This document shows, one piece after another, positions 1 through 64,000 of a stretch of DNA of 64,000 nucleotides. Each line of letters opens with the position of its first letter. Positions within the stretch are counted from its first letter, which is position 1. Below the pieces are notes generated by a model that made no database searches, was not told where the DNA came from, and worked only from the letters and a program-made list of their open reading frames with translations. Made by a program: the position numbers and the translations under genes. Source of the DNA: Patescibacteria group bacterium (GTDB lineage: Bacteria > Patescibacteriota > Patescibacteriia > Patescibacteriales > WJLG01); assembly GCA_028707065.1 (NCBI GenBank), contig JAQTUZ010000003.1, positions 2,501 through 66,500 of the forward strand, in the 5' to 3' direction.

Positions 1-83
1 CGTAGTATTCGCGTATAATTCGTTGTATTCGTATTATATAACGGACGGCTCGAACAAGATAATGTTCCTATAATTAATATTAT

Positions 84-146
84 CTTCGCTTGTTCGGAAA
101 TGATCTCGCCTTACGGCGGATCATTTCTCTCACTTCGCTTGATAAT
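84..146. repeat. Palindromic repeat, same family as the tandem pair at 48649-48788 (inverted orientation)
   Basis: The reverse complement reads attatcaagcgaagtgagagaaatgatcc...gagatcatttccgaacaagcgaag. This matches ttatcaagcgaagcgagcgaaataatcc...ggagattatttccgagcgagcg at 48649. There is an internal hairpin gaaatgatc/gatcatttc. Confidence 0.7.
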
Positions 147-235
147 AAAAAAAGAGCCCCGACCGGGCATTTATTCATTACTTTATTATAATACAGGAAA
201 CGGGGGAAGACGTCAAGAGAGAGAAGTAAGAAGTA

Positions 236-273
236 TGCCGACGTAATGTCGGCATCCCGAGCTTGTCTCGGGA
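236..273. repeat. Double-hairpin GC-rich repeat (gccgac..gtcggc, then cccgag..ctcggg)
   Basis: tgccgacgtaatgtcggcatcccgagcttgtctcggga has a near-identical copy at 30035-30072 (tgccgacgcgaggtcggcatcccgagcttaccccggga). Confidence 0.75.
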
Positions 274-342
274 AAAAGTAATAATTTAAAAAATGCTGAT
301 AGATTATAATAAAAATGGCTATTTAAGGGGCTTTTAAGGTTG

Positions 343-371
343 TTGACATAACAAGGATATTATGCTATACT
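343..371 (+). promoter_or_regulatory. Sigma70-type promoter TTGACA-17-TATACT
   Basis: TTGACA lies at 343-348, followed by a 17-nt spacer ending in tgc, then TATACT at 366-371. It sits about 70 nt upstream of the SD-preceded ATG at 441. Confidence 0.7.
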
Positions 372-440
372 TAAAAGTTACGATAGATTTTTATTGACCT
401 TTTGTTTTATATTCATTTCACAATTTTTCCAGGAGGAATC

Positions 441-917
441 ATGGAAAGCACAGTCAAGGCCCCGGCCGAAAGAAAACTCATTGCCACGTTTCATAACGTT
501 GCTCGTCGGGTCGACAAAGTGGTGGTGGAGCGGAATGAAACCGGTTTGCATCTCGTCGCGGCGAATGCGCAGATCGGAATCGTCGAGCACTATCAACGGG
601 GCGTCGTGGTGCAGGGCCGAATTCTGAACATGCATTTCTACGGCCTCGCCGTTGGTGATCTCGGTCGCAAGCTGAATTTCCGGATTGATGTCTATGAGAA
701 AACCGTCGGGACAAAGACTTACACCTACGTCGACCTGCATAAAGTCAATGCTGTTCCCGAGGCGGATCTCAAGATCAACATCGAGGACCCCAAACTCGGC
801 GGCGATGTCGCGATCGCGGGGACCAGCGCCTTCTTGCGGATCGAACCGCGCCCGGTAAGGACGCAAGCGGACGAGCCGCACCTCGAGGAACTCGTGGAAG
901 CTGACTCGCAGCAGTAA
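441..917 (+). CDS. Hypothetical protein (158 aa), GC-rich orphan
   Basis: The ORF track gives 402..917. I prefer the ATG at 441 because AGGAGG lies 5 nt upstream (ccaggaggaatcATG). A promoter lies upstream and a strong terminator downstream. No family recognised. Confidence 0.7.
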   Translation: MESTVKAPAERKLIATFHNVARRVDKVVVERNETGLHLVAANAQIGIVEHYQRGVVVQGRILNMHFYGLAVGDLGRKLNFRIDVYEKTVGTKTYTYVDLHKVNAVPEADLKINIEDPKLGGDVAIAGTSAFLRIEPRPVRTQADEPHLEELVEADSQQ

Positions 918-942
918 GCCGCGGACAGTCAACGCATCATAT

Positions 943-990
943 TACCCCGAACCAAGAAAAAAATTCTTGGTTTCGGGGTAATTTTTTTTG
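943..990 (+). terminator. Rho-independent terminator
   Basis: A 16-bp stem pairs taccccgaaccaagaa with ttcttggtttcggggta and is followed by a T8 run. Confidence 0.85.
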
Positions 991-1028
991 TGCCAAAAGA
1001 AGCTGGCGATCGCCATAATCGCGGGACT

Positions 1029-1057
1029 TTTCGCCTTTGCTGAAAATGTGTTATAAT
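1029..1057 (+). promoter_or_regulatory. Extended -10 promoter (TGtTATAAT)
   Basis: tgttataat ends at 1057, with TATAAT at 1052-1057. The -35 (tttcgc) is weak. It lies about 35 nt upstream of the ATG at 1092. Confidence 0.45.
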
Positions 1058-1091
1058 ATGATCAGGGTTAAATAAAAAATAAAATAAACAT

Positions 1092-1319
1092 ATGGACAAG
1101 GTTTCAACGGTAGTTAATAAAAAAATTAATCGCCTGATCCGCGTCTTGGTGATCAATGGGATTGTCTTGTTGATCCTGGCCGTGTTGATCGTCTGGACCC
1201 CATTTATGGCCCAGCTGGTGATGGGGCTGGTCGTAGTAATTATCGCTTATGTCTTTCTTTACAGCGCTTACAAGCTTTGGCATCTGAAAACCATCCTGGA
1301 TAAATATATCAAGTTCTAA
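1092..1319 (+). CDS. Small membrane protein (75 aa, two predicted TM helices)
   Basis: The ORF has two long hydrophobic stretches (LIRVLVINGIVLLILAVLIVW and LVMGLVVVIIAYVFLY). Confidence 0.6.
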   Translation: MDKVSTVVNKKINRLIRVLVINGIVLLILAVLIVWTPFMAQLVMGLVVVIIAYVFLYSAYKLWHLKTILDKYIKF

Positions 1320-1415
1320 TTAGAATAGCTTATCAGCGATTATTCTGCCGGACTTGATTTTTTATTATCAAATTGCTATATTGCTAAATTGATAATAATT
1401 TTGAAATCAAATTTT

Positions 1416-1880
1416 ATGAAAAAAATACTTTATACTTTTTGTTTTTTGTTTTTTGTTTTTCTTTTAACAGGTTGTGCCGGCAAGCCGGTGATGATGGATC
1501 AGCTTAATAAGCAGGGCTTTTATCCTTATCACAACGAGATGTTTAATTTTAATCTGTCGTTGCCTAAGGAGTTTCAATATTATCAAACGCAAAGAATGAC
1601 CTTTACCGATTACACCGATATCGATATTTTTGTGCCGACCGCTGACACGAATTATGTGGAACAAGTTCCGGGCTATGCCGAGCCGATCATTGTTCGCGTT
1701 TATGACAAGACCGCTTATGATAATTTAAGCGCCGATCTAAAAGCGCAAATGGTAAAAGTCGCGGAGAAAGGCAATAAAGTTTACAACCTCATCTTTTGGG
1801 ATCAGCCGCCGAGCGATTGGGCGGGCAAATGGACGGATGCGATGAAACAGCAGCTGATCAAAGATTTTAAATTGAAATAA
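1416..1880 (+). CDS. Putative lipoprotein
   Basis: MKKILYTFCFLFFVFLLTGCAGKP is a signal peptide with an LTGC lipobox. The internal ATG at 1416 is preferred over the track start at 1389. Confidence 0.7.
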   Translation: MKKILYTFCFLFFVFLLTGCAGKPVMMDQLNKQGFYPYHNEMFNFNLSLPKEFQYYQTQRMTFTDYTDIDIFVPTADTNYVEQVPGYAEPIIVRVYDKTAYDNLSADLKAQMVKVAEKGNKVYNLIFWDQPPSDWAGKWTDAMKQQLIKDFKLK

Positions 1881-1898
1881 ATTTCCGATTGATGAAAA

Positions 1899-1930
1899 AA
1901 CGGCGCCGATCATCCGGCGCTGTTTTTGTT
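1899..1930 (+). terminator. Rho-independent terminator
   Basis: A gcgccg/cggcgc stem with a 6-nt loop is followed by tgtttttgttt. Confidence 0.7.
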
Positions 1931-1959
1931 TCCATAGTTGTTGATATTTTTTTGCTGTC

Positions 1960-1988
1960 TTGACAAAGCAGGCATAATTACCTATACT
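1960..1988 (+). promoter_or_regulatory. Sigma70-type promoter TTGACA-17-TATACT
   Basis: TTGACA at 1960-1965, an exact 17-nt spacer, then TATACT at 1983-1988. Confidence 0.7.
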
Positions 1989-2043
1989 TTTATGATTTTT
2001 AGTCCTTTATAATTTTGTTTAACTTTAGCAAGGGAGTTGCGTC

Positions 2044-2640
2044 ATGCGTACATTTTTTACATCAATTATCATGGTTTTCGCTCTGCTCGGCGTGATGAGC
2101 AGCCCGGCTTTTGCCGGTGATAAAAACGACCTCTTAACAGAAGAAATATCCGGTATTATGAACGGGAGACAGCCCAAGGACCCTAATTACGTCTTGAAAT
2201 GGAGCTTCATTGAATTCAGTAGTTTCCCTGTCTGCGTTGAAAAGCCGAAGTATCAAAAATTTGCCGAAAAACTCCAGGCTACTAATAAGATTATCGGTGC
2301 TATGGGAGATTTTAATTCTTCGGAAGACGGGTTTTCCGCGCAGGTGTGCGTGGTTACTTATTTGGAAAGGATTTCCGACGGGGCAGAGCTTCCCAATAAG
2401 CACTTCTGGAAAATTCGCTATACCTACGATGAACGTATAGCGGCCTGGCAATATGACGCCATCGAAAGTTGTGTTACTCGCTCGAAAAATAAAGAGAACA
2501 AATTATATCTCTACAAATGCGAGTCAACGTGGGGGATGAAGTCCTTAGACATCGCAATAAGGGCTGGTGTCGCAGGAGATCTTGCCAGAGAACCTGGTTT
2601 GAAAAGGGCGTTAATCGGTGGTGCCGATGAGATGTTTTGA
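2044..2640 (+). CDS. Secreted hypothetical protein (198 aa)
   Basis: N-terminal signal peptide MRTFFTSIIMVFALLGVMSSPAFA|GD. An agggag SD-like element lies upstream. Confidence 0.7.
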   Translation: MRTFFTSIIMVFALLGVMSSPAFAGDKNDLLTEEISGIMNGRQPKDPNYVLKWSFIEFSSFPVCVEKPKYQKFAEKLQATNKIIGAMGDFNSSEDGFSAQVCVVTYLERISDGAELPNKHFWKIRYTYDERIAAWQYDAIESCVTRSKNKENKLYLYKCESTWGMKSLDIAIRAGVAGDLAREPGLKRALIGGADEMF

Positions 2641-2740
2641 TTTATGTCTCAATCTGAGAATCAAAGGGTATTATGCATTGGGTCCAATATCGGCTCGGGC
2701 AACTTCTGGGATTTCCTCACTAAATAGCTATTTTGAACAA

Positions 2741-2787
2741 AACTCCGTTAATTTCCGACTTGGGAATCGCGGAGTTTTTTTATTTTT
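2741..2787 (+). terminator. Rho-independent terminator
   Basis: An aactccg...cggagtt stem is followed by tttttttattttt. Confidence 0.65.
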
Positions 2788-2942
2788 GGCAGTTGATTTT
2801 ATCCGTAAAACAAGGTAAAATACAAGTATAAGATAAAATTAAATATCACGCAGAATAATGCCTAAAGTAGGCGGTTTTTTGATTGAAATTGAGAATTCCT
2901 TAAATTTTTAATTTATAATTTATAATTTGTAATTAATTTAAT

Positions 2943-4619
2943 ATGGTTAGTCCGCATTTAACCAAAAAGAAAAGCGAAATACTGACAGTTACTTTAGGCA
3001 CCCGAAAACTTTTCCAGACCGTTTATCGCGAACAGAGCCAGGAGGTGAAAGAAAACGAAGGCGAAGCCAAGATAAAAGTTTCGGCGCTGATCTCCAAGGT
3101 CGCTTTTTATTACGAGAAGGTCCGCAATTACGTCGATTATAATGAAGAGCATCTGCACCGCAAGTACGCGGTGGCCCGCATTTTAAAACGGCAATTGGTC
3201 ATCGAAGGCGCGGTGAAGATCACCAATAGCGAAGAAACGTCGCGCAATCTTCTGACCGAATTGATCCGCGCCGGCTATCTGCCCAATGACAAGATCCCCG
3301 AAGGCAAGATCGATGAAGTGAAAGCGATCCTGGAAAAACATTTGCGCCTGCGCGAACTGGCGATGCCGCACGGGATCACGGCTCAGATGGCCAAGCTGGT
3401 CACCAAGGAAAAAAGAGAATTGGGCGATTGGCTGATCGGTATTGCCGCTTCCGAGATCGAGTCGATTTTGGAAGTGGACAAAATCAAAGAGATGGTGATC
3501 AGCAATATGTACGAATATCTGGTCAAATTCATCAAGCTGCCGGTCAATTTCGCCGTTTACGAAAAAGATCTGCCCATTCAAATTTATTTAAGCATCTACC
3601 GCACTTATTTAAAGTTCGACCGCTCGATGCTGTCCTTCATAATTTTTAAATATTATAACGCTGACTGGTGGAACCCGACCGAAGAAACTACGGCTAAGAT
3701 CGCCGCCAATATTCTGCCCTTGCGGCAGGCGATCGAGCGGCAGCTTGATCACCCGCTGGTCAAACAATTGGATAAGATCATCAACAAATACACGGTTTTT
3801 TATTCGATCCTCACCGATATGATCAAAGAAGACCCGGCGTCGCTTTATGAGACGATCAAGAGCAAGCCGCAGGTTTTTCCCGATCTGGTGAAAAACAATT
3901 TTCAAAAAAAATTTAATGTGACCAAGGCCCGCCTTTGGCGCGCCGGCGTCAATAGCATTATTTACATCTTCTTGACCAAGACGATCTTCGCGGTCTTACT
4001 GGAAATTCCGGCGACAAAATATCTGGGCGAAGAGATCAATCCTTATTCTTTGGCGGTTAATATTTTATTCCCGCCCTTCTTATTGCTTTTAGTGATTTTG
4101 TTCACTCGAGTTTCTTCGGAAGAAAATAACAAGCGCGTGGTGGCCGGGGTGGACGAAATAACTTTTGAGGAAAAGAACCGCCGCGATCCGATCGTCTTGC
4201 GCAAACCGACCATCAGGGGTCCGGTCATCAGCTTTATTTTCAGCCTGCTTTACTCGCTGACCTTTTTGGTTTCTTTCGGCGCGGTCGTTTGGGCCTTGGA
4301 TAAGATCCACTTCACCTGGGTGAGCATCACCATCTTCTTGTTCTTCTTGGCTTTTGTCAGTTTCTTTTCGATCCGCATCCGCAAAAGCGTCCAGCAATTG
4401 ATCGTCATCGAAGAAAGGGAAAATCTGCTCGATTTTCTGCTTGATTTTTTCTTCATCCCGATCGCGGCCGTGGGCAAATGGCTGTCAAAAAAGTTCGCCA
4501 AGATCAACGTCTTTATGTTCCTGATGGATTTCGTGATCGAAGCGCCGTTCAAAGTCTTCGTCGAGATCGCCGAGCAGTGGACGAAATATGTCAGGGAAAG
4601 GAAGGAGGATATCGAATAA
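2943..4619 (+). CDS. Large hypothetical membrane protein (558 aa)
   Basis: Long ORF with a soluble helical N-terminal half and several TM helices in the C-terminal half. No family recognised with confidence. Confidence 0.75.
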   Translation: MVSPHLTKKKSEILTVTLGTRKLFQTVYREQSQEVKENEGEAKIKVSALISKVAFYYEKVRNYVDYNEEHLHRKYAVARILKRQLVIEGAVKITNSEETSRNLLTELIRAGYLPNDKIPEGKIDEVKAILEKHLRLRELAMPHGITAQMAKLVTKEKRELGDWLIGIAASEIESILEVDKIKEMVISNMYEYLVKFIKLPVNFAVYEKDLPIQIYLSIYRTYLKFDRSMLSFIIFKYYNADWWNPTEETTAKIAANILPLRQAIERQLDHPLVKQLDKIINKYTVFYSILTDMIKEDPASLYETIKSKPQVFPDLVKNNFQKKFNVTKARLWRAGVNSIIYIFLTKTIFAVLLEIPATKYLGEEINPYSLAVNILFPPFLLLLVILFTRVSSEENNKRVVAGVDEITFEEKNRRDPIVLRKPTIRGPVISFIFSLLYSLTFLVSFGAVVWALDKIHFTWVSITIFLFFLAFVSFFSIRIRKSVQQLIVIEERENLLDFLLDFFFIPIAAVGKWLSKKFAKINVFMFLMDFVIEAPFKVFVEIAEQWTKYVRERKEDIE

Positions 4620-4626
4620 TTTGAAA

Positions 4627-4722
4627 TGTAATACTAATCCACGAATACATACTAATATAACGAATAATAATTTAGAACGCATTCGTCATATTAGTATGTA
4701 TTCGTATTAAATTAGTATTACA
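4627..4722. repeat. Three-tier near-perfect hairpin built from acgaat/attcgt and actaat words
   Basis: tgtaatactaat (4627-4638) pairs with attagtattaca (4711-4722). acgaatacatactaatat (4641-4658) pairs with atattagtatgtattcgt (4688-4705). An inner acgaat/attcgt pair completes the stem. Confidence 0.85.
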
Positions 4723-4729
4723 ATAAAAT

Positions 4730-5446
4730 ATGCTTTATATAGTAGGAACGCCGATCGGCAACTTGGAAGATATCAGTATGCGCGCCATAAGAATCCTCGG
4801 CGAGGTGGATTTTATTTTGTGCGAAGACACGCGGACGTCAGGCGTTTTGCTCGAGCATTATAATATCAAGACGCCGCGCATTTCTTATCATCAGCATTCG
4901 GAAGATATCAAGGTCGATCAGATCATTAAATTATTAGAGCAGGGGAAGAATCTGGCGCTGATCACTGATGCGGGCACGCCGGGAATTTCCGATCCGGGTG
5001 GTGTTTTAGTTTCTAAAGTGATCGAGCATTTTGGCGAAGATATGAAGATCGAATCCGTGCCCGGCCCTTCGGCGGTCACGGCGGCGTTATCTATTTCCGG
5101 CATTCCGACCGACAAGTTTATTTTTATGGGTTTCCCGCCGCATAAAAAAGGCCGGCAGACATTTATTAAAAGAATTTTGGCCAGCGAATATCCTGTGGTC
5201 GTTTATGAATCCAAACACCGCATCGTCAAATTTTTGAATGAATTAAAAGCGATGAAAGAAAGCGCCAGCATTTCCGATGAAGAAGAAATTAAAAATAAGA
5301 AAAAAAATCTTGAATCAGTCGTGGTCGCGCGCGAACTTTCCAAAATGCACGAAACCGTCTATCGCGGCGATATTGATAATATAATTGCCAAAATAACCGC
5401 CACCCCGGACGACCAGCGCGGCGAATTTGTCGTAATCGTCGGCTAA
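4730..5446 (+). CDS. rsmI: 16S rRNA (cytidine1402-2'-O)-methyltransferase
   Basis: The N-terminus MLYIVGTPIGNLEDISMRAIRILGEVDFILCEDTR and DAGTPGISDPG are typical of the RsmI tetrapyrrole-methylase fold. Confidence 0.9.
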   Translation: MLYIVGTPIGNLEDISMRAIRILGEVDFILCEDTRTSGVLLEHYNIKTPRISYHQHSEDIKVDQIIKLLEQGKNLALITDAGTPGISDPGGVLVSKVIEHFGEDMKIESVPGPSAVTAALSISGIPTDKFIFMGFPPHKKGRQTFIKRILASEYPVVVYESKHRIVKFLNELKAMKESASISDEEEIKNKKKNLESVVVARELSKMHETVYRGDIDNIIAKITATPDDQRGEFVVIVG

Positions 5447-5452
5447 ACAAGT

Positions 5453-5498
5453 CCCCTCTAGAGAGGGGTGGCTCGCGCCGCGTGAGACGGGGTGTGTT
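5453..5498. repeat. GC-rich two-hairpin repeat unit (family A, forward orientation)
   Basis: cccctctagagaggggtggctcgcgccgcgtgagacggggtgtgt. Other copies lie at 6371, 9048, 10507-10662, 11055, 13284 and 35540. Confidence 0.85.
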
Positions 5499-5558
5499 AC
5501 ATAATTTAAAATAATTAACATTAAAAAAATATAAATTTTATGGCTTTCAAAGAACAAT

Positions 5559-5789
5559 TTGCCCCCCTTGGCGGCAGAAAAGGGTCCCGGTAATATTGAT
5601 GAAAAAATACTCAAAAAAACTCCAGCTCCCGGCGCCGCCGGATTGACTTGGGGCGAACTTTATGAACATGCCGCCGCGGAAAACGAGTTAAAATCAGGAG
5701 AAGATTTTTTCTCCTATGTCCGACGGTTAAAAAAACTTTGGGAAGAAGAAGACGACAAACCGAGCGCTCCGGTAAGCAAAGCCGCCTAA
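5559..5789 (+). CDS. Small hypothetical protein; start uncertain (TTG at 5559, or ATG at 5540 via a poly-C frameshift)
   Basis: ORF of 76 aa. An ATG at 5540 is in a different frame and would join this frame if the C6 run at 5562-5567 were C5. Confidence 0.3.
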   Translation: MPPLAAEKGPGNIDEKILKKTPAPGAAGLTWGELYEHAAAENELKSGEDFFSYVRRLKKLWEEEDDKPSAPVSKAA

Positions 5790-5793
5790 TATT

Positions 5794-6381
5794 ATGAATA
5801 TCGAATACGAAGCGACATTTTTAAATATAGACAAGGAAGAAGCGAGAGAGCGATTAAAAAAGGCCGGCGCCAAATTGGTCAAGCCGGAAATTTTGATGAA
5901 GCGCTGTAATTTTACTTTGCCGAAAAATAACGAGATCGCCGGCAGCTGGGTCAGGGTGCGCGACGAGGGCGATAAAATTACCATGAGCGTTAAAATAATG
6001 ACCGGCGATAAGATCGAAGATCAGAAAGAGATTTGTCTTTCGGTTGATGAAATGGAAAAAGCGATCGATTTTTTGGAAACTCTGGGTTGCCGCAAAAAAT
6101 CCTATCAGGAAACTAAGCGGGAAACTTGGGAATTGGACAGCGTAATAATCACTTTGGATACCTGGCCGTTTTTGGAGCCGTTTGCCGAAGTTGAAGGTCA
6201 GTCCGAGCAGACTGTTAAGAGTGTAAGCGAAAAGATCGGTTTTGATTATACGCAAGCGCGTTTTTGCGCCGTCGGCACTCTTTATCATGAGAAATATAAA
6301 ATCCCGCAAGACGTTATCAATAACCATACGCCGGAAATAACTTTTGCCAAAAACCCATTTATAAATAATTCCCCTCTATAA
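5794..6381 (+). CDS. CYTH-domain protein (CyaB/ThTPase-like)
   Basis: The opening IEYEATFL (ExExK-like start of the CYTH fold), the later VRVRDEG..ITMSVK and the ~190 aa size fit the family. Confidence 0.7.
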   Translation: MNIEYEATFLNIDKEEARERLKKAGAKLVKPEILMKRCNFTLPKNNEIAGSWVRVRDEGDKITMSVKIMTGDKIEDQKEICLSVDEMEKAIDFLETLGCRKKSYQETKRETWELDSVIITLDTWPFLEPFAEVEGQSEQTVKSVSEKIGFDYTQARFCAVGTLYHEKYKIPQDVINNHTPEITFAKNPFINNSPL

Positions 6382-6419
6382 AGAGGGGTGGACTCGCGCC
6401 GCGCGAGGACGGGGTGTGT
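6371..6419. repeat. GC-rich two-hairpin repeat unit (family A, forward)
   Basis: cccctctataaagaggggtggactcgcgccgcgcgaggacggggtgtgt. It overlaps the last codons and stop of the CYTH gene. Confidence 0.85.
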
Positions 6420-6425
6420 AAAAAA

Positions 6426-7415
6426 ATGAAAGCTATGAATAATTCTATCGAATTTCCCGAACAGACAAAATCTCTTTCCTATCTTGATCGCGAAGAAGAC
6501 TGGGAGCAGAAAATCAAAGAAACTATCGCATTATACGATTGGGGTATTGTTGATCTTTTGCATGAAGATGAATCTAAAAAGATTGAAAAAAAATTGGCCT
6601 TCGCGGATATTCCCGCGGCCGAGCAAGCGGCTTACGCTGAAACTGCCGGACGATTGGCGCTTGGTTTGATGAATTTTGGCGGTATGCGCGCCAGTTTGAC
6701 CGAAGAAAAGTCAAGATTTGAAATGATTATGCTCCGTGGTAAAATTTCCGGTCATAATCCCGATTTGGAGCCGTTTTTGCATATGCTCTGTCTGCATTTG
6801 GCCCGCGAGGCTGATACTAATACTACCGGAGATTCATCCCGCGTATTTTCTGAAGTCATAACCGACGCCGCCGTAAATGCGGCCCGAGCCGGCAAGCCGG
6901 AATTGCATGATTCGCTGATCAACCCGTTTCATTTGGAAACTGGCATGGAAATATTAAAATTCAACGAAAAAACCGGTGAGGCGGAGAAAATGACGATTGA
7001 AACGCTGATCGAAAACGGCGACGGCATCATTTTCTTCGGCAAAGGCGAGAATGATTATGAGGATATCATTACTTTCAACCGGAAATTATCGCTGGGCGAA
7101 TATGTGAAAAAAGATAGCGAGAATTATTTTGGCGGCGCAGGCTATCTTAAAGAAAAATTCAACTTGGATAAATTGGTACCGGGAACCGTGATAAAAATCG
7201 ATGCCAGCCATCCATTGAGCAAGGAACAGATAACCGAGGAAGTCACGGTCGTTAAAAGCAATCAGGCCGAATTGGAAGAGCAATACGGTCCGGCCTGGCT
7301 GGCTTTTCTGGATCACGCTCCCCGAAACAAAAAATTGCTTACCGTCAGTATGAGGTCGGCTACCGGGGAGATTTTTGAGGATGTTAATTTTATGACTTTG
7401 AAAATCGTCGAATAA
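6426..7415 (+). CDS. Hypothetical protein (329 aa)
   Basis: Long ORF. The ATG at 6426 is preferred to the GTG at 6414, which lies inside the repeat. No family recognised. Confidence 0.7.
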   Translation: MKAMNNSIEFPEQTKSLSYLDREEDWEQKIKETIALYDWGIVDLLHEDESKKIEKKLAFADIPAAEQAAYAETAGRLALGLMNFGGMRASLTEEKSRFEMIMLRGKISGHNPDLEPFLHMLCLHLAREADTNTTGDSSRVFSEVITDAAVNAARAGKPELHDSLINPFHLETGMEILKFNEKTGEAEKMTIETLIENGDGIIFFGKGENDYEDIITFNRKLSLGEYVKKDSENYFGGAGYLKEKFNLDKLVPGTVIKIDASHPLSKEQITEEVTVVKSNQAELEEQYGPAWLAFLDHAPRNKKLLTVSMRSATGEIFEDVNFMTLKIVE

Positions 7416-7430
7416 TTTATCTAGTTTGTC

Positions 7431-7497
7431 ATTTTCGCGAATGCGGAAATCCAAGATTGAGCGCACGGAATCTGGATCCCCGCATTCGCGGGGATGA
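7431..7497. repeat. Long GC-rich hairpin repeat (gtcat..cgcgaatgcgg / ccgcattcgcg..gatgac type)
   Basis: tcgcgaatgcgg pairs with ccgcattcgcg around a second inner stem. Confidence 0.7.
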
Positions 7498-7510
7498 CTG
7501 AATAAAATTT

Positions 7511-8038
7511 ATGACCGTCAAGGAGGCTATTCAAAAAAGACGCAGTATCCGGAAATATCAGAATAAGGAAATTCCGGCGGAAATAATTGATGAGTTGCTG
7601 GAAGCGGCGCGCTGGGCGCCGTCGGCGCGGAATGTCCAGCCCTGGGCATTTAAAGTGGTGACGGGCGCCGAAGATAAAGCCAAGCTGAAAGAGAATCATG
7701 TTTTTATGCGGGATTTTGTTTATGACGCGCCGGCGATAATCATCTGCTGCGTCACCGAGGAAGATTATCCCAAAGATAAATTTCAAGCCGGCATGCAAGC
7801 CACGTTTGATAAATGGTCAATGATCGATATCGGCCTGGCGACGGAAAATATATTATTGCAAGCCACTGAACTTGGTTTAGGCGGTTGCGTCGTCGGGATG
7901 ATCGATATGGAAAAAATAAAATCAGTTCTGAATATCCCGGAAAAATATTTTATCCCATATGTTGTTCCTATAGGCTATCCCGACGAAACCCCGGCACCGA
8001 CGCCAAGGAAAAGTTTGGAAGAAATAACCATGAATTAA
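7511..8038 (+). CDS. Nitroreductase family protein
   Basis: RRSIRKYQNKEIPAEIIDELLEAARWAPSARNVQPW is the classic nitroreductase N-terminal signature. Confidence 0.9.
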   Translation: MTVKEAIQKRRSIRKYQNKEIPAEIIDELLEAARWAPSARNVQPWAFKVVTGAEDKAKLKENHVFMRDFVYDAPAIIICCVTEEDYPKDKFQAGMQATFDKWSMIDIGLATENILLQATELGLGGCVVGMIDMEKIKSVLNIPEKYFIPYVVPIGYPDETPAPTPRKSLEEITMN

Positions 8039-8044
8039 AAGTAT

Positions 8045-8809
8045 ATGGAAAAATTCATTAAGCAGATAACAAAAGAAGCGGGCGCTGCTATTCTGAAAAA
8101 ATTTGGGAAAGTGGGCGTTACGCATACAAAAGAAAATGCAGCAGATGTCGTTACCGAAGCTGATTTATTGGCAAATAATATTATTATCAGAGCCATTAAA
8201 AAGAAATATCCATCCCACGCGATAATATCCGAAGAAACAGGCGAACATCAAAACGGCGCTGAATATTGCTGGATTATCGATCCGTTAGACGGTACGCGTA
8301 ATTTCCTTACCAGGACTCCGATGTTCGCGGTAATGATCGGCCTCGCCCATAATGGAAAGATGGAATTAGCCACTATCTATAACCCATGCACGGATGAATT
8401 ATTTTTTGCGAAAAAGGGGGAAGGTACGTTTTTAAATGGAAAAAAGGTTCGTTGCTCACAGCATAAGACATGGGAGAACAGCTGGGGACTTACAAGCGCT
8501 AGAATGTCAAAAAATAACGTAGCTAATTTGCGTAAATTATTAAAGCATTCGGAGAAGGAAGAATTTTGGATGAGCGCTTTGGGATCAGCCGGGGTTAGTG
8601 TTATGTATCAGGCAGATGGCAGAAGAGATTGGCGGGCTTCGCAAGGCGGAGGGTTGTGGGATTACGCCGCTGCTTCGCTAATTCTTGCGGAGGCGGGATG
8701 TAAAGTCACTAATTTTAAAGGCGAGCCCTGGTCTATAAAAGATAGAGAGATTTTGTCGGCGAATAAATATCTTCATTCTAAATTATTGAAGATTATGAAT
8801 TCCGAATAA
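8045..8809 (+). CDS. Inositol monophosphatase family protein
   Basis: IISEETGE and WIIDPLDGTRNF metal-binding motifs of the IMPase/SuhB family. Confidence 0.85.
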   Translation: MEKFIKQITKEAGAAILKKFGKVGVTHTKENAADVVTEADLLANNIIIRAIKKKYPSHAIISEETGEHQNGAEYCWIIDPLDGTRNFLTRTPMFAVMIGLAHNGKMELATIYNPCTDELFFAKKGEGTFLNGKKVRCSQHKTWENSWGLTSARMSKNNVANLRKLLKHSEKEEFWMSALGSAGVSVMYQADGRRDWRASQGGGLWDYAAASLILAEAGCKVTNFKGEPWSIKDREILSANKYLHSKLLKIMNSE

Positions 8810-8823
8810 TTAACGTTAATTTT

Positions 8824-8886
8824 GCCGTGCTAGAGTCCGCTTTGCCTGCCCTGAGCTTGTCGAAAGAGGCGGAGACTGCGCCGGAA
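8824..8886. repeat. GC-rich repeat (module family A2, reverse orientation)
   Basis: ...ccctgagcttgtcgaaagaggcggagactgcgccggaac is paralogous to 9125-9180. Confidence 0.65.
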
Positions 8887-9047
8887 CAAAAGTTTGCAGA
8901 AGGTCTGGTAGCTGGTATTTAGTAGTTGAGTCTTTTTGTCATCCTGAGCGCCGCGCGAAGGATCTATTAAGTAAAAATTGAATTTAGATTTAATTATCTT
9001 ATAACTGCCGTTGGTTGCATTATAAAAAATAATAATGTCAGGAATAG

Positions 9048-9093
9048 ACCCACCCCGTCTCGCGAGGCGCGAGCCACCCCTCCCAAGAGGGGA
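9048..9093. repeat. GC-rich two-hairpin repeat unit (family A, reverse)
   Basis: acccaccccgtctcgcgaggcgcgagccacccctcccaagagggga. Confidence 0.85.
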
Positions 9094-9124
9094 ATAAAAA
9101 AAGTTGAAGAAATAATTAATCTCG

Positions 9125-9180
9125 GCGCAGTTCCGACTTGTCCCGAGCTTGCCGAGGGAGGCGGAGACTGCGACGGAACC
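9125..9180. repeat. GC-rich repeat (module family A2, reverse)
   Basis: gcgcagttccgacttgtcccgagcttgccgagggaggcggagactgcgacggaacc. Its reverse complement shares ccgcctc...ggacaagtcgg with the pgk and metG inserts. Confidence 0.7.
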
Positions 9181-9303
9181 AATCTATCTCCGAGAAATAT
9201 TCTCTCAGGAATGAAATCCTATAATTAAGGCGGTAGAAATTAGGACATAAAGCGATTTATAGTCGCCGCGAGGTGCGACTTCTATGAATGACAAAATAAA
9301 ATT

Positions 9304-9750
9304 ATGAATTTTACAGAAATAATAAATGCTCGCGGAATTGTAGCAAATAAATTCGTCTCCATTGAGGGGTTGGTGGCGGTTATAATCTGCTTGCATTATT
9401 TAAAAAGAGTTGACAATAAATTTATATTAAATGTTTTAAAAAATGAGCTATCGTCCTTTGGTCTTTGTAAAAGTGTTTTAAAATTAATTATTGATAATAA
9501 AAAAAATGGCGACGAACTACAAAATTTAGAAAAATTAAATCGTATTCGTAATATTTTTAGTCATTCTGTTATTAGTGGCGATTCGGGCCAATCGAATGGT
9601 GATATTATGAATGCTAGTTTCGTTAATCATAAAGACTTGGATAAAAAAATTAATGCCGAAGAAATGCTTAAGGAATTTAATTCTTTATACGATTCAACTA
9701 TTGAGTGGTTAATGAAAATTTTCGAAGAAAAAGGAGGTAATTTTAAATAA
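9304..9750 (+). CDS. Hypothetical protein (148 aa) with an RNxxxH motif; possible minimal HEPN-like domain
   Basis: AT-rich orphan ORF. LEKLNRIRNIFSHS contains R-N-x3-H, the Rx4-6H signature of HEPN RNases. The sequence looks all-helical by eye. Confidence 0.55.
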   Translation: MNFTEIINARGIVANKFVSIEGLVAVIICLHYLKRVDNKFILNVLKNELSSFGLCKSVLKLIIDNKKNGDELQNLEKLNRIRNIFSHSVISGDSGQSNGDIMNASFVNHKDLDKKINAEEMLKEFNSLYDSTIEWLMKIFEEKGGNFK

Positions 9751-9782
9751 TTTATAATTCATAATTTATAATTTGTAATTGA

Positions 9783-11384
9783 ATGTCCAAGTTTTATATC
9801 ACCACCACCCTTCCTTACGTCAATGCCGAGCCGCATATCGGGTTTGCGGCGGAGATTATCAAGGCGGATTGTTTAGCCAGATGGCACACGTTGCTGGGCG
9901 ACGAGGTATTCTTTAATACCGGTACCGATGAGCACGGGCAGAAGATCTATGAGAAGGCCAAAGAGGCTGGCATTGATCCGCAAACTTATTGCGATGAATA
10001 TGCGGCAAAATTCCGCAGCTTGAAAGAGCTGTTGAATTTAAGCGTGACTAATTTTATCAGGACGACCGATGAAAAACATATCAAAGCGGCGCAGGCTTTT
10101 TGGAAGCTCTGCGAGGCTAACGGTGATATTTATAAAAAGGATTACAAGATTAAATATTGCGTGGGCTGCGAGCTGGAAAAAACCGATTCGGAATTGGTAA
10201 ACGGCTGCTGCCCGTTACATCCGAACAAAGCTTTGGAAGAAATAAACGAAGAAAATTATTTCTTTAAATTTTCAAAATATCAACAACCGCTTTTGGATTT
10301 GTATAAAAATAATCCTGATTTTGTGAAGCCGGAAGAACGCGCTAATGAGATCAAGTCTTTTGTGGAAAGGGGATTGCAGGATTTTTCTATCTCCCGCCTG
10401 GCCACGAAAATGCCTTGGGGGATTCCGGTGCCGGGCGATGAGACGCAAGTGATGTACGTCTGGTTTGATGCGTTGGTTAATTATATAAGTTGTCTCGGAT
10501 GGCCGGATACAAACCACCCCCAGACCCCTCCTTCGGAAGGAGGGGGGCTGACACACCCCGCCTCGCCGGGCTCGGCACCCCTCTCGAGAGGGGACTTTGA
10601 CACACCCCGCCCTTCCACCCAAGGCGGACAAGTCGGCACCCCTCTTGATAGAGGGGACTTATTTAGTGAGTATTGGCCAGGATTACAGGTTTGCGGCAAG
10701 GATAATTTAAGGCAGCAGACCGCAATGTGGCAGGCAATGTTAATGTCGGCGGGATTGCCTAATTCCAAACAGGTTTTGGTTTTTGGTTTTATTACCGTGA
10801 ACGGACAAAAAATGTCTAAGTCGTTGGGGAATGTTGTTAATCCAGCAGAGATGGTGGTGAAATACGGACTTGATGCGACAAGATATTATCTTTTGAAAGA
10901 GATCAAACCTTTCGCTGATAGTGATTTTTCCTGGGAAAAGATGAATTTACTTTATACGGCCGACTTGGCCAACGGCATTGGAAATTTAGCCGCGCGTGTT
11001 TCAACTCTGCTCGAAAAAAATCAGATCGAAACTGTTTTGCTTACACCAACCATAACACACCCCGTCCGCCCAGGGGGCGTCCACCCCTCTCAAGAGGGGA
11101 CTTTTGCCGCATTCGCGGAGAAGATGGAACAATATGCCTTTGACGAAGCTTTGGGAGTATTATGGAAAAAAATTGCCGAGTGCGACGTAACCCTCACCGA
11201 AAAAAAGCCTTGGAAAATGGAAGACAAGGCGGAAATTAAAAAAGTCCTCGAGCCGATCGCCCAGGAAATATTGAATATTGCTTATTTACTGGCGCCTTTT
11301 ATGCCGGAAACTTCGGAAAAAATTATCAAGCAATATTCGGAAACGCAAATTAAAAAAAGCGATTCGTTATTCCCCAGAATCTAA
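9783..11384 (+). CDS. metG: Methionyl-tRNA synthetase, carrying in-frame repeat insertions
   Basis: TTTLPYVNAEPHIGFA (HIGH region), KMSKSLGN (KMSKS), and the anticodon-domain tail. Confidence 0.95.
   Translation: MSKFYITTTLPYVNAEPHIGFAAEIIKADCLARWHTLLGDEVFFNTGTDEHGQKIYEKAKEAGIDPQTYCDEYAAKFRSLKELLNLSVTNFIRTTDEKHIKAAQAFWKLCEANGDIYKKDYKIKYCVGCELEKTDSELVNGCCPLHPNKALEEINEENYFFKFSKYQQPLLDLYKNNPDFVKPEERANEIKSFVERGLQDFSISRLATKMPWGIPVPGDETQVMYVWFDALVNYISCLGWPDTNHPQTPPSEGGGLTHPASPGSAPLSRGDFDTPRPSTQGGQVGTPLDRGDLFSEYWPGLQVCGKDNLRQQTAMWQAMLMSAGLPNSKQVLVFGFITVNGQKMSKSLGNVVNPAEMVVKYGLDATRYYLLKEIKPFADSDFSWEKMNLLYTADLANGIGNLAARVSTLLEKNQIETVLLTPTITHPVRPGGVHPSQEGTFAAFAEKMEQYAFDEALGVLWKKIAECDVTLTEKKPWKMEDKAEIKKVLEPIAQEILNIAYLLAPFMPETSEKIIKQYSETQIKKSDSLFPRI
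10507..10662. repeat. Three stacked family-A/A2 repeat units inside the metG reading frame
   Basis: acacaccccgcctcgccgggctcggcacccctctcgagaggggactt, then acacaccccgcccttccacccaaggcggacaagtcggcacccctcttgatagaggggactt, preceded by a partial unit. Confidence 0.85.
11055..11104. repeat. Single family-A repeat unit inside the metG reading frame
   Basis: acacaccccgtccgcccagggggcgtccacccctctcaagaggggactt. Confidence 0.85.
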
Positions 11385-11518
11385 GCGCCCCCTCCCGCCA
11401 CCCCCGGCCATTCCTCAGACAGGAGGGGAGGCTGATCATAATTGTTATTAGCCGGGATTATTGATATAATTATAAGCAGTTAAAATAAATAATTTATTCA
11501 TCTAAGTGATAAAAAAAT

Positions 11519-12745
11519 ATGAAAAAACTTTTTTTAGACGGTTTACTGGTCGCTGTTTTGGCGGTTTTTTCATTGGCGATTTGCGGCAACCGCGCTTTAG
11601 CGCAAGATAATTATGAAATAGCTTCGGCAACCACCACTCCGGCGGCTATTAATTTATACAACACGGACAATCCGGCCGTGGTGGGATGGAACGCGACAGG
11701 TACGGACAACCAAGGATTCAAGGTTGTCTGGTCAAAAAATGCCAACCCGACTTATCCCATCCGCTATGGCGATCACGTTGATAATATTCCCAGCGCCAGC
11801 GCGCATACTGATACTTTAACCGCCTTTTTGGGCAATGGAACTTATTTTGTGCGGGTTTGCAATCTGGTCAGCAATACTTGCGGAGTTTATTCCAATCAGA
11901 TCACGGTTCAATTCGGCGTGCCCGCAATCCCGGCCACTTCCACGACTCCGGTCGCCACTTCCACGCCGGTGGCGTGCAATATGATCTATGCTCCGGTTTG
12001 CGGCGCGGACGGACAGACTTATACTAACAGTTGTTTTGCCGATGCGCATAAGGTGACGGTTAAATCTAACGGCGCTTGCCCGGCCGTGGCGACGACGACG
12101 CCGGTTATTGCCACCACCACCCCGGTTTTATCGCCGGTTTCGGACATCGACAAGATCAATCAAAGCGCCGAGGATCTTTATCAAAATAAGATCGGCAATA
12201 TTTTGGGCCGGCTCGATACGGCGGTCGATCAGGCCAAGGAACAACAGGCGCAAAATAATTATTTGACCAAGCTGGAGCAGGGATTGGCCCAGCCGATCTC
12301 CGCGGCGAGCGCCAACTCGGTCACCGCTTTTATCGCTTACGGGGTTGATGCTAATACGCAACTTCTTGGCTCGGGACAGCGCGCGGCAGCGGTTTATTCT
12401 TTCAAGCAAGCTTATGGCAAATTGCCGACCGCTCAAGCTGATTTTGCCGATCTCATCAAGATCGCCAATGGCCGCTGGCCGTCAGTGACTTCCGCAACTG
12501 CCGAAGCGCTGGCCAAGGCGCAATTCAAGAAAATTTATCTGCGCGATGCCGATCTGAATAATCCGCATGACGCGGCCGCGATCGTGATAATCGCTTACGG
12601 TTTGCAGCAGCAGGCGAAAAACAGGAATCTAAAATCAGAAGCGGCGGCCCTGCATACTTTTAAAGCGATCTTCAATCGCTTGCCCTCGGGCACGGTTGAT
12701 TGGAATACTTTGGGAGCCATAACTTATTCAGGATCAACGAGATAA
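11519..12745 (+). CDS. Secreted protein with a Kazal-type domain
   Basis: Signal peptide (LLVAVLAVFSLAICGNRALA). CNMIYAPVCGADGQTYTNSCFADAHKVTVKSNGAC matches the Kazal C-x-PVCG-x-G-x-TY-x-N-x-C pattern. Confidence 0.75.
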   Translation: MKKLFLDGLLVAVLAVFSLAICGNRALAQDNYEIASATTTPAAINLYNTDNPAVVGWNATGTDNQGFKVVWSKNANPTYPIRYGDHVDNIPSASAHTDTLTAFLGNGTYFVRVCNLVSNTCGVYSNQITVQFGVPAIPATSTTPVATSTPVACNMIYAPVCGADGQTYTNSCFADAHKVTVKSNGACPAVATTTPVIATTTPVLSPVSDIDKINQSAEDLYQNKIGNILGRLDTAVDQAKEQQAQNNYLTKLEQGLAQPISAASANSVTAFIAYGVDANTQLLGSGQRAAAVYSFKQAYGKLPTAQADFADLIKIANGRWPSVTSATAEALAKAQFKKIYLRDADLNNPHDAAAIVIIAYGLQQQAKNRNLKSEAAALHTFKAIFNRLPSGTVDWNTLGAITYSGSTR

Positions 12746-12764
12746 TTTTTAATTTTAATATAGC

Positions 12765-13280
12765 ATGTCTAATTTTGACATTATTTTGATCGCGATGCTG
12801 GCCATCTGCGCTTTGCGCGGCTTGACCACCGGTCTGATCAAAGCCGTGGGCGCGTTCCTGGGGATTATCGGCGGCGCTTTTTTTGCCAGCCATTTTTATC
12901 TGGTTTTATTCGCGGCGACGCAAAAATGGTATGGCGGCTACGACAACATCGGCAAAGTCGTTTCTTTTATTATTATCTTCGTGGTCCTGGCCTGGGCGAT
13001 CCATATTCTGTTCATTGTTTTGGATAAGACTTATAATCTGCTCTCGATCATTCCGTTCATGAAATCGATCAATCGCCTGGCGGGCGGAATTCTCGGGCTA
13101 TTGGTCGGGGCGATCATCCTCGGCTTATTGATCTATGTCGTGGCGAAATACGCGCCGGCCGGAACCATGGTCGGCAACTGGCTCTTGACTTCGAAGGTGG
13201 CCCCCTGGCTCTTGGGAATAGCAAAAATTTTAATGCCGTTGCTTTCGGGAAGTTTGAAAAGTATTGAGTCGATAATTTAA
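12765..13280 (+). CDS. CvpA-family membrane protein
   Basis: The opening FDIILIAMLAICALRGLTTGLIK and four TM helices are typical of colicin V production protein homologs. Confidence 0.7.
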   Translation: MSNFDIILIAMLAICALRGLTTGLIKAVGAFLGIIGGAFFASHFYLVLFAATQKWYGGYDNIGKVVSFIIIFVVLAWAIHILFIVLDKTYNLLSIIPFMKSINRLAGGILGLLVGAIILGLLIYVVAKYAPAGTMVGNWLLTSKVAPWLLGIAKILMPLLSGSLKSIESII

Positions 13281-13283
13281 TTG

Positions 13284-13405
13284 GAAACCCACCCCGCCTC
13301 GCTCACGCTCGGCACCCCTCCCGGGGAGGGGAATAAAATGGAAACCCACCCCCAACTTCGCTCCGCCGAACGGAGCTACGATGGACAAGCCGGGGAAGGG
13401 GATAA
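13284..13405. repeat. Two tandem GC-rich repeat units (family A, then A2)
   Basis: aaacccaccccgcctcgctcacgctcggcacccctcccggggaggggaat, then aaacccacccccaacttcgctccgccgaacggagctacgatggacaagccggggaagggga. Confidence 0.8.
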
Positions 13406-13409
13406 AAAT

Positions 13410-14000
13410 GTGAAAATTATTAAAATTAATCGCCATAAAGTTTCCGCGCAAGAAATCGGCCTAATCGTCGATTTTTTGAAAAAGGGAAAAACGATCGTTT
13501 ACCCGACCGACACGATCTACGGTCTGGGTTGTTCGGCGACCGATAAAAAGGCAATTGACAAAATTCGCCGGATGAAAAAAAGGGACAAGAATAAACCGTT
13601 TTTGATTTTGATTGCCGATTTTAAAATGGTACATAAATATTTTAAAGTGGATAAAAAACAGGCAAGTTATTTGCGGAAAATTTGGCCGGGAAAAGTATCG
13701 GTAATTTTAAATAAAAAATCAGCGTTGCCCGGCTATGTTTCCGCGGGTTTGGCCAGCGCGGCGGTGCGTTTGCCAAAGAGCGAATTTCTTACTAAAATGA
13801 TTAAAGAACTAAAGCAACCGATCGTTTCCACCAGTTTGAATAAAAGCGGTCAGCTGCATCTTGTCCGAGTCGCGGATTTAACCAATTATTTTACCGTGAC
13901 CAAACCGGATTTGATCGTCGATGCCGGCACGATCAATGGCAAACCTTCGAAATTGATCGACTTAAGGGATGCGGCTAAAATAAAAGTTTTGAGAAAATAA
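13410..14000 (+). CDS. tsaC: L-threonylcarbamoyladenylate synthase (TsaC/YrdC family)
   Basis: IVYPTDTIYGLGCSATDKKAIDKIRRMKKRDKNKPFLIL is the YrdC signature. The GTG at 13410 is preferred because the in-frame upstream 129 nt (from TTG 13281) is entirely repeat sequence. Confidence 0.85.
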   Translation: MKIIKINRHKVSAQEIGLIVDFLKKGKTIVYPTDTIYGLGCSATDKKAIDKIRRMKKRDKNKPFLILIADFKMVHKYFKVDKKQASYLRKIWPGKVSVILNKKSALPGYVSAGLASAAVRLPKSEFLTKMIKELKQPIVSTSLNKSGQLHLVRVADLTNYFTVTKPDLIVDAGTINGKPSKLIDLRDAAKIKVLRK

Positions 14001-14055
14001 TCAATTAGTAAATTACGGGCGCTGATAAGTTTTTCATCAGTCCCTGACCGGATTA

Positions 14056-15396
14056 ATGTTCAATTTTTTAAAATTTTTCCAAAAAAAGCAAAGAGAAGGG
14101 GAACTGGCCGCCAGGCATCATTTTGTCCGCCAGGCGATACTGGTTGTTTTGGTTATAATTTTATTATTTGTTTCTTTCGCCGCCGGAATGTACGCCACCG
14201 GCAAGAATAAACTGATCGCCGTTTTGGCCAGCAAAGAAACCGTTTATCTGGGCAAGATCACCGGCAAATATCAGCAAGATACGGGCGGGCGCTTGTCGCA
14301 GGATATTGATTTTAATTTGTATTGGGAAGTTTGGGATGCCTTAAAAGCCAGATATGTCGATAAGGACAAGCTCAATGAAAAGGAAATGTTTTACGGTTCC
14401 TTGCGCGGCTTGGCCGCGTCATTGGGCGATCCTTATACCGTGTTTTTCGACCCTAAGGATTCGCAAACTTTTGCCAATGATCTGTCCGGAACTTTCGAAG
14501 GCATCGGCGCCGAAGTCGGCTTGCGCAATGACGCGATCACCATTATCGCGCCGCTCTCGGGAATGCCGGCGGAAAAAGCCGGCATCAAGGCCGGCGATAC
14601 GATCATTGCCATTAATGGTTCTTCAACTTTGAATATGACGATCGATCGGGCGGTGGAAAGGATCCGCGGCCCCAAGGGAACAAGGGTGACGCTGACGATT
14701 TTCCGCCAGGGATTCAAGGAAACCAAGGATATTTCGATCATCCGCGACGTCATTTATGTCAAAAGCGTGAAGACCGAATTCAGATCGGATAAAATTTTTG
14801 TCATCACTGTTTCCAATTTCAATGAAGACACCGCCGGTCTTTTTGAGAACGCCGTGCAAGAAGCGGTTAAGGACAAGCCGAAAGGCTTGGTTGTTGATTT
14901 GCGCAATAATCCCGGCGGCTTTTTGGATTCGGCGATCAGCCTGGCCTCCGAGTGGGTGCCTTCGGGCAAGCTGGTGGTGAGCGAAAAATCGACCGATCCG
15001 GCCGAGAATGGCCAATATGATTCTTCGGGCATCCAGCATTTGCGCGATTATCCCACGGTCGTTCTGGTCAACGGCGGATCGGCTTCGGCCTCGGAAATAT
15101 TAGCCGGCGCGCTTAAGGATTACGGTTTGGCTAAAGTTGTGGGCGAAAAAACTTACGGCAAAGGTTCGGTGCAGGCCCTGGAATCCTTGAGCGATGGTTC
15201 GATGATCAAGATCACCGTGGCCAAATGGTACACGCCCAACGGCTATTCGATCGATGAGCAGGGGATTACGCCTGATATCACGGCCACCACTTCCGAAGCG
15301 GCCTTTAACGCCGGTAAAGACCCGCAATTAGACACAGCGGTTAATATTTTACTGGGTAAAAGCACTTCCACGCCGGGTACGGCAACCAAAAAATAA
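14056..15396 (+). CDS. S41-family C-terminal processing peptidase with PDZ domain
   Basis: N-terminal TM segment, PDZ domain (GIKAGDTIIAINGSS), LRNNPGG, and GGSASASEILAGAL containing the catalytic Ser. Confidence 0.9.
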   Translation: MFNFLKFFQKKQREGELAARHHFVRQAILVVLVIILLFVSFAAGMYATGKNKLIAVLASKETVYLGKITGKYQQDTGGRLSQDIDFNLYWEVWDALKARYVDKDKLNEKEMFYGSLRGLAASLGDPYTVFFDPKDSQTFANDLSGTFEGIGAEVGLRNDAITIIAPLSGMPAEKAGIKAGDTIIAINGSSTLNMTIDRAVERIRGPKGTRVTLTIFRQGFKETKDISIIRDVIYVKSVKTEFRSDKIFVITVSNFNEDTAGLFENAVQEAVKDKPKGLVVDLRNNPGGFLDSAISLASEWVPSGKLVVSEKSTDPAENGQYDSSGIQHLRDYPTVVLVNGGSASASEILAGALKDYGLAKVVGEKTYGKGSVQALESLSDGSMIKITVAKWYTPNGYSIDEQGITPDITATTSEAAFNAGKDPQLDTAVNILLGKSTSTPGTATKK

Positions 15397-15397
15397 A

Positions 15398-15851
15398 TTA
15401 GTTGATTAGTTAATTGGTTAATTAGTTTTTATGGGGAGGGGCTTAGAAAAATTAAAGATATACAGACTGTCGGTTCGCTTAGAAATTTTTGTTCACCGCG
15501 TAGTTAATGAAAAATTTCCCGAGGAAGAAAAATATCGCAGCTCTGACCAATTAAAAAGATCGTCATCTTCTTCGTCTGACAATATCGCTGAAAGCTACGG
15601 CAAATTTTCTTTTGGCGCTAAAATAAATCATTTATACATTGCGAGGGGAGAAATGGCGGAAACGAAAAGCGGAATTGAAAGAGCGTATTTAAAAGGTTTC
15701 ATTTCCGAAGAATTGGCAGAATTCACGGTCAATAAATATACGGAACTAATTAAGCAAACCAATTGCTATATCAATTTTTTAAAACATAAAAAAATTAAAT
15801 AGTTGAACTGGTTTATTCTAAAACTAATTAACCAATTAACTAATTAACTAA
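15398..15851. mobile_element. Compact cassette: a four-helix-bundle gene bracketed by 30-bp inverted repeats
   Basis: IR-L at 15398-15427 is ttagttgattagttaattggttaattagtt. The reverse complement of IR-R at 15822-15851 is ttagttaattagttaattggttaattagtt (29/30 identical). The cassette starts 2 nt after the ctp stop and ends 1 nt before the pyrG ATG. Confidence 0.55.
15431..15802 (+). CDS. Four-helix-bundle protein (23S rRNA intervening-sequence protein / Avd-like family)
   Basis: LKIYRLSVRLEIFVHRV, QLKRSSSSSSDNIAESYG and YIARGEMAETKSGIERA follow the pattern of the family often annotated S23 ribosomal / four helix bundle protein. Confidence 0.8.
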   Translation: MGRGLEKLKIYRLSVRLEIFVHRVVNEKFPEEEKYRSSDQLKRSSSSSSDNIAESYGKFSFGAKINHLYIARGEMAETKSGIERAYLKGFISEELAEFTVNKYTELIKQTNCYINFLKHKKIK

Positions 15852-15852
15852 C

Positions 15853-17532
15853 ATGGTTGAGAAGATCAAAAAAGATAAAACCAAATATGTGTTTGTCGTC
15901 GGCGGCGTGATGTCCGGCGTAGGCAAGGGGATTACCACTTCGTCGATCGCCATGATTTTGCAGTCCAAGGGCTATAAGGTGAGCGCCTGCAAGATCGATC
16001 CCTATATCAACGTCGATGCCGGCACGATGAATCCGGTGGAACACGGCGAAGTTTTTGTGACCGATGACGGCGATGAAACCGACCAGGATGTCGGTAATTA
16101 TGAAAGATTTTTGAATAAAAATATCTACCGCGAGAATTATATGACCACCGGCCGGGTTTATCTTTCCGTCATCCAAAAAGAGCGGAATTTGGAATACGGC
16201 GGCAAGTGCGTGGAAGTTGTGCCGCATATTCCGCTGGAGGTGATCGGCCGCATCCATACGGCCGCGGAAAAAGCCGGCGCGGAAATCATGGTAGTGGAGA
16301 TCGGCGGCACGGTCGGCGAATATCAAAACTTGCTGTTCTTGGAAGCGGCCAGAATGATGAAACTTTATAATCCGGAAAGCGTCCAATTCGTGATGGTTTC
16401 TTTCTTGCCCATTCCCAGCAAACTTGGCGAGATGAAAACCAAGCCGACGCAATACGCGATCCATTCTTTGAACGCGGCCGGTATTCAGCCGAACTTTATC
16501 GTCGCCCGCGCCGAAGTGCCGGTCGACGAACCCAGACGCGCCAAGATCGCCATCAATTGCGGTATTGCTCCGGAAGACGTCATTTCCGCTCCTGATATTG
16601 ATTCAATTTATGATGTGCCGCTGAATTTCGAGAAAGATCATTTGGGCGACCGGATCCTCGACAAATTCGGCTTAAAGAAAAAGAAAGATGATATGAAAGA
16701 ATGGACGGCGATGGTGGCCAAAAGACGGAAAGCCAAAAAAACAGTGGAGATAGGCATTGTGGGCAAATATTTTGTCAGCGGCCATTTTTGTTTTACTGAT
16801 TCCTATGTTTCAGTCATTGAAGCTATAAAACACGCCGCAACTTTTAATAATTGCAAGGCTAATTTGCATTGGCTCGGTTCGGATGAAGTGGAAAAAAACG
16901 GCGCGTCGTTCTTGAAAAAATACGACGGCATCATTGTTCCGCAGGGCTGGGGCTCGCGCGGCGCCGAAGGTAAGATCGCCACGATCGAATATTGCCGCAA
17001 GAATAAAAAGCCGTATTTCGGCTTATGCTATGGCATGCAAATGGCGGTGATCGAATTCGCCCGCCATGTTTTGGGATTCAAGGATGCCAACTCGGCCGAA
17101 GTCAATCCGGCTACCAAGCATCCCGTCATCCATATTATGCCGGGACAGGCGGAATTGCTCGCCCAAAAACAATACGGCGGCACGATCCGTCTGGGCGGCT
17201 GGCCATGCAAAATAGTTAAAGGCACGCATTTATATCGAGCTTATCAAGTTGATAAAAATAAAGACGATATTGTGATCGAACGCCATCGTCATCGCTATGA
17301 ATATAATAACGAATACCGCGAATTAATGGAGAAAAAAGGTTTAACCGTGGCCGGTACTTCGCCGGATGGACAAATTGTCGAGGCAGTGGAAATTACTGAT
17401 CACCCTTTCTTTATCGGCACGCAATTTCATCCGGAATATATTTCCCGTCCGCTCGCGCCGCACCCGCTGTTCGTCGAATTCATCAAAGTCTGCTTGACAT
17501 TGAAGAAGAAAAAGAGTAAAAAAGATAAATAA
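15853..17532 (+). CDS. pyrG: CTP synthase
   Basis: KYVFVVGGVMSGVGKGITTSSI at the N-terminus. The C-terminal glutaminase domain has GLCYGMQ and HRHRYE. Confidence 0.95.
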   Translation: MVEKIKKDKTKYVFVVGGVMSGVGKGITTSSIAMILQSKGYKVSACKIDPYINVDAGTMNPVEHGEVFVTDDGDETDQDVGNYERFLNKNIYRENYMTTGRVYLSVIQKERNLEYGGKCVEVVPHIPLEVIGRIHTAAEKAGAEIMVVEIGGTVGEYQNLLFLEAARMMKLYNPESVQFVMVSFLPIPSKLGEMKTKPTQYAIHSLNAAGIQPNFIVARAEVPVDEPRRAKIAINCGIAPEDVISAPDIDSIYDVPLNFEKDHLGDRILDKFGLKKKKDDMKEWTAMVAKRRKAKKTVEIGIVGKYFVSGHFCFTDSYVSVIEAIKHAATFNNCKANLHWLGSDEVEKNGASFLKKYDGIIVPQGWGSRGAEGKIATIEYCRKNKKPYFGLCYGMQMAVIEFARHVLGFKDANSAEVNPATKHPVIHIMPGQAELLAQKQYGGTIRLGGWPCKIVKGTHLYRAYQVDKNKDDIVIERHRHRYEYNNEYRELMEKKGLTVAGTSPDGQIVEAVEITDHPFFIGTQFHPEYISRPLAPHPLFVEFIKVCLTLKKKKSKKDK

Positions 17533-17561
17533 TGTTCATTTCAAAATCAATCGGAGGAACA

Positions 17562-17906
17562 ATGAAATCAGTTAAAGATGCCAAGAAAAGAGTAAAGCAC
17601 GATGACGCCAGTTTGGTTAAATTTATTCATCGGATGGTAATGGCCTGCTCGATGGAAAGATATTTGGGTTTTAATCTGCCGCCCGGCAAGCACACGACTC
17701 TCCATTATAGCGCGGAAAATTCGTATGTTTTTAGGAAAAATTTTCTTAAGGAAGTGCAAGAAAACGAGGGGGAAGGCCGGAGAATTAAGCGGGCGCTCGC
17801 CGAAGAATATCGGCTGCGGGGCTTGCCTGCCAGACTGAGGAGGCAATTATGTCAGATCAATTATCACTCTTTAACCCTTAAAATGCAGCAACCCGTTGCA
17901 GTTTAG
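17562..17906 (+). CDS. Hypothetical basic protein (114 aa)
   Basis: GGAGG lies 5 nt upstream of the ATG at 17562. First gene of a three-gene SD-bearing cluster. Confidence 0.5.
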   Translation: MKSVKDAKKRVKHDDASLVKFIHRMVMACSMERYLGFNLPPGKHTTLHYSAENSYVFRKNFLKEVQENEGEGRRIKRALAEEYRLRGLPARLRRQLCQINYHSLTLKMQQPVAV

Positions 17907-17919
17907 CAAGGAGATTGTT

Positions 17920-18114
17920 ATGGCCAGAGATGTGGATTACAAGGGAACGGATGGTTGCGGCGAAGCCAGATTTTGCGACACCATGGTTTGCCGGGGAACT
18001 GATTGCCACGATTACTTCGAAACAAAACAGCATAAAAAATGGCGTGAAGTTCAGAAGCGGAAGGAAACGCGAGAAGATAAGAAGCGCGGAGTATTTGTCA
18101 GCGGCCGCGACTGA
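17920..18114 (+). CDS. Small Cys-rich protein (64 aa)
   Basis: AAGGAG is upstream of the ATG at 17920. DGCGEARFCDTMVCRGTDCH provides four Cys plus His, followed by a lysine/arginine-rich tail. Confidence 0.5.
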   Translation: MARDVDYKGTDGCGEARFCDTMVCRGTDCHDYFETKQHKKWREVQKRKETREDKKRGVFVSGRD

Positions 18115-18154
18115 CGGATAATCCGCCTAATCGGACTGGAGAAAGGAGGCCCTA

Positions 18155-18385
18155 GTGAAAGAGAGAATAAATCCTCACGAAATAAATCCGGACGAATCCG
18201 ACGATTATGATGACAAAAAAAATTCGGCGGACGAACCCGGAAGTGCCGAATTAAGCGGGCTCGAACCAGAGGAAGAGCCCGATGACGTCGATGCTCCTAA
18301 AAAAATTACCAGTGCCTTTGATGTTATTAAACAAATATTGCCTGACGGCGACGACGAAATTGACGAACTTGATTTTGATAGATAA
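18155..18385 (+). CDS. Small highly acidic protein (76 aa)
   Basis: AAGGAGG is upstream of the GTG at 18155. The sequence is dominated by D/E and is followed directly by a terminator. Confidence 0.5.
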   Translation: MKERINPHEINPDESDDYDDKKNSADEPGSAELSGLEPEEEPDDVDAPKKITSAFDVIKQILPDGDDEIDELDFDR

Positions 18386-18418
18386 AAAAACTGCCCACCT
18401 CAAGTGAGCAGTTTTTCA
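18384..18418. terminator. Bidirectional terminator hairpin
   Basis: A-run, ctgcccac/gtgagcag stem, then T-run. It lies between convergent genes (the acidic ORF and rpmA). Confidence 0.7.
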
Positions 18419-18429
18419 TTTTTCAGCGA

Positions 18430-18723
18430 TTATTTCTTTTTGGCAGCTTGCGGAATCACGTTGACGACTTTCACTCTGGCCGTGCGGTTATTATATTTCT
18501 TCATGGTTTTTTCGGTATATTTCACCAAACCGTTGCTGGTCGCGAATAAAGTGTGGTCAACGCCCATCTTGACGTTCTTGCCCGCGAAATATTGCGTGCC
18601 GCGCTGGCGGATGATGATGTTGCCGGCTTTGGCGTATTGTCCGTCGCTTAATTTTACGCCCAGGCGCTGGGAAGCTGAATCGCGGCCCAATCTGGTTACG
18701 CCGGCTGCTTTTTTATGAGCCAT
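18430..18723 (-). CDS. rpmA: 50S ribosomal protein L27
   Basis: [29 protein letters not shown]...[10 protein letters not shown] is canonical L27. Confidence 0.97.
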
Positions 18724-18946
18724 ATTTAATCACATAACACATATCACATAACACGTAACATGCAATTATTTAAAATTAATTATATTTAAAAAATTAATGT
18801 CGCCCAAGGGGTGATCAGCCTCTGGCTGAAATAATTAAAAAAGAATCACTTATTAATGATTCGTTGATGTGTTTTCAGTATAACAAGAGGGGAGTGGGCT
18901 GTCAAGACAATTTGACTTGATTTTAAAATCATATCATAATAACGTA

Positions 18947-18975
18947 TTGAGTATTTGAATTATCTATGCTATACT
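18947..18975 (+). promoter_or_regulatory. Promoter TTGAGT-17-TATACT, only 6 nt upstream of the ATG (leaderless candidate)
   Basis: TTGAGT at 18947-18952, a 17-nt spacer ending tgc, TATACT at 18970-18975, ATG at 18982. Confidence 0.6.
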
Positions 18976-18981
18976 TAGATT

Positions 18982-20211
18982 ATGATTAATCAAAAAATTA
19001 AAATATTTCTGGTAATATTATGCATTTTGGGCTTGAGCCTGAATACTTCGGCAGTGGTGCGCAGCATGACTGATGATCAGACGACCAAGGAGATTCAGCA
19101 GCTAAACCTGCGGATCAAGGATAATCAGAATAAAATGCAGGATATCGAGCGCGAGAAGGCGCAATATGCCGCCAATATCGCGGCCGCTCAGGCGCAAGCC
19201 AATACTTTGCAGGGGCAGATGGCGATTTTGGATAATCGCATTGCGGCGGCGGAGCTGGATATTGAGAGCACGCAAAATCAAATCGACCAGACCAATTTGC
19301 GGATGAAGCAGATCAATCTCGATATCAATAACAAACAAGCCTCGATCGAAAAGGAAAAAAATGATATTGCCATTACGATTAAATTAATTTATAAAGAGAA
19401 AGATGTCAGCGTCCTGGAAGCTCTATTGCTGAACAATTCGCTCGCGGATTTTCTTGATCGGATAAAATACTTGGAAGACGTGAATGAAGGAATGTCGGAA
19501 AGCTTGGATAATTTAAAAAATGACGAAGCGGACCTGGAAAAGGGCAAGGCCGAATTAACGCAAAAAAATACCGAATTGCAGACTTTAGCGGTTAGCCTCG
19601 AGCAAAATAAGCAAGCGTTGGAAAGCGACAAGCAGGATAAAGCCGGTGTCTTGGCGGAAACGCAAAATTCTCAGGCCAAATATCAAAGTTTGGTGCGGCA
19701 ATTGAAAGAACAGCAGGACCAGGCAAATACGGAAATCACTAATTTGGAAAAAACTGTCCGGGAAAAGCTTGCCAGCTTAAGCCAAAATAAATTAGAGCTT
19801 AGCCCTAGCGGTTTGATTTGGCCTGTCCCCAAAAATTATATCACCACTTATTTTCACGATCCGGAGTATCCTTTCCGCTATTTGTTCGAGCATCCGGGCG
19901 TGGATGTCCGCGCCGCGCAGGGAACGGAAGTGGTGGCGGCCGATTCGGGCTATGTGGCTCATGCCAAGATGAACGGCACGGCTTATGCCTATGTTATGAT
20001 CATTCACGGCAACGGCCTTTCCACGGTCTATGGCCATGTGGCCAAAATGTTCGTCAAGGAAGATGATTATGTGTCGCAGGGCGAGACGATCGGCTTGAGC
20101 GGCGGCACGCCGGGTACGCTTGGTTCCGGCCCGTTCACGACCGGCCCGCATCTTCATTTTGAAGTCCGCCAGGACGGCGTACCGGTCAATCCGCTCGAAT
20201 ATCTGCCGTAA
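18982..20211 (+). CDS. M23-family metallopeptidase with N-terminal coiled coil (EnvC-like)
   Basis: Signal or TM segment, a long Q/E/K/L-rich coiled coil, then HPGVDVRA...GPHLHFEVRQDGVPVNP (the HxxxD and HxH motifs). Confidence 0.9.
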   Translation: MINQKIKIFLVILCILGLSLNTSAVVRSMTDDQTTKEIQQLNLRIKDNQNKMQDIEREKAQYAANIAAAQAQANTLQGQMAILDNRIAAAELDIESTQNQIDQTNLRMKQINLDINNKQASIEKEKNDIAITIKLIYKEKDVSVLEALLLNNSLADFLDRIKYLEDVNEGMSESLDNLKNDEADLEKGKAELTQKNTELQTLAVSLEQNKQALESDKQDKAGVLAETQNSQAKYQSLVRQLKEQQDQANTEITNLEKTVREKLASLSQNKLELSPSGLIWPVPKNYITTYFHDPEYPFRYLFEHPGVDVRAAQGTEVVAADSGYVAHAKMNGTAYAYVMIIHGNGLSTVYGHVAKMFVKEDDYVSQGETIGLSGGTPGTLGSGPFTTGPHLHFEVRQDGVPVNPLEYLP

Positions 20212-20231
20212 TCAGAAATACGAAATAAAAA

Positions 20232-20260
20232 AACGGTTTACTGATTAAACCGTTTTTTCG
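20232..20260 (+). terminator. Rho-independent terminator
   Basis: A 9-bp aacggttta/taaaccgtt stem with a 5-nt loop, then ttttttcgtttt. Confidence 0.8.
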
Positions 20261-20266
20261 TTTTGT

Positions 20267-20506
20267 CTAAAAAAGATGATGATACCAGTAGGGATCCTTA
20301 ACGATTAATTTTAAAGGCGACAGCTGAATATCTATGGTGCAACAAGAGGAAATAAGAAAAATAATAATCAGAATAATGCCAATACCCAGACAAAGTTCTC
20401 CCCGAATATCCTTTTTCCCGGTATAATGGTTTGGCATCACTGAAAAAAAACCAAACACAAACAAAGGAAATCCGATTATCGCCGTGATAAAAGCTAGCGT
20501 ATTCAT
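20267..20506 (-). CDS. Small membrane protein (79 aa)
   Basis: AAGGAGG lies 4 nt upstream of the ATG on the minus strand. Two hydrophobic helices. Confidence 0.6.
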   Translation of the reverse strand: MNTLAFITAIIGFPLFVFGFFSVMPNHYTGKKDIRGELCLGIGIILIIIFLISSCCTIDIQLSPLKLIVKDPYWYHHLF

Positions 20507-20667
20507 GCCGCCTCCTTTATTAAGGTCTGCTATAAGCTAATATCATACTTCAAAGAACTGACATAATTTAAGCATTTTATTCAAAAAAAATCAATCTCGC
20601 TTGAACCTCGAGAGGGGATTAAGCGTATAAAACAAAGGATGCGTTCGTCGCGCATCCTTTTTCATGT

Positions 20668-20904
20668 TTAAGCATCCGAATGGCTTATTTTTTTTGTGCC
20701 TCGCCTGACTCTGCAGCGGAAAATCTTTACGAGCTCGATTACCAAATGAGACAGATACTGATTGAAGTTATCTGACCACCCATCAAAGATCGCCAGCAGC
20801 AATGTCATTGATACGAAGAGACAAGCAAGAATAATAAATCCGACACAGCGAAACAGATTCTTGATATAGGCGATCATCGCCCTTTTTATTCGCGCAAAAT
20901 TCAT
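20668..20904 (-). CDS. Small membrane protein (78 aa)
   Basis: ORF with one central TM segment (VGFIILACLFVSMTLLLAIF). A hairpin aggatgcg/cgcatcct lies just downstream. Confidence 0.45.
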   Translation of the reverse strand: MNFARIKRAMIAYIKNLFRCVGFIILACLFVSMTLLLAIFDGWSDNFNQYLSHLVIELVKIFRCRVRRGTKKISHSDA

Positions 20905-21034
20905 GGGAAACCCCCAGGGATATGTTAAATGTGCATATTTTGTAGTGTATTATCTTAGCAGATAAAAAACAGGAAGTCAAAGCCAGAATTTTTTTATTTT
21001 TTCAGATCTTTCCCGCCGTGCGACTGGCGGAGAA

Positions 21035-21829
21035 TTAAAATTCTAGATAGCTTTTTTCGTCAGCCGGAAATTCAAAGTGTTTGAATATGCTTGTTATTTT
21101 AATATTATCTGAAAAAATATTGGCGGACAATGATTTTCTCAAGTCATTTATTGAGAAATCATTTTTGGTTATTTCTTTGAGTCTTTTTACAATAATCTGC
21201 GCGGCCCTTTCCGTGATAGGGGAATTAAAATTCTTCTTCCTGCGCTGGTAACTGAAAAAAAGATATTGGTCGCATTTAATATTATTTTTTAAACAAAAAT
21301 TAAATATTGTTTTCAGAAGTTTTTTATTTAATATTATAATTTTACCGCCAATATTTATCCAGTCATTTTTTACGTTACCAAGTTTAATTTTTATAAGTTC
21401 CTTGGTTTTTAAGCCAGTTTCATATAGCATCATTATCAATAAATTATCTCTTTCGGCTGTTACTTTGTCGTTTTTCAAAATAATGCTCGATAAATTGTCT
21501 ATATTTTCCACTCGTTTAAAATTTTTCTTCCCTGCCCTTTCGATTGGTATATTTTTTATTTCTATTGTTACGCCCTTGGTCTCCTTTAAAAAATCGCAAT
21601 ATTTTAAAATAGCATAGATATATGAATTCTTACTTTGCTTTGATTTTCCAGTAGTATATTCGGTAATAAAATTCAAAAAGTTTTTTTCGGGAAAATTAAA
21701 ATAATTAATTTTTTCTCTTGCCAGGTAAGCCAAAAATTTATTTATTGAAATAAAATAATTCGATATAGTATTATGTTTATATCCCTTAGCCTTGAGCCAA
21801 GCAATAAATCCATCTAGTATTATTTTCAT
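21035..21829 (-). CDS. Divergent tyrosine recombinase (XerC/D-like fold, HxxR His replaced by Asn)
   Basis: N-terminal SAM-like core-binding region (FIAWLKAKGYKHNTISNYFISINKFLAYL). AERDNLLIMMLYETGLKTKEL carries the Arg-I block. INDLRKS replaces HxLRH. The tail IFKHFEFPADEKSY aligns by eye with LLGHESLDTTTRY. Very AT-rich. Confidence 0.65.
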   Translation of the reverse strand: MKIILDGFIAWLKAKGYKHNTISNYFISINKFLAYLAREKINYFNFPEKNFLNFITEYTTGKSKQSKNSYIYAILKYCDFLKETKGVTIEIKNIPIERAGKKNFKRVENIDNLSSIILKNDKVTAERDNLLIMMLYETGLKTKELIKIKLGNVKNDWINIGGKIIILNKKLLKTIFNFCLKNNIKCDQYLFFSYQRRKKNFNSPITERAAQIIVKRLKEITKNDFSINDLRKSLSANIFSDNIKITSIFKHFEFPADEKSYLEF

Positions 21830-22305
21830 AAATTAAATTCTAATAAATAATCGTCAGACGGGACAAGCATTATTTTGCAATTTTTTAAGAAAGATAAATT
21901 CAAATAAAGTTTATATAAGTTGGTAGTGCCGACTTCTATAAATACATTCTTATCGGTCCCGAGGTCGGCTCGTCCATAATATAATGCCGGTTCTTTCTCG
22001 ACTTTTATGCCATTGGTTAGAAAATATTTTTCTATGGTCGAGATAAGATCGTTATGCCAATTTCCTCCGTGTTTTTTCAAATTATCAGTATTAAGATTGT
22101 TTTTCGCCTGCCAAATAGAATTATTTAGATAAGAAATTTTTTTTAACTTCATTTTCCCTGAAACAATAAAAATGGCGATTTTTCTCAATAAGCAATATTC
22201 GCATTTTATCGGATCGTTTTGTTCGAAAGGGGATTGGGAAATATTGTTTTTAAGAAATTCAATTTCATCGGAGATCGCTTTTTCCGCTTCATTCCAATCG
22301 ATCAT
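21826..22305 (-). CDS. Hypothetical protein (159 aa) with a PD-(D/E)xK-like core
   Basis: YYGRADLGTDKNVFIEVGTT resembles the G-x-(P)D ... (D/E)-V-K-T strand pair of restriction-endonuclease-like folds, but Gly sits in the Lys position. It overlaps the downstream gene by 4 nt. Confidence 0.5.
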   Translation of the reverse strand: MIDWNEAEKAISDEIEFLKNNISQSPFEQNDPIKCEYCLLRKIAIFIVSGKMKLKKISYLNNSIWQAKNNLNTDNLKKHGGNWHNDLISTIEKYFLTNGIKVEKEPALYYGRADLGTDKNVFIEVGTTNLYKLYLNLSFLKNCKIMLVPSDDYLLEFNL

Positions 22306-22309
22306 AAAA

Positions 22310-23254
22310 TTAATTTTTTAAAGGATGAAATTTTTTTTGAACGCTTTCGGCGTAACGATCAGAGGCATGAACGTAGCGCGTCGTGGTGTCCAATGATTCG
22401 TGGCCCAAAAGAACTTGAATGGCGGCGGGGTTAGCTCCGCATTCAGCTAAATAAGTGGCAAAGCCGTGTCTTAAAGTATGAGCGGAAACAGGAAGATTGA
22501 TTCCCAAAAGCTCGCGATATCTTTTTATTCTTTCCTGAATATAGTTAGCGGAAATTTTAGCGCCCTTAATATTGTTGGCGTTCATTCCTTTGAACGGGAT
22601 GAAGACAAAGGGGGATTGCTTGCCTTTTATTTTCAAGTATTCATCCAAATGCTTCCTGGCTCTAGGCGTCAAATAAACAAATCTTTCTTTTTTTCCCTTG
22701 CCTAAAATAAAAATTCTTCCTTGAGCGTCGATTTTATCCTGCCGCAGATTAACCAACTCGGAAATTCTCATTCCCGTGGCAAACAGTACTTCCATAATAG
22801 CCCTGTTTCTTAAAGCGATTCTTTTATCGGTTTCCAGCTTCATTGGTGATTCTATTAAAGTGATCAGCTCGCTTAATTCCGGTATCTGCGGTTTCTTTTT
22901 TATTGTCTTGCTCATCTTGATCGCGTCCGGCGGCAAAGGAACAGGATAATCCATCTCAATTAGATATTTAAACAAGGAGCGAAGAGAGGATAGCATCCGA
23001 TTAGTAGAGTAGGCCGATAGATTTTTTTCGGTTTTTTGATCGGCCGGAGTCTTTCGATCAATGGAAATCAGATAAGCTTTATAATTCAAAATATCTCTTT
23101 TAGAAATTTTTTTAAATTCTAAATCCTCCTCTTCTAAAAAATTTTTAAAAACGGTCAAATCCCGTTCATAGTTATAAATCGTTTCGGGGGAGTAGCCATT
23201 AACTTTAAGATCAAGGAGAAAATCCTCTATTAATGGAAGTTCTATTGTTTTCAT
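22310..23254 (-). CDS. Tyrosine recombinase, XerC/XerD type (full catalytic set)
   Basis: LRNRAIMEVLFATGMRISEL (Arg), GKGKKERFVYL (Lys), AHTLRHGFATYL (HxxR), LLGHESLDTTTRYVH (His, Tyr). Confidence 0.9.
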   Translation of the reverse strand: MKTIELPLIEDFLLDLKVNGYSPETIYNYERDLTVFKNFLEEEDLEFKKISKRDILNYKAYLISIDRKTPADQKTEKNLSAYSTNRMLSSLRSLFKYLIEMDYPVPLPPDAIKMSKTIKKKPQIPELSELITLIESPMKLETDKRIALRNRAIMEVLFATGMRISELVNLRQDKIDAQGRIFILGKGKKERFVYLTPRARKHLDEYLKIKGKQSPFVFIPFKGMNANNIKGAKISANYIQERIKRYRELLGINLPVSAHTLRHGFATYLAECGANPAAIQVLLGHESLDTTTRYVHASDRYAESVQKKFHPLKN

Positions 23255-23640
23255 ATTATTAGACTGAGTGTAAGGGATATTATACTCAGTACTTTTATAT
23301 TATATAAAAGGGCTGATTCGTCGTCAAGCCCTTGGTTTTTAAAATCTATTTAATGTTTTAGTGTATTCACTATTGGATCCTGATGTTACAATACTACACT
23401 ACCCGTATTTCCGGATAACCATGGGTATCGAAAATATTTATTTTTTTATTATAATTTAACAATATTATATTTTGTCTTTTTAGTTCTAATTTTAGGCTAT
23501 GTTGTTAATAGCGATTCATGTATATTTTGTTAATATTAGCCATAAAATAGATACTTAGGCCCTAAAAGGCCCTATAGCGCTTGAGAACTGATTTTCAGTA
23601 TTCCACCTCATCTTTTAAGATAAATTTTATAGTCAGGCGC

Positions 23641-23829
23641 TTAATTGGTCATCATTACTCCTAAAATATGGATAGCTGGAACGAAATTCAGTAAAAATTT
23701 GATAACCAAGAGAAAGATGCCGACAACTAAGATTAAAGCAACTAAGATGGCCAGAAAGAAAACGAATTTAAATATTCTTTCCGATGATTCATTGCTCATA
23801 AAAAAATAATGCTTGGTGATTTTGAACAA
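23641..23829 (-). CDS. Possible small membrane protein (62 aa)
   Basis: ORF with one long hydrophobic helix. No SD and no clear promoter. Confidence 0.3.
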   Translation of the reverse strand: MFKITKHYFFMSNESSERIFKFVFFLAILVALILVVGIFLLVIKFLLNFVPAIHILGVMMTN

Positions 23830-23940
23830 CTTATCGATTTGGACCTGTTATCAGGTTTTTAAACCCGACGATCACGACCCAAATCTGCCTGCCTGCCGGC
23901 CGGCAGGCGAATTGTATCACAATCTCCAAATATATTATAG

Positions 23941-24798
23941 TTATTGATAATAAATTTTGTCGCCAAAGCGCAAGTCGATCATTTTTTGCTTGGCAAAATC
24001 ATCTTTCAATTTTTGATCTTTTAAAATCAATAAATTGTTCAGTTGCTTACCGACATCGTCTTTGGTGTTGAAAATTATTTTTAAACCCTCAGGCGTCAGC
24101 AATTTTATCGTGTCCAGATCATCGTCGACGATAAAATGATCGATACTGATCCCCGGCATTTGTTTGGCGAATTTATCGTAAAGCGAGGCGGTAAAATTAA
24201 GGTAGCTCGGGTCAACCGCGATTCGGTTGCCGTACATTCGTTGCGTTGATTGATTGACGATCAAGGGATATTTATTGTCTTTTAGGTCCAGAGGGCTGAT
24301 CTCTTGCACCGCGTAGCCGTCAGTATCGGCATAATAATATTTATCCCCTTCTCGCCAGATACAGGCCAAAGGCTTATTGACAATATCGATTGAGAGCGAA
24401 TCCGGCCATTCTTTTTCAACATCGATCTTTTGAAAGTGATATTTTTTTTGCAAGGTGGCCTCGAATTTATTTTTACTGAAGAAAAGCAGATTGCTTTGCG
24501 GAAACAGCAGAAAATGATTGGCGCGCATTTGCTCGCTGATCAAGCCGCGCACATCGGCATCGGACATTTGATCGACGCCGGAGATGGAAATTTTTTTGAT
24601 CCCCCAGAAATGCGAAATAAAAACGAACCAAATAATGAAAATCAAAACCAGGACGATGAAACCGATAATTAACTTGCCTTTGACGCCGGCAAATGACATT
24701 ATCCTTTCCCGCCTTCTATAAAAAGGATTTTCCAGCTTTTTTTCGTGGTAGTCGATCGGCAGATGCCTTCTGGCTGGATAATTGCCGAATAGAGACAT
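23941..24798 (-). CDS. ftsQ: Cell division protein FtsQ-type (POTRA domain)
   Basis: Cytoplasmic tail, a single TM segment (LIIGFIVLVLIFIIWFVFI), then IKKISISGVDQMSDADV, a POTRA-like start. Confidence 0.75.
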   Translation of the reverse strand: MSLFGNYPARRHLPIDYHEKKLENPFYRRRERIMSFAGVKGKLIIGFIVLVLIFIIWFVFISHFWGIKKISISGVDQMSDADVRGLISEQMRANHFLLFPQSNLLFFSKNKFEATLQKKYHFQKIDVEKEWPDSLSIDIVNKPLACIWREGDKYYYADTDGYAVQEISPLDLKDNKYPLIVNQSTQRMYGNRIAVDPSYLNFTASLYDKFAKQMPGISIDHFIVDDDLDTIKLLTPEGLKIIFNTKDDVGKQLNNLLILKDQKLKDDFAKQKMIDLRFGDKIYYQ

Positions 24799-24899
24799 AG
24801 TTATAATTTTTCGGAACGCGATATTTTACTTTCCGATGGACAAGTTGATTGAGCCGGACGGCAGAATATTCCGTTCCGACGCGAATAAGGGCGGTAATT

Positions 24900-26210
24900 T
24901 TATTTGTGCTGAATAATTTTGAGGCCGCCCGGCATATATTTTTGTAAAATTTCCGGTATCTTAACGCTACCGTCCGCCTGCTGATAATTTTCAATAATGG
25001 CGATCAAGATGCGGCCAATGGCGAAGGCCGTGGCATCGTTCATGTGGACAAATTCCTTTTTGCCCGCGGCGGTTTTGTATTTGATATTCAAGCGGCGGGC
25101 CTGATAATCGGTCATATAATCGGAAGTATGGGTTTCGCGATATTTTCCCTGCCCGGGCATATAGCACTCAATATCAATTTGCCGATAATCGGGCTTGCCC
25201 ATGTCGCCGGTGCAGACGGAAACGACTTGATAGGGAATTTTCAACGCGCTAACCAAATATTCCTGGACGCCGACGATAAAATCCTGTTCCTGCTGTCCCC
25301 CATCGGCCGTGGAAAAAATTTCCATTTCCAATTTATCAAACTGGTGGCGCCTTAAGATTCCCGTGGTGTCCTTGCCATAAGATCCGGCTTCGCGGCGAAA
25401 AGAAGTCGAATAGCCGATATATCTCTTGGGCAAATCTTTGGCATCAAATATTTCATCCATATGGATCGGGCCCAGGCTGTGTTCAGCGCTGCCGATCAGC
25501 AAAAGATCGTCTTCTTTAATGTAATATTTGTCTTCCAGAGGCTCGAAACGGTCCATCTTCTTCATTATTTCTGATTTGACCATATCCGGGACGATTACCG
25601 GCACAAATGGCTTAACTGAAGGATTGCCGGTTTTCTTGGCTATCTCCCCGATCGTTTTTTCATTAGTAAGCGTATCCATCACAAAATTGATCAAAGCAAA
25701 TTGCAACAAAGCCGCGCCGCCAAAAAGATAATCGAAACGCGACCCGGAAATTATGGCCGCTTTTTCCGTGTCGATTATTCCTAAGGCCGTGCCTAGTTCC
25801 ATATGATCCTTGGCCTTAAAATCAAAAACAACCGGCTCCCCTACTCTCCTTGAAACCACGTTGCCTGATTCGTCCGGGCCGATCGGCGTATCATCAGCGG
25901 CGACATTAGGAATTAAATATAAAGTTTTAAGATATTCATCCTCAATGATTGCTAAAGCTTCTTCTTGCGCGGCGATATCTTCTTTTAATTTCTTTCCCTC
26001 CTCGATTTTTTCCGGCGATGGCTTGCCGTCTTTCTTGCCTGCCTCGGCCAGTTCATTCCTTTTGGCCCGGTTAACATCGATTTGTCCCAAAAGCTCCCTT
26101 CTTTTGTCGTCAAGCGCCAATAAATCGTCAAGATTCACTTCCGCTCTTTTATTTTTTATCGCCTCCGCAACTTTTTCCTTGTTTTCACGGATAAATTTAA
26201 TATCCAACAT
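24900..26210 (-). CDS. serS: Seryl-tRNA synthetase
   Basis: MLDIKFIRENKEKV at the N-terminus, a coiled-coil arm, and class II motifs (FRREAGS, GRILIAIIEN). Confidence 0.95.
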   Translation of the reverse strand: MLDIKFIRENKEKVAEAIKNKRAEVNLDDLLALDDKRRELLGQIDVNRAKRNELAEAGKKDGKPSPEKIEEGKKLKEDIAAQEEALAIIEDEYLKTLYLIPNVAADDTPIGPDESGNVVSRRVGEPVVFDFKAKDHMELGTALGIIDTEKAAIISGSRFDYLFGGAALLQFALINFVMDTLTNEKTIGEIAKKTGNPSVKPFVPVIVPDMVKSEIMKKMDRFEPLEDKYYIKEDDLLLIGSAEHSLGPIHMDEIFDAKDLPKRYIGYSTSFRREAGSYGKDTTGILRRHQFDKLEMEIFSTADGGQQEQDFIVGVQEYLVSALKIPYQVVSVCTGDMGKPDYRQIDIECYMPGQGKYRETHTSDYMTDYQARRLNIKYKTAAGKKEFVHMNDATAFAIGRILIAIIENYQQADGSVKIPEILQKYMPGGLKIIQHK

Positions 26211-26252
26211 AACTTCAATTTAAAATTATAAATTATAAATGAAAAATATTTT

Positions 26253-26696
26253 CTAGATAATTTTTTTCAGATCGCCATTAATAATTATCGGAAACATACC
26301 GAGAATTTCTTCTTTATAGGAAATTTCCGGCAGAGGCTGAAGCAGGTAAATCGGTTTGTTCTGATAAAAAGCCAAGCCCATTTCCATTAAAGTATTACCA
26401 CCGATATAATTCGCTATTCCTTTCTTGTCGTAATTAAGAACTATTATCGCTTCACACCAATCAATCTTGTCAAAATGTTCTCTGATACCCTGTTTTTTTA
26501 TTTCCCAAATCCACTTCGCCTCATCTTTCGCCGCGTGACGGATGTTATAAAATTCCTGTGAGGAAATTATTCCGCCATCTCCGTTTGGTCTGTTGCCCGG
26601 CGGAATTTTAATTTCATGCCCCATGGCTTCCAATTCTTTTTGCACCGCCAGCATCTGATCATAAAAAGCAATGCTGCCACAAAGAGTTATCTTCAT
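26253..26696 (-). CDS. Nucleoside 2-deoxyribosyltransferase-like protein
   Basis: The MKITLCGSIAF start and GGNTLMEMGLAFYQNKPIYLL resemble the NDT-like superfamily. Weak by-eye call. Confidence 0.5.
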   Translation of the reverse strand: MKITLCGSIAFYDQMLAVQKELEAMGHEIKIPPGNRPNGDGGIISSQEFYNIRHAAKDEAKWIWEIKKQGIREHFDKIDWCEAIIVLNYDKKGIANYIGGNTLMEMGLAFYQNKPIYLLQPLPEISYKEEILGMFPIIINGDLKKII

Positions 26697-27088
26697 AAAT
26701 AGCCTAATTTTTTAAACCAATATTTATAAGCTTCCTCAAGTTTCAACTTTTTTAATTCCGAAATCGCTACCCAATTGATATTTTTTACTTCGGATTCTTC
26801 TTTTTTGAGTTTTCCCGTCCATTCCGACACTTCATATAAGAACCAATTATGGCCGACCACTCCCCTGCTGCATTCATTCCAATCCAAAAATTCATTGAAA
26901 AGCAGGCGGCTTTTTCGTACCTTTAATCCAGTTTCCTCAAAAATTTCCCGCTTCATCCCCTGCTCCGGATTTTCGCCTTCTTCGATATGTCCGGAAGGGC
27001 AAGACCAGCCGAAAGGAAAAATAGCCCGCTCGATCAAAAGGATCTCTCCTTGATTATTTTTAATTACGGCGCCGGCGGATTGATGCAT
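26693..27088 (-). CDS. NUDIX hydrolase
   Basis: Nudix box GHIEEGENPEQGMKREIFEETGL. Confidence 0.9.
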   Translation of the reverse strand: MHQSAGAVIKNNQGEILLIERAIFPFGWSCPSGHIEEGENPEQGMKREIFEETGLKVRKSRLLFNEFLDWNECSRGVVGHNWFLYEVSEWTGKLKKEESEVKNINWVAISELKKLKLEEAYKYWFKKLGYL

Positions 27089-27101
27089 GTTTATATTGGC
27101 G

Positions 27102-28592
27102 TTATGTGTTATGCGATTTCGGTTTCATCAGCGGAAATAACTGGCATTCGCGGATCGGTTTATCGACCAGAAAGGCGAATAAGCGTTCGCCAAAACCAAA
27201 CCCGCAGGTAGGCGGCATGCCATGTTCGAGCATCTCCACGAATTCCCAATCCGGCATCATCGCTTCCTTGTCGCCGCGGTCGATCAATTTTTGCTGTTCC
27301 TCAAAGCGCTGGCGCTGTTCCAGCGGATCATTCAATTCCGAATAGCCATTGCCAATTTCCGAACCGGCGATAATGACCTGAAAACGCTCGGTCAGCTCGG
27401 GATTACCGGGCAGTGATTTAGCCAGCGGCGAAACAAGCTTGGGATGATTGACCGCAAAAGCCGGGCCAACGATCTTTTTCCGGCAGAATTTCCAAAGCGT
27501 GTCAATCAGGCGTTCCTTGCTATCGCCTTCATATTTAACATTCAACTCGGCTAATTTGTTTTTAATCTTTTCCACGTCCGCGTCCAAAACATCAATTCCC
27601 GTCTCATCTTTGATCTTGGCGCAATAATCAATTCTGGGCCAATCCCCTTTTAAATCGTATTCCTGATCCTTGGTTTTAAATTCGGTGGTGTTGAAAACAT
27701 CTTTGGCGATTTTTTGATAAAGCTCCTGGACAATCTTCATCCCGTCTTCATAGTTCGCATACGCCCAATAAAATTCCAGATTGGTGAATTCCTGAACGTG
27801 ATCGGGAGAAGATCCTTCATTGCGGAAAACCCGGCCGATTTCGAAAGTCTTTTCAAAGCCGCCGGCCATCAATCTTTTTTGCCAGAGCTCGCCGACAGAA
27901 ATTCTTAAATAAAGATCAAGATTAAAATCATCATGATGGGTGCGGAACGGATTGGCTTCGGCGCCGCCGGTAGTATTTTCCAAGCTGGGAGTTTCCACTT
28001 CCAAAAATCCTTTTTCCTGCATAAAACCGCGCACCGTGTTCCAAAATTTTGCTTTCTTGACGAAGAGATCGCGAACTTCCGGATCGGTCAGGAGATCCAA
28101 ATATCTGAGGCGAAATCGTTCATCTTCGTTTTCCAAACCATGCCATTTTTCCGGCAAAGGCAGAAGAGCTTTGGCTAAAATTTTCCAGCTCGAAACCATC
28201 AAGCTTTTTTCGCCTTTGTGGGTGACAAAACAAGTGCCGGCCGCCTCGATAAAATCGCCCATATCGATCAGCTTGGTAAATTTTTTGAATTCTTCGAGGC
28301 CGATGTCTTTTTTGGAAAATGCTAATTGCATCTTGCCGGTGCCGTCAAAAAGTTCGATAAAAGTCAGATTGCCAAATTCCCTTTTGATCATTATTCTTCC
28401 CGCGAGAACAATTGTTTCTTTGGCGGCTTCCAGATCGGAAAAATCCGTCAAAGCGGCAAGGATCGAATGAGTTCGGGGTGATTTATCCGGAAAAGGATTG
28501 CTGCCGGATTTTTTTAGTTCCTCAAGTTTTTTCAAGCGGTCTTCTCTCTCGCCAGGAGTATGTTCAGCGCCATTTTGTTTTTCGTTTGACAT
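27102..28592 (-). CDS. lysS: Lysyl-tRNA synthetase (class II)
   Basis: OB-fold anticodon domain (VLAGRIMIKREFGNLTFIELFDGTGKMQL). Class II motifs FRNEGSSPDHVQEFT and GFGFGERL. Confidence 0.95.
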   Translation of the reverse strand: MSNEKQNGAEHTPGEREDRLKKLEELKKSGSNPFPDKSPRTHSILAALTDFSDLEAAKETIVLAGRIMIKREFGNLTFIELFDGTGKMQLAFSKKDIGLEEFKKFTKLIDMGDFIEAAGTCFVTHKGEKSLMVSSWKILAKALLPLPEKWHGLENEDERFRLRYLDLLTDPEVRDLFVKKAKFWNTVRGFMQEKGFLEVETPSLENTTGGAEANPFRTHHDDFNLDLYLRISVGELWQKRLMAGGFEKTFEIGRVFRNEGSSPDHVQEFTNLEFYWAYANYEDGMKIVQELYQKIAKDVFNTTEFKTKDQEYDLKGDWPRIDYCAKIKDETGIDVLDADVEKIKNKLAELNVKYEGDSKERLIDTLWKFCRKKIVGPAFAVNHPKLVSPLAKSLPGNPELTERFQVIIAGSEIGNGYSELNDPLEQRQRFEEQQKLIDRGDKEAMMPDWEFVEMLEHGMPPTCGFGFGERLFAFLVDKPIRECQLFPLMKPKSHNT

Positions 28593-28650
28593 ATAAACAA
28601 AAAATCTTTCCCCTCCCGTAAGAAAGGAAATTGCTAATATTTATGTAGTT

Positions 28651-28679
28651 ATTTTAATTCATTTTAAGTTTGTTGTCAA
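28651..28679 (-). promoter_or_regulatory. Promoter TTGACA-17-TAAAAT for lysS
   Basis: On the minus strand, TTGACA (28679-28674), a 17-nt spacer, then TAAAAT (28656-28651). It lies about 55 nt upstream of the lysS ATG. Confidence 0.55.
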
Positions 28680-28808
28680 AATAACATGACGCGAATCTAC
28701 GGATTGTTCGCGAATACTACAAATTATTTATCGAATTGTTAAAGTATAATTTGTTAATCTGTTCGCAGTATTCGCATTATATTTTGTATTTCAAATTTTG
28801 ATTTTAGC

Positions 28809-28845
28809 TAAAAAAAGCCCTCGGAAAAAAAATAGGGCCGAGGGC
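28809..28845 (-). terminator. Rho-independent terminator (minus strand)
   Basis: gccctcgg (28817-28824) pairs with ccgagggc (28838-28845). On the minus strand the hairpin is followed by T7. Confidence 0.75.
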
Positions 28846-29026
28846 AAGATGCGAGTGGAAAGAAAGGAAGGAACGGGGTGGGAAGATAGAGAGAAGGAGC
28901 GAAAAAAAATTGATTGAAAAAGGGGGAAAGGAAGAGAAAAGAGAGAAGAGAGAGAAAAAAAGTTAAAAGGGTCGGGGAAGGAGGTTGAGCGGGAGGGGGG
29001 GTAAATGGGCTTGGGAATGGGGTGAT
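28846..29026. repeat. Polypurine/polypyrimidine tract (~180 bp, about 85% purine on the plus strand by hand count)
   Basis: ggaaagaaaggaaggaacggggtgggaagatagagagaaggagcg...gggggaaaggaagagaaaagagagaagagagagaaaaaaag...ggggaaggaggttgagcgggaggggggg. I counted only about six C on the plus strand. Confidence 0.85.
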
Positions 29027-29143
29027 ATCAATCAATTTAATTTAAAGGTGCGGGAGATTTTTTGTTTTTGGTGTTTTGCTTTTGGTGTTTTTTGCGGGGG
29101 TGATTAAGAACTGTTTTTTATTCTGGCGGTTCAGGCGCCAGCT

Positions 29144-29185
29144 AAAAGAAAAACAGGTGAGGTCGGCCGCTTTCGCGGCCACCTG
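29144..29185 (-). terminator. Rho-independent terminator (minus strand) with GAAA tetraloop
   Basis: Minus strand: caggtggccgc-gaaa-gcggccgacctcacctg followed by tttttctttt. Confidence 0.7.
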
Positions 29186-29252
29186 CTTCCCCGCCCCCCG
29201 ATCAAAATCGGGGGTTGGCGGTTTTCCCCGACCCATCCTTTACAGTGAAGCA

Positions 29253-29336
29253 TCATACGCATAAAATGCGTATTATAATTGCCTCTAGGAAGGGCCAAGC
29301 AAGAATGACCGTTGTCGCGATGAAAATAACTTTCAT
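29253..29336 (-). CDS. 27-aa hydrophobic peptide MKVIFIATTVILAWPFLEAIIIRILCV
   Basis: Too short for the ORF track (shorter than any ORF it lists). AGGAGG (29347-29342) lies 5 nt upstream of the ATG. A terminator sits about 70 nt downstream, and the flanks are GC-rich and structured. Confidence 0.45.
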   Translation of the reverse strand: MKVIFIATTVILAWPFLEAIIIRILCV

Positions 29337-29465
29337 GCTCCCCTCCTTTCAAGGAAGACTTTTACAGCACAAGGGCATAGAAGCACTATACCCGCCCCCT
29401 TTTTATCATAGTCCTAAAAATGTGTCAATATTGACAAAACAATGAATATTAATCATTCTTGGGCA

Positions 29466-29498
29466 ACAAAAAAAGACGGAACATCGCCGTCTTTTTTG
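29466..29498. terminator. Bidirectional terminator downstream of greA
   Basis: A-run, aagacgg/ccgtctt stem, then T6. Confidence 0.8.
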
Positions 29499-29542
29499 AA
29501 TATTTTAAAGTATAAATTTATTTAACTAATTGGCCAATCAAC

Positions 29543-30016
29543 TTATTCAATCCCCAATATTTTATATTTCATCTCCCCTTTTGGTGTTTCCACTATTACT
29601 TCGTCCCCTTTCTTGCGCCCCAGGAAAGCCATGCCCAGCGGCGATTCGTTGGAGATCTTGCCTTCGCCCGGAGCCGCTTCGTTAAAACTGACGATCGAGA
29701 AATTCTTTTCTTCGCCGGTTTTCACGTTTTGCGCCTTGATCTTCGAACCCATGGCCGCTTTGCCATTGCCATTGCCATGACCGTCGCTTTCCACGACAGT
29801 TAAATTTTTTAACAGATTCGAGAGCTCGATGATCCGGCCGTCATTAAAGGCTTGCGCGTCTTTGGCTTCATGATATTCGGCGTTCTCGCTTAAATCGCCC
29901 AACTCTTTGGCTTTCTCGATCCGATCAGCGATCTCTTTTCTCTTGACGTTAACCGCGAGATCCAACTCTTCCTGCAATTTATTAAACCCTTCTTGAGAAA
30001 TGATTTGATCGGGCAT
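29543..30016 (-). CDS. greA: Transcription elongation factor GreA
   Basis: GFNKLQEELD...ELGDLSENAEYHEAKDAQAFNDGRIIEL is canonical GreA. A Gly/Asn-rich insert lies between the two domains. Confidence 0.93.
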   Translation of the reverse strand: MPDQIISQEGFNKLQEELDLAVNVKRKEIADRIEKAKELGDLSENAEYHEAKDAQAFNDGRIIELSNLLKNLTVVESDGHGNGNGKAAMGSKIKAQNVKTGEEKNFSIVSFNEAAPGEGKISNESPLGMAFLGRKKGDEVIVETPKGEMKYKILGIE

Positions 30017-30034
30017 AGCTAAAATTATAAATTA

Positions 30035-30072
30035 TGCCGACGCGAGGTCGGCATCCCGAGCTTACCCCGGGA
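30035..30072. repeat. Double-hairpin GC-rich repeat (second copy of 236-273)
   Basis: tgccgacgcgaggtcggcatcccgagcttaccccggga. Confidence 0.75.
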
Positions 30073-30166
30073 TAAATGATGAATGCTAAAATAATCCCGA
30101 TTGATAAATTTATCAACCATCAACTAACGTTTTTTTAATTTTTTATAGTCTTAAATATAGTACAAA

Positions 30167-31723
30167 CTAGGAACAAGCGCAAGCCCCCCTCCGCTCATGA
30201 TAAATCGCGGCCGCGGCCAGCAATAAAAAGCCGATTCCCAAAGGATGATTAGTGTAAGGGCTGAAGAAGCTGACAATAGTTATCAACAAGAGGCCGGCGC
30301 TTAATCCCCAGGCGAGCCAAGTTTTAATTTTCCAGGCATCCTTAATGACTTTACCGATCAGTAATAAATAAGCGAGCAGGCCGAACAAGCCAAGCTTCAA
30401 CCAGATATCCAGCCAGCCCCATTCGAAAGCATAGGTGGTGTAGGTTCCGCCCGGGCTGGCAGCCAAAATGCGCGGATCGCTGGCGCGGTAAGTGATCGTC
30501 GTACCAAAACCATCGCCCCAAACCGGATCATTGCTGATTTTTTGCCATAAAGGCGGCAACAAGGAATAGCGCGAAGCCAGAGCGGCTTCATTGGAAATTT
30601 TCCCGGCGCGATCGGCCAGGGCCCGGGTAATGTCAAAATCGATGCTTGGTTGGGGAAAAGGAAAACGGGCCACGGCAAAAATAAGCGCGAGGCTCGCGAT
30701 CAAGGAAATAAAAAGAAGCGAGATCAGGGAAAAAAGTTTTTTCCAGCCATAATTTTTAGCGGTCAGCCAGGCGTAGAAAATGAAAACGGCCGCGGCGCCG
30801 ACCCAAAAACTGCGGGAAAAACTGATCGCCAATGTTCCGATCATCGCCGTTCCGGCGGCGGCGGCGAAGATAATCTTGCGCCGGCTTTTCTTGATTTCTT
30901 CCCAAAAATGGTTGACGGCGAACAAACCGAGAAACAGCGAGAGCAGAACATAGATCTGCGACTGCATAAAAATTCGCACAAAGCCGTTGGGCATCACTGT
31001 TATTTCTCCGACCAGCGTGTCCCTCACCCATTGATATATCCGATCGGTTAAAAGCCAATGCCAAATGCTCGAATCGGGAAAAGCATGAGTGAAAAAGAAA
31101 AACAATAAAAAAGTTTTAAAACAAATCCAGGCCGTGCCGGCGGCCAGCAGGCGCCAAACCGGCGCAAAGGGCCGGTCGCCGGCGATCGCCGGATTGAAGA
31201 AAGTTTCATAAAAAGGAAAGATCAAAAGGAAAAACAGCCAGCCGTTGGCGTCAAAAAAAATATTTTGCCAGTCATTACCGCGGAAATATCCGATCAGGAC
31301 GCCCAAGACGAGAAAAAAACCAAGGATCAGAAAATAAGAAAAATTAGCCGTCTTGAAAAAATTAGTCTGCAAGAATATCGAATGCTGTTTTTTTTGTTTG
31401 TCCAGCAAAGCGAATAAAAAATCTTTGCTCCAAACCGAAATTACCACCAGCCATAAAGCGATGCGCAAAGATATTTTTACCGTCCCAAGATCAAGATGCA
31501 GAAGATAGCCTTGCGAGCCGATGAACAATTCTAACAAAATTATCCAAACGCCGTATTTGATATTAACGAGCGACAAGATCAAGGTCAACAAAACTACCAA
31601 AGCAAAAACCCAATGATCGATATCTAAAAAAAGATGCCCGAAAAAGGACATTAATTCGACAATTGCGATTACCAAAATGATAAAATAAAACGCGGGATTG
31701 AAAATTTTTTTTAAATCTTCCAT
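30167..31723 (-). CDS. O-antigen ligase-like polytopic membrane protein
   Basis: More than 10 TM helices, a central loop block LAISFSRSFWVGAAAVFIF typical of Wzy_C/O-antigen ligase, and a glycan-gene neighbourhood. Confidence 0.6.
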   Translation of the reverse strand: MEDLKKIFNPAFYFIILVIAIVELMSFFGHLFLDIDHWVFALVVLLTLILSLVNIKYGVWIILLELFIGSQGYLLHLDLGTVKISLRIALWLVVISVWSKDFLFALLDKQKKQHSIFLQTNFFKTANFSYFLILGFFLVLGVLIGYFRGNDWQNIFFDANGWLFFLLIFPFYETFFNPAIAGDRPFAPVWRLLAAGTAWICFKTFLLFFFFTHAFPDSSIWHWLLTDRIYQWVRDTLVGEITVMPNGFVRIFMQSQIYVLLSLFLGLFAVNHFWEEIKKSRRKIIFAAAAGTAMIGTLAISFSRSFWVGAAAVFIFYAWLTAKNYGWKKLFSLISLLFISLIASLALIFAVARFPFPQPSIDFDITRALADRAGKISNEAALASRYSLLPPLWQKISNDPVWGDGFGTTITYRASDPRILAASPGGTYTTYAFEWGWLDIWLKLGLFGLLAYLLLIGKVIKDAWKIKTWLAWGLSAGLLLITIVSFFSPYTNHPLGIGFLLLAAAAIYHERRGACACS

Positions 31724-31740
31724 ATAATATATAATCCGAA

Positions 31741-31890
31741 TACTACAAACTGTATCCGAGTACTACGAACTCTACAAAACGAACAGGATGTTCGAAAAAA
31801 ATGTTCGTAGTATTCGGACACATTATAACTAATTCGGATGAGCCGCATTCGTAGTGCGGCGGACGAATCACGTAGGTTCGGATTATATTT
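31741..31890. repeat. acgaac/gttcgt word hairpins
   Basis: ccgagtactacgaac pairs with gttcgtagtattcgg (one mismatch). A second hairpin is ccgca-ttcgtag-tgcgg. Confidence 0.7.
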
Positions 31891-31896
31891 TTAACA

Positions 31897-32622
31897 TTAT
31901 TTCTTTTCTTTTTTCGGCAACAGCAAACCGTGTTTTTCTTTGACGATCCGCACCGCCAGATTGTATTTTTTAACTGTTGGCAAAAATGGCAAAAATTTAT
32001 AGGCGACCGACGGCAGCCAGCTGGACATGGTCCCGCCGGTGCAAGCGGAAAAAAGCGGCTTGTCGATCCAAATCCCCTTGTCACCCTGTTCGCTGATGGT
32101 CAGCCATAGATCCCAGTCTTGAAATTTCTTCAGATTTTCGTCCCAGCCGGTGATCGGAAAATTTTTCGCGCGGATCATCGACATCGTGGAAATATAAGGC
32201 ATCTGCCTTAATTTTTTCGCGTCAAAGTCTTGCAGTTTGAAAAGTTTATCGCCCCACTTGAAAGAACAATAAACAAAGGCGGCTTCGGGATGATTCTTCA
32301 GAGCGTTGATCATCTCCCAAAAGCAATTGCGGTCTAAAACAACATCGGCGTCGCAAAAAAATAAGTAATCCCCTTTTGAAGCCTGAAAACCGTGATTGCG
32401 GGCATTGGGCGCGCCCTTATTCGCTTGTTCGATCGATCGATAGCTGATTTCCGCCAATTTAAATTTATCCTTAAACGAATCAATGACCTCGGCGGTATTA
32501 TCGGTCGAGCCGTCGTTAACCGCGATAACTTCAAAATCTTTATAACTTTGCACTAAAACGCTGTAAAGGCAGCACCTTAATTTTTCACCCTGATTATAGG
32601 CGGGAATGATGACACTGATCAT
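31897..32622 (-). CDS. Glycosyltransferase family 2
   Basis: ISVIIPAYNQGEKL...VIAVNDGSTDNT and a DAD motif (FFCDADVV). Confidence 0.9.
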   Translation of the reverse strand: MISVIIPAYNQGEKLRCCLYSVLVQSYKDFEVIAVNDGSTDNTAEVIDSFKDKFKLAEISYRSIEQANKGAPNARNHGFQASKGDYLFFCDADVVLDRNCFWEMINALKNHPEAAFVYCSFKWGDKLFKLQDFDAKKLRQMPYISTMSMIRAKNFPITGWDENLKKFQDWDLWLTISEQGDKGIWIDKPLFSACTGGTMSSWLPSVAYKFLPFLPTVKKYNLAVRIVKEKHGLLLPKKEKK

Positions 32623-32727
32623 AAATTGGTTGATTAGTTGATTGGTTAATTAGTTGTTGAACAGTCGGCTTCGTTCAACGAGAAATTGGTTGTAATAAAA
32701 CCAATTAACTAATTAACCGATTAACTA
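32623..32727. repeat. Cargo-less long hairpin of the ttaattagtt/aactaattaa word family
   Basis: ggttaattagtt (32644-32655) pairs with aactaattaacc (32708-32719). There is a central gttgaac/gttcaac stem. The right arm encodes the last six codons and stop of the GT4 gene. Confidence 0.75.
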
Positions 32728-33844
32728 TTTTTTCTACCATTTTTTTAGCACTAAAATTTTCCACAACGCGCCTTTTGCCTTGCTCGCCCAATGACTGCCT
32801 TAATTTGGGATCGGCCGCCAGTTTGATGACCGCTTGGGCGATTTCTTCCGGTTTTTCCGGATCAATCAGCAAGCCGTTGATATCGTGGATTACCGCGTCG
32901 CGCACTCCCCCGCTGTCTCCGGCAATCACCGGCTTGCCGGCCAAGTTCGCTTCCAGATAAACCGTGCCGAAACCTTCATAATCGCCGGCGATATTCCGGG
33001 AGGGCATTATAAATATATCACATAACTCAAGCCATGCCCACCGGTCGGCGTCGGAAATCTGCCCCAAAAAAATAATTTTATTATTAATCTCCGCCGGCAA
33101 GCCCGCAGCCATTTTTTTAAAAGTATCGGCATCCGGTCCGGCGCCGGCAATCACATAAACCGTAGCAGGGGCTGATTTAAGTATCGCGCTCATCGCTTCG
33201 ATCACTTTATCAAAGCCTTTGCGCCGCACCAATCGGCCCAAACCCAGCAAGACTGTTTTATTTTCCTGGCCATATTGCCGTAGCAGGTCCTGGACGCGGC
33301 GCGGGTTTCTGACAAAGCTCGGTTCGATGCCCGGATTGACCAGGCCCATTTTTTCGGCAAAACTGCCATTGAAAACTTTGACCGAATTAGCCGTATAGCT
33401 GTTGGAACAAATGATCTTGTCCGCCCCGCGCAAAATTTTTTCAGTGATTCGCCTCTTTCTTTTGGTGGCGGTAGCTAAGGAAAAATCCAGGCCATGAAGC
33501 AGTACGGTATATTTGAATTTGATGAATTTGGATAAATAATAAGCGACAATGCCCAGCGGAAGTATTTGCCCCACGATCACCCGTACTTCTCCGCCCAGAT
33601 CATTGATCGCCGAGCGCAACTGGAAAAAAGCCGGTAACCAGCGCGGCCGGATCTTAGCGGATAACAACCGGCGATATTTTATCGGCTCGCGGTCTTTTAC
33701 TCCCAAGGCGTCATCAGCTAAAACAAACAAACTGCCTGCCGGCCAATATTCGGCATAATTTTCGTAGAGCGTCGCTACGCCGCCCTTTTGCGGCGGAAAT
33801 TCCAAAGTGACTAATAAATATTTTTTTTCGGCCAATGGTTTCAT
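32705..33844 (-). CDS. Glycosyltransferase family 4 (GT-B, group 1)
   Basis: EGFGTVYLEANLAGKPVIAGDSGGVRDAV is the E-x7-E region typical of GT4. Confidence 0.9.
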   Translation of the reverse strand: MKPLAEKKYLLVTLEFPPQKGGVATLYENYAEYWPAGSLFVLADDALGVKDREPIKYRRLLSAKIRPRWLPAFFQLRSAINDLGGEVRVIVGQILPLGIVAYYLSKFIKFKYTVLLHGLDFSLATATKRKRRITEKILRGADKIICSNSYTANSVKVFNGSFAEKMGLVNPGIEPSFVRNPRRVQDLLRQYGQENKTVLLGLGRLVRRKGFDKVIEAMSAILKSAPATVYVIAGAGPDADTFKKMAAGLPAEINNKIIFLGQISDADRWAWLELCDIFIMPSRNIAGDYEGFGTVYLEANLAGKPVIAGDSGGVRDAVIHDINGLLIDPEKPEEIAQAVIKLAADPKLRQSLGEQGKRRVVENFSAKKMVEKIVNRLIS

Positions 33845-35331
33845 GTTGATTTTTTTTTCGTAAACGATCGCCAGACATAGGCGATCTCCTCTGTTTTAAC
33901 GGTTTTGAACAACAAGATCAAGACAAGATAGAGTATCGCCGAGCCGGGCACGACGATCAAGATATTTAATTTCGTTTTAAGATAAAAGGCAAACAAAGCC
34001 ATGATGATTGCCGCGGCCAAAATTTTTCCCAAAGCCACGATGATTTTTCGCTGATCGATCTTGATGATTTTTTTCGCCCAATAGAATCCCAGCAAGGTCA
34101 TCAGAAAATTAGTGATCAGCACCGTCACGCTCGCCCCCACGGCTTTATAATGCGGGATTAGCAGGAAATTAAGCGCCACGCTGATGACGGTGACGATGAT
34201 CATATTGAACGTATTGTTTTTTTGCCGGTCGCAGGCGTTAAGCAATGATCCGATCGGATAATTGATAAAAATAAAAATGGCGGCCAGGATGGTGATTTGC
34301 ATCGGGAAGACCGCTTCGGCATAGCCGGTTTTAAATAATAAAATGATCTTGTCGGCCAGCGCGAACACGCCGGCGGAAATAGGCAGCGAAATGATGGCCA
34401 GATAAATAATGGCCTTTTCAAAAGAAACGGCCAATTGCGCCCGATTGCTGACCCAGTAGCGGCTCATGGCCGGATAAAGCGAAGCGATAAACGCGCCCGG
34501 CAAGAATTGCAGGGCGAAGATTATCCGGAAGGAAATCTGATAATAGCCGACGAATTTGTTTCCGGCAAAATGTTCCAGCAAGACCGAGTCCAGATAGGTG
34601 TAAACGCGCTGAAAGATCGCGTAAATGCCGAACGGTACGGCGATCAAAACAATTTTTTTCAGCAATTCCTTATCCCAGTAAAACCCGATCTTGACGCCGA
34701 TCTTGCGCCGCAGAACCGCGTAGGAATAAATAAAATTAAAGGCGCTGGCGATGGTCAAAGAGGCAAAAATGAACGGCAAGGAAAACCCGTAATACATAAA
34801 AAATAAACCGCCGATCATCACGATTATTTGGAAAATAACCGAGGAAATGCTTTCGAAAAATAAATTATGGAAGCCGCGAATGACGCTGTAAAAAGTTACG
34901 GTAAAAGAATCAAACGCCGCCGCGATCGCCGCCAGATAAATAAGGATTTTGATCTCATCGCCATAGCCGGCGATCTGCGCCGCGACGAAAATAAAAAAAA
35001 GAGCCAGCAGCGTCAGCGGCAATTTGATCGCCATGACCGTGCCGAGCAAATTCTTAGCCTCCAGATTCTTTTTGGCCACTTCTCTGGTCAAAACCCCGAC
35101 CAAACCCAGATCCATGATGATGGAAAAGATCGTGGTAAAAGAAATGGCAAAATAGTATTTGCCTAAATTTTCCGGTCCCAGGTTCCGCGCCAGTAAAGTA
35201 AAATAAGTGAACGAAATCACCTTTTGCAAGATCAAGGCAAAAGTGAAATAAGAAGTGTTGCGCGTCACGCTGCCGTCGATTTTCATCACGTCTTCCGCTT
35301 CCCGTTCGATTTCCAATTCGTCATTTTCCAT
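33841..35331 (-). CDS. Polysaccharide flippase (Wzx/MOP superfamily)
   Basis: About 14 TM helices, a typical opening (SYFTFALILQKVISFTYFTLLARNLGPENLGKY), and a 4-nt overlap with the GT4 gene. Confidence 0.8.
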   Translation of the reverse strand: MENDELEIEREAEDVMKIDGSVTRNTSYFTFALILQKVISFTYFTLLARNLGPENLGKYYFAISFTTIFSIIMDLGLVGVLTREVAKKNLEAKNLLGTVMAIKLPLTLLALFFIFVAAQIAGYGDEIKILIYLAAIAAAFDSFTVTFYSVIRGFHNLFFESISSVIFQIIVMIGGLFFMYYGFSLPFIFASLTIASAFNFIYSYAVLRRKIGVKIGFYWDKELLKKIVLIAVPFGIYAIFQRVYTYLDSVLLEHFAGNKFVGYYQISFRIIFALQFLPGAFIASLYPAMSRYWVSNRAQLAVSFEKAIIYLAIISLPISAGVFALADKIILLFKTGYAEAVFPMQITILAAIFIFINYPIGSLLNACDRQKNNTFNMIIVTVISVALNFLLIPHYKAVGASVTVLITNFLMTLLGFYWAKKIIKIDQRKIIVALGKILAAAIIMALFAFYLKTKLNILIVVPGSAILYLVLILLFKTVKTEEIAYVWRSFTKKKST

Positions 35332-35539
35332 GGAAAATTAATTTAGCCGATATTGTTAATATTATAGCACATCTTTATCATGGTCAACGCCGATAAGCTA
35401 TTATTTTTTTGTCTTAAAATTGGCCAAAATAATTTCTCTTGCCTATTTTAATCTTTTATGTTAACATTTAATCATTATTTATAGCATCAGCAAATGCTAT
35501 TTTATTTACTTAAATAATTTATTCGCGGTATTCGTAATT

Positions 35540-35582
35540 CCCCTCTCGGGAGGGGTGGCGCCGCCTCGGCGACGGGGTGGGT
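35540..35582. repeat. GC-rich two-hairpin repeat unit (family A, forward)
   Basis: cccctctcgggaggggtggcgccgcctcggcgacggggtgggt. Confidence 0.85.
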
Positions 35583-35607
35583 TATCGCGAAATTAGCCTT
35601 ATATTTT

Positions 35608-35898
35608 ATGAAAAAGGATATTCATCCGAAATATTATGAGAACGCCAAGGTGACTTGCGCCTGCGGCAATGTTTTCACCACCGGCTCGACTAAGCCGGAA
35701 TTAAGAGTCGATTTATGCTCGGCTTGCCATCCTTTTTATACCGGAAAACAGAAGTTAGTCGATACGGCAAGGCGCGTGGAAAAATTCCAGGCCAGACTTG
35801 AAGCATCCGGTAAAATGGCCGGCAAAAGAGTGAGCAAGAAGGAAAAATTGACGGCTAAAGCCGTTAAACGCGCGGCCAAGAGAGTCGAAAAGGAATAA
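35608..35898 (+). CDS. rpmE: 50S ribosomal protein L31
   Basis: [28 protein letters not shown]...[13 protein letters not shown]. Confidence 0.97.
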
Positions 35899-35905
35899 TG
35901 CCACT

Positions 35906-35976
35906 AACGGCTATTCTTTTTTGCGTGCTATAATATAGTTTGTAGCATGCAGGGAAGAATAGCCGTTTTAATTTTT
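35906..35976 (+). terminator. Long-stem terminator after rpmE
   Basis: aacggctattctt (35906-35918) pairs with aagaatagccgtt (35955-35967), followed by ttaattttt. Confidence 0.7.
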
Positions 35977-36079
35977 GTAATTTCTAATTTTTAAATTTTT
36001 AAATAATTTTTAATGTTCAATTTTTAAAAATTAAAAATTAAGCCTTATTTAAAAATTATAAAATTTAAAAATTTCCGCT

Positions 36080-37141
36080 ATGTACGAAGACATAAAAAAA
36101 CAATTTTCTGACCTGGAGGCGCGATTGATGGATCCGGCCATTGCCACTGACCCTGCCAAAATGGCTTCCCTGGGAAAAAAGCACGCCAATCTTAAAGATT
36201 TAATGGCGAATATTTTGGAATTGGAAAAAAATGAAAAAATTATTATTCAGAGCCAAGAATTGATTAATATCGAAAAAGATCCGGAGATGAAAGCCATGGC
36301 GCAAACAGAATTGGCCGAGGCGGAAATGAAAGTCGCTGTTTTAAAAAAACAGATCGACGAAGAATTGCATCCGGCCGATCCGAACGACAAAAAGGACGTG
36401 ATTATCGAGATTCGCGCCGGCGCCGGCGGGGACGAGTCGGCTTTGTTCGCGGCCGAGCTTTTTCGGATGTATTCCCGGTTTGCCGAACGCCATCATTGGC
36501 AAGTCGAAATTTTTGAATCCAGCTTAACCGGCATCGGCGGTTTTAAAGAAATCGTTTTTGGCGTCAAGGGCAAGAATGCTTATGGTAATTTGAAATTTGA
36601 GGGCGGAACTCACCGGGTGCAGCGCGTGCCCGAAACGGAAAAACAAGGCCGCGTGCATACTTCCACGGCCACGGTGGCTGTCGTTCCGGAAGCGGAAGAC
36701 GTTGACCTGGTCATTGACGCGAAAGACCTGCGCATTGATACTTATTGCTCTTCCGGACCGGGCGGCCAGAAGGTCAACAAGACTTCTTCGGCGATCAGGA
36801 TCACCCATTTGCCGACCAATGTCGTGGTGCAATGCCAGGATGAAAAATCCCAGCACCAAAACAAAGACAAAGCGATGATGATTCTGCGTTCGCGCTTGCT
36901 GCAAAAGATGGAAGATGAAAAAAGAGCCAAGGATGACGCGGCGCGCAAAAAGCAGATCGGCACCGGCGATCGCAGCGAAAAAATTCGAACTTATAACTTT
37001 CCCCAGGACCGGATCACTGATCATCGGATCAAGCAATCCTGGAGCAATATCACGGTGACGATGGAAAACAATCTGGAAGACATAGTCCAAGCTCTCAAAG
37101 AAGCTGAAAAAAATCTCAATAAAGGCGGTGAATTAAAATAA
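36080..37141 (+). CDS. prfA: Peptide chain release factor 1
   Basis: GGQ motif (SGPGGQKVNKTSSAIRITHLPT) and RVPETEKQGRVHTSTATVAVVPE, the P-x-T tripeptide region of RF1. Confidence 0.95.
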   Translation: MYEDIKKQFSDLEARLMDPAIATDPAKMASLGKKHANLKDLMANILELEKNEKIIIQSQELINIEKDPEMKAMAQTELAEAEMKVAVLKKQIDEELHPADPNDKKDVIIEIRAGAGGDESALFAAELFRMYSRFAERHHWQVEIFESSLTGIGGFKEIVFGVKGKNAYGNLKFEGGTHRVQRVPETEKQGRVHTSTATVAVVPEAEDVDLVIDAKDLRIDTYCSSGPGGQKVNKTSSAIRITHLPTNVVVQCQDEKSQHQNKDKAMMILRSRLLQKMEDEKRAKDDAARKKQIGTGDRSEKIRTYNFPQDRITDHRIKQSWSNITVTMENNLEDIVQALKEAEKNLNKGGELK

Positions 37142-37144
37142 AAA

Positions 37145-37175
37145 GCGGCCAAACAAGGAATTCCTCGTTGGCCGC
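37145..37175 (-). terminator. Hairpin acting as a minus-strand terminator (and probably the prfA 3' end hairpin)
   Basis: gcggccaa/ttggccgc stem. On the minus strand it is followed by ttttatttta; there is no T-run on the plus side. Confidence 0.5.
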
Positions 37176-37581
37176 GAAATCTGCCCGCGCTGCCTACCGG
37201 TACGGCATCCTGAAGATAAAAACAACTTATTGGGACCCTGTTTTGGGTGCGGGTCCTTCGGACAGAACAGGCTGAAGGATTAAATTTATGCATCCATCTT
37301 TTATTCCCCGCTTTTCGAATTGATCGGAAAATAATGAAGATGACACCAGCCATTAGCATGACTAATGTGAGCCAGGGAAAAATCCTTCGTTATAACCATT
37401 GGCTCAATGTATATTAGCACTCTATAAGATTTGAATTTTGCAGTCAAGCATCACTTCGTTATCCCGCCCCGATTTTAATAAAATAATAAGGTTTTAGATA
37501 TAAAATTAAACACGATAAATTCATCATCCAATCTATTTTCCGGCAAAACTGGAGCGGGATTGTCTCAAGCGGTTTCCGCAT

Positions 37582-37605
37582 AAAAAAACCGGAGTACGCT
37601 CCGAT
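37582..37605 (-). terminator. Rho-independent terminator (minus strand)
   Basis: Minus strand: cggag-cgta-ctccg followed by gttttttta. Confidence 0.55.
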
Positions 37606-37885
37606 AAACAGAGGTGCTCCGGGTAGTACAGAGGGAAAGCCACAGCGCTTCCACTGCTCTGCTTTACCGCGCCTATGGGTAACGCGGTATATTGTCAAAC
37701 GAGGCGGCCGATGCCCCAAAAGGATATTGACGGATCACGTTTCCGGGGAAATGACGGATTCTAATCCGCGCAAATGCACGCCGGACAGATCCATGCCCAC
37801 CCTTTTTTCCTCTGAAGGAAGGGCTTCTCGGCCGCGATTGATCGAATCTTACCGTTAAACCGTGGCATCACCGGTTTGGGGTGAA

Positions 37886-37981
37886 TCAAATCGCTGGATC
37901 ACCTCCCTTCGCGTGATCGTCTGCGATCTTAAAGATCCGTTTAACGGTCTTGACGCCCTGCTTAAGGAGCTGGAACGGCAT
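37886..37981 (-). CDS. 31-aa peptide MPFQLLKQGVKTVKRIFKIADDHAKGGDPAI
   Basis: Internal start of track ORF 37886..38068. AAGGAGG (37992-37986) lies 4 nt upstream of the ATG. The peptide looks amphipathic and basic. Confidence 0.35.
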   Translation of the reverse strand: MPFQLLKQGVKTVKRIFKIADDHAKGGDPAI

Positions 37982-38177
37982 GCTTCCTCCTTGTTGCTGG
38001 TGATGATTGATTATACGCGTCCGAATTCGGTTCAAGCTAGCTCGACTAATCTTTTTAGTTCTGCGCAATAACTTTTGGTTTTATTTGCGCAGCTGGTTAT
38101 CCGCCAAGCTTACCTCTTTCGGCTTTCAGCTCTTTATGATTTAAGATTATCAAATTTTAATATTTTGTCAATATTTT

Positions 38178-39080
38178 ATGAACATTCGAGCGGCGCTGGT
38201 ATTCGGCGTCAAAGAAACTGAAGTTAAAAATATCGATCAGCCGGAAATTGAAGCGGAAGAAATTTTGTCATTTGTTTTGAAGAAAAATAGAGAATTTTTG
38301 TTTACTTATCCGGAAAAAAAATTAAATTTTTGCCAAAGCGCCAGATATAAATATCTGATCAAGCGCCGAGTCCGCGGCGCGCCTTTAGCGTATCTTACCG
38401 GGCACCGGGAGTTCTATGGTTTGGATTTTAAAGTCAATAGGAATGTCTTGATCCCCCGCCCCGAAACCGAATTGATGGTCGATGAAATTCTAAAGCGATT
38501 TAAAAACGCCCGCCAGGGAATGATCAGCACCTGGCAAAAAAAATCAGCCATCAGGAATATTATCGATCTGGGCACCGGTTCCGGCTGCATCATCATTTCC
38601 TTGGCTAAAAATTGGCGCGGTAATAAAATTAAATATTGGGGTTTGGATATTTCCCGGAAGGCGCTCGCGGTCGCCCGCCGGAATGCCAGACTAAATGGCT
38701 TAAAAGGCCGTATAAATTTTTTATACAGCGATTTGCTTAATAATATTGATAAAAAAATTTTTAAAGAGCCGCTGATCATCGCGGCCAATCTCCCTTATTT
38801 GACCGCGGCTCAAGTAAAAGATTCGCCAACTATCCAAAGAGAGCCAAAAATCGCCTTGCTGGCCGGAGTCGATGGCCTTGATCATTATCGGCGGTTATTT
38901 CGGCAGATCAAGGATCGCGCCAGATTGTTAAAAAATAAAATATTTGTTTTTTGCGAGATCGATGATGCCCAAAGAAATCCCCTGGAAACGTTGGTTAAAC
39001 AAAATTTTTCCAATTCCGAATTATCTCTCATCAAGGATCTGGGCGGCCATGATCGTTTGGCGATCATTGAACTGCATTAA
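38178..39080 (+). CDS. prmC: Release factor glutamine N5-methyltransferase (PrmC/HemK)
   Basis: IIDLGTGSGCIIISLA (SAM motif I), AANLPYL (an NPPY-type motif) and PLAYLTGHREFYG. Confidence 0.9.
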   Translation: MNIRAALVFGVKETEVKNIDQPEIEAEEILSFVLKKNREFLFTYPEKKLNFCQSARYKYLIKRRVRGAPLAYLTGHREFYGLDFKVNRNVLIPRPETELMVDEILKRFKNARQGMISTWQKKSAIRNIIDLGTGSGCIIISLAKNWRGNKIKYWGLDISRKALAVARRNARLNGLKGRINFLYSDLLNNIDKKIFKEPLIIAANLPYLTAAQVKDSPTIQREPKIALLAGVDGLDHYRRLFRQIKDRARLLKNKIFVFCEIDDAQRNPLETLVKQNFSNSELSLIKDLGGHDRLAIIELH

Positions 39081-39094
39081 GATTTTTGAATCAT

Positions 39095-39121
39095 AAAACC
39101 CCGGCTGCTCACCGGGGTTTT
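39095..39121. terminator. Bidirectional terminator
   Basis: aaaaccccgg/ccggggtttt perfect 10-bp stem between convergent genes. Confidence 0.85.
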
Positions 39122-39147
39122 ATGATATTTAAAGGGACTGGCGGCGG

Positions 39148-40227
39148 CTAATTCGGGCGCATAACTTCGATCCAAGTCGTGCCGGCATTGAATTTAACTT
39201 CTTCGCCGTTAGCATAGTTGAATCTGGTTCGAGACGCGGAATCTTCCTTGACCCACCGTCCGGCTTGGCAGGCGCCATCAAGACAGATCGTGGCATCGCC
39301 CGAACCGACATTCTGCATTTTTAAGCGCAATACAGCGTCGATAACCGCGGCCGGCACGATTTGAATGATGATATTTTTGGCAATGATCAAGTTATTGTCA
39401 GCGGTCAATTCCGGCCCGTTCTCGAAATAACGGATATAATCATTATCGGTTTTATCATAGACCCATTTTGCCCGAAAACTAGGCGCGCGGTAGTTGATCG
39501 AAATTTCAGCGGTGGTGGAAGAGTTCGTTGTCGGCGCGTCCTCTTTGAATTGCCAGGATGAATAATCAGAGGGCAAAATATTTTTGTCAATCAAGAACTT
39601 GTTAAAATTATCCGAAGAAATATAAATATTGTGGGGAGCGGCGCGATTGGTCGCTCGCCAAAAATATTGGCCGCTGTAAAATTCGTTCAGATCGACCAAG
39701 CCCTTTTGCTCGATATCAACCAAAGCTTCGGGACTGCCGCCGCAATGGCCGTAAACCGCGCCAAGTTCGTCAGCCCAATCAACAAAATAGGGGCGGGCGG
39801 AACGAAGCGGGCCGATCTTCTCAACCTTCTCGTCTGTCGCAAAAACAGCCATCAGCCGGGTGTAATACCCTTCCACCTCGGCTTCGTACACTAAATTAGC
39901 CTTTTCCAGGCCGGCTTGCGGCCGGGCGTCGGGGTGATTGTCGATCATGATGGCCGCTGGCGCCAAATTGGCCACGGCGGTTTTGACGTAAACGCCGTCG
40001 ATCCGGCGCCTAGCGCAATCAACGCATTTTGAAGTCCCGTCGATTTTTTGGCCAGAATTGCCGTTCTCTTTTGCCGCGCCGGTTGCCGAATTTTCCGATC
40101 CGGAATGAAAGGCGAATGCCCAAAGTAAAAAAGCGATCAGCGCCATAAACAAAACTATGGAAATAATCATGATATTTTTCCATAGTTTTGGACGGTTTTG
40201 AAGATAATTTTGGATATTGGCGAGCAT
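39148..40227 (-). CDS. DUF3048-type secreted/membrane-anchored protein
   Basis: MIDNHPDARPQAGLEKANLVYEAEVEGYYTRLMAVF and GPLRSARPYF are typical of DUF3048. The internal ATG at 40227 is used because the track start at 40458 overlaps rplY by about 185 nt. Confidence 0.75.
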   Translation of the reverse strand: MLANIQNYLQNRPKLWKNIMIISIVLFMALIAFLLWAFAFHSGSENSATGAAKENGNSGQKIDGTSKCVDCARRRIDGVYVKTAVANLAPAAIMIDNHPDARPQAGLEKANLVYEAEVEGYYTRLMAVFATDEKVEKIGPLRSARPYFVDWADELGAVYGHCGGSPEALVDIEQKGLVDLNEFYSGQYFWRATNRAAPHNIYISSDNFNKFLIDKNILPSDYSSWQFKEDAPTTNSSTTAEISINYRAPSFRAKWVYDKTDNDYIRYFENGPELTADNNLIIAKNIIIQIVPAAVIDAVLRLKMQNVGSGDATICLDGACQAGRWVKEDSASRTRFNYANGEEVKFNAGTTWIEVMRPN

Positions 40228-40273
40228 TCCCCTTGTTCGTTTCTTTAAAATAATGCCAAAGTAAAGAAGATGA

Positions 40274-40972
40274 TTATTTTTTGCCTTCCGTTTTAGCTTC
40301 GGGCTTGGTTTCGGTTTTTGCTTCGCCCTCAACCGCGGCTTCTTCGCCGGCGACGCCGGTTTCCACTGCCGCGACTTCCGCGCTTTCGGCCGGAGCGGTT
40401 TCAAACACTTCTTCCGCTTTCGGTTCGGCAACGGTCGCCACCACATCATCGGTTTCACGGAGCAACTTGATTCCTTTGGGTAATTTCAAGTCGTGAATTT
40501 TAATGACATCATCAAAAGTATTAAGCGGTGAAATGTCCACGTCAAGATGATTGACCAAGTCTGACGGCAAGCATCTGACTTCGATTTCGTTAATGCTTCT
40601 GATCAATACGCCGGATAATTCTTTGACCGCCTTGGACTCGCCGATAAAGTGCAGCGGAATTTCGGCATGGATCTCTTTGCTCATATCGACTTCATAAAAA
40701 TCAACGTGGATCAAAGTATCCTTGACCGGATCGCGCTGCTCCTCTTTGATTAAAACCTTTCCCTCCGCTTTGCCCGCCACGATCAGATCGATCAGGGTCG
40801 ATTCGCCGGCGGCGGCGACGAGTTTGCGCAGATCATTAACCGAGGCCTTGATCAGCTTGTTGGTTTTAAGATGCGGGCCATAAACAACCGCCGGAATAAA
40901 TCCGGACTTAATCATTTCTTTAACGTTTTCTTTTTTGTCTCTTTTTTGCGCTATTAACTTCAGACCGTCCAT
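40274..40972 (-). CDS. rplY: 50S ribosomal protein L25 (Ctc form)
   Basis: LKLIAQKRDKK...GFIPAVVYGP, the two-domain Ctc length, and an acidic/Ala-rich tail. Confidence 0.9.
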   Translation of the reverse strand: MDGLKLIAQKRDKKENVKEMIKSGFIPAVVYGPHLKTNKLIKASVNDLRKLVAAAGESTLIDLIVAGKAEGKVLIKEEQRDPVKDTLIHVDFYEVDMSKEIHAEIPLHFIGESKAVKELSGVLIRSINEIEVRCLPSDLVNHLDVDISPLNTFDDVIKIHDLKLPKGIKLLRETDDVVATVAEPKAEEVFETAPAESAEVAAVETGVAGEEAAVEGEAKTETKPEAKTEGKK

Positions 40973-41023
40973 ATTTAATTTGTTTCTAGTTAACCGTTGG
41001 CGATAACCAAACAGACTAATTAG

Positions 41024-42127
41024 CTAATAATTTATTTTAGATTTTATAATGATATTTTCAATTATCCCGATCATGATCAGGCTGGAAATAATAGAGCTGC
41101 CGCCGTAGCTCAAAAATGGCAAAGCGATCCCCACGATCGGCATAATGCCGATATTCATACTAATATTAACGAACATTTCCAGAAAAATCAAGCCCACCCC
41201 GCACAAGATAATAAAAATGCCGAAATCATTGTTGATTTTACGGGCGACCGAGAGACAGCGATAAAAAATTATGCCAAAAAACAGGAAAATCAGCCCCACT
41301 CCCAAAAACCCCAGTTCTTCGCAAATAACCGCGAAAATAAAGTCAGTTTGGGCTTCGGGAAGAAACTTCAATTGCGATTGGGAGCCAAAACCCACCCCGC
41401 GGCCGATCAAGCCTCCTGAACCGACCGCGATCATCGCCTGCGAGGCGTTATAACCGCGATTCAGGCTATCGGAATGCGGATTGATAAAAGTTAAAATTCG
41501 CTGTTTTTGATAATCCTTAAAAGAAAAAAACCAAAGACTGGCGCCTCCCAATAAGATGATAATCAGCAAAATAATAAAAAATTTTTTATTGAATCCGGCG
41601 ATCGCCAGCATCATCAGCCAGATTAAAAATAAAATCATCGTCGAACCGAAATCCGGCTGGATAAAGGTTAAAAACGCCAAAGGCAAAAGCAATAAACCGG
41701 AGATGATCAGCTGTTTCGTTGATCTGATCTTGATCGCCCGCGAAGAAAAAAAATACGCCAGCAGAATAATTAAAATTATTTTAACAAATTCTACCGGCTG
41801 CAGGCTCAATCCCATGATATCAAACCAGCCCTTGGTGCCGTTGATCGTTTTACCAAACAATAAAACAGCGCCCAAAAAGGCGACAGCCAGAACATATAAA
41901 TACTTGATGGATAATTTTAAATAATTAAAATCCAAAAAGGAGAAACCGAACAGGAAAAAAATGCCTAAAATGACGAACAATATTTGTTTTTTGAAGTTCA
42001 ACAAGTCAGCCGTCCCCCGCCCTAAAGCGATGCTGTAAATTTCGACCAAGCCGAAGCAAACCAGCAAGACCACGGCAAAAAAAAGGACCCAGTCGAAATT
42101 TTTTAAATAGATGATCAGCTTGTTCAT
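41024..42127 (-). CDS. FtsW/RodA/SpoVE-family SEDS glycosyltransferase
   Basis: 10 TM helices; GSQSQLKFLPEAQTDFIFAVICEELGFLG is the SEDS signature. Confidence 0.9.
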   Translation of the reverse strand: MNKLIIYLKNFDWVLFFAVVLLVCFGLVEIYSIALGRGTADLLNFKKQILFVILGIFFLFGFSFLDFNYLKLSIKYLYVLAVAFLGAVLLFGKTINGTKGWFDIMGLSLQPVEFVKIILIILLAYFFSSRAIKIRSTKQLIISGLLLLPLAFLTFIQPDFGSTMILFLIWLMMLAIAGFNKKFFIILLIIILLGGASLWFFSFKDYQKQRILTFINPHSDSLNRGYNASQAMIAVGSGGLIGRGVGFGSQSQLKFLPEAQTDFIFAVICEELGFLGVGLIFLFFGIIFYRCLSVARKINNDFGIFIILCGVGLIFLEMFVNISMNIGIMPIVGIALPFLSYGGSSIISSLIMIGIIENIIIKSKINY

Positions 42128-43050
42128 TGCGGTTGCCGATAGGCTCCTTGATCTAAAATATTCAAATCCGGCGTGATATTGATGCCGGTAACGTCGCTGA
42201 TCGTCCCTGGCCAGGTTATTTCCGCCCGGCGTTTTTCCCGGGAAATAAAATTGCTGATCGTGTATCGATCAAGATAAACGATTCGATTGCCGCTGGTCAA
42301 AATTATCGTCAAAGGAACTTCATAAAAACTATAAGCGCTATTATTGGCCAGCTTGAAAGTTAAAGTGTTGAGGGCGATTTTTTCCGATACCGCGTTGCTT
42401 TTAGCCGGAGTAAAAAGCTGGTCTTCCACGGCAATATTAAGGTGATCCGCCTGATATTGAGGCCAATTGCTGATCACGTGATTATTGATTTTTTGCCAAA
42501 CAATATCGGTTAAAGCAAACTTTAAGTCGTTGGGGCTGGCATTAAAGGATTGATTTAAAGATAAAATATATTTTTTTTCGCCGGGGAGAAGGAAGTCTTT
42601 TCCGCAGATTTTTTCGCCGGCCGATCTGGTGAAACAATAATCAAAGGCCGCCCACCACCGCGCGTTAGGGTTGGTAGCTTGAAGATAAAGATCATATTTG
42701 CCGTCAAGGGCGAGATATCCGACCGGAGATAAAATTAAATTTTTCGCCTTGAGCTGATCAAGATAAGCTTGGCCGACCATCGTTGATTGCGCTAAATTTT
42801 TAACCATTTGCTCGTCGGCATTCATTCCCACTAGGAGATAATAACCATAACCGTAAAGAGTATAGCCCCAGCTCAAAATTGAAACCGATAATAAAAAAAT
42901 AATCAGGATATTTTTTAAAATCCCGCGATTTTTTGTCCACCACAAACCGGCTTCCAGGGTTTTCATCGATACGCCCGTGACGTCGGTTTCGTAGCGGTTC
43001 AAATTAACGCCGGTTTTTTTATTGGCGTCGAGTTTTTGTTTGTCAGCCAT
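42124..43050 (-). CDS. Hypothetical membrane-anchored protein, translationally coupled to the SEDS gene
   Basis: One TM segment near residue 50 and a large extracytoplasmic domain. It overlaps the downstream gene by 4 nt. Confidence 0.65.
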   Translation of the reverse strand: MADKQKLDANKKTGVNLNRYETDVTGVSMKTLEAGLWWTKNRGILKNILIIFLLSVSILSWGYTLYGYGYYLLVGMNADEQMVKNLAQSTMVGQAYLDQLKAKNLILSPVGYLALDGKYDLYLQATNPNARWWAAFDYCFTRSAGEKICGKDFLLPGEKKYILSLNQSFNASPNDLKFALTDIVWQKINNHVISNWPQYQADHLNIAVEDQLFTPAKSNAVSEKIALNTLTFKLANNSAYSFYEVPLTIILTSGNRIVYLDRYTISNFISREKRRAEITWPGTISDVTGINITPDLNILDQGAYRQPQ

Positions 43051-43366
43051 AAAATATGTTTATGTTCTTAATTTTAACACATCCATGGAAAATTATAAAC
43101 GCGATGGCCGGTTTTGTCCATTTTTACGTCACAATTTTTTAACGATTTTGTAAAGGTTTTATCATCATTTTTTAGCGCCTAAAATTCTTGCTTATCGGTT
43201 CTTTTTTTGCTATAATTATAGCAGACAAAGCAATAAACCTGTGTTAATAAATCAAGTAGCTTGAGTGTTGTTTATGGGGCTAATATTAAGTGATTAATTC
43301 GACTGGATGACTAGCCAAATTAATTTTATTTAATCAACTTTTCCCCAATCAACCAATTAACCAAAT

Positions 43367-45403
<2,037 letters not shown>

Positions 45404-45577
45404 AGAAAATTCCAAAATTCTAAGCTCAAAATCCAAAACAAGCACGAAATTAAAAATCCAAAATTAAAAAAATTCGAGTTTTGGTCATTTGAATTTTAAA
45501 TTTATTTTGGATTTCGGATTTTGTGCTTCGGATTTAAATATAAAATATAGCGATAAATTTAAATTTATATAACCTTT

Positions 45578-46009
45578 ATGCAATATTTGCTCTTGCCGCT
45601 GATTGCCGCGATTATCGCCCAGACGGCGAAATTTTTCATCAAGTCCAATCACGAAAAAGCGTCCTGGAAAAGCATTACCGCTTATTCCGGCATGCCTTCG
45701 GGCCATAGCGCGCTCATCGTCTCTTTGGCGACAATCGTCTTTTTGAAGGACGGCTGGCAATCCCCTCTCTTCGCCATTAGTTTGATTTTTGCCGTTATCG
45801 TCATCAGGGACGCGGTCGGAATCCGGCGTTATCTGGGCGAGCACGGACGGATGCTTAATGAATTGGTAAAAGACTTAAAAGAAGAGCCGGACCAGCCCTT
45901 AGACCAGAATTATCCGCATCTCTTGGAAAAGATCGGCCATACGCCGGCGCAAGCGGCTATCGGCGCCCTGATCGGCTTGGCGGTCAGCCTGATCGGATTC
46001 TGGTTGTAA
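45578..46009 (+). CDS. Divergent PAP2 / DUF212 family membrane protein
   Basis: GMPSGHSALIVSLAT and RDAVGIRR are signatures of the acid-phosphatase/vanadium-haloperoxidase-related DUF212 family. Confidence 0.8.
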   Translation: MQYLLLPLIAAIIAQTAKFFIKSNHEKASWKSITAYSGMPSGHSALIVSLATIVFLKDGWQSPLFAISLIFAVIVIRDAVGIRRYLGEHGRMLNELVKDLKEEPDQPLDQNYPHLLEKIGHTPAQAAIGALIGLAVSLIGFWL

Positions 46010-46011
46010 AT

Positions 46012-46108
46012 CTATACGAACTACGAATCTTTACGAATATACGAATCAACGAATTAATCCATGAATTTTAGAATTCGTATATTCGTAATTATTCGTAGTT
46101 CGTAGAGT
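46012..46108. repeat. Two-tier hairpin of tacgaat/attcgta words
   Basis: tacgaatatacgaat (46032-46046) pairs perfectly with attcgtatattcgta (46073-46087). The outer arm ctatacgaactacgaat pairs with attcgtagttcgtagag (one mismatch). Confidence 0.85.
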
Positions 46109-46117
46109 ATAAATAAA

Positions 46118-46145
46118 AAAGCGGCCATAGGCCGTTATTTTTATT
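46118..46145. terminator. Bidirectional terminator
   Basis: A-run, cggcc-ata-ggccg hairpin, then a T-rich run, between convergent genes. Confidence 0.6.
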
Positions 46146-46156
46146 GTCTGGTAATA

Positions 46157-47035
46157 TTAGATTAACGCTTTGCCATCCAAATCATCGGGAAGCGGTAAGT
46201 TCATGATTTTTAAAATCGTCGGCGTTACATCCAGCAGGCTCCCGGCCGGAGCGACCAAGGCCAAATCGCCGCCCGGCGCTTCCATAAAGCCAAAGGATTT
46301 GCCTTCAAATTGCTTGCCGACAATAATGAACGGCACGGGATTGACCGTGTCTTTTTTATTTTTCAATTCGGTTTTCATTTCGATCGCTTCCTCGGCATTA
46401 CCGTGAGTGGAGCTGATCAATAACACTCCGGAATTATCCAAAACGGTTTTAACTATGCCGTTTAAGGCGCGATCCATGACTTGGGCGGCCTCGACCGTAG
46501 CGGAAAAATTTCCCCGATGCGCCACCAGGTCAAGATTAGCCATGATCGCCAAGATAAAATCAAATTTCCGGCTCTTAATTTTTTTAAGCAATTCAGCGGC
46601 CAATAATTCAGCGGCCATGGCCGGCGTTTCGGAATAATCATCGGTAGGGCCGCTGGAAATGATCTGAAAATTTTCCTCCTTCACCTTTCGCTTATTATTG
46701 ATAAAAAAAAGGCCATAGGCCATTTTTTCCGGTTCAGTGATCACTGTCCAGTCTAATCCAGCCCGATCAAGATAGCCGAAAAGACTCAAGTTGGCCTGGG
46801 ATAATTTTTGTTTTCCCGTGCCCAGGGCCAGGTAGTTATCAGCGATCTTGGTTTTTTTGCGAATAATTCCCGGCCGGGAAGAGTTTAAAATAGTGGCCGG
46901 ATATTTCACGATCAGTTCTCGGAAATTCGGCGTTTTGGCCCGTGAAACCGCGTTGCCGTCGCTTCCGGCGGCGATCCCCCAGCCGTCCAGAACCAACAAT
47001 ACCACCGGTCCTAAATTTTCATTTTTTCCGTTCAT
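46157..47035 (-). CDS. Truncated iPGM-like protein (phosphatase-domain-only paralog)
   Basis: The N-terminus VVLLVLDGWG and the C-terminal part LDLVAHRGN...STHGNAEE...NPVPFI align by eye with the iPGM next door. The roughly 240-aa transferase domain and the GNSE catalytic Ser motif are absent. Confidence 0.7.
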   Translation of the reverse strand: MNGKNENLGPVVLLVLDGWGIAAGSDGNAVSRAKTPNFRELIVKYPATILNSSRPGIIRKKTKIADNYLALGTGKQKLSQANLSLFGYLDRAGLDWTVITEPEKMAYGLFFINNKRKVKEENFQIISSGPTDDYSETPAMAAELLAAELLKKIKSRKFDFILAIMANLDLVAHRGNFSATVEAAQVMDRALNGIVKTVLDNSGVLLISSTHGNAEEAIEMKTELKNKKDTVNPVPFIIVGKQFEGKSFGFMEAPGGDLALVAPAGSLLDVTPTILKIMNLPLPDDLDGKALI

Positions 47036-47050
47036 GATCGGGGAGATTAT

Positions 47051-48637
47051 TTAAATTAATAAGCTGGTGCCGCTCATGATGGAGGGTTTTTTCTTGTTGA
47101 TAATATCCAAGATGGTCGGTGAAATATCGCAAAGCGAACCCCTGGTTTTTAATTTTTTAGCTTTAAGTTTATTATTCACCAGAATAAACGGCACCGGATA
47201 GATTGAATGTTCCGTATCAACCTCTCCGGTTTTCAAATTGATCATTTCTTCGATATTGCCGTGATCGGCGGTAATGATTACCGTGCCGTGTTTTTTCAAG
47301 TAAGCATCGGAAATTTTTTTAACGCACTTATCCAATATTTCGCAGCACTTAACGGCCGCTTTTAGGTTGCCGGTATGGGCCACCATGTCCGAAGCGGCAA
47401 AATTCAACACGGTAAAATCATATTTTCTCCGCGACAAATTGAGCAAAATTTTTCTCGTCAGTTCGATCGATCTCATCTGCGGGGTTTTATCATAAGACGA
47501 AACCGAGGGCGAAGGGATCATAAAATGGTCTTCGCCATTGATCATGCCGGCATAACCGCCATTGAAAAAGTAAGTGACATGGGCGAATTTTTCCGATTCG
47601 GCGATATAAAGCTGGGAAATATCGCTTAAAATAATAGGCAAGGTGCTGCAAATATCAACACTGGGGTAAGCCGAAAGAATGTTGTCCAAATCCGGACCGA
47701 AATCGGTCATGGTCACGAACAGCAAGTTTTCCAAATTCTTCTTTCTGATAAAAGATCCTTTGTTTCTTTTGGCAAAATTCTTTTGCACGAAAACTTTGGC
47801 TAATTGGCGGGCGCGGTCAGAGCGCAAATTGAAAAAAATCACCGAGTCATTGTCGCCGATCAAGCCTTGGCGGTTAATGACATAGGGTTTGATAAATTCA
47901 TCAGTTTCGTTGCGATTGTAGCTTTCAATGATCGCTTTTTCCGCGTCTGGCGCGTTCAAACCTTTGCCCAAAACCATGCAATTATAAGCAGCTTGGGTGC
48001 GGCTCCACTCTTTTTTTCTGTCCATCGCGTAAAATCTGCCTATCAAAGTGGCGATTTTAACATGATTTTTGACGTTCTTTTTTAAATTTTCCACGATGCG
48101 CAAGGCTTCGTGCTGGGGCGAATCGCGGCCATCGGTGAATAAATGCAAATAAACTTTCTTTACTTTGTTTTCTCGGGCGAGCCTGATCAGCGCCTCGAGA
48201 TGGCTTAAGTCGCTATGCGGACTCATGCCATTGGAAAGCATGCCCATTAAATGCAGCTTGGATCGTTTTTTTATGGCGTTTCGGCAAGCTTCCTTAAAAG
48301 CCGAGTTCTTAAAAAAAGTGCCATCCCTGATGCTGCGATTGATTTTTACCGCGTCTTGCTCTACCACTCTTCCCGCTCCGATATTCATATGGCCGGCTTC
48401 GCTATTGCCGACTTGATGCGGCGGCAAACCCACATAATGGCCGTGCGCGTGCAGCTTGGTATACGGATAAGTCCTGCTTAGGTAATTCAAGGCTGGTGTT
48501 TTAGCCAGATAGATAGCATTGCCGCGGCTAGACTTGGCAATTCCCCATCCATCCAGGATCACTAAAATCATCGGCAAGCCGCCCCACCTTTTATCCTGAA
48601 TCTTTTTTTTGCCTGATTTTTTTGATTTTTTTACCAT
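47051..48637 (-). CDS. gpmI: 2,3-bisphosphoglycerate-independent phosphoglycerate mutase
   Basis: ILDGWGIA, VGNSEAGHMNIGAGR (catalytic Ser) and TADHGNIEEM. The ATG at 48637 is preferred to the TTG at 48655, which lies in the repeat. Confidence 0.93.
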   Translation of the reverse strand: MVKKSKKSGKKKIQDKRWGGLPMILVILDGWGIAKSSRGNAIYLAKTPALNYLSRTYPYTKLHAHGHYVGLPPHQVGNSEAGHMNIGAGRVVEQDAVKINRSIRDGTFFKNSAFKEACRNAIKKRSKLHLMGMLSNGMSPHSDLSHLEALIRLARENKVKKVYLHLFTDGRDSPQHEALRIVENLKKNVKNHVKIATLIGRFYAMDRKKEWSRTQAAYNCMVLGKGLNAPDAEKAIIESYNRNETDEFIKPYVINRQGLIGDNDSVIFFNLRSDRARQLAKVFVQKNFAKRNKGSFIRKKNLENLLFVTMTDFGPDLDNILSAYPSVDICSTLPIILSDISQLYIAESEKFAHVTYFFNGGYAGMINGEDHFMIPSPSVSSYDKTPQMRSIELTRKILLNLSRRKYDFTVLNFAASDMVAHTGNLKAAVKCCEILDKCVKKISDAYLKKHGTVIITADHGNIEEMINLKTGEVDTEHSIYPVPFILVNNKLKAKKLKTRGSLCDISPTILDIINKKKPSIMSGTSLLI

Positions 48638-48648
48638 AATTATTTTTA

Positions 48649-48788
48649 TTATCAAGCGAAGCGAGCGAAATAATCCCGCGCCGCGCGGAGATTATTTCCG
48701 AGCGAGCGATGATAAGATTGGTTATCAAGCGAAGCGAGCGAAATAATCCCGCGCCGCGCGGAGATTATTTCCGAGCGAGCGATGATAA
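48649..48788. repeat. Tandem duplication (2 x 67 bp identical, period 73 bp) of a palindromic element
   Basis: ttatcaagcgaagcgagcgaaataatcccgcgccgcgcggagattatttccgagcgagcgatgataa occurs at 48649-48715 and again at 48722-48788. Each unit folds via gaaataatc/gattatttc. Confidence 0.9.
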
Positions 48789-48862
48789 ATACCCCGTCCG
48801 CTTGCGGCGAGGATACCTTTTAAAAAAGATGGGCGCAGGGTTTGCTCTGCGGTTGATACCAT

Positions 48863-50119
48863 TCATTGGATAATTGCTTCAATTTCCATTAGACGATTAT
48901 ATTTGGCCAGCCGTTCTCCCCGCGAGAGCGAACCGGCCTTGATAAAATTCGCTCCCGCCGCCACCGCCAGATCGGCAATAAAATCATCGTTGGTTTCGCC
49001 GGAGCGGTGCGATACCATTATTTTATAATTATATTTTTGGGCCAATTTGACGCATTCCATGGTCTCGCTTAAGGTGCCGACTTGATTCGGCTTGATCAAG
49101 ATGGCGTTGGCGGCTTTTTCTTTCAGCCCTTTGCGGAAGCGATTGATATTTGTGGAGAATAAATCATCGCCGATCAGCATTATCTTGTCGCCCAATTCCG
49201 CGGTTAATTTTTTCCAACCCGGCCAATCATCTTCGCCCAAACCGTCTTCGATGGAAATGAGGGGAAATTCATGCAGCCATTCCTCGTATAAACCGATTAA
49301 GTTCTCGCTGGCATAGAAAGCATTGTCCAATTTAAAAACATATTTTCCGCTTTCCTCGTTATAAAGCTCCGAAGAGCCGACATCGATGCCCAATCCGATA
49401 TCAACCCCGGGCTTATATCCGGCATTGATGACGGCGGTAACGATGAATTCGATCGCCTGCACCGAGGAAACGATATCGGGAGCATAACCTCCTTCGGCGC
49501 CGACATCGGTATCAAAACCTCCCTTTTTAAGAACATTCCCCAGCTCATGAAAAATTTCCGCTCCCATTCTGACCTTTTCGCGAAAGGAAATTTTGGCGAG
49601 CGGCAAGATCATAAATTCCTGAAAATCCAAATTAGTATCCGCGTGCTTGCCGCCGTTAAAAATATTAAAAGACGGCGTGGGCAGAGAAAATTTATTTTGG
49701 AAGCCGTAGATCTCTCTCAAATACTCGAATAATTCCTGTTTTCTTGATAGCGCGCCGGTTCGGGCGGCGGCCAAGGAGACGGAAAGAATGGCATTGGCGC
49801 CCAAATTCTTTTTATTATCAGTGCCGTCAAGCTTGATCATTTTTTCATCGATTTCCGACTGCTTGATGATATCCGCTCCGACTAATTCAGGGGCGATTAT
49901 CTCATTGACGTTTTTAACCGCCGTTAACACGCCCAAGCCGCCGTATCTTTTCTTGTCGCCATCGCGCAATTCGTGCGCTTCGTGAATTCCGGTCGAAGCG
50001 CCGGACGGCACGCTCGCTTTGCCGACCGTCCCGTCATCTAAAATAATCTTTGTTTCCACGGTCGGATTGCCCCGGCTATCCAGAATTTCCCGAGCTTTTA
50101 TTTCTTTTATTTTAGGCAT
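48863..50119 (-). CDS. eno: Enolase
   Basis: IKEIKAREILDSRGNPTVE, SGETNDDFIADLAV and IKPNQVGTLSET. Confidence 0.97.
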   Translation of the reverse strand: MPKIKEIKAREILDSRGNPTVETKIILDDGTVGKASVPSGASTGIHEAHELRDGDKKRYGGLGVLTAVKNVNEIIAPELVGADIIKQSEIDEKMIKLDGTDNKKNLGANAILSVSLAAARTGALSRKQELFEYLREIYGFQNKFSLPTPSFNIFNGGKHADTNLDFQEFMILPLAKISFREKVRMGAEIFHELGNVLKKGGFDTDVGAEGGYAPDIVSSVQAIEFIVTAVINAGYKPGVDIGLGIDVGSSELYNEESGKYVFKLDNAFYASENLIGLYEEWLHEFPLISIEDGLGEDDWPGWKKLTAELGDKIMLIGDDLFSTNINRFRKGLKEKAANAILIKPNQVGTLSETMECVKLAQKYNYKIMVSHRSGETNDDFIADLAVAAGANFIKAGSLSRGERLAKYNRLMEIEAIIQ

Positions 50120-50200
50120 AAAGATTAAATTTACAATTTACAATTTTAAATTTTCAAATAATTTTCAAATGTTTAAATTCTTAAAAAATGCATTCAAACA

Positions 50201-50229
50201 TTGACAAAAAAATATTTTTATGCTAATCT
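50201..50229 (+). promoter_or_regulatory. Promoter TTGACA-17-TAATCT
   Basis: TTGACA at 50201-50206, a 17-nt spacer ending tgc, then TAATCT at 50224-50229. Confidence 0.55.
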
Positions 50230-50278
50230 CTCTCTATAAGATTTTAACACATTGCTCTATATTACAAGGAGGATAAAA

Positions 50279-50536
50279 ATGAATCAGAGAAGTACTAATG
50301 TTTCTGCGTTTGGTCTTCTTGTGAACGCGCTGACTAAAAAAAGCGACGATGGCGATACTGGGGAAATCTTCCCCCTATCTGACGCTAAAGATTTAGAATG
50401 CGGCGCTCAAATGATCCCCAGAAAAGTTACCGATGCCAGGCGTGCCGGTAAAAAGGTTATTTTTTCCACAAAAGGCGAACAACATCAATGGTATTGGTTA
50501 ATGCCAGATGGTTCTAAAATTTATAACGAAGTTTAA
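50279..50536 (+). CDS. Small hypothetical protein (85 aa)
   Basis: AAGGAGGA is upstream of the ATG at 50279. The gene has its own promoter and terminator and is inserted between eno and pgk on the opposite strand. Confidence 0.6.
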   Translation: MNQRSTNVSAFGLLVNALTKKSDDGDTGEIFPLSDAKDLECGAQMIPRKVTDARRAGKKVIFSTKGEQHQWYWLMPDGSKIYNEV

Positions 50537-50565
50537 AGAACCTTTTAACATGCAAATCCTTGATA

Positions 50566-50600
50566 GCCCTTGTGCTTTCGTGCAAGGGTTTTTTATTTTT
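50566..50600 (+). terminator. Rho-independent terminator
   Basis: A cccttg...caaggg stem followed by ttttttattttt. Confidence 0.7.
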
Positions 50601-50677
50601 AAAAATTTATAAATTAAAAAATTATTTCCCTGGCCGCGTCCCGCATCCGCGGGCAGGCAAAATTGAAAATTTAAAAT

Positions 50678-51898
50678 TTATTCTAACCCGGGCATCCTCT
50701 CTCCGCCCAAATACGCGAGCATCGCTCCCCCGCCGGTGGAAATCCAATCGACATATCCTTCCATCTTGGTCATCTTTAAAGCCTCCAGGGTTTCACCGCC
50801 GCCAACCACGCCAAAAGTTTTGCCGCGGGATCGGGCCGCGATCAATTCTCCCAAGGCCATAGTTCCGTAGCGGTAATGTCTTTGTTCAAACGCGCCCAGC
50901 GGACCGTTCCAGACGATGGTTTTGGCTTTTTTGATCAAGGTCGAAAAAAGCATGATCGTCCGCGGTCCGATATCAAAAACAATGTCTTTGGCGCCGATAT
51001 CGTCGATCAACTTCACCAGCGCGGAACCGCGGTGGTTTACCACCACGTCCAAAGGCAAAACGATCTTTTTATCGCTCAATAATTTCTGGGCGATCGCCAC
51101 GCTTTCCTTATCCACTAAAGATCTGCCGACGTTCATCCCCATCGCTTTGAAGAAATTATTCGCCAAAGCCCCGCCGATCAATATTTTCGCCGCCTTATCC
51201 TGCAAATTCTTGATTAGTTTGATTTTAGTTTTGATCTTGGCTCCGCCCATCAGGATAATCAAGGGTTTGACGGGCTTTTTTATCTGGTCCAAATTAAAAA
51301 TTTCTTTTTCCAAAAGCAAGCCGGCAAAGGACGGCAAGAACCGCCGGATGGCGCTGACCGAAGCGTGGGCGCGATGACAGACCGAAAAGGCTTCATTGAC
51401 GTAAATATCGGCCGACCGTGATAATTCCCGGGCAAACGCCCGGTCGTTTTTTTCCTCGCCTCGGTTAAAACGCAGATTTTCCAGAAAGATTATTTTTCCG
51501 GGCTTAAGCGCTTTGATCGCCTGATCCGCTTCCTTGCCCACCGCGGCCGCGACGAATTTGACGCGATTGCCGCCCAAAATTTGATTTAATCGTTTAGCTA
51601 AAAATTTACAAGACAGTTGGGGAATTTTTTTCCCTTCCGGCTTGCCCGCCGACTTGTCCGCCGTAACCTTGGCAGAGGCGGAAGCTGTGCGAAGGCTGGG
51701 TTCGCCCAGGTGGGTCGCCAAGATCACCCGGCAGCGATAGCGCAATAAAAAACGGATGGTCGGCAAAGCGGCTAAAATTTTCGTCTCATCTTTAATCTTG
51801 GTCTTAACCCGCGGCACATTAAAATCCACTCGCAAAAAAACAGTCTTGCCTTTAATTTGTTGAATATCGTTGATAACTTTTAATTTCATAGCTGGCAA
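50678..51898 (-). CDS. pgk: Phosphoglycerate kinase (with an in-frame repeat-derived insert)
   Basis: GKTVFLRVDFNVP, ILATHLG, GGGETL and STGGGAMLAYL. Confidence 0.95.
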   Translation of the reverse strand: MPAMKLKVINDIQQIKGKTVFLRVDFNVPRVKTKIKDETKILAALPTIRFLLRYRCRVILATHLGEPSLRTASASAKVTADKSAGKPEGKKIPQLSCKFLAKRLNQILGGNRVKFVAAAVGKEADQAIKALKPGKIIFLENLRFNRGEEKNDRAFARELSRSADIYVNEAFSVCHRAHASVSAIRRFLPSFAGLLLEKEIFNLDQIKKPVKPLIILMGGAKIKTKIKLIKNLQDKAAKILIGGALANNFFKAMGMNVGRSLVDKESVAIAQKLLSDKKIVLPLDVVVNHRGSALVKLIDDIGAKDIVFDIGPRTIMLFSTLIKKAKTIVWNGPLGAFEQRHYRYGTMALGELIAARSRGKTFGVVGGGETLEALKMTKMEGYVDWISTGGGAMLAYLGGERMPGLE

Positions 51899-51928
51899 TA
51901 TTAATTGATTATTTCCCGCCGTGCTATT

Positions 51929-53125
51929 TTATTTGAGCGCTTGTAATTTTACCATTACCGAGTTTTCCACGCCGTTACGGCGATAGATCAGGTTGATTTC
52001 ATCCTGGGCTGAATATTTTTCCAGGATATTATCCAGATCATGCAAAGCATCGATCTTGGTATTGTCCACCGAGATAATAATATCGCCGGCTTGCAAACCG
52101 GCCACTGCCGCCGCGCTGCCGGCTTTTATTGCCGGCGTTTTGCTATCGGAATAGATCAGCGCGCCCTGATCGTAACCCGCGGCCTTAATGGCGTAATCCC
52201 GCAAATTGACATAACTAACGCCCAGCGAGGCGCGCTGGCTTTCCTTGCCTTGCAATAATCCTTTGATCAGAGGTTGAAAATTATAAAGCGGGACCGGCCC
52301 GTTTATTTTGTCAAAATAACCGATCACCTTGCCGTCCAGGCTGAAAATAAAAGCATTGTCGAAATAATCGCCCAAGTTATTGGCAAAAATAATATCTTGC
52401 GAGCCGTTATCACTGTCGGCAACCGGTTGGTTGCTGGCTACTTTATCAACGATTGAAGTCAAATAGCTCTCCCCCAGCCAATTCAAAGCTACCAGCGATT
52501 GGCTGTTCGTCAGATCCATCTTGCTGACGAAACTTTTAACCGGTAAATTTTTGGCGTTGGCCAGATGGACAAAAATATATGAATCAATTCCGGTTTGGCT
52601 GATCTTATCGATATTGTAAATGTCTTTTGTTTTCGTAATAACAACAAAGTTTTTCAAGATTGAGCTTTCCGGAGTATTTTTGGTAAAATCCGAGGTCAAA
52701 ATCCACCCGTCGCTGGTAACTACGATCCCTTCGCCGATCGCGTCACTCAGCTTATAATAATCGGCGATAGCAAAAGCTTTCCCCGCGGCTGGCGGCGAAC
52801 CGGTGGCCGTGATCTGGTTTTTTTTAAAAACGCCGACCAGGCTGTTTTGACCGGAATTGATAGTGTCATTGATCTTATTTTCTTGGCCGGCAATGATTTT
52901 TTTGGCATTTTCAATGATTGAATTGGCCTGGCGCAAACTCTCCTGGGCCGCAGTATCGGTTTGATTGGTTAATGTCGTCGGGCTGACATTTTGCCCTAAA
53001 TAAGGCCGCAGAATGATCAAAGCGGCCGCTCCGCCACCCCAGCCGAATATTATAGCCAAAACAATGACCCCTAATAAAAAAAGGTTACCTCGCTTTTTTT
53101 TCAATGTAGAATTGATTTCTTTCAT
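51929..53125 (-). CDS. HtrA-like PDZ protein lacking recognisable catalytic triad motifs
   Basis: N-terminal TM segment, trypsin-like core (GEGIVVTSDGWILTS) and a C-terminal PDZ domain (AGLQAGDIIISVDNTKI). TNAHV is replaced by TSDFT, and I could find no GNSGG. Confidence 0.65.
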   Translation of the reverse strand: MKEINSTLKKKRGNLFLLGVIVLAIIFGWGGGAAALIILRPYLGQNVSPTTLTNQTDTAAQESLRQANSIIENAKKIIAGQENKINDTINSGQNSLVGVFKKNQITATGSPPAAGKAFAIADYYKLSDAIGEGIVVTSDGWILTSDFTKNTPESSILKNFVVITKTKDIYNIDKISQTGIDSYIFVHLANAKNLPVKSFVSKMDLTNSQSLVALNWLGESYLTSIVDKVASNQPVADSDNGSQDIIFANNLGDYFDNAFIFSLDGKVIGYFDKINGPVPLYNFQPLIKGLLQGKESQRASLGVSYVNLRDYAIKAAGYDQGALIYSDSKTPAIKAGSAAAVAGLQAGDIIISVDNTKIDALHDLDNILEKYSAQDEINLIYRRNGVENSVMVKLQALK

Positions 53126-53149
53126 ATGATCAGAAAAAAAATTGATGGG

Positions 53150-53887
53150 TTATGCCCATTTTGTCGTTAAGAAGATCAAGACCAATGAAATAGATCCCGA
53201 ACTTAAGTATAATTTAATACTGCGGCTGGTTAATTTATCCGCTAACGATAATTTGATAAAACCGCTCAATAGATAGAAGGCAACAGTGGCGATCAACCCC
53301 AGGGTGTTATAATTAAAAGGCAGAAAATAAATAGCCCAGGCCAACTGAACCAGTAAAAGTCCGGCGAGAAAAACATAAGCCAAGGCGTTTCTCGCCGTAA
53401 TCCCGTTAGCCCAAAGAATTTGATAAATCACCAAGATAACCAGCGCTGCCGAACATAAGATCAGCAGCCAGATCGGCCAACCAAGGAAAGATTCCTGGGC
53501 ATAAATGACCGCGAAGGAAAAAAAGACAGTTAGCAGATTTCCGTAAGAAGAAATATTTTCCAAGAAATCCCGTTGCCCGCCTTGATAAATATTTTTTAAA
53601 TAATAGTAGCTAAGGCCGAAATTCAATAGGTATAAAAAATGAATAACGTATTGATTGACCGCGAACAGCGAGTAAAAGGCCAGAGAACTGGAAAGAAGCA
53701 ACGGCAGAATTGAAAAATTCCAAAACTCTTGGCTAATTATTTTTTTTCCGGTGATCAGGCGCACGGCAATCAGCAGCAGCAGATTGGAGGCGATCAAAGC
53801 CGGATAAAACAAATTAGCCTTAAGAAAGAAGGCTTCAAAAAGAATAAAATTTACCAATGGCGTGGCAATGACAAAAAGGTAAACCAT
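53150..53887 (-). CDS. Polytopic membrane protein, hypothetical
   Basis: 245-aa ORF with about 8 hydrophobic helices. Confidence 0.65.
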   Translation of the reverse strand: MVYLFVIATPLVNFILFEAFFLKANLFYPALIASNLLLLIAVRLITGKKIISQEFWNFSILPLLLSSSLAFYSLFAVNQYVIHFLYLLNFGLSYYYLKNIYQGGQRDFLENISSYGNLLTVFFSFAVIYAQESFLGWPIWLLILCSAALVILVIYQILWANGITARNALAYVFLAGLLLVQLAWAIYFLPFNYNTLGLIATVAFYLLSGFIKLSLADKLTSRSIKLYLSSGSISLVLIFLTTKWA

Positions 53888-53919
53888 GATTTTAAAAATT
53901 CACCGGCTGATAATAATCA

Positions 53920-54261
53920 TCAAAGTGTTTCCGGAATGCTAAATTTCTCCGCGTTGACTTCGACCCAATCGCTATCGCTCTCTTCCCATTTATAAACTTT
54001 GAGGCGAGAACTCTTTTCCGTCGGACTATAAAGATACTCCACTCCCGTATCTGACCCGCCGCGGTGGGAATAAATGGTTTTTTTATCCAAAACAATCGGT
54101 TTTTCCACAAATTCCAGCCTGGTTTTCCCTAGCGGGCTCTCGAATTCCACAAAATCAACATCAACGCCGCCTTCTTCCTCAAAATGCTCCTGGCCCTTAT
54201 CGATTATCTCAAACGCATCCAGGACTTTTCCCTTGATCGCTTCCCATTTTTCGCGGGTCAT
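53920..54261 (-). CDS. Hypothetical cytoplasmic protein (113 aa)
   Basis: ORF. The ATG at 54261 is preferred because the upstream in-frame codons lie in a word repeat. Confidence 0.55.
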   Translation of the reverse strand: MTREKWEAIKGKVLDAFEIIDKGQEHFEEEGGVDVDFVEFESPLGKTRLEFVEKPIVLDKKTIYSHRGGSDTGVEYLYSPTEKSSRLKVYKWEESDSDWVEVNAEKFSIPETL

Positions 54262-54300
54262 ATATTCACGTAGCACATAGCACGCAACACATAACAAGCG
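54262..54300. repeat. cacataac word repeat (left arm of an inverted pair)
   Basis: cacgtagcacatagcacgcaacacataaca. The reverse complement of 54484-54517 is gcacatagcataaagcacgtaacacataacac. Confidence 0.7.
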
Positions 54301-54480
54301 CGCAAAAGCTGCTTTTTATAAAAAAATTATCTCAATGCAATTATACCATTTTTTTAATAAAAATCAATTAAGCCGCGGCCTCATGCCAGGTAATCAACTG
54401 CAATGTTAATTTTATAAAATTATCGCAAAATAAGGTATTTTATATTTTCTGTCTCTTTCTAAATCCGGTAAATTTTATAT

Positions 54481-55416
54481 TTATGTGTTATGTGTTACGT
54501 GCTTTATGCTATGTGCAGAAAATTCGCAGCCGCAATATTTCTGCCGATAAAATCTAAATTTTCGGGAAAGCAATAATGAGCGCTGCCAGCCGTTATTTTC
54601 CTTAAAATCCTGATCCAGAAATTTTTGGCCGGTTATTTCGGCAATGGCTAAGCCGGCTTTATTGACGAGGTAAGAATTTTTATGCGGGCTGACCGTCAAG
54701 GTCGTAGCGTAATAAGGAATATTTTGCCGGCTGGCAAGTTGCGCCGCCTCCCGCAAGCGATGGGCAAAACACAATTCGCATCTCGATCCGCCTTCGGGTT
54801 GATCTTCACGGCCTTTGATCGCCGCCAGCCAATCTTGATGATCGTAATTTCCGATCCGTAATTTTATCCCGAAATTCCTGGCCAATTTTTTAACTTCGGC
54901 CAGGCGTTTTCGATATTCTCTTTCCGGGTGGATGTTGGGATTAAAAAAATATAATTCCAATTTAAAGCCTGACGACAAGATTTCCGCCACCGCCGAGGCG
55001 CAAGGCGCGCAACAGACGTGCAAAAGAAGTTTTTGCCGCGGCGAATGATGGATCATATAGGCGATGGGAATGGCGAGCGAAGCTCCGACCACGCCGGCCA
55101 AAAAATCCAGATAAGAAGGGATTCTGCCGGGTATATAAGCTTGCACGAATTCACCAAGAACATTGATCAAGGCAACGAAAACAAAAGAAAAAAAGGCGAC
55201 CTGGCGGAAAGTAAATTTATCCCAGGCAATGACCGCCGCCATAACCAAATAAGCCATCACCCCGAAAAAGACCAAGTGAGCCGCTTTGTCATAAAAAGTG
55301 ACGCGGGAAAAATCGGTCGGCAGATAGATCAGCGGATACCAAAGCAATGACAAAACAGCGGCCAGCCAACAAAGCAAAACAAAAATCAATAAATATTTTT
55401 TCATCGATAAAGTCAA
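54481..55416 (-). CDS. queH: Fusion of a VanZ-like membrane domain with epoxyqueuosine reductase QueH (DUF208)
   Basis: The N-terminal ~130 aa have four TM helices with FYDKAAHLVFFG (VanZ-like). The C-terminal part has LLLHVCCAPCA...YFFNPNIHP...CELCF...YCGCEFS (QueH Cys motifs). Confidence 0.8.
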   Translation of the reverse strand: MTLSMKKYLLIFVLLCWLAAVLSLLWYPLIYLPTDFSRVTFYDKAAHLVFFGVMAYLVMAAVIAWDKFTFRQVAFFSFVFVALINVLGEFVQAYIPGRIPSYLDFLAGVVGASLAIPIAYMIHHSPRQKLLLHVCCAPCASAVAEILSSGFKLELYFFNPNIHPEREYRKRLAEVKKLARNFGIKLRIGNYDHQDWLAAIKGREDQPEGGSRCELCFAHRLREAAQLASRQNIPYYATTLTVSPHKNSYLVNKAGLAIAEITGQKFLDQDFKENNGWQRSLLLSRKFRFYRQKYCGCEFSAHSIKHVTHNT

Positions 55417-56450
55417 TTATTTTTTTTAAATTTCGACTTTTCCACCCAAGCAAAGCCCATGATCAGACAAACCATGATCGCGAACAGGACTCCGACCGCC
55501 AATAATTTACCCAGGCTTTGCAAAAAAAGCGCGCCCAAACCGAATAACAGGGAAAAACAATAAAAGATCAAAACCGTTTGGCGCTGTCCGATTCCCAAAT
55601 CAAGCAGCCGATAATGCAGATGCGCCCGATCAGCCGTCTTGAAAGGATTTTTGCCGGTAGCGAGGCGGCGGATGATCGTCCAGACAAAATCCAAAAGCGG
55701 CAAACCTAAAACCAAAAGGGCGATAGCGATTTTTCCTCCGGAAATAATGGCTAATACTCCCAAAATATAGCCAATGAGCAGAGAGCCTCCTTCGCCTAAA
55801 AAAATCCTGGCCGGATACCAGTTAAAAACCAGAAAACCAAGACAGGCGGCGGCAAAGACAAGCGCCGCAAAAGCGATATCCGGCTGAAAATATTTAGTCG
55901 TGATGGTAAAAAGAAAAATGATCAAACCGCCGATGCCGCCAAGTCCGGTCACTAAACCATCCACGCCGTCCAAAAGTTTGGTGGCGTACATCATCGCCAA
56001 TAACCAAATAACCGTGAACAAGACGGAAGCGATCCCGCTGAAATATAAAAAACCGCCCAGCGGATTAGTGATTTTACCGATACCGATCTGGCCGAGAAGA
56101 ACGCAGGCGATCGCCAAGATCGGCCAAATAATTTGCTTGCTCGGTTTTAAATTATATTTATCATCAAGAAATCCGCCGATCATCAAGCAACAAGCGCCGC
56201 CAAAAAACCACCACCAATGCCGATAGGTCAGGATGCCCAAGACCAGCCGATCGTGAAATAAAAATAAGATTAAAAAAAATGCCGCAAAGACCGCCAGACC
56301 GCCAAGCAATGGGATTGGTTTCTCGTGAAATTTTCTTTGCCCATCAGGCCGGTCGATGACTCTTAATTTAATGGCTAACCTAACGGCTATAATGGTAAAA
56401 ATCAAAGAAAAAACAAAGGCGAATACGGCGGGAATAAGGTAAGGCACCAT
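55413..56450 (-). CDS. Polyprenyl-phosphate N-acetylhexosamine-1-phosphate transferase (MraY/WecA family)
   Basis: GFLDDKYNLKP, NLLDGVDGL-type block (TKLLDGVDGLVTG) and about 10 TM helices. Confidence 0.85.
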   Translation of the reverse strand: MVPYLIPAVFAFVFSLIFTIIAVRLAIKLRVIDRPDGQRKFHEKPIPLLGGLAVFAAFFLILFLFHDRLVLGILTYRHWWWFFGGACCLMIGGFLDDKYNLKPSKQIIWPILAIACVLLGQIGIGKITNPLGGFLYFSGIASVLFTVIWLLAMMYATKLLDGVDGLVTGLGGIGGLIIFLFTITTKYFQPDIAFAALVFAAACLGFLVFNWYPARIFLGEGGSLLIGYILGVLAIISGGKIAIALLVLGLPLLDFVWTIIRRLATGKNPFKTADRAHLHYRLLDLGIGQRQTVLIFYCFSLLFGLGALFLQSLGKLLAVGVLFAIMVCLIMGFAWVEKSKFKKNN

Positions 56451-56477
56451 TGACTTTGGTTAAAATATATTTATAAT
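56450..56477 (+). promoter_or_regulatory. Promoter TTGACT-16-TATAAT
   Basis: TTGACT at 56450-56455, a 16-nt spacer, then TATAAT at 56472-56477. Confidence 0.55.
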
Positions 56478-56530
56478 TTAAATACAGGGGGTTCTTTCGC
56501 AAACCGTTTACCGTCAGAAGGAGGTGAATT

Positions 56531-56761
56531 ATGAACAGTCAAAAGATCAAATCGATCAGGTCAGGCAGACGGTATCGAAGCGCTCTGATTTTTTCTTCAG
56601 GTCCGCCGGAGCGGAAAAATCATCGGCCGGCTTTGGATGTTTATGCTAAAGTTGCCGAGGAAATCGCCGCTCAAGAAGGCAACAAAAATGTGTTGTCCGA
56701 ACAAGCCCAAAGATTTTTGCGAATTTTGCAAAAAAATCTTTTGGGCGGCTTGCGCACTTAA
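56531..56761 (+). CDS. Small basic hypothetical protein (76 aa)
   Basis: GAAGGAGGTG lies 5 nt upstream of the ATG. The gene has its own promoter and terminator. Confidence 0.6.
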   Translation: MNSQKIKSIRSGRRYRSALIFSSGPPERKNHRPALDVYAKVAEEIAAQEGNKNVLSEQAQRFLRILQKNLLGGLRT

Positions 56762-56793
56762 CCTGGAGGAACAATGACCAGAGCAACAATCTT

Positions 56794-56848
56794 AGGACGC
56801 GACTCTTTTTTAATAATTTTAAAAAAGATGCGCGTCCTTTGTCTTTTT
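56794..56848. terminator. Bidirectional terminator
   Basis: aggacgcg (56794-56801) pairs with cgcgtcct (56831-56838), followed by ttgtcttttt. Confidence 0.6.
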
Positions 56849-56860
56849 ATGACAGAAACA

Positions 56861-59608
56861 TCATAACACTCTGCCCTTGATGATCTCAATATCGGCGTTG
56901 TCGTTGATCACCACCGTATCTCTTCTTTGCAATTCATTGCCCAGGATCTTTTTGGCAATATTGTCTTCGATCTTATCTTGGATCAAGCGGCGCAAGGGAC
57001 GGGCGCCGAATTTAGGATCAAAGCCCAGATGAGCCAGCGTCAATAATCCGCCATCGCTTATTTCCAATCCCATTCCCTTGCTTTTCAGCATTTCGGCCAC
57101 ATCCGAGAGCATTAAACGGGCGATAGCGACGATATCATCTTCGGAGAGCGGCTTAAAGACGATAATGCCGTCGAAACGATTGATCAATTCCGGCCGCATC
57201 ACTTGGCTTAACTGCTCGTTGATCAAAGAATTTTTGATATTCTCAAGCGGCGCGCCTTTATTCATTTCATCTTGGATGAATTGCGAACCGGCATTGGAAG
57301 TGGCGATGATAATGCTGCTGGTGAAATCGATGGTTTGGCCTTGGCCATCGGTCAGGCGCCCGTCGTCCATCACCTGCAAGAACAGATTGAAAATTTTGGG
57401 ATTGGCTTTCTCGAATTCATCCAGCAAAATAAGCGAAAACGGTTTTTGCCTGACCGCTTCGGTCAGATAACCCTTAGTACCGTCGGTATCGCCGATCATT
57501 TTCTTGATGCTCGCCTCTTCCTGATATTCGCTCATATCCAATCTGACCAGCAGATCTTTTTTATGAAAATAAACCCGGGCGATAGTTTTCGCCAATTCGG
57601 TTTTTCCCACGCCGGTCGGCCCCATAAAAAGAAAACTGGCGATCGGCCGCTTGCCTTCGCGCATTTCCGTGCGGGCGCGGCGCAAGCTATTAGCCACCAT
57701 ATCGACTGCTTCCTTCTGGTCGATCATATATTTATGGATCTCTTCTTCCAAATTCAATAATTTCGCGCTTTCCTCGCCGCCCAGATCCTGCACGGGAATT
57801 TCCGTGAGCTGATTAATGGTCAGGGCAATATCGTTCTTGTCGCAAATATATTTTTTTCCCTTATGTTCGCCGGCGACTCTGACGGCGGTTTTTTCCAAAA
57901 TTTGAATCGCCTTTTCCGGCAAAGATATTTCATGGATATATTTTCCGGCCAGCTCGACAGCCGCTTCGATCGCGTTGTAGGAAAAGAAAATATTATTGCG
58001 CGCTTCCAAATAGCCGATCTTGCTCTCCAGAATCTGGATCGCCTGATCGTTATCCGGCTCGGCAATTTTCAAGCGGGTCATCACCCGGCCGATCGCCGCT
58101 CTTTCCACGAACTGGACATAATTTTGGTCGTCAGCCGTGGCCAAACAGCGGATAAAGCCTTTTTCCAATTGCGTCGCCAGCACTTCGGAAAGTTCCAAAC
58201 TGCCTTCGGCTCCGGCGGTGATGCCGATCAAATTTTCCAAATTATCGATAAAAAGAATAATGTTGCCGGCGCGATTTATTTCGTCGATGATCGCCAACAA
58301 GCGGGCTTCGGCATCCGCGGCCGTGGCTCCCGAAACCAACCGGGCGATATCCAGTTCGATCAACCGCTTATCGCGCATAAACTCCGGTACTTTTTCTTCA
58401 GTAACCATTTCCCGGGCAATGCCCTCGATGATCGTCTTTTTTCCCACCCCTTTCGGGCCAGTCAGTAAAACGCCATTTGATCCGGTTTTGAAAGCATCAA
58501 AAACCGCGGCGATTTCTTTGGCTCTGGCCACGCAAAGCTGCAATCTTCCCCATTTGGCGGCTAAAGTAAGGTCGTAGCCGTAATTATTCAAGATTGGAGT
58601 TGCTACGGCGGTATACGCCCGATCCATCACTGTTTTAGGCTTGAAAACCGCCAATTTCCGGTATAATTTATAATTAGCCACTTGCTGTTCGTTGATGCGA
58701 AACCAGGCAATGGCATTTTTAATTTTATTGGTATCGATTTTTAAATCCAAGAGAATTTCCTCGAGAGTCGGACTACTGGCAACACAAGGTAAGAGCAAAT
58801 TCAGCACCGTGGTGTTGTCTTCCTTGAATTCATAAGCCTCGACAAAACCTTGCATGAGAATTTCCTTAACTTCGTTAGAGATCACCAGATCCGCTTCCTT
58901 TTTAAGCGTTTGAGGCAGCGTTTTGAGCTGGCTGCTCAATCTTTTCACTAAATCATGCCCGCTGACATTAAGACGGCTCATCAGGATAGATATTTTTACG
59001 GAACCCAGCATGGCATAAAATAAATGCAACGAAGTAAGTTCCGGATTTTTTAATCTCAGGGCTACTTGATAAGCATCCTCGATGATCGCCAATGTTTTAT
59101 CGCGAAAGGTCAGGGAAACGTCCAGCCGTTTTTTATAATGGCGCAATTCATTCCAATTGTTGGGATAAATTTTTAACTCAACTAATTTAAATTCTTTGAT
59201 CCGGGCTTCGTCATCGCGTGCTTTATCGGCCCGATAGATCAGAAACATCAGCCCCAGGAACCCGATCCAAAAAAATAAAATAAAAATATTTTTTTCCCGC
59301 CAGAAATATAATATTTTATTGACCAGATCAGCCTGCTGATTCTGCCAAACCCAAAAAACGAGCGAACCTAAGCCGCCGATAAACAAGAGCAGGGCCATTA
59401 GATCCAGCAATAAATCCAGAAAACGCCGGACTTGGCGCAAAAAAATCATCGCGCGGTTGATCCGCAACCCCCAATATAAAAAATTGCCCTGATAAAAAAG
59501 GCCTTCGCCTAAGCCGGCGCAATTAGGGCAAGAAAAATTCTTGTCATTAACGCCCGATCCTTGGCAAGTGGGGCAAGTAATAAAAGATATGTTATTATTT
59601 TCCGCCAT
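56861..59608 (-). CDS. Clp/Hsp100-type double AAA+ ATPase with N-terminal DnaJ-type zinc finger and TM segments
   Basis: CPTCQGSG and CPNCAGLG (CxxCxGxG twice), two to three TM helices, Clp-N-like repeats, a D1 P-loop GPKGVGKKT with Walker B LFIDNL, and D2 GPTGVGKTELAK with LLDEFEKA. Confidence 0.85.
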   Translation of the reverse strand: MAENNNISFITCPTCQGSGVNDKNFSCPNCAGLGEGLFYQGNFLYWGLRINRAMIFLRQVRRFLDLLLDLMALLLFIGGLGSLVFWVWQNQQADLVNKILYFWREKNIFILFFWIGFLGLMFLIYRADKARDDEARIKEFKLVELKIYPNNWNELRHYKKRLDVSLTFRDKTLAIIEDAYQVALRLKNPELTSLHLFYAMLGSVKISILMSRLNVSGHDLVKRLSSQLKTLPQTLKKEADLVISNEVKEILMQGFVEAYEFKEDNTTVLNLLLPCVASSPTLEEILLDLKIDTNKIKNAIAWFRINEQQVANYKLYRKLAVFKPKTVMDRAYTAVATPILNNYGYDLTLAAKWGRLQLCVARAKEIAAVFDAFKTGSNGVLLTGPKGVGKKTIIEGIAREMVTEEKVPEFMRDKRLIELDIARLVSGATAADAEARLLAIIDEINRAGNIILFIDNLENLIGITAGAEGSLELSEVLATQLEKGFIRCLATADDQNYVQFVERAAIGRVMTRLKIAEPDNDQAIQILESKIGYLEARNNIFFSYNAIEAAVELAGKYIHEISLPEKAIQILEKTAVRVAGEHKGKKYICDKNDIALTINQLTEIPVQDLGGEESAKLLNLEEEIHKYMIDQKEAVDMVANSLRRARTEMREGKRPIASFLFMGPTGVGKTELAKTIARVYFHKKDLLVRLDMSEYQEEASIKKMIGDTDGTKGYLTEAVRQKPFSLILLDEFEKANPKIFNLFLQVMDDGRLTDGQGQTIDFTSSIIIATSNAGSQFIQDEMNKGAPLENIKNSLINEQLSQVMRPELINRFDGIIVFKPLSEDDIVAIARLMLSDVAEMLKSKGMGLEISDGGLLTLAHLGFDPKFGARPLRRLIQDKIEDNIAKKILGNELQRRDTVVINDNADIEIIKGRVL

Positions 59609-59633
59609 ATATTAAAAATATTCGGTTTGCCGA

Positions 59634-60539
59634 TCAATTTACTAAATTAATCGGTTTCTTTTTGATCCAAGCTTCCACGTTGTCGATCATGATATCATTA
59701 GCCGTCCGGCAGGTCATATCGGTATGGAAAGCGATGTGCGGAGTTACGATAATCTTTGGCGATTGCCGGAGTTTTGAATAAATATCATTTTTCGTGTTAA
59801 AGATTCCTACTCCTGCCGGGTCAATAGCCGCGCCTTTCAGCCGGCCAGAGTCAATTGCTCCAATCAAAGCGTCAACATTATAGATATCGGTGTCGGTAAT
59901 ACTGACAAAGAAAGCACCTTCTTTCAGAGATTCAAAAAACTTTTTATCCAGCAAATTCTTTGTCTCCGGATTATTCGCCAAACAATTAACCACGAAATCA
60001 GCTTGCTTGATCAAATTGATAAGATCGCCGCCCCTCTTGAAATACGAAACTTCCATGTCAAATACTTCGCAGATTTTTCCGACTCTGATGCCGACATTAC
60101 CCTTGCCCAAGATAACAACTTTTTTTCCGGCCAAGCCAGGCATGTGTTCCAATACATCTTTTTCGCCAACTTCCTCAATATTGATATATTTCAAAAGTTT
60201 GCGCGAAAGAATAATCATCATTCCGACAATCCACTCGGCAACCGCCGATTTATTGCAGCCTGGCGCGTTTGCCACTTTAACATTATTATGTGCCAATTTT
60301 TTCAAATCAAGCCAACCGACGCCGACAAAAGGCAGTGAAATAAATTTATTCTTCAAATCATAGATAATGTCCGCAATCGGCACGCTCTCGGCGCAAATAA
60401 TATCGGCTTCAGATAATTTTCTTAAGCGTTCTTCCTTTGATCTTCCTTCTCCTTGCAAAAAATCAATTTCTCCGAGAGACTTTAACCTGCCTATCTGATC
60501 TTCGGCTAATTTCAAATTATCAGTAATGACAATCTTCAT
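59634..60539 (-). CDS. D-isomer-specific 2-hydroxyacid dehydrogenase family protein
   Basis: NAD-binding VVILGKGNVGIRVG and catalytic-His region VTPHIAFHT. The ATG at 60539 (MKIVITDN) avoids overlap with the upstream gene. Confidence 0.8.
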   Translation of the reverse strand: MKIVITDNLKLAEDQIGRLKSLGEIDFLQGEGRSKEERLRKLSEADIICAESVPIADIIYDLKNKFISLPFVGVGWLDLKKLAHNNVKVANAPGCNKSAVAEWIVGMMIILSRKLLKYINIEEVGEKDVLEHMPGLAGKKVVILGKGNVGIRVGKICEVFDMEVSYFKRGGDLINLIKQADFVVNCLANNPETKNLLDKKFFESLKEGAFFVSITDTDIYNVDALIGAIDSGRLKGAAIDPAGVGIFNTKNDIYSKLRQSPKIIVTPHIAFHTDMTCRTANDIMIDNVEAWIKKKPINLVN

Positions 60540-60556
60540 ATCAAATAAAATTATTC

Positions 60557-60931
60557 CTATTTCGCCGTAATCTGCCACACGATCATATAAATTATCAAAA
60601 TCGGCGCCAAGAACCAGATCCAAAAAACGATCAGGGCGATGATGATCCAGAAAATCAAAATTACGCTGCGGAAAATAATTTGGGCCAGCCGGATAAAAAA
60701 ACTGATGATCGCGCCCTGGATATCGCGCTGGCCATACATCGGCACGAAGATGTTTTTTATCCAGACTAGCAATGCCAGCGATTTTTCTTTATCAGCGACG
60801 AAATTCGCCAAATTTTTGATAATCTTAAAAAGACCAAGGGAATACCACCAGAACGGAAAGAAAAAAATATCCATCAGAATACTAAAAAAAATGCCGCCTA
60901 AAGTTAAATTTGAGCTTTTTGAAGAAATCAT
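60557..60931 (-). CDS. Small membrane protein (124 aa)
   Basis: ORF with three to four hydrophobic helices. Confidence 0.55.
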   Translation of the reverse strand: MISSKSSNLTLGGIFFSILMDIFFFPFWWYSLGLFKIIKNLANFVADKEKSLALLVWIKNIFVPMYGQRDIQGAIISFFIRLAQIIFRSVILIFWIIIALIVFWIWFLAPILIIYMIVWQITAK

Positions 60932-60939
60932 TTTTGTAT

Positions 60940-61010
60940 CATGTATAATGTATTATGTATAATGTGCCAGATACAAGATCCTTAATACATTATACATAAT
61001 ACTTAATACT
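60940..61010. repeat. tacataat word hairpin
   Basis: gtattatgtataatgt pairs with acattatacataatac (16 bp). Confidence 0.7.
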
Positions 61011-61080
61011 ATTATACCATTTTTACCCAAATAAAAAAGCCCCCGATAATTGTCATGGGAGCTTATCCGCAAAAGAAATC

Positions 61081-61431
61081 TTAGTCGTTTAAAGACAGGT
61101 TTGAAAACGGGCTGAACCGGATAAACTCAGCTATCCGTTGGTTGAAATCACTGCCCGGGATTAAATGGTCAACGATCTCTTTCCCGGCTAACGGCAGAAA
61201 GAACCGATATCTGGCCCGCGGGAGATAGATGTAACAAAAAAAAGTGCCTATCTCGAGTATTGGCCGACGGTTTTCCAGGGCGTCGCTATCACCGGTATAG
61301 ATAAAAAATTCGCCAAGATACATAACCGGATACCAGCAATCGAGGTCATTCCTTAACCGCTCCAGAACGATCTCAAGAACGGCGTGCCTGTTTCTTAAAT
61401 ACCGGAAAAACCGGCAAATTGTTTTAATCAT
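61081..61431 (-). CDS. Hypothetical protein (116 aa)
   Basis: AAGGAGG lies 5 nt upstream of the ATG at 61431 on the minus strand. No family recognised. Confidence 0.55.
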   Translation of the reverse strand: MIKTICRFFRYLRNRHAVLEIVLERLRNDLDCWYPVMYLGEFFIYTGDSDALENRRPILEIGTFFCYIYLPRARYRFFLPLAGKEIVDHLIPGSDFNQRIAEFIRFSPFSNLSLND

Positions 61432-61459
61432 CACAACCTCCTTATCTTAGGCTAAATGG

Positions 61460-61939
61460 CTAAATCAAGAAAATAAGTTCATAATAAATTGTTTGTAAAT
61501 GAGCAACGCTGCCTCGCTTATATTCTTTGAAACCATATTTCTCATAAAGCCGCCTGGCAGCCGCTTGATTAGTGTTAGTGTCAAGAATGATTTTTTCATA
61601 GCCCAATTCGCGAGCCCGATCAATCAAACGATCCAGGATTGTGGAACCGATTCCTTGCCTTTGATATTTTAGGTCAACTCGCATCCGTTTGATTTCCGCC
61701 GTCTGCTCATTAATTTTTCTTAAAGCGCCCATGCCAATTATTTCATCATTGAGCATTGCCATTAAAAATTCGCCCCGGTTATTCAAATAAATTTCTTTGA
61801 TGTTGGAAAAATCCTGATTATACTTCGGGTCATCAAGAAAACTTTCGGTTTGTTTCAAGCCCTCGACATGCAAACGTAAAACAGTATCTTGATCCGAAGT
61901 CCGATATCGTCTTAGTTTTATTTTGCTCATGTTTTTCAA
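61460..61939 (-). CDS. GNAT-family N-acetyltransferase
   Basis: RMRVDLKYQRQGIGSTILDRLIDRARELGYEKIILDT is GNAT motif A (Q/R-x-x-G-x-G/A). Confidence 0.88.
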   Translation of the reverse strand: MKNMSKIKLRRYRTSDQDTVLRLHVEGLKQTESFLDDPKYNQDFSNIKEIYLNNRGEFLMAMLNDEIIGMGALRKINEQTAEIKRMRVDLKYQRQGIGSTILDRLIDRARELGYEKIILDTNTNQAAARRLYEKYGFKEYKRGSVAHLQTIYYELIFLI

Positions 61940-61951
61940 TCGCTCCCTTCC

Positions 61952-63466
61952 TTAAAGTTTTGCGATCGCCTTCTTTATTTTATCGATGGTTTCGGACTTG
62001 CCTAAAACATCGGCCATCTCAAACGGCGAAGGGCTGGCTTTTTCGCCGGTTAGCGCCACGCGCATCGGCCAGAGATAATCCCCCACCCCTTTATTATTAT
62101 CTTTGATATATTTAACCACGATCTCCTCTATTTTTTCCGTTTCCCAATCGGCATCAACGATTGCCTCCAAAATTTTCAATAAATCTTCCAACGAAGCGCG
62201 CGCGCTTTCGGGCGTTGATTTTTTCCAAACCAGCATCGCTTTATCGTATGACAGATTGTCCACAAAAAAGAATTTGGTATGCTCCCCTATTTCGGACAAT
62301 TTTTTCAGCCGTTCGCGTTCCAAGGCGATGACCTTGCCGACGAATTGATCGGATTTTTTATGTTCATTAGAGGTTAATTTAAGATTCTCTTCCAGATACG
62401 GTTTGCACAAAGCGATCAATTCCGGCAATTCCTTCTTGCGGATATAGATTCCGTTCAGATAATCCAGCTTTTCCGCGCTGAAAACCGCCGGGCTAGTCCC
62501 GATATCCTGATATTTGAATTCCGCGATTGCCTCATCCATGGAAAAAATTTCCTTCTCGCCGGCAGGATGCCAGCCCAAAAGCGCGTTGTAATTCAGCAAA
62601 GCTTCCGGCAGATAACCCTTGGCGCGGAAATCTTCCACGGCAACATCATTATTGCGCTTGCTCAATTTTCCGCCGTTCTTATCCAAAACCAAAGGCAAGT
62701 GGATGAATTTCGGCGCTTCCCAGCCGAAAGATTTGTAAAGCAAAATATTTTTCGGCAAAGACGATATCCATTCATCGGCGCGGACGACATGGCTTGTTTC
62801 CATCAGATGATCATCGACAACCACGGCGAATTGATAAACCGGTATGCCGTTCGATTTTATCAAAACATAATCATCCAGATCAACCAGATTGAATTTTATA
62901 TCGCCGCGCAATTCGTCATGCACGGTAATTTCTCCGGCAACGGGCAATTTGTGGCGGATGACATATTTTTCTCCGGCCGCGATCCTTTTAGCAACTTCTT
63001 CTTTGCTCAAGTCCCGGCAAGCGCGATCATAGCGCGGCGGTTTTTTCATCGCTTCGGCATCGGCGCGCATCTTAATCAATCTTTCTTCGGTGCAAAAACA
63101 AGGATAAGCCTCGCCCTTGGCCAATAATTCTTGAGTGTATTTTTTATAGATATCCAAACGCCGTGATTGAATGTATGGGCCGTAATCTCCAACATCCTTA
63201 TTCTCATTCGGATGGGCGGCATTCGTAGTGCCGCGGATAGATCCTGGACCTTCATCGAATTTTATCCCGACCCAGTCCAAAATCTCAATCAATTTTTCAA
63301 CAGCGCCCTCCACCTCTCTTTTTGAATCAGTATCTTCGATGCGCAAAAATAAAATTCCGCCCAACGATTTGGCGATCAGATAATTATAAAGCACGGTGCG
63401 CAAACTGCCGATATGCAGAAAACCGGTCGGCGACGGGGCGAATCTTAATCTGATTTTGTCGGACAT
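61952..63466 (-). CDS. gltX: Glutamyl-tRNA synthetase
   Basis: IRLRFAPSPTGFLHIGSLRT (HIGH) and KLSKRN (KMSKS). Confidence 0.95.
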   Translation of the reverse strand: MSDKIRLRFAPSPTGFLHIGSLRTVLYNYLIAKSLGGILFLRIEDTDSKREVEGAVEKLIEILDWVGIKFDEGPGSIRGTTNAAHPNENKDVGDYGPYIQSRRLDIYKKYTQELLAKGEAYPCFCTEERLIKMRADAEAMKKPPRYDRACRDLSKEEVAKRIAAGEKYVIRHKLPVAGEITVHDELRGDIKFNLVDLDDYVLIKSNGIPVYQFAVVVDDHLMETSHVVRADEWISSLPKNILLYKSFGWEAPKFIHLPLVLDKNGGKLSKRNNDVAVEDFRAKGYLPEALLNYNALLGWHPAGEKEIFSMDEAIAEFKYQDIGTSPAVFSAEKLDYLNGIYIRKKELPELIALCKPYLEENLKLTSNEHKKSDQFVGKVIALERERLKKLSEIGEHTKFFFVDNLSYDKAMLVWKKSTPESARASLEDLLKILEAIVDADWETEKIEEIVVKYIKDNNKGVGDYLWPMRVALTGEKASPSPFEMADVLGKSETIDKIKKAIAKL

Positions 63467-63550
63467 AATATCGAAAAAGGTGATAAATTATGTTTTTATC
63501 TTACCATAATTTGCAGAAAAATAAAGGGCGAGGATTAGAAAAAATTTGTA

Positions 63551-63579
63551 TTGACAAAATATTATTTAAATGCTATGAT
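63551..63579 (+). promoter_or_regulatory. Promoter TTGACA-17-TATGAT
   Basis: TTGACA at 63551-63556, a 17-nt spacer ending tgc, then TATGAT at 63574-63579. Confidence 0.6.
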
Positions 63580-63644
63580 GTTTTTTTAATTTCATCGCAC
63601 CTTATCATTTCAAGTCCAATAAAACATTTTTTAGGGGAGGTTCC

Positions 63645-63911
63645 ATGTCTTCATTTTTCCTCATCTTAGGCCTGTTTCTCGTCGCTTTTGCTGTTTTGGG
63701 ATACTTTACCGAAGGCAAGGCGTATTTCGCCAGAATCAAAAATTTGCAAAAACGGCGCGCAAAAAGTTCCAACTCGGGCATACCGCCATCGGAAGTCCAG
63801 AATGAAGCGATTTGCGCTTCGATATTCGTGACGATGATATTAGTCGTTGCGATTGTCGGACTAGCGATGTCGATAATTTCCCTGGACTGCAAAGTTCATT
63901 TCATTTCCTAA
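63645..63911 (+). CDS. Small membrane protein (88 aa, two TM)
   Basis: AGGGGAGG is upstream of the ATG. Hydrophobic N- and C-terminal helices flank a basic loop. Confidence 0.6.
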   Translation: MSSFFLILGLFLVAFAVLGYFTEGKAYFARIKNLQKRRAKSSNSGIPPSEVQNEAICASIFVTMILVVAIVGLAMSIISLDCKVHFIS

Positions 63912-63925
63912 CCCGCAAGGGCAGC

Positions 63926-63958
63926 AAAAAAGCGCTATCAATGACGATGGCGCTTTTT
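63926..63958. terminator. Terminator hairpin
   Basis: aaaaagcgc/gcgcttttt stem with a 14-nt loop. Confidence 0.65.
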
Positions 63959-64000
63959 CATATCCTTTAATTACTATAAAAAGCCGTTATTTCTGTTTGA

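Follow-up and report, generated by a model that had tools for sequence, protein, structure and literature searches.

The window, by which we mean the whole 64,000-nucleotide stretch of Patescibacteria group bacterium DNA that was analyzed, contains a methionyl-tRNA synthetase gene, metG, that is host to four copies of a short GC-rich repeat, and further copies are found between the neighboring genes (Table 1). The metG product is 100% identical to the NCBI entry 'methionine--tRNA ligase [Patescibacteria group bacterium]', contains the Pfam domain tRNA-synt_1g and is matched by MetRS structures in the PDB at E = 1e-107. MetRS is an essential enzyme, and the gene is under strong purifying selection, with a Ka/Ks of about 0.07 (0.07-0.08 in comparisons with the relatives L001 and L164).

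Table 1. Positions of metG, its in-frame repeat units and the intergenic units of the window
Feature	Position	Strand	Description
metG (methionyl-tRNA synthetase), host gene	9783..11384	+	533 aa, intact ORF
Site-1 in-frame insertion block (DTNHPQ...LDRGDL)	10506..10661	+	156 nt = 52 codons, immediately 3' of conserved LGWP
Unit A, variant	10507..10550	+	Head AACCACCCCCA and perfect palindrome CCCCTCCTTC/GAAGGAGGGG, without first hairpin; peptide TNHPQTPPSEGGGL
Unit B, full unit	10551..10598	+	First hairpin decayed; peptide THPASPGSAPLSRGDF; family HMM E = 9e-7
Unit C, full unit	10600..10660	+	Peptide DTPRPSTQGGQVGTPLDRGDL; HMM E = 7e-6
Extra 18-nt segment CACCCAAGGCGGACAAGT	10616..10633	+	In hairpin-1 loop of unit C; missing from L001 unit
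Site-2 in-frame unit	11055..11102	+	48 nt = 16 codons; peptide THPVRPGGVHPSQEGT; HMM E = 1.6e-7
Intergenic unit	5449..5498	-	3 nt past TP_methylase stop, antisense to flanking genes; HMM E = 2e-8
Unit between CYTH gene and next gene	6367..6419	-	HMM E = 1.8e-7
Intergenic unit	9048..9095	+	Upstream of 148-aa ORF and metG; HMM E = 5e-9, top-scoring copy
Intergenic unit	13286..13334	+	5 nt past colicin V production gene stop; HMM match
Composite unit	13342..13400	+	Family-1 head ACCCACCCCC and tail GGGGAAGGGGA flanking family-2 core CTTCGCTCCGCCGAACGGAGCTACGATGGACAAG
Intergenic unit between divergent genes	35536..35583	-	24 nt upstream of rpmE (ribosomal protein L31); HMM E = 1e-8

Repeat units within metG and between genes

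The initial annotation described about 150 bp of stacked repeats in frame within metG, and the sequence at 10507-10662 is as described, with the translated ORF yielding the peptide that was quoted. This block (site 1) lies between the VWFDAL..GWP and YWPG..GKDN blocks of MetRS and consists of three repeat units, in which ACACACCCCG and a variable hairpin are followed by CCACCCCTC-loop-GAGGGGA. Its GC content is 0.65, compared with 0.44 for metG, and its folding energy is -67.5 kcal/mol; MetRS inserts have GC contents of 0.59-0.67, compared with 0.43-0.46 for the gene. The earlier count of roughly three consecutive units stands for A, B and C, with the corrections that A is a variant, that the first hairpin of B has decayed and that C carries 18 extra nucleotides, which are similar to the 3' part of a second repeat family (..ACGGCGGACAAG). 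A near-copy of unit A occupies the same place in the relative L084, with 2 differences in 39 nt, and an A-like peptide, NHPQTPPSKGGE, fills site 2 of protein P0022. The L084 counterpart of unit B has an intact stem, CTCGCC/GGCGAG. Unit C is orthologous to, or belongs to the same subfamily as, the sole unit of L001 and L002; 38 of the 39 bases that it shares with L001 are identical, whereas 65% of the metG synonymous sites differ. As had been claimed, the ORF crosses the 156-nt block without a stop or frameshift, and across site 1 the reading frame is open in 163/163 scored Patescibacteria MetRS genes. A predicted tryptic peptide from the insert is GDFDTPRPSTQGGQVGTPLDR, the predicted segment directly after the insert is GDLFSEYWPGLQVCGK, and the predicted site-2 peptide contains THPVRPGGVHPSQEGTFAAFAEK.

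A fourth unit is present in frame at site 2, a loop in the anticodon-binding domain of MetRS. The statement that the repeat is otherwise intergenic in the window is thus correct for five full units and one composite and incorrect for this unit. The four intergenic copies that had been cited, those beginning at 5449, 6367, 9048 and 35536, are real, and their homology with the metG segment at the nucleotide level was confirmed with a family HMM, which reports eight full units in the window (E = 5e-9 to 7e-6). One of the four, cited as 6371-6419, is a genuine copy but is not strictly intergenic, as the CYTH stop codon (6379-6381) falls within its hairpin-2 loop. An isolated match to the head box at 41390 was set aside as a chance match in coding DNA. 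Within MetRS genes, family-1 units were in the sense orientation in every case found, a regularity that pure neutrality does not predict.

Structure and constraint of the unit

The unit is GC-rich, about 45 nt in size (range 44-61 nt), and contains two short hairpins. It begins with a conserved 5' box, (A)AC-CACCCCG, which is followed by hairpin 1, then by a further conserved box with hairpin 2, CCACCCCTC(C)-loop-(G)GAGGGG, and finally by a 3' A(A/C)T. The stem of hairpin 1 may have nearly any sequence, provided that pairing holds: at least 64 different stems occur among 129 distinct units, and in 32 gapless units pairing is found in 98.6% of cells. Covariation in this stem amounts to 16 double-sided changes, compared with 4.6 in shuffles, and 0 of 500 shuffles reached the observed value. 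In hairpin 2 the paired sequences are CCTCC/GGAGG. Conservation of the units is far above that of neutral DNA, as seen in unit C between the window and L001 and in the boxes across phyla; this fits an active or homogenised element and also a selected function.

The ends of the unit, ..AAC and AAT.., show no terminal inverted repeat beyond 2 nt. In three comparisons of filled with empty sites (metG sites 1 and 2 and the colicin V/Sua5 junction) neither a target-site duplication nor a target motif was found, and the insertions are not clean, in that 2-4 of the original loop codons are missing or changed. Among the 10 ORFs that adjoin repeats in the 64-kb window, Pfam detected CYTH, nitroreductase, L31, Sua5 and an IVS protein, and no transposase. 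A RAYT gene is typically flanked by REPs; a RAYT (Y1 HUH transposase) domain was found neither in these 10 ORFs nor in the protein clusters that recur most often among the viral loci described below. No unit matched Rfam 15, either in the window at the gathering threshold or in the segment 4500-14500 and five viral loci at E <= 1. A literature search returned no relevant work on palindromic in-frame elements of CPR/Patescibacteria or on the box sequences, and the element is undescribed there.

Distribution among relatives, other phyla and phages

If the metG segment was acquired in this lineage, it should be missing from orthologs. The ortholog alignment bears out the proposal that it is lineage-specific: the syntenic relative L164, whose core divergence is the lowest among the relatives (Ka 0.15), has both metG sites empty and zero units in 21 kb, and a short 26-residue loop is present at site 1 in 113/163 scored Patescibacteria MetRS. 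Most of the 164 Patescibacteria MetRS genes are without any insert, and about 10% have a GC-rich insert at the exact site-1 codon; these inserts belong to three or more repeat families. Where family-1 units are present their number and arrangement vary. L001 has unit C alone, L084 has A and B, L004 has one unit, and in L003 one unit has a second, whole unit nested in its hairpin-1 loop. L007, which belongs to a clade of 61% identity, has a single unit at the site-1 codon; its peptide is similar to that of the window and the repeat can be recognised in its DNA, which is not the situation of a shared peptide lacking nucleotide similarity. Site 2 is filled also in L003, L084 and protein P0002 and is empty in L164, P0020 and P0026. 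Altogether at least six insert architectures (51, 54, 57, 93, 99 and 156 nt) occur at site 1; all of these, and the site-2 units as well, are multiples of three and stop-free. Outside metG, further family copies are present in the DNA of relatives. The unit at 5449 is absent from L164 and L001, and L003 has a unit at the equivalent position; the L001 junction that corresponds to the unit at 13286 is only 1 nt. Other repeat families fill site 1 in other lineages, and a second palindromic family is in frame in GyrB and PGK in this same window. A 'CHCERVNK...C' insert at site 1 of some relatives was excluded from the repeat counts; it is probably a genuine protein feature, because it has no other copies in the DNA and a GC content near that of the gene.

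The loop at site 1 had been described as one of variable length between conserved blocks, and comparison with solved structures agrees with this. In solved MetRS structures site 1 is a turn of about 3 residues, compared with about 50 residues in the window enzyme, and PDB alignments to the latter split at residues 245/296. GC-rich inserts are confined to reference positions ~240-246 and ~372-377. In an AlphaFold2 model with a mean pLDDT of 82.5, residues 246-285 (site 1) and 428-436 (site 2) have pLDDT values below 50, owing in part to the absence of aligned homologs, and are modelled as coil. The inserts lie between elements that are modelled with confidence, and low confidence is not itself proof of exposure. 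The inserts apparently add floppy loops to the enzyme.

The family boxes, together with a covarying hairpin, were also recognised in 117 units on 80 IMG/VR contigs that carry phage structural and Mu-like genes. Exact-protein look-up assigned the hosts to Oscillospiraceae, Defluviitaleaceae, Cloacimonadota, Myroides and Acetobacteroides, and hence to the phyla Bacillota, Bacteroidota and Cloacimonadota. The family is thus not lineage-private. The viral units are chiefly intergenic, some pointing with the flanking genes and others against them; in L201 3/3 are antisense and in L186 3/3 are sense. Some are in frame, in phage ORFs of 2,770 and 2,275 aa, where the peptides that they encode are again HP..HPS.EGN / TP..TPL.EGN. 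The phages L165 and L192 are 95% identical, and in them a unit is located at the edge of a replaced segment. When the 757 ORFs of the viral loci were clustered, no protein family was present in more than 10 of the 80 loci, the commonest being terminase, portal, ClpP, MuB, Mu transposase and DnaB. Searches of GenBank phages with a 42-nt consensus or with the whole loci L186 and L204 gave no useful BLAST match, a result in which the low-complexity filter may have masked the query.

Known systems, alternative explanations and significance

It was of interest to compare these units with known small repeats. The initial annotation likened the metG segment to the Rickettsia palindromic elements (RPEs). 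RPEs (Ogata et al. 2000, as summarised in PMC10969869 and PMC3184786) are palindromic repeats found between genes and in frame in unrelated housekeeping genes, the proteins being functional and the peptides predicted to lie at the surface. The occurrence of in-frame copies in conserved genes along with intergenic copies is shared, and the likeness is apt as an analogy of behavior. It does not extend to family membership, because size and host differ and sequence appears to differ too. RPEs are ~105-146 bp long (PMC3184786) and form one long palindrome, whereas the window units have two short hairpins in 44-61 nt. RPEs, which are defined by homology to the RPE-1 to RPE-10 consensus sequences, occur in Rickettsia only, whereas the window element is found in Patescibacteria, Bacillota, Bacteroidota, Cloacimonadota and their phages. 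The window element differs further in its conserved boxes, in the free sequence of its first stem and in the stacking and nesting of units at one codon.

With the REP/BIME repeats associated with RAYT the element shares a short GC-rich hairpin with a motif 5' of a covarying stem, and many dispersed copies in both orientations, often just past stop codons, whose hairpins are targeted by further insertions. However, the 5' motif of REPs is GT[AG]G rather than (A)AC-CACCCCG, and REPs are species-specific and by definition extragenic, whereas 4 of the ~10 window units are inside metG and others are in phage ORFs. The GC clusters of yeast mitochondria are mobile, and GC42 has a defined target dinucleotide (PMC4478555); double-hairpin elements are known from the mitochondria of Allomyces (Paquin et al. 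2000, as cited in PMC4478555). These too are small GC-rich hairpins in AT-richer DNA, single or in tandem, with stems conserved beyond neutral expectation and with presence and absence between close relatives. In contrast to the window element, which is bacterial and phage-borne, crosses phyla and for which no target motif was found, they are organellar and each is restricted to one lineage. MITEs and ERIC, RUP and BRE are likewise non-autonomous small repeats that are sometimes fused in frame to, or inserted in, protein genes (PMC3184786, PMC10969869). MITEs, however, end in inverted repeats, have duplicated target sites and derive from a parent insertion sequence; no such feature is evident for the window element, and its units are several times shorter. 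Finally, PARCELs are coding repeats, likewise palindromic, whose patchy occurrence among phyla suggests horizontal spread, but they are 25-residue amphipathic domains in tandem tracts of surface proteins, whereas the window element is a hairpin of non-coding type that is also intergenic.

Several explanations for the metG segment must be weighed. The unit might be a selected cis-acting RNA or DNA element whose metG copies are kept for that role, as a stabiliser of mRNA ends or weak terminator, a hairpin sequestering a Shine-Dalgarno or anti-Shine-Dalgarno sequence, a pause site for translation at domain boundaries, or a 'linker' for the recombination of phage modules. The conservation of the boxes across phyla, the covariation of hairpin 1, a conservation of units that far exceeds that of synonymous sites and the sense orientation of all the metG units are consistent with such a role, as are the CCTCC/GGAGG composition of hairpin 2, the position of 20/78 intergenic copies 1-20 nt past a stop codon (to which the window units at 5449 and 13286 may be added), the terminator-like scores of three units and the unit at the edge of the replaced segment in L165/L192. 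Inspection of particular roles is less favorable. The three terminator-like units were flagged only by virtue of their A(C/A)TTATTT tails, with no real U-tract, and an intrinsic terminator was rejected because two of them, those at 5449 and 6367, point the opposite way to the genes upstream of them and the third lies within metG. A general Shine-Dalgarno role was also rejected: a separate GGAGG and ATG follow the phage copies by 10-30 nt, and many copies are antisense. Further, copies occur in both orientations relative to transcription, as in L201 and L186, close syntenic relatives differ in whether they have them, L164 having zero, and no Rfam family matches them. In other lineages the same metG codon is taken by repeat families unrelated to this one, which suggests a tolerated site rather than a required sequence. 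As a whole, these considerations make a selected cis-acting role quite unlikely. It is unlikely, too, that the copies were pasted into breaks from resident GC-rich hairpins by templated repair, gene conversion or replication template switching, with recurrence at one codon marking spots that are fragile or tolerant. This would accord with the lack of a target-site duplication, terminal inverted repeat or linked gene, with the untidy junctions at which 2-4 original codons were lost, with the composites of two families (13342-13400 and 10616-10633), with the A-rich flanks at many sites and with the sharing of one site by several unrelated families, in metG and in a phage ORF. However, the end boxes, conserved across phyla, look like sites that a specific protein recognises, units are as a rule whole and exactly bounded, and the nested whole unit of L003 resembles an insertion event.

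The remaining explanations concern whether the segment is present in the protein or in the genome at all. Some mitochondria bypass GC-rich hairpin inserts in coding DNA. With this precedent, and given that the metG hairpins are very stable, the segment could be imagined to be excised like an intron or skipped by ribosomal bypassing, as in the T4 gene 60 gap or the yeast mitochondrial 'byp' elements, leaving a MetRS without it. That all of the site-1 architectures and the site-2 units are stop-free multiples of three counts against removal, because removal makes it unnecessary to keep the frame; the chance of this outcome is ~(1/3)^6. In addition, a matched pair of take-off and landing codons is lacking, no stop lies past the junction, and we know of no splicing system in bacteria for inserts of ~45 nt, so that we regard removal of the segment as very improbable. 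Next to no credence need be given to an assembly chimera or a mis-assembled number of copies. A single metagenome assembly does underlie the window, and misjoins classically arise at repeats, but collapse or expansion is unlikely because units A, B and C are clearly distinct. The A and B arrangement recurs in the independent sample L084, unit C is identical in the independent assemblies L001 (JGI) and L002 (ENA), the ORF is open and its flanks are colinear with orthologs.

We consider it likely that the metG segment represents four copies of a small double-hairpin repeat of non-coding type, selfish or mobile, that reached fixation in frame in two permissive loops at the enzyme surface, where they are tolerated and not needed. 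The points established here are family membership, presence and absence together with nesting, preservation of the frame, purifying selection on metG, predicted disorder and a cross-phylum distribution. From these we infer that the element actually moves, that some enzyme mobilises it, and that the inserts are translated and neutral; for translation it is preservation of the frame that is suggestive. Copies would be gained and lost between close relatives, inserting chiefly between genes, often straight past stop codons and in either orientation, and also beside or within resident copies, which would account for the stack of three at site 1. Within genes they would persist only where a disordered loop of 16-50 residues, rich in Pro, Gly, Thr and Ser, is tolerated and the frame is kept, and the metG units would be transcribed and translated along with the rest of the gene. 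Since the same element is found in tailed and Mu-like phages and in other phyla, it has probably spread horizontally. As to the mobiliser, a single-strand transposase that recognises hairpins, of the REP/RAYT or IS200/IS605 type, is no more than a guess.

In-frame palindromic repeats in essential genes are a textbook curiosity, known almost wholly from Rickettsia. The same in-frame behavior is now seen in Patescibacteria (CPR), where 64 kb of one genome holds the genes of at least three housekeeping enzymes with such repeats. These repeats are a concrete and datable source of the lineage-specific loops that hamper the alignment and annotation of CPR proteins, and they have a practical cost, in that they burden metagenome protein catalogues with spurious ORFs and odd peptides of low complexity. 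The metG inserts also provide a natural experiment, marking positions at which an aminoacyl-tRNA synthetase tolerates 16-50 disordered residues. A broader reading, which we put forward tentatively and with some doubt, is that the metG inserts are the earliest recognised members of an undescribed, cross-phylum and phage-carried class of ~40-nt double-hairpin mobile elements, with the form (A)AC-CACCCCG / any-sequence hairpin / CCACCCCTCC-loop-GGAGGGG-AAT. A conserved machinery might move this class between Patescibacteria, Bacillota, Bacteroidota and phages and, with sister families of the 'ASAEATAGK' and 'IPxxxGMT/RGND' types, the class might repeatedly endow essential enzymes and giant phage proteins with new disordered loops, each time at the same permissive codons. 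Because the element is present also in cultured Myroides and Acetobacteroides, the enzyme that would recognise the boxes can be tested for in the laboratory. If this broader reading is true, elements of this class would constitute a general route for the birth of protein loops in bacteria with small genomes.

In-frame units in metG and their distribution among relatives

The ORF at 9783-11384 (+) on this metagenome-assembled Patescibacteria (CPR) contig encodes a methionyl-tRNA synthetase (MetRS) of 533 residues, which is 100% identical to an NCBI entry for "Patescibacteria group bacterium". The initial annotation had described a frame running uninterrupted through a block of palindromic repeats, and this is borne out, in that 10506-10661 translates to DTNHPQTPPSEGGGLTHPASPGSAPLSRGDFDTPRPSTQGGQVGTPLDRGDL. 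A full unit of this repeat (family 1) consists of ACACACCCCG, a GC hairpin, CCACCCCTC, a loop of 4-6 nt and GAGGGGA(C/A)TT. The three units previously recognized at this position (site 1; units A, B and C) stand, but a fourth, at a second position in the gene (site 2), had been overlooked.

Repeat units of families 1 and 2 in the window
Feature	Position	Strand	Remarks
Unit A, metG site 1	10507-10550	+	head AACCACCCCCA, then single perfect palindrome CCCCTCCTTC/GAAGGAGGGG
Unit B, metG site 1	10551-10598	+	full unit
Unit C, metG site 1	10600-10660	+	full unit
Fourth metG unit, site 2	11055-11102	+	in frame; peptide THPVRPGGVHPSQEGT
Intergenic unit	5449-5498	-	family 1
Intergenic unit	6367-6419	-	family 1
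Intergenic unit	9048-9095	+	family 1
Intergenic unit	13286-13334	+	family 1
Intergenic unit	35536-35583	-	family 1
Composite intergenic unit	13342-13400		
Segment GCTTCGCCGGGCGAAGCTACGGCGGACAA in gyrB (43367-45403)	45131-45166	+	family 2; in frame, palindromic
Insert SLRTASASAKVTADKSAGKP in pgk (50678-51898)	51638-51697	-	family 2; 20 residues, in frame

Among the 120 closest homologs MetRS usually measures 472-480 residues, and the nearest relatives (77-80% identity) have 503-524. An alignment of 36 homologs confines the extra length to two points, immediately behind the conserved LGWP (site 1) and behind LEKNxIETxL in the anticodon-binding domain (site 2). Of 164 MetRS loci collected from Patescibacteria-like genomes and metagenomes, 163 could be scored at site 1. 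The frame is open through site 1 in all 163, and about 17 carry GC-enriched additional sequence there. When mapped position by position, GC-rich insertions occur only near reference residues ~240-246 and ~372-377, while length variation elsewhere is of ordinary composition. That the metG insert is specific to a lineage, as had been proposed, is confirmed by the spacing from YVWFDAL to GKD, which is 26 residues in 113 of the 163 loci, and by locus L164. The latter is syntenic with the window, sharing its gene order from a 558-aa gene to pyrG; its metG carries neither insert, and no repeat copy occurs in its 21 kb.

The contents of these sites vary among relatives. Site 1 holds a single unit matching unit C in two independent assemblies (L001 and L002), units A and B in L084 and one unit in L004, and in L003 a whole unit sits within the hairpin-1 loop of a second one. 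L007, from a clade just 61% identical, has a single unit at the same site-1 codon, and in its neighbours L006 and L008 the site is empty. Compared with the L001 unit, unit C of the window contains 18 additional bases within the hairpin-1 loop, and these resemble the tail of a second GC-rich repeat (family 2). Site 2 carries family 1 in L003 and L084 and also, going by protein sequence, in the homologous protein P0002. At each of the two sites 2-4 codons of the original loop are missing or altered, and no target-site duplication was seen in any comparison of filled with empty sites (the metG sites and the colicin V/Sua5 junction).

Comparison with L001 and L164 gives a Ka/Ks of 0.07-0.08 for metG, with synonymous sites close to saturation (pS 0.65-0.68), and the former value therefore indicates strong purifying selection. 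At site 1 there are at least six insert architectures (51, 54, 57, 93, 99 and 156 nt), each divisible by three and free of stops. If the insert were excised at the RNA level or skipped by ribosomes, neither property would be needed, and from these sequences we infer that it is translated. The solved MetRS structures of Brucella (4dlp) and Aquifex (2csx) align to the window enzyme in two segments divided at residues 245/296, where the latter has about 50 residues and the former about 3. In an AlphaFold2 model computed from the 36-sequence alignment (mean pLDDT 82.5, pTM 0.84) confidence is low only within the two inserts (residues 246-285 and 428-436), although low pLDDT is also expected where an alignment has no homologous columns. 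Both inserts are modeled as coil flanked by well-defined elements, which fits the notion that they are tolerated surface loops.

At the same site-1 codon, six relatives (P0008, P0025, P0032, P0035, P0036 and P0041; loci L005, L150 and L152) carry a Cys-rich insert, CHCERVNKLGAxExxDLxxCxKxEC. Its GC content is like that of the gene and it has no DNA copies elsewhere, so that it may be a true small metal-binding knuckle rather than a repeat.

Fold of the unit and its occurrence in viral contigs

Most units form two adjacent hairpins, with folding energies far below those of shuffled controls. The first stem varies between copies with pairing kept (CTCGCG/CGCGAG, CGCCG/CGGCG, TCTGCG/CGCAGA, CTCGCC/GGCGAG, GCCC/GGGC); what is conserved is the head together with the second hairpin. 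A family HMM found eight full units in the window at E = 5e-9 to 7e-6, and no other match there scored near them.

Family 1 is found well outside this lineage. In IMG/VR the exact pattern CACCCCG-N8-24-CACCCCTC-N3-8-GAGGGG matches 117 times, on 80 contigs with GC contents between 0.34 and 0.68. Several properties that the pattern leaves unspecified recur in the 129 distinct units: the spacer pairs into a hairpin whose stem comes in at least 64 versions and has at least 4 pairs (excluding the closing G-C) in 49% of units versus 10% after shuffling, 82 units end in AAT, and most are preceded by ..AC. Among 32 units that align without gaps, 98.6% of cells are paired and 16 double-sided changes were observed versus 4.6 in shuffled data, a number attained in none of 500 shuffles.

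Genes on these contigs include tail sheath, portal, terminase, capsid and Mu-like transposition functions, and exact-protein look-up traced sources to Oscillospiraceae, Defluviitaleaceae, Cloacimonadota, Myroides odoratimimus and Acetobacteroides hydrogenigenes. Of the 80 loci, 10 at most share any one protein family. The units lie in either orientation relative to flanking genes (all three are antisense in L201 and all three sense in L186). Between genes there are 86, of which 20 are within 20 nt of a stop codon, and about 30 lie within ORFs, although gene calling was crude and the ORFs behind some antisense intragenic cases on GC-rich contigs are probably spurious. Convincing intragenic copies, in ORFs of 2,770, 2,275, 912 and 720 aa, encode HPAALRHPSMEGN, TPRPQADTPLSEGN and similar peptides with the signature seen in MetRS. 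Two phages that are about 85% identical (L169 and L232) carry different palindromic families at one shared ORF position, and metG site 1 likewise hosts several families. Of the two segments in the 720-aa ORF (L169 9709-9834, L232 8775-8858), one is a double-hairpin element and the other a GGATTCCCGATCGGGTCGGGAATGAC element, and other CPR lineages carry the peptide family of this second element (IPxxxGMT / DSRLRGND) at both MetRS sites.

Other repeats and features of the window

Family 2 is palindromic, with the core CCCGCCTCCGCTGAAGCTACGGCGGGCAAG and peptides of the ASAEATAGK type. Six other lineages have it at metG site 1, and in the window it lies in frame within two more housekeeping genes, encoding GyrB and PGK. 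Judged from sequence, in-frame repeat insertion is general in this genome. The gyrB segment lies in a variable loop ahead of a conserved block (about 41 residues versus about 13 in a solved GyrB), and the PGK insert, directly behind the HLGxP motif, aligns to Thermotoga PGK (1vpe) as a clean gap of 20 residues.

The colicin V/Sua5 junction measures 129 nt in the window and 1 nt in L001, the difference being two repeat units. In this filled junction (13281-13412) an ATG at 13337, in frame with Sua5, directly follows the first unit's GGAGGGG; a start there could add 24 repeat-encoded N-terminal residues (METHPQLRSAERSYDGQAGEGDKN) to the product of the conserved start, GTG 13410. A CYTH-domain gene (5794-6381) terminates within the unit at 6367-6419, whose hairpin-2 arm and loop supply its final codons (..NSPL) and TAA stop, so that the unit has apparently taken the place of the gene's original end.

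Two further intergenic families were noted. One comprises two tandem 73-nt units (48636-48781, 92% identical, hairpin AATAATCCCGCGCCGCGCGGAGATTATT) with a related, inverted arm 48 kb away at 118-151. The other is a 69-nt pair (224-292 / 30023-30091, 74% identical), possibly also present at 9140-9177, with the hairpins ATGCCGAC..GTCGGCAT and CCCGAG..CTCGGG. A "23S rRNA intervening sequence protein" gene (15431-15802; 123 aa, PF05635, E = 7e-22) is flanked exactly by 32-nt AT-rich inverted repeats (15398-15429 / 15820-15851, 97% complementary) and is missing from syntenic L001 and L164; the whole (15398-15851) looks like a small mobile cassette. Its AT-rich repeat recurs at 32.6 kb (32621-32733), with a further location at 29524-29547. 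Cumulative GC skew rises until about 20 kb and falls past about 45 kb, and gene orientation changes from + to - across this stretch, which suggests a replication terminus there. At its edge lie two tyrosine-recombinase genes (264 and 314 aa; 21035-23254, -), with Phage_integrase counterparts in L164.

Nature of the element

Rfam contains no family matching the element, and our literature search found no paper on it or on the phenomenon in CPR bacteria. The comparison with the Rickettsia palindromic element (RPE) drawn in the initial annotation holds for the way of working (PMC10969869, PMC3184786) and fails for family membership, because the metG unit is about one third the size, is differently built and has other hosts. 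Closest in design are REP elements, which share the scheme of a conserved 5' box and a covarying stem, and mitochondrial GC clusters and double-hairpin elements (PMC4478555).

Simple "junk" does not account for two observations, which keep alive the rival idea that family-1 units are a functional element. One is a conservation far above neutral expectation, in that unit C is identical at 38 of 39 positions between lineages that differ at 65% of synonymous sites and the boxes are conserved across phyla; the other is that the family-1 units found within MetRS genes are sense-oriented without exception. Neither a transposase, a terminal inverted repeat nor a target duplication was found in the repeat-adjacent ORFs, the filled/empty comparisons or the viral-locus protein clusters, and the copies may have originated by repair or template copying. 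As a whole, the best reading of the metG inserts is that a small repeat with two hairpins, selfish or mobile, is present there in four copies. Stacking at site 1 would arise because new copies land beside or within resident ones, and copies would have become fixed in frame at two positions where MetRS, a compact enzyme, tolerates a disordered loop.

Follow-up and report, generated by a model that had tools for sequence, protein, structure and literature searches.

The closest described relatives of the locus studied here are intervening sequences (IVS) of rRNA that carry an S23p open reading frame (ORF). In Leptospira, Coxiella burnetii and Brucella this ORF, which like ours belongs to family PF05635, lies inside a stem of about 28–32 bp. 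In the Coxiella IVS, RNase III cuts in the middle of a 28-bp stem, and tandem heptamers stand next to the S23p start codon (PMC4990558). Since the early 1990s the rRNA IVS with S23p ORFs have been left without a function or a mobility mechanism. Family PF05635 is very large (1,240 clusters of 50% identity at E ≤ 1e-3), and Avd is its only understood branch.

The cyanobacterial STRR heptamers are grouped with intergenic arrays of the TAACTGA type. The latter occur in Beggiatoaceae, Cyanobacteria and Bacteroidetes as 2–6 or more units that repeat every 7 nt and have stop codons inside. They mostly end about 1 nt ahead of a start codon, lie in spacers poor in SD motifs, have a patchy phylogenetic distribution, and have been proposed as binding sites of a post-transcriptional regulator (PMC4679880). 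The Correia elements (CREE) of Neisseria form hairpins in mRNAs that RNase III can bind and cleave, and the stem of their terminal inverted repeats (TIRs) alters the expression of the adjacent gene (PMC2649163).

Here we describe a locus between ctp and pyrG in a window of Patescibacteria DNA (the whole stretch of 64,000 nt that was analyzed). Our reading, which we hold with moderate confidence, is that it is an IVS-type cassette in a protein-coding operon and not in an rRNA gene: a promoter-less gene of the S23p four-helix-bundle (4HB) family set in mirror-image arrays. The literature searched holds no description of this architecture outside rRNA.

Structure of the Cassette

The features are collected in Table 1. 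The left arm starts 2 nt after the ctp stop codon (TAA, 15394–15396), a single nucleotide separates it from the ATG of the 4HB gene, and another lies between the right arm and the pyrG ATG, so that arm, ORF and arm occupy the whole ctp–pyrG spacer to within 1 nt per side. The two arms lie 390 nt apart and are complementary at 31 of 32 positions (97%), with a z score of 23 for the inverted repeat. As in IVS elements, they would form a long stem around the ORF, and a long-range stem appears in both the MFE and the centroid folds of the 481-nt region (z −3.7). Both arms are arrays of 7–8-nt units with a TAG core, placed as two mirror-image sets around the gene. The earlier note had described 30-bp inverted repeats (29/30), which are real: they are this inverted repeat taken at slightly less than its full length. 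Its picture of a 123-codon gene tightly bracketed by them holds, with 1 nt to the left arm and 17 nt to the right, and its outer limits, from 2 nt past the ctp stop to 1 nt before the pyrG ATG, agree with ours.

Table 1. Features of the ctp–pyrG cassette and of related arrays in the window.
Feature	Position	Strand	Remarks
ctp (S41 C-terminal processing peptidase), upstream host gene	14056..15396	+	PF03572 E 2e-51; TIGR00225 E 2e-102
Left (5′) arm	15398..15429	+	inverted repeat, 32 nt; four 8-nt units TTAGTTGA TTAGTTAA TTGGTTAA TTAGTTTT
4HB gene (S23p / 23S rRNA IVS protein family), 123 aa, MDD4901826.1	15431..15802	+	PF05635; TIGR02436
Inner 3′ spacer, 17 nt, from 4HB stop codon to right arm	15803..15819	+	fast-evolving against the related loci L001 and L089
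Right (3′) arm, reverse complement of left arm	15820..15851	+	AACTAATT/AACCAATT units
pyrG (CTP synthase), downstream host gene, MDD4901827.1	15853..17532	+	TIGR00337 E 1e-199
ORF-less hairpin from cassette-type units	32624..32731	-	arms about 32627–32655 and 32698–32731; small inner hairpin
Lone right-arm-like array CAATCAACCAATTAACCAAAT	43347..43366	+	directly upstream of gyrB ATG; no partner arm

The gene order cvpA-sua5-ctp-pyrG is common to the window and its relatives. The host site of an IVS is helix 25/45 of 23S rRNA, while that of the cassette is the stop/start spacer of a protein-coding operon: its neighbors are ctp and pyrG, not a 23S or 16S rRNA helix, and no Rfam families, including rRNA, and no tRNA were found in the 64-kb window. 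A scan detected neither a sigma-70-like promoter nor an intrinsic terminator within the cassette. The rRNA IVS likewise have no promoter of their own, and expression in both cases therefore depends on the host transcript.

On this architecture the following chain of events can be proposed. The cassette would be transcribed by read-through from ctp. The arms would then pair in the transcript, forming a stem of about 32 bp, so that the stop codon of ctp comes to lie beside the start codon of pyrG. A dsRNA endonuclease, RNase III for example, would probably act on such a stem, as it does on rRNA IVS and the Neisseria Correia elements; the stem in the window makes a good dsRNA substrate. Its cleavage by RNase III is plausible; such cleavage has been demonstrated for IVS and is predicted for the cassette, and among the window ORFs there is no signature of rnc, the RNase III gene. 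The putative cleavage would split the ctp message from that of pyrG, as the earlier note had also considered, and set free a hairpin-capped 4HB mRNA. At either end the arrays would also close every reading frame, and the right array may serve pyrG as an A/C-rich leader lacking an SD motif.

The Four-Helix-Bundle Protein

The 4HB protein is a member of the 23S-IVS (S23p) four-helix-bundle family. The assignment made in the earlier note was borne out by both profiles above their curated cut-offs: PF05635 matched with 78 bits (cut-off 33.8, E 7e-22, profile positions 1–104 of 106) and TIGR02436 with 72.6 bits (cut-off 24, E 3e-20). The AlphaFold2 monomer has a pLDDT of 94 and long helices at residues 9–28, 31–57, 61–87 and 93–122. 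With this model Foldseek retrieved 2GSC (TM 0.89–0.95) and 2RLD (TM 0.80–0.90); each of these entries contains five chains, and by their example the 4HB protein would assemble as a homopentameric toroid too. No match for it was found in PADLOC or PHROGs, and no clade members occur among the IMG/VR viral contigs.

The likeness to Avd deserves separate consideration. Avd has the same four-helix-bundle fold, is pentameric in solved structures and comes next after the S23p proteins in the Foldseek results (4DWL, 8UBE; TM about 0.75–0.87), and PF05635 is the commonest Pfam family near diversity-generating retroelements (PMC10053308). Is the cassette gene, then, the Avd accessory of such a retroelement or its remnant? 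The earlier note had raised this possibility, which we now regard as very improbable. There is no reverse transcriptase in the window, where the YxDD motifs in long ORFs belong to a GT4 glycosyltransferase and to an antisense artefact, and TR/VR-like direct repeats are absent within ±10 kb (5000–27000); the locus is therefore not a diversity-generating retroelement. The protein shares about 10% of its sequence with Avd, and a PDB profile search that reached 2GSC at E 2e-11 stopped short of Avd. Moreover, the neighbors of the 4HB gene are housekeeping genes in 66 of 66 loci. For the window locus the retroelement reading is effectively refuted.

The 4HB gene is well preserved. Its dN/dS is 0.05–0.07, and between relatives the protein is 88–93% identical, against 86–88% for PyrG and 75–77% for Ctp, at a dS of 0.73–1.40 compared with 0.9–1.7 for the host genes. 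In this respect it differs from the ORF of the Coxiella IVS, which is decaying and probably not translated, whereas dN/dS is about 0.06 here. The arms of the window cassette are 30/32 and 32/32 identical to those of L001 and L089 at a dS of about 0.7, while only 8 and 11 of the 17 nucleotides of the inner spacer are shared with these loci. Strong purifying selection is thus shown for the protein as well as for the arms.

Other Arrays and Hairpins in the Window

A 22-nt pattern of the arm, allowing up to 3 mismatches, has 6 matches in the window and none in 100 shuffles. The earlier note had suggested a search for arm copies without cargo, and such a copy exists in the form of the ORF-less hairpin on the minus strand. 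It fills the junction of two glycosyltransferase genes (GT1 and GT2) of that strand; the upstream stop codon lies inside one arm, and the downstream ATG is 1 nt from the other. Its fold energy is −32.7 kcal/mol (z −6.0). Aligned to the cassette with its ORF deleted, it scores 44.5 against 11.3 ± 2.8 for shuffles, and the alignment extends into inner, non-arm sequence. This copy shows that the cassette leaves ORF-less hairpin derivatives.

The derivative has the format of CREE, and the cassette itself resembles CREE and MITEs (ERIC, RUP, BOX), which are intergenic inverted-repeat elements co-transcribed with their neighbors. However, CREE have no ORF, duplicate a TA target and number hundreds of nearly identical copies, while the cassette has a conserved protein gene, periodic arms, no target duplication and very few, diverged copies per genome. 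The arms are TIR-like; in 64 kb there are only 2–3 copies, and these have diverged.

The array upstream of gyrB may be a remnant, a target in trans or a coincidence. The placement of arrays relative to the start codon is the same as at pyrG for both GT2 (32622) and gyrB (43367).

Many other long spacer hairpins stand at gene boundaries in the window. An inverted pair at 50156–50627, with 408 nt between its arms, was considered as a second cassette and rejected: it is an AT-rich low-complexity stretch, and the small gene that it surrounds is an ordinary one which has a promoter and a terminator of its own.

Sequence and Pairing of the Arms

Arrays of the TAGTT type are closely associated with the 4HB genes. 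In 317 kb around genes of the 4HB clade there are 96 of them (none in shuffles), and 91 of the 96 lie no more than 200 nt from the gene, whereas 737 kb of Patescibacteria DNA selected only for pyrG contained one. Because the arrays are nearly absent from the pyrG-selected DNA and concentrated at 4HB genes, the arms are neither chance products nor generic spacer. The earlier note had allowed that they might be generic low-complexity spacer, and this does not hold, given their strict tie to 4HB genes. A related explanation would be that an AT-rich spacer happens to be self-complementary. The spacers are indeed AT-rich and the pair at 50156–50627 is exactly such an artefact, but this origin has a practically negligible probability for the arms, and we take it as refuted by the zero matches in shuffles, by the z score of the window arms, by the census and by the conservation of the arms at saturated dS.

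How far is the pairing of the arms conserved, as distinct from their sequence? Over 72 non-redundant loci the flanks hold inverted repeats with z ≥ 3 in 46 and z ≥ 8 in 21, and 16 clade members, about a fifth, have no detectable inverted arms (z < 2). The RNA duplex energy of the flanks is −30 kcal/mol or lower at 39/72 loci, compared with 5/72 when the partner is shuffled. Mismatches in the arms show no bias towards G.U wobble (26 vs 23; 72 transversions), no compensatory pairing changes were found across the clade, and in pairing, the partner arm of the same locus has no more than a modest advantage over arms from related cassettes (first rank in 8/71). Since the arms keep their sequence motifs without compensatory change, pairing is perhaps not the sole or main property under selection. 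What is conserved throughout the clade is the unit sequence, and not demonstrably the pairing.

The units differ between lineages. Subclades in Patescibacteria use TTAGTT, TTAGG, TGTTAAAC and CTAAT, and the distant Patescibacteria member L034 has a different unit and reversed array polarity. Cyanobacterial homologues have GGGTGTA and GGGGAGCA. All seven homologues on cyanobacterial plasmids are wrapped in G-rich arrays of period 7/8, direct instead of inverted in one of them, which points to wrapping by arrays as a trait of the whole family. The spacing of units is 8 nt in 101 cases and 7 nt in 53, and it varies from 6 to 8 nt within one arm.

These observations permit another explanation, in which the arms are chiefly sequence-specific recognition arrays and not a stem: a 4HB oligomer, or some other factor, would bind the 7–8-nt units in DNA or RNA. 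The arrays at the cassette's own gene would then serve autoregulation or maintenance, those before GT2, gyrB and pyrG would be targets in trans, and the complementarity of the arms would be a by-product of inverted motif placement. We regard this as possible though not likely. It accounts for unit sequences that are tied tightly to the protein clade and differ by subclade in Patescibacteria and cyanobacteria, for arms kept without compensatory change or wobble bias, and for the homologue with direct arrays; three further start codons of the window also have cassette-type units 1–3 nt ahead of them, TAACTGA-type arrays elsewhere have been proposed as regulator binding sites (PMC4679880), and the related Avd sits in a ribonucleoprotein complex (8UBE). 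Yet protein binding is putative for the whole S23p family, and the units of one arm are unevenly spaced (6–8 nt). Most loci are inverted and have real duplex potential, which a pure binding array does not need. Arrays away from 4HB genes are rare (5/96 within the 4HB loci, and a single one in the other 737 kb), so a large regulon is unlikely.

The arms also invite comparison with the known heptamer arrays. In Coxiella the copy number of the GACAGAT heptamers varies between strains, while here the units are 8-mers whose number varies between loci; both stand next to the ORF start. The right-arm units TAACTAAT and TAACCAAT are one mismatch from TAACTGA, and other clade members have units like TCAGTTA/TAACTGA. 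The right arm agrees with the heptamer-array leaders in its tandem units 1 nt before the pyrG ATG and in its SD-poor spacer; SD motifs were found in 6/55 genes of this genome. Stop codons in all three frames are present in the left arm at 28/38 loci (8.4 expected) and in the right arm at 22/38 (4.9 expected), a 3–4-fold enrichment. In contrast, TAACTGA-type arrays are stand-alone direct repeats before many unrelated genes, with no link to 4HB reported, whereas the arrays of the cassette are inverted pairs tied almost exclusively to 4HB genes.

Distribution, Empty Sites and Mobility

Returning to our reading of the locus as an IVS-type cassette, we can trace its distribution across Patescibacteria. 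The unit of arm, ORF and arm was found at no fewer than 14 types of inter-cistronic junction. It is co-oriented with both neighbors at 63 of 66 loci, against a baseline of 63% (P = 6e-10). Measured from the host genes, the median position of the outer arm edges is −3 nt at the stop codon and +1 nt at the start codon, and between the ctp–pyrG and pheS–pheT cassettes DNA homology starts and stops at these edges. The cassette is thus shown to be a single heritable unit which has settled between the stop and start codons of many co-directional gene pairs.

The ctp–pyrG clade is nested inside the pheS–pheT clade, and on these phylogenetic grounds the ctp–pyrG copy is shown to derive from the pheS–pheT copy. 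The sister copy of the ctp–pyrG clade is MDD4902336.1, which probably belongs to the same MAG as the window cassette, so that one genome would contain two paralogous copies. The pheS–pheT copy also turned up in SRR22315508. Switches of junction occur within protein clades. The ctp–pyrG junction in relatives, which the earlier note had proposed to compare, is empty in L169, L170, L171, L172 and L174 (PyrG 77–89%), where the spacers measure 7–66 nt; L173 has rplI there. Gaps of ~450–650 nt between ctp and pyrG in many Patescibacteria were considered as diverged cassettes and rejected because they contain rplI. No rRNA was found in 20 loci of odd spacing. On gain versus loss (L169) the PyrG tree has weak bootstrap support. 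A C-terminal extension of Ctp is common to the cassette-bearing lineages and absent from L169; this tips the balance mildly towards a single gain and a position of L169 outside that clade.

At four junctions no target-site duplication can be seen, and no transposase or reverse transcriptase was found with the cassette. Because inheritance at the ctp–pyrG junction has long been vertical, jumps are rare; since the wrapped cassette recurs at many gene junctions, it behaves as a slow-moving, operon-dwelling element. Judging from these comparisons, it would be mobile only on evolutionary time scales. The term "mobile hairpin cassette" in the earlier note thus suits the many junctions, the empty sites in syntenic relatives and the ORF-less copy, provided that movement is understood as rare. 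The rRNA IVS are similarly sporadic in distribution, which suggests horizontal spread (PMC4990558; PMC11270868). Homing-endonuclease genes and integron cassettes are likewise single promoter-less ORFs between conserved genes, and the integron cassette has an imperfect inverted repeat (attC); unlike them, our cassette has no nuclease or integrase domain and no attI clustering, and it has short-period repeats on both sides.

It might be argued that the cassette is a domesticated inter-cistronic module, no longer mobile, whose 4HB protein has some function beneficial to the host, and which is kept for translation termination in all frames, insulation of cistrons and an unstructured SD-less leader downstream. 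Long vertical residence, as seen in the dS values, very strong purifying selection with 4HB more conserved than PyrG, the enriched all-frame stops, the rarity of SD motifs, the abundance of other long spacer hairpins at window gene boundaries and the lack of a transposase would all suit such a module. Nevertheless, we think it quite unlikely. The cassette is found at at least 14 unrelated junctions, switches between them within protein clades and is probably present in two copies in one genome; close relatives lack it and have spacers down to 7 nt; and the specificity of the arrays for 4HB genes would be left unexplained.

Implications for the S23p Family

A wider reading can be put forward, tentatively and with a good deal of doubt: S23p/4HB proteins and arrays of 7–8-nt units may form one two-part system across phyla, each clade recognizing its own unit. 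Several comparisons are consistent with it, namely the near-exclusive association of the Patescibacteria arrays with 4HB genes, the wrapping of 7/7 cyanobacterial plasmid homologues and the other unit of the distant Patescibacteria member, and, by analogy, the equivalent position of the Coxiella IVS heptamers (PMC4990558). If true, the pairing of protein and unit would let cassettes persist, and occasionally move, in highly transcribed rRNA and mRNA operons, and it would explain the rRNA IVS with S23p ORFs, the TAACTGA/STRR arrays and the stand-alone PF05635 family.

A stem-plus-ORF element that thrives in mRNA operons, with protein and arms both under selection, moves the question of what S23p proteins do away from rRNA biology. 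Experiments can start from defined arms, from close relatives with filled and with empty sites, from the ORF-less derivative and from a graded series of unit variants. Should the protein bind its own arrays, or the stem be processed, Patescibacteria would have a previously unrecognized means of dividing up or regulating polycistronic mRNAs, and there may be a link to the heptamer arrays that await explanation in cyanobacteria, Beggiatoaceae and Bacteroidetes.

The ctp/pyrG cassette and its protein

The 456-nt spacer between ctp and pyrG in the window contains a 32-nt inverted repeat, 31/32 complementary, enclosing an ORF for a four-helix-bundle (4HB) protein of the S23p family. The left arm runs from 2 nt past the ctp stop codon to 1 nt ahead of the 4HB ATG, and the right arm from 17 nt past the 4HB stop codon to 1 nt ahead of the pyrG ATG. 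Each arm consists of four 8-nt units (TTAGTTGA TTAGTTAA TTGGTTAA TTAGTTTT), a pattern with 0 matches in shuffled sequence, and the long-range arm stem dominates the predicted RNA fold of the region (z -3.7). The feature is real and statistically robust, and the earlier note had described its arms, ORF and ctp and pyrG boundaries correctly in all material respects. Its family assignment also held, since the product matched PF05635 (E 7e-22) and TIGR02436 (E 3e-20), both over the curated cut-offs. The predicted structure is a confident four-helix bundle (pLDDT 94), closest to the S23p-family pentamers 2GSC and 2RLD and then to Avd, the accessory protein of diversity-generating retroelements (DGR), at about 10% identity.

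The 4HB protein (MDD4901826.1) and PyrG (MDD4901827.1) are encoded on a contig, 133,919 nt long, of a Patescibacteria MAG; among named relatives, Candidatus Falkowbacteria and other Patescibacteria are the nearest. The window has about 44% GC. Four copies of a GC-rich 46-nt direct repeat (63-100% identity), each closing with a hairpin-like CACCCCTC..GAGGGGA, are odd for such a genome.

Coordinates of the cassette, of other window features and of sites in comparison loci
Feature	Position	Remark
ctp	14056-15396	S41 peptidase
Ctp C-terminus, with extension	15340-15396
Left arm	15398-15429	inverted repeat
4HB ORF	15431-15802	123 codons
Right arm	15820-15851	inverted repeat
pyrG	15853-17532
ORF-less hairpin, cassette-type units	32624-32731	fills junction of two minus-strand glycosyltransferase genes
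Lone right-arm-like array (CAATCAACCAATTAACCAAAT)	43347-43366	directly before gyrB ATG, divergent intergenic region; no partner arm
Other long hairpins	4641-4705, 7428-7498, 31734-31839, 45440-45528, 46012-46107, 60936-61009
Other long hairpin	54267-54515	189-nt loop without ORF; arms overlap both gene ends
46-nt direct repeats	9048-9093, 10549-10594, 11055-11100
46-nt direct repeat	13287-13332	within apparent 5' extension of Sua5 ORF
Empty site	L170 2980-3003	Ga0378408_0000371
Upstream hairpins, floA junction	L129 719-846, L132 2329-2498, L134 368-534	loops 81-123 nt
Distant PF05635 gene	L034 2690-3170	JAKLID010000052.1; E 4e-10
Cargo-less rplI-pyrG arrays	L017 3940-3995, L025 about 2370-2437, L047 about 3960-3997

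Specificity of the arrays

Could the arms be generic spacer sequence, as the earlier note allowed? TAGTT-type arrays numbered 96 in 317 kb around 4HB genes, 91 of them within 200 nt of the gene, against one in 737 kb of Patescibacteria DNA selected by pyrG only and none in shuffled sequence of the same size. They are specific to the 4HB gene and no general spacer feature. A low-complexity artefact is ruled out by the shuffles, the arm z-scores and this census.

Many other long hairpins occupy window spacers, but with other unit sequences. Those listed in the table have arms of 25-37 nt and lie a few nt from gene ends, several with periodic units of their own (TACGAAT, CACATAGCA, ATGTATAA); these are possibly relics of other cassette clades, or else a spacer feature in its own right. 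The rplI-pyrG gaps of other Patescibacteria carry cargo-less periodic hairpins or arrays (units CAACTACAAACTA, AGCCACTAG, TTCGTAAT), whose TTCGTA unit recurs in window hairpin 46012-46107.

A search for further arm copies, proposed in the earlier note, did reveal cassette-type units in the ORF-less hairpin between the glycosyltransferase genes. The stop codon of one gene falls within an arm, and 1 nt separates the second arm from the other gene's ATG. Aligned with a virtual ORF-deleted cassette this hairpin scored 44.5 (shuffles 11.3 +/- 2.8), and the match extended into non-arm inner sequence, so it would most simply be an ORF-less derivative of the cassette. The lone array before gyrB is right-arm-like.

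The cassette at other gene junctions

The ctp/pyrG junction is also filled in metagenome contigs L001-L004 and L089 (4HB homologues 89-94% identical), and the pheS/pheT junction holds homologues with 85% and 71% identity (contigs L005-L008). When ctp/pyrG and pheS/pheT cassettes were aligned, DNA homology was bounded by the outer edges of both arms.

At 46 of 72 non-redundant 4HB loci of the clade (46-94% identity), the strongest inverted repeat pairing one flank with the other had z >= 3 against shuffles, and at 21 loci it had z >= 8; a flank duplex of -30 kcal/mol or lower was predicted in 39/72, versus 5/72 with a shuffled partner. Arms everywhere consist of TAG-core units, with 101 spacings of 8 nt and 53 of 7 nt. 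Their outer edges have a median position of -3 nt relative to the stop codon upstream and +1 nt relative to the start codon downstream. The 4HB gene runs in the direction of both neighbours at 63 of 66 loci, against a baseline of 63% among gene triples from the same contigs (P = 6e-10). Besides those named, the junctions were nusG/rplK, x/prgI-like, floA/x, NTPase/band-7, x/pfkB, dut/tmk, tmk/thyA, pilB/pilC-type, PIG-L/hexapeptide transferase, corA/cysS, x/ahcY and x/eno.

The floA-junction subclade has a short TAGTT/AACTA hairpin upstream of the 4HB gene, not around it, perhaps in tandem with or nested in another arrangement of the same kind. In L034, a contig of another Patescibacteria lineage with the order ctp/4HB/rplI/pyrG, the arrays have reversed polarity: CTAAT units precede the 4HB gene and ATTAG units follow it (z 11.8).

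Origin and age

Comparison of the ctp-pyrG junction in relatives, also suggested at the outset, separated L001-L004 and L089, with the cassette, from L169-L174, without it. The latter are fully syntenic (cvpA-sua5-ctp-pyrG-...-rpmA) and form a ladder of PyrG identities to the window: L169 (89%, spacer 57 nt), L170 (85%, 7 nt), L171 (84%, 63 nt), L172 (83%, about 66 nt), L173 (79%, rplI in the spacer) and L174 (77%, 39 nt). In many other Patescibacteria rplI also lies between ctp and pyrG. The PyrG tree gave no confident answer on cassette loss in L169. An extension of Ctp by about 10 aa past the ILLGK motif (STSTPGTATKK, PVSKPAAVKK) is common to cassette-bearing lineages and missing from most cassette-free relatives, L169 included. 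At the empty site of L170, TTATTCT separates the ctp end ...TTAACTAATTAA from the pyrG ATG. The sequence is similar to a right-arm unit joined to the inner TTATTCT of the cassette, and could be an excision footprint or a coincidence.

In the 4HB protein tree the ctp/pyrG cassettes are nested within the pheS/pheT clade. Their sister, MDD4902336.1, is probably from the same MAG as the window, because its accession is about 510 numbers from those of the window proteins. Most junction types are confined to one clade, and a switch is seen only occasionally, which indicates long vertical residence and rare jumps. The window copy itself is old, since dS of the 4HB gene (0.73-1.40) tracks that of host genes (0.9-1.7).

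Selection and possible role of the arms

The 4HB gene has dN/dS of 0.05-0.07, and its protein (88-93%) is more conserved than PyrG (86-88%) and Ctp (75-77%). With dS at about 0.7, 30/32 arm positions are identical, against 8/17 in the 17-nt inner spacer. The protein and the arm sequence are both functional. The comparisons across loci establish the unit, its distribution, its insertion pattern and the selection acting on it.

Scanning inside the cassette found no sigma-70-like promoter or intrinsic terminator; given also the co-orientation with host genes, transcription by read-through is likely. The stem of about 32 bp would then be a textbook dsRNA substrate and a candidate for RNase III, which cuts such stems in S23p-bearing rRNA intervening sequences (PMC4990558) and is known to cleave Correia elements in mRNAs (PMC2649163). 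For the cassette we infer co-transcription, formation of the stem and processing by an RNase.

Several observations argue against pairing as the sole selected property of the arms: mismatches have no G.U bias (26 against 23; transversions 72), an arm pairs only modestly better with its own partner than with arms from related cassettes, inverted arms are undetectable in 16/72 clade loci, the polarity is reversed in one distant member, and the arrays of one cyanobacterial homologue are direct. The arrays hold stop codons in all three frames at 3-4 times the composition expectation and terminate 1-3 nt ahead of three start codons in the window, in a genome poor in SD motifs (6/55 genes). In this they resemble the TAACTGA-type arrays that precede start codons in Beggiatoaceae, cyanobacteria and Bacteroidetes and are proposed to bind a post-transcriptional regulator (PMC4679880). 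These features lead to another reading, possible but rather doubtful, in which the 4HB oligomer itself would recognise the arrays.

Classification and the wider family

The Avd/DGR connection raised in the earlier note fell away: neither a reverse transcriptase nor TR/VR repeats were found at the locus, and DGR identity was rejected. An rRNA-embedded intervening sequence was also rejected, as the window holds no rRNA. The clade was not found in viral contigs, and the cassette had no match in defence and phage family libraries.

All 7 PF05635 genes found on cyanobacterial plasmids (L175-L181: NZ_CP046156, NZ_CP117771, NC_019730, NC_010631, NZ_CP050442, AP018208, AP018209) have G-rich arrays of period 7/8 wrapped around them (units GGGTGTA, GGGGAGCA, GGGGAGA), inverted in six (z 6-16) and direct in one (Oscillatoria, z 11.5). 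A tyrosine recombinase/integrase gene adjoins five of them. We found no published account of array-wrapping in the 4HB family within an incomplete coverage of the literature, so that an earlier description is possible.

The arm-ORF-arm unit at many junctions agrees with the mobile hairpin cassette initially proposed, one that moves slowly and over evolutionary time. It is best described as an IVS-type, array-wrapped four-helix-bundle element resident in Patescibacteria mRNA operons. The cyanobacterial arrays, together with heptamers in Coxiella, suggest that wrapping by arrays is a trait of the whole family, the sequence of the units being specific to the host.

What the first reader, a model, noticed from the sequence alone, without database searches (positions are those of the whole stretch)
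28846..29026. 180-bp polypurine/polypyrimidine tract with its own terminator
The plus strand is about 85% purine by hand count, with only about six C, and is rich in GGA, GAAGGAG and GGAGG words. The minus strand is correspondingly CU-rich with several CCUCC(U) anti-SD-like words, and it ends in a strong minus-strand terminator (28845-28809, T7). The upstream terminator at 29185-29144 implies a separate transcription unit. The 75-codon minus-strand ORF is a low-complexity P/F/L/S artefact that reads through the terminator. Possibilities include a CU-rich non-coding RNA, an RNA that titrates a purine- or pyrimidine-binding factor, or an H-DNA/triplex-forming element. I have no precedent to name.
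Basis: partly seen in the sequence, partly recalled or inferred. Interest (0 to 1): 0.6.

Follow-up and report, generated by a model that had tools for sequence, protein, structure and literature searches.

The report
G-free RNA tail between greA and lysS
The purine-rich stretch is real, but it is only half of a 265-base, almost guanine-free and structure-free tail of a small, previously undescribed RNA gene that one group of Falkowbacteria-like bacteria carries between greA and lysS; its base make-up is kept in most relatives while its sequence is not, and its function is still a guess.

Summary
Window 28846-29026 is 85.6% purine on the + strand (6 C), a 5.8-SD outlier. On the minus strand it ends in an 8-bp GC hairpin plus U7.

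It is only the C/U-rich half of a 265-nt segment (28846-29110) that, read on the minus strand, is 4% G and essentially unstructured: A/C-rich first, then C/U-rich.

This segment is the 3' tail of a clade-specific unit inserted into the otherwise tight greA-lysS pair of Falkowbacteria-like Patescibacteria. The unit has a conserved promoter, a ~290-nt structured core with an 18-29-codon hydrophobic ORF, three covarying hairpins, the tail, a terminator, and then a separate lysS promoter.

- Fourteen lineages carry the unit.
- Nine keep a bipartite tail with G <=6%, although the sequences are unalignable and partly built from tandem repeats.
- Five have ordinary A-rich tails.
- Two relatives lack the unit.

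I found no separate promoter, no plus-strand signals, no conserved reading frame, and no excess of anti-SD or GGA words. H-DNA potential is not conserved. No Rfam family matches.

Best reading (about 0.35): a composition-selected, ribosome-free, single-stranded RNA tail serving as a Rho-type loading and termination/insulation zone ahead of lysS. Main rivals are a trans-acting sponge RNA and a neutral, slippage-prone spacer.

The parts
28846..29026 (-). C/U-rich tract as flagged (polypurine on the + strand).
   Evidence: 85.6% purine on the + strand with 6 C. It contains a 47-nt uninterrupted pyrimidine run.
28846..29110 (-). Full G-depleted, unstructured tail (265 nt): an A/C-rich part at 29110-29058, then a C/U-rich part at 29057-28846.
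   Evidence: Composition is A 22%, C 38%, G 4%, U 35%, against 29% G at 4-fold sites of neighbouring genes on the same strand. MFE is -7.9 kcal/mol against -66 +/- 13 for 300 random window segments. It is the top G-poor segment of the window. There are 30.6 YC dinucleotides per 100 nt against a background of 11.6 +/- 3.2.
28810..28845 (-). Terminator T2: 8-bp GC-rich stem, 13-nt loop, U7.
   Evidence: Read; folds at -15.1 kcal/mol. The stem sequence is conserved in L001, L002, L100 and L103, and a variant is present in L090, L102 and L105.
28908..28917 (-). 3' arm (UCAAUCAAUU) of a 10-bp long-range stem enclosing about 110 nt of C/U-rich loop.
   Evidence: Invariant in the window, L001 and L100. 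It is the only predicted pairing inside the tail. There is no covariation, so the stem is unproven.
29028..29037 (-). 5' arm (AAUUGAUUGA) of the same long-range stem.
29111..29153 (-). U-run, hairpin C (CUGGCG/CGCCAG) and A-run. The U-run and A-run can pair and extend the hairpin.
   Evidence: Present in all 14 lineages with different arm sequences.
29154..29185 (-). Hairpin B. Together with the following U-run it is terminator-like (T1).
   Evidence: Folds at -19.4 kcal/mol. The arms covary across lineages. The U-run is displaced 8-14 nt in L001, L003, L107 and L108.
29195..29214 (-). Hairpin A (CCCCCGAU/AUCGGGGG).
   Evidence: The arms differ in nearly every lineage but always pair.
29253..29336 (-). 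27-codon hydrophobic ORF (MKVIFIATTVILAWPFLEAIIIRILCV) with the SD GGAGGGG at 29346-29340.
   Evidence: Equivalent ORFs of 18-29 codons are present in L002, L003, L004, L086, L090, L100, L102, L107 and L108. The SD and start codon are lost in L001 and L105 and appear degenerate in L106 and L109. No Pfam hit.
29373..29393 (-). 5' hairpin of the transcript (GGGUAUAG...CUAUGCCC), followed by the conserved sequence UUGUGCUGUA.
29400..29437 (-). Promoter of the unit: palindrome TTGTCAATATTGACA containing the -35 TTGACA (29428-29423), a 17-nt spacer, and the extended -10 TGaTAAAAA (29408-29400).
   Evidence: Identical layout in L001-L004, which were found through LysS rather than through the motif. 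It recurs in metagenome loci.
28651..28679 (-). Context: a separate lysS promoter, TTGACA-17-TAAAAT, downstream of T2.
   Evidence: Scores 11/12. Found in every lineage scanned whose held sequence reaches lysS.
29469..29497 (.). Context: greA terminator, a bidirectional hairpin with flanking A and T runs.

Best explanation
**Shown**
- The polypurine tract is the template-strand image of the C/U-rich half of a 265-nt RNA tail that is nearly G-free and structure-free (window 29110 to 28846, minus strand).
- The tail belongs to a clade-specific, roughly 590-nt transcription unit that sits between greA and lysS.
- In order, the unit has a strong conserved promoter, a structured core with a tiny hydrophobic ORF, three covarying hairpins, the tail, and a strong intrinsic terminator. 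lysS then has its own promoter.
- What recurs across lineages is composition (C>G everywhere, G <=6% in nine lineages, A/C-rich then C/U-rich) and length (190-350 nt), not sequence.

**Inferred**
- Selection keeps this stretch single-stranded and free of ribosomes. It has almost no start codons and no SD-like words.
- The only established bacterial reader of long, C>G-biased, unstructured, untranslated RNA is termination factor Rho.
- I therefore propose that the tail is a Rut-like loading zone. Together with T2 it would form a fail-safe composite terminator and insulator that stops transcription from the strong unit promoter before it reaches the lysS promoter.
- Because only composition would matter, the sequence is free to turn over by replication slippage.
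For: **Strand and unit**
- The promoter, hairpins and terminators are conserved on the minus strand only.
- Hairpins A, B and C fold in all 14 lineages with different arm sequences.

**Insertion**
- The greA-lysS gap is 5-100 bp in about 65 of the 80 Patescibacteria loci, but 700-950 bp in the LysS-found unit-bearing loci and longer where further genes are inserted.
- It is the largest intergenic gap of the window, where the median is 80 bp.

**Rut-like properties**
- G is 4% against 29% at neighbouring 4-fold sites, P about 1e-25.
- C/G is 4-32 in nine lineages and above 1 in all 14.
- MFE per nt is 0 to -0.06 in eight of those nine (-0.126 in L106), against -0.25 for background. None of 300 random window segments is as unstructured.
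- YC density is 30.6 per 100 nt against 11.6 +/- 3.2.
- The tail has 0-3 start codons where about 12 are expected, and no GGAG/GAGG.
- Coding strands of this genome are G>C, so the tail has the opposite sign.
- Rut sites are described as C>G-biased regions of low structure, optimally 60-90 nt, read through YC-binding clefts with A and C preferred. Rho can also boost weak intrinsic terminators (PMC12360218).

**Composition rather than sequence**
- Tails are unalignable between subclades.
- L004 is built of 11-nt and 15-nt tandem arrays. L001 has no repeats yet is equally G-poor.
- Lineages whose tails contain more G carry extra hairpin/U-run terminators in the same spacer.
Against: - Whether these genomes encode Rho could not be tested. 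No rho was found in the roughly 1 Mb held, which is uninformative.
- Two good intrinsic terminators already flank the tail, so a Rho zone looks redundant in a streamlined genome.
- Five unit-bearing lineages have tails with 9-15% G and ordinary YC density.
- Two relatives lack the unit altogether (L005, L104). The property is therefore dispensable.
- The fixed order, A-rich then C/U-rich, is not explained by Rho loading.
- No other transcription unit in the window ends in such a tail, so it is not a general terminator design of this organism.
- There are no transcript data.
Confidence: 0.35

Rival explanations
1. Trans-acting low-complexity RNA. The tail, alone after processing at the extended hairpin C or as part of the full-length RNA, acts as a single-stranded decoy for an RNA-binding protein. 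Candidates include an S1, cold-shock, KH or Hfq-type protein, Rho itself, or even the OB-fold anticodon-binding domain of LysRS. Alternatively it acts as a generic pyrimidine strand that masks purine-rich Shine-Dalgarno regions.
For: - The tail is a long, accessible single strand capped by a protective terminator hairpin.
- The conserved two-part layout, A-rich then C/U-rich, could be two binding modules.
- The window, L001 and L100 share sequence islands, including AUCACC and a 10-bp stem that displays about 110 nt of C/U loop.
- Any purine-rich 12-18-mer, such as the small-ORF SD or the lysS leader arm, finds a -15 to -20 kcal/mol partner in the tail.
Against: - There is no conserved seed, and anti-SD words are not enriched.
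- Duplex energies show no own-versus-foreign specificity.
- There is no separate promoter.
- The C/U part is absent in five unit-bearing lineages.
- No candidate binding protein was identified.
Confidence: 0.2
2. Functionless spacer. The region between the unit and the lysS promoter is neutral simple sequence that arose once. It is kept low-complexity by continuing replication slippage and unequal exchange, with no selected role.
For: - There are tandem arrays in L004 and L090 and micro-repeats in the window.
- Sequence turnover is complete between subclades.
- The C/U tract has been lost in five lineages and the whole unit is absent from L005 and L104.
Against: - The spacer stays 190-350 nt in all 14 unit-bearing lineages, in genomes whose median intergenic gap is 80 bp.
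- G-avoidance has the same strand polarity and the same A-rich then C/U-rich order in nine lineages. This includes L001, which has no detectable repeats.
- Substitutions between the window and L001 almost never create G (3 of 43).
- The known transcription-associated mutation bias would deplete C on the sense strand, not G (my own knowledge).
Confidence: 0.2
3. Cis-acting 3' region of a toxic small-peptide mRNA, in the manner of hok, tisB or aapA1. C/U-rich tail segments fold back on the strong SD of the 27-codon hydrophobic ORF, or the tail sets the mRNA's half-life, keeping the peptide untranslated.
For: - The ORF encodes a small hydrophobic peptide and has a strong SD (GGAGGGG).
- The SD can be masked by two conserved C/U-rich elements: GUCUUCCUU upstream, and GCCCUUCCU inside the ORF.
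- In the MFE fold of the window and L090 transcripts the SD region pairs with the tail.
Against: - No antisense or divergent antitoxin promoter is conserved.
- The unit is single-copy and syntenic.
- The C/U tail persists where the ORF start is lost (L001, L106) and is absent where the ORF is intact (L003, L107, L108), so there is no co-occurrence.
- Pairing is not lineage-specific.
Confidence: 0.1
4. DNA-level element. The homopurine-homopyrimidine duplex forms H-DNA or a triplex (or a G-quadruplex on the + strand). This would modulate supercoiling or promoter activity at lysS, or stall replication or transcription.
For: - The window has a 47-bp pure pyrimidine/purine run with a 10+10 mirror repeat.
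- The + strand at 28990-29026 has five G3+ runs.
Against: - The longest pure runs are only 11-21 bp, and mirror arms are <=6 bp, in L002, L086, L090 and L100.
- The A/C-rich half is not purine/pyrimidine-biased, yet it shares the G-depletion.
- G-runs are not conserved.
- The distance to the lysS promoter varies from 0 to about 150 bp.
Confidence: 0.05
5. The plus strand is the functional one. It would give either a purine-rich RNA that sponges CsrA or 30S subunits, or a small basic (K/R/E-rich) protein.
For: - There are 11 GGA and 2 GGAGG on the + strand.
- An ATG immediately after the T2 stem opens short K/R/E-rich ORFs in the window, L001 and L002 (and my own reading).
Against: - GGA and GGAGG are not enriched over composition.
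- No plus-strand promoter lies upstream and no terminator downstream before 29469. No antisense promoter is conserved.
- Antisense reading frames are broken into two or three frames in 13 of 14 lineages.
- G-U pairs in the hairpins fit the minus strand.
- No csrA was seen, which is uninformative.
Confidence: 0.03

Closest known systems
Rho utilisation (Rut) sites / Rho-dependent terminators (for example lambda tR1, trp t')
   Same: Long (at least 60-90 nt), C>G-biased, YC-rich, poorly structured, untranslated RNA downstream of a gene, followed by a pause or termination point.
   Different: - It is far longer and purer than described Rut sites.
- It is two-part, A/C-rich then C/U-rich.
- It is flanked by two canonical intrinsic terminators.
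- Rho itself is not shown to exist in these genomes, and no 3'-end data are available.
C-rich / UCCC-motif regulatory RNAs of Gram-positive bacteria (RsaE/RoxS class)
   Same: Accessible pyrimidine-rich segments able to pair with G-rich Shine-Dalgarno regions, and a terminator hairpin at the 3' end.
   Different: - Those RNAs are about 100 nt, have their own promoter, and present a few conserved C-rich motifs in loops.
- Here there is no conserved motif, no enrichment of anti-SD words, no own promoter, and about 200 nt of low-complexity sequence.
Protein-sponge RNAs (CsrB/RsmZ; CrcZ with A-rich Hfq/Crc motifs; the long isoform of EutX/Rli55)
   Same: A repetitive, non-coding RNA whose function could lie in many degenerate binding sites. 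It may be made only as a read-through isoform past an internal terminator-like hairpin.
   Different: - Sponges carry a recognisable repeated motif (GGA in loops, AANAANAA) and have a known partner protein.
- Here no word is over-represented beyond composition, except in the tandem arrays of L004, and no partner is known.
Type I toxin mRNAs with internal or 3' anti-SD elements (hok, tisB, aapA1)
   Same: A tiny hydrophobic ORF behind a strong SD that conserved C/U-rich elements can sequester, within a long structured untranslated RNA.
   Different: - No antisense antitoxin was found.
- The locus is single-copy and syntenic.
- The tail and the ORF do not co-occur consistently.
H-DNA-forming homopurine-homopyrimidine mirror repeats
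   Same: A 47-bp pure purine/pyrimidine run with a 10+10 mirror repeat in the window.
   Different: It is not conserved in relatives. The conserved property is G-depletion of one strand, including a part that is not purine/pyrimidine-biased.

Membership tests
Rho-dependent terminator / Rut site | C>G-biased RNA of at least 60-90 nt. | tested here: met
   C 38% and G 4% over 265 nt. C/G is 4-32 in nine lineages and above 1 in all 14. Criterion taken from PMC12360218.
Rho-dependent terminator / Rut site | Little secondary structure, and untranslated. | tested here: met
   MFE is -7.9 kcal/mol for 265 nt against -66 +/- 13. There are 2 start codons against 12.4 expected and no GGAG/GAGG. No frame is conserved.
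Rho-dependent terminator / Rut site | The organism encodes Rho. | not testable with these tools
   Only 64 kb of this genome and about 11 kb per relative are held. There was no rho hit in them.
Rho-dependent terminator / Rut site | Rho-dependent (bicyclomycin-sensitive) 3' ends downstream of the site. | not testable with these tools
   No transcript data are available.
CsrB/RsmZ-type CsrA sponge | Many GGA motifs, over-represented and presented in hairpin loops of a transcribed RNA. | tested here: not met
   GGA occurs 11 times against 14.4 expected from composition. The GGA-bearing strand has no promoter or terminator.
Anti-Shine-Dalgarno mimic / C-rich seed sRNA | Conserved or enriched CCUCC/UCCC-type motifs. 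| tested here: not met
   Counts are at or below the block-shuffle expectation in all lineages. CCUCC is absent in L002, L004 and L100.
H-DNA (intramolecular triplex) element | An uninterrupted homopurine-homopyrimidine mirror repeat with arms of roughly 10-15 bp or more, conserved. | tested here: not met
   The window has 10+10 arms in a 47-bp run. L002, L086, L090 and L100 have arms of <=6 bp and runs of <=21 bp. Formation in vitro was not tested.
Type I toxin-antitoxin locus | A small hydrophobic peptide with a structurally masked SD. | tested here: met
   A 27-aa hydrophobic ORF. The SD is complementary to two conserved C/U-rich elements. Toxicity was not tested.
Type I toxin-antitoxin locus | A cis- or divergently encoded antisense RNA antitoxin. 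| tested here: not met
   The only antisense promoter-like site (29239-29267) is window-specific. None is conserved in eight lineages.
Any curated RNA family (Rfam 15) | A match to a covariance model. | tested here: not met
   There were no hits at gathering scores in the 64 kb. In 28550-29560 nothing came anywhere near a family threshold at E <= 10.
Protein-coding gene (either strand) | A conserved reading frame or a domain match. | tested here: not met
   No Pfam hit for the 75-aa ORF. 15 of 20 indels between the window and L001 are not multiples of three. Antisense frames are fragmented in 13 of 14 lineages.

The most novel reading that the evidence does not exclude
The tail is a new kind of regulatory RNA domain whose information lies in composition, not sequence. 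It would be a roughly 200-350-nt G-free single strand with an A/C-rich module and a C/U-rich module, released from or carried by a small-ORF RNA. It would titrate a single-strand RNA-binding factor (Rho, S1, a cold-shock or KH protein, or the anticodon-binding OB fold of the neighbouring LysRS), or blanket purine-rich ribosome-binding sites in these ultra-small bacteria.
Probability: 0.15. Interest if true: 0.75.

Novelty: new variant of a known kind. Interest (0 to 1): 0.45.

Why it matters
Almost nothing is known about non-coding RNA or transcription termination in Patescibacteria (CPR), which cannot yet be grown alone.

This locus is a clean natural example of a long RNA segment in which base composition and lack of structure recur across lineages while the sequence turns over completely.

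- If it is a Rho entry zone, it would give a first sequence-level handle on factor-dependent termination in CPR bacteria. It would also be an extreme natural Rut site useful for biochemistry.
- If it is a decoy RNA, it would be a new class of low-complexity regulator.

It also has a practical consequence. Gene callers place spurious proline/phenylalanine/leucine/serine-rich or lysine/arginine/glutamate-rich ORFs on this intergenic stretch. Such calls should be removed.

Tried and rejected
- **Known RNA families.** Rfam gave no hit at gathering thresholds on the whole window, and a permissive scan of the region gave nothing. No tRNA or tmRNA was found. I considered SRP RNA because of a GGAAGCAG motif and a UGUAA loop. 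I dropped it: no covariance-model hit, and the motif is absent in L004.
- **Anti-SD mimic.** Word counts against block shuffles show no enrichment.
- **CsrB-like.** GGA is not enriched and there are no plus-strand signals.
- **Coding on the sense strand.** No Pfam hit and the frame is not kept.
- **Coding on the antisense strand** (a charged N-terminus plus a G/U-encoded hydrophobic C-terminus). Only L004 has one long frame; all others are fragmented.
- **Internal promoter for the tail.** None was found in eight lineages.
- **Co-evolved pairing** of the tail with the small-ORF SD or with the lysS leader hairpin arm. Own and foreign tails pair equally well.
- **H-DNA or G-quadruplex as the conserved feature.** Neither is conserved.
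- **Replication origin or terminus signal.** GC skew simply follows gene orientation.
- **Searches for rho, csrA and hfq.** There were no hits, which is uninformative. Ten of the larger window proteins were scanned against Pfam, and none is Rho.
- **Literature.** Searches on Rho or structured RNAs in CPR bacteria found nothing usable.
- **Data losses.** Two of the GreA-homologue look-ups returned no DNA because the sample file was too large.
Full report
**1. The observation**

Window 28846-29026 has 79 G, 76 A, 20 T and 6 C on the + strand, which is 85.6% purine. In 180-nt sliding windows the maximum is 0.872, against a window mean of 0.506 and SD of 0.063. The second-best region of the 64 kb reaches only 0.678.

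On the minus strand the tract runs into GCCCUCGG-(13 nt)-CCGAGGGC-U7 (28845-28810), which folds at -15.1 kcal/mol. The hairpin plus U-run at 29185-29144 and the 75-codon ORF 28808-29035 are also as described. Pfam identifies the flanking genes as a class II lysyl-tRNA synthetase (27102-28592, -) and GreA (29543-30016, -).

A separately assembled Logan contig from run SRR22315508 is identical to window 28733-30258, so the tract is not an assembly artefact.

**2. The anomaly is bigger than flagged and is best described on the RNA-sense strand**

Read on the minus strand, everything from 29110 to 28846 (265 nt) is almost free of G: A 22%, C 38%, G 4%, U 35%. Four-fold degenerate sites of the six neighbouring genes on the same strand have 29% G, giving a binomial P of about 1e-25. 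It is the top-scoring G-poor segment of the window on either strand.

The first 53 nt are A/C-rich (A 57%, C 30%). The remaining 212 nt are C/U-rich (C 41%, U 42%).

The RNA is predicted to be essentially unfolded, at -7.9 kcal/mol. Random 265-nt pieces of the window fold at -66 +/- 13, and none of 300 is as weak. The tail contains 2 potential start codons where 12.4 are expected, no GGAG/GAGG, and 30.6 YC dinucleotides per 100 nt against a background of 11.6 +/- 3.2.

**3. Genomic context and relatives**

LysS relatives identify the organism as a Falkowbacteria-like member of the Patescibacteria. A 100%-identical GreA lies on a 133,919-bp NCBI MAG contig labelled 'Patescibacteria group bacterium'.

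In about 65 of the 80 related loci greA and lysS are 5-100 bp apart, an apparent operon. In the window and its closest relatives the gap is 700-950 bp. It is the largest intergenic gap of the window, whose median is 80 bp.

Pyrimidine-rich tracts on the lysS strand occur at the same place in L001, L002 and L004 only.

**4. Architecture of the unit**

Reading these gaps shows one conserved architecture on the lysS/greA strand. In order:
- the greA terminator;
- a promoter, TTGTCAATATTGACA-N15-TGnTAAAAA, with a perfect -35, a 17-nt spacer and an extended -10 (window 29437-29400);
- a 5' hairpin and the conserved sequence CUUCUAUGCCCUUGUGCUGUA;
- a strong SD and an 18-29-codon hydrophobic ORF (window 29336-29253, MKVIFIATTVILAWPFLEAIIIRILCV);
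- hairpins A and B;
- a U-run, hairpin C and an A-run;
- the tail;
- terminator T2;
- a separate lysS promoter, TTGACA-17-TAAAAT (28679-28651).

A metagenome scan with the promoter pattern and look-ups of GreA homologues added further instances: L086, L090/L085, L100/L083/L103, L102, L105, L106, L107, L108 and L109.

Hairpins A, B and C fold in all 14 distinct lineages although their arm sequences differ. Hairpin A, for example, reads CCCCCGAU/AUCGGGGG, GCCCCC/GGGGGC, CCCGGGC/GCCCGGG or UCCCUAUU/AAUAGGGG. Together with the promoter and terminators, this fixes the minus strand as the RNA strand.

No Rfam family matches the region or anything else in the window.

**5. How the tail behaves across lineages**

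- Nine lineages (window, L001, L002, L004, L086, L090, L100, L102, L106) have G of 1-6% and C/G of 4-32. Their MFE per nt is 0 to -0.06, except L106 at -0.126, against -0.25 for background. In eight of the nine the best 100-nt window reaches 81-93% pyrimidine; L102 reaches only 71%, so its C/U bias is weaker.
- In these nine the order is always A(/C)-rich first and C/U-rich second. The A-rich part is 41-195 nt long in the lineages measured.
- Five lineages (L003, L105, L107, L108, L109) have A-rich tails with 9-15% G, no C/U tract and more predicted structure. By eye they contain extra hairpin/U-run elements in the spacer.
- In all 14, C exceeds G and the spacer is 190-350 nt long.
- Two relatives that nest among the unit-bearing lineages lack the unit. 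L005 is sister to L004 in a LysS tree. L104 has a GreA 86% identical to the window's.

The sequences themselves are not conserved between subclades:
- L004's tail is made of 11-nt (AAAACAACAAC x6.4) and 15-nt (TTCCTTCTTCCACTC x9.9) tandem arrays.
- L090's A-rich part is a degenerate array.
- The window has only 2-3-copy micro-repeats.
- L001 has no repeats, yet is just as G-poor.

Between the window and L001, substitutions are almost all C/U/A exchanges. Only 3 of 43 involve G, and 15 of 20 indels are not multiples of three.

The window, L001 and L100 share a few islands. One pair is AAUUGAUUGA (29037-29028) and UCAAUCAAUU (28917-28908), which can close a loop of about 110 nt of C/U-rich sequence. 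These arms are invariant, so there is no covariation evidence for the stem.

**6. What it is not**

- *Not a separate transcription unit.* No promoter-like site lies between 29144 and the tract, in the window or in seven relatives. In L001, L003, L107 and L108 the U-run sits 8-14 nt from hairpin B and immediately before hairpin C, whose stem it can extend by pairing with the A-run. 'T1' is therefore terminator-like in the window but not a dependable terminator across the family.
- *Not coding.* Neither strand keeps a reading frame. Public gene calls over this stretch differ between assemblies: a sense-strand ORF in one and an antisense ORF in another.
- *Not an anti-SD mimic.* CCUCC-type words are at or below the block-shuffle expectation everywhere.
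- *Not CsrB-like.* GGA occurs 11 times against 14.4 expected, and there are no plus-strand signals.
- *H-DNA is not the conserved property.* The window (47-bp run, 10+10 mirror repeat) and L001 could form it, but L002, L086, L090 and L100 have runs of <=21 bp and arms of <=6 bp.
- *No specific pairing partner.* Duplexes of the tail with the small-ORF SD or the purine arm of the lysS leader hairpin are as good with foreign tails as with the cognate one.
- *No link to the small ORF.* The C/U tract does not co-occur with an intact small ORF.

**7. Most likely mechanism**

*Shown.* This is a minus-strand, non-coding, ribosome-proof, structure-free, C>G tail of a clade-specific small-ORF RNA. It is ended by a strong terminator and sits just upstream of the lysS promoter. 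Composition and length recur while sequence does not.

*Inferred.* Long C>G-biased, weakly structured, untranslated RNA of at least 60-90 nt, rich in YC and with A and C preferred, is how Rut sites for termination factor Rho are described. Rho can also reinforce intrinsic terminators (PMC12360218). Coding strands in this genome are G>C, so the tail would stand out to such a reader.

I therefore rank first a Rho-loading and termination-insulation zone. With T2, it would keep transcription from the strong unit promoter out of lysS. Because only composition would matter, the sequence can turn over by slippage.

*Weak points.*
- Rho could not be checked in these genomes.
- The zone looks redundant next to two hairpin terminators.
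- Five lineages manage without the extreme composition.
- The A-rich then C/U-rich order is unexplained.

Confidence is about 0.35. The rivals are, in order: a trans-acting single-strand decoy or masking RNA (0.2), a neutral slippage-prone spacer (0.2), cis control of the small ORF's mRNA (0.1), DNA-level H-DNA (0.05), and a plus-strand product (0.03).

**8. Novelty and verdict**

The unit matches no curated RNA family, and I found no description of it in the literature searches. The tail resembles an extreme Rut site more than anything else, but membership cannot be claimed without Rho and 3'-end data.

I rate it a new variant of a known kind, of moderate interest (0.45). It is a real, clade-conserved, compositionally extraordinary RNA segment in an under-studied phylum. 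It is dispensable in some relatives and its function is unproven.

Noticed in passing
window 29253-29336 (-), SD at 29340-29346: A 27-codon hydrophobic ORF (MKVIFIATTVILAWPFLEAIIIRILCV) sits behind a strong SD. Equivalents are found in most relatives, with a shared (W/R/C/M)-P-(F/L)-L-x-x-I motif. Parts of it, such as GGCCCUUCCUAGAG, are conserved at nucleotide level even in L001, where the start codon is lost. It may therefore be a dual-function RNA or a masked, toxin-like peptide.
   Followed up: partly
window 29423-29437: A perfect 14-nt palindrome, TGTCAATATTGACA, overlaps the -35 of the unit promoter. It is invariant in L001-L004, where the spacer and flanks vary, and looks like an operator for a dimeric repressor. 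A 2-mismatch copy lies at 56952-56965.
   Followed up: partly
window 28600-28632 (-), just upstream of the lysS ATG at 28592: The lysS leader ends in a hairpin whose 5' arm is C/U-rich (UUUCCUUUC) and whose 3' arm is purine-rich (GGGAGGGGAAA). It is followed by U6 and then the start codon only 8 nt further on. It is terminator- or attenuator-like, with arm changes in L001, L002, L090 and L100 that I read as compensatory, and there is no SD at normal spacing. It could be a regulatory element of lysS.
   Followed up: partly
window 28690-28780: Between T2 and the lysS promoter there are repeated GCGAATAC/GCGAAC boxes. They include a 9-nt inverted repeat, GCGAATACT (28775-28767) and AGTATTCGC (28718-28710). 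The boxes are conserved in L001 and L100 and may be regulator binding sites.
   Followed up: no
window 28990-29026 (+): Five runs of G3 or longer (GGGAGGGGGGGTAAATGGGCTTGGGAATGGGG) fit a G-quadruplex motif on the template strand of the unit. The feature is not conserved in relatives.
   Followed up: partly
about 65 of the 80 loci L001-L080: greA and lysS are adjacent on the same strand, 5-100 bp apart, in most of the Patescibacteria species genomes sampled. This is an apparently ancient operon, which the focal clade has split by inserting the unit.
   Followed up: yes
L107 3069-4070; L102 3512-4042: In two relatives further genes have been inserted between greA and the unit. L107 has an IS200/IS605-type Y1 transposase plus a 123-aa ORF. 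L102 has a 176-aa ORF on the opposite strand. The greA-lysS gap seems to be an insertion hot spot.
   Followed up: no
window 11519-12745 (+): A 408-aa protein carries a Kazal-type serine protease inhibitor domain (E 5e-9). This is unusual for a bacterium.
   Followed up: no
window 23255-23940, 40459-41023, 8810-9303: There are three more long gaps without a called gene (686, 565 and 494 bp) in a genome whose median gap is 80 bp. No tRNA or Rfam hit occurs anywhere in the 64 kb. I did not examine these gaps.
   Followed up: no
window 28849-28917 (+): An ATG directly after the T2 stem opens a 22-codon K/R/E-rich ORF (MRVERKEGTGWEDREKERKKID). By my own reading, similar short basic ORFs start at the equivalent ATG in L001 and L002. 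This is probably a by-product of purine richness, since no promoter is present and frames are not conserved further.
   Followed up: partly
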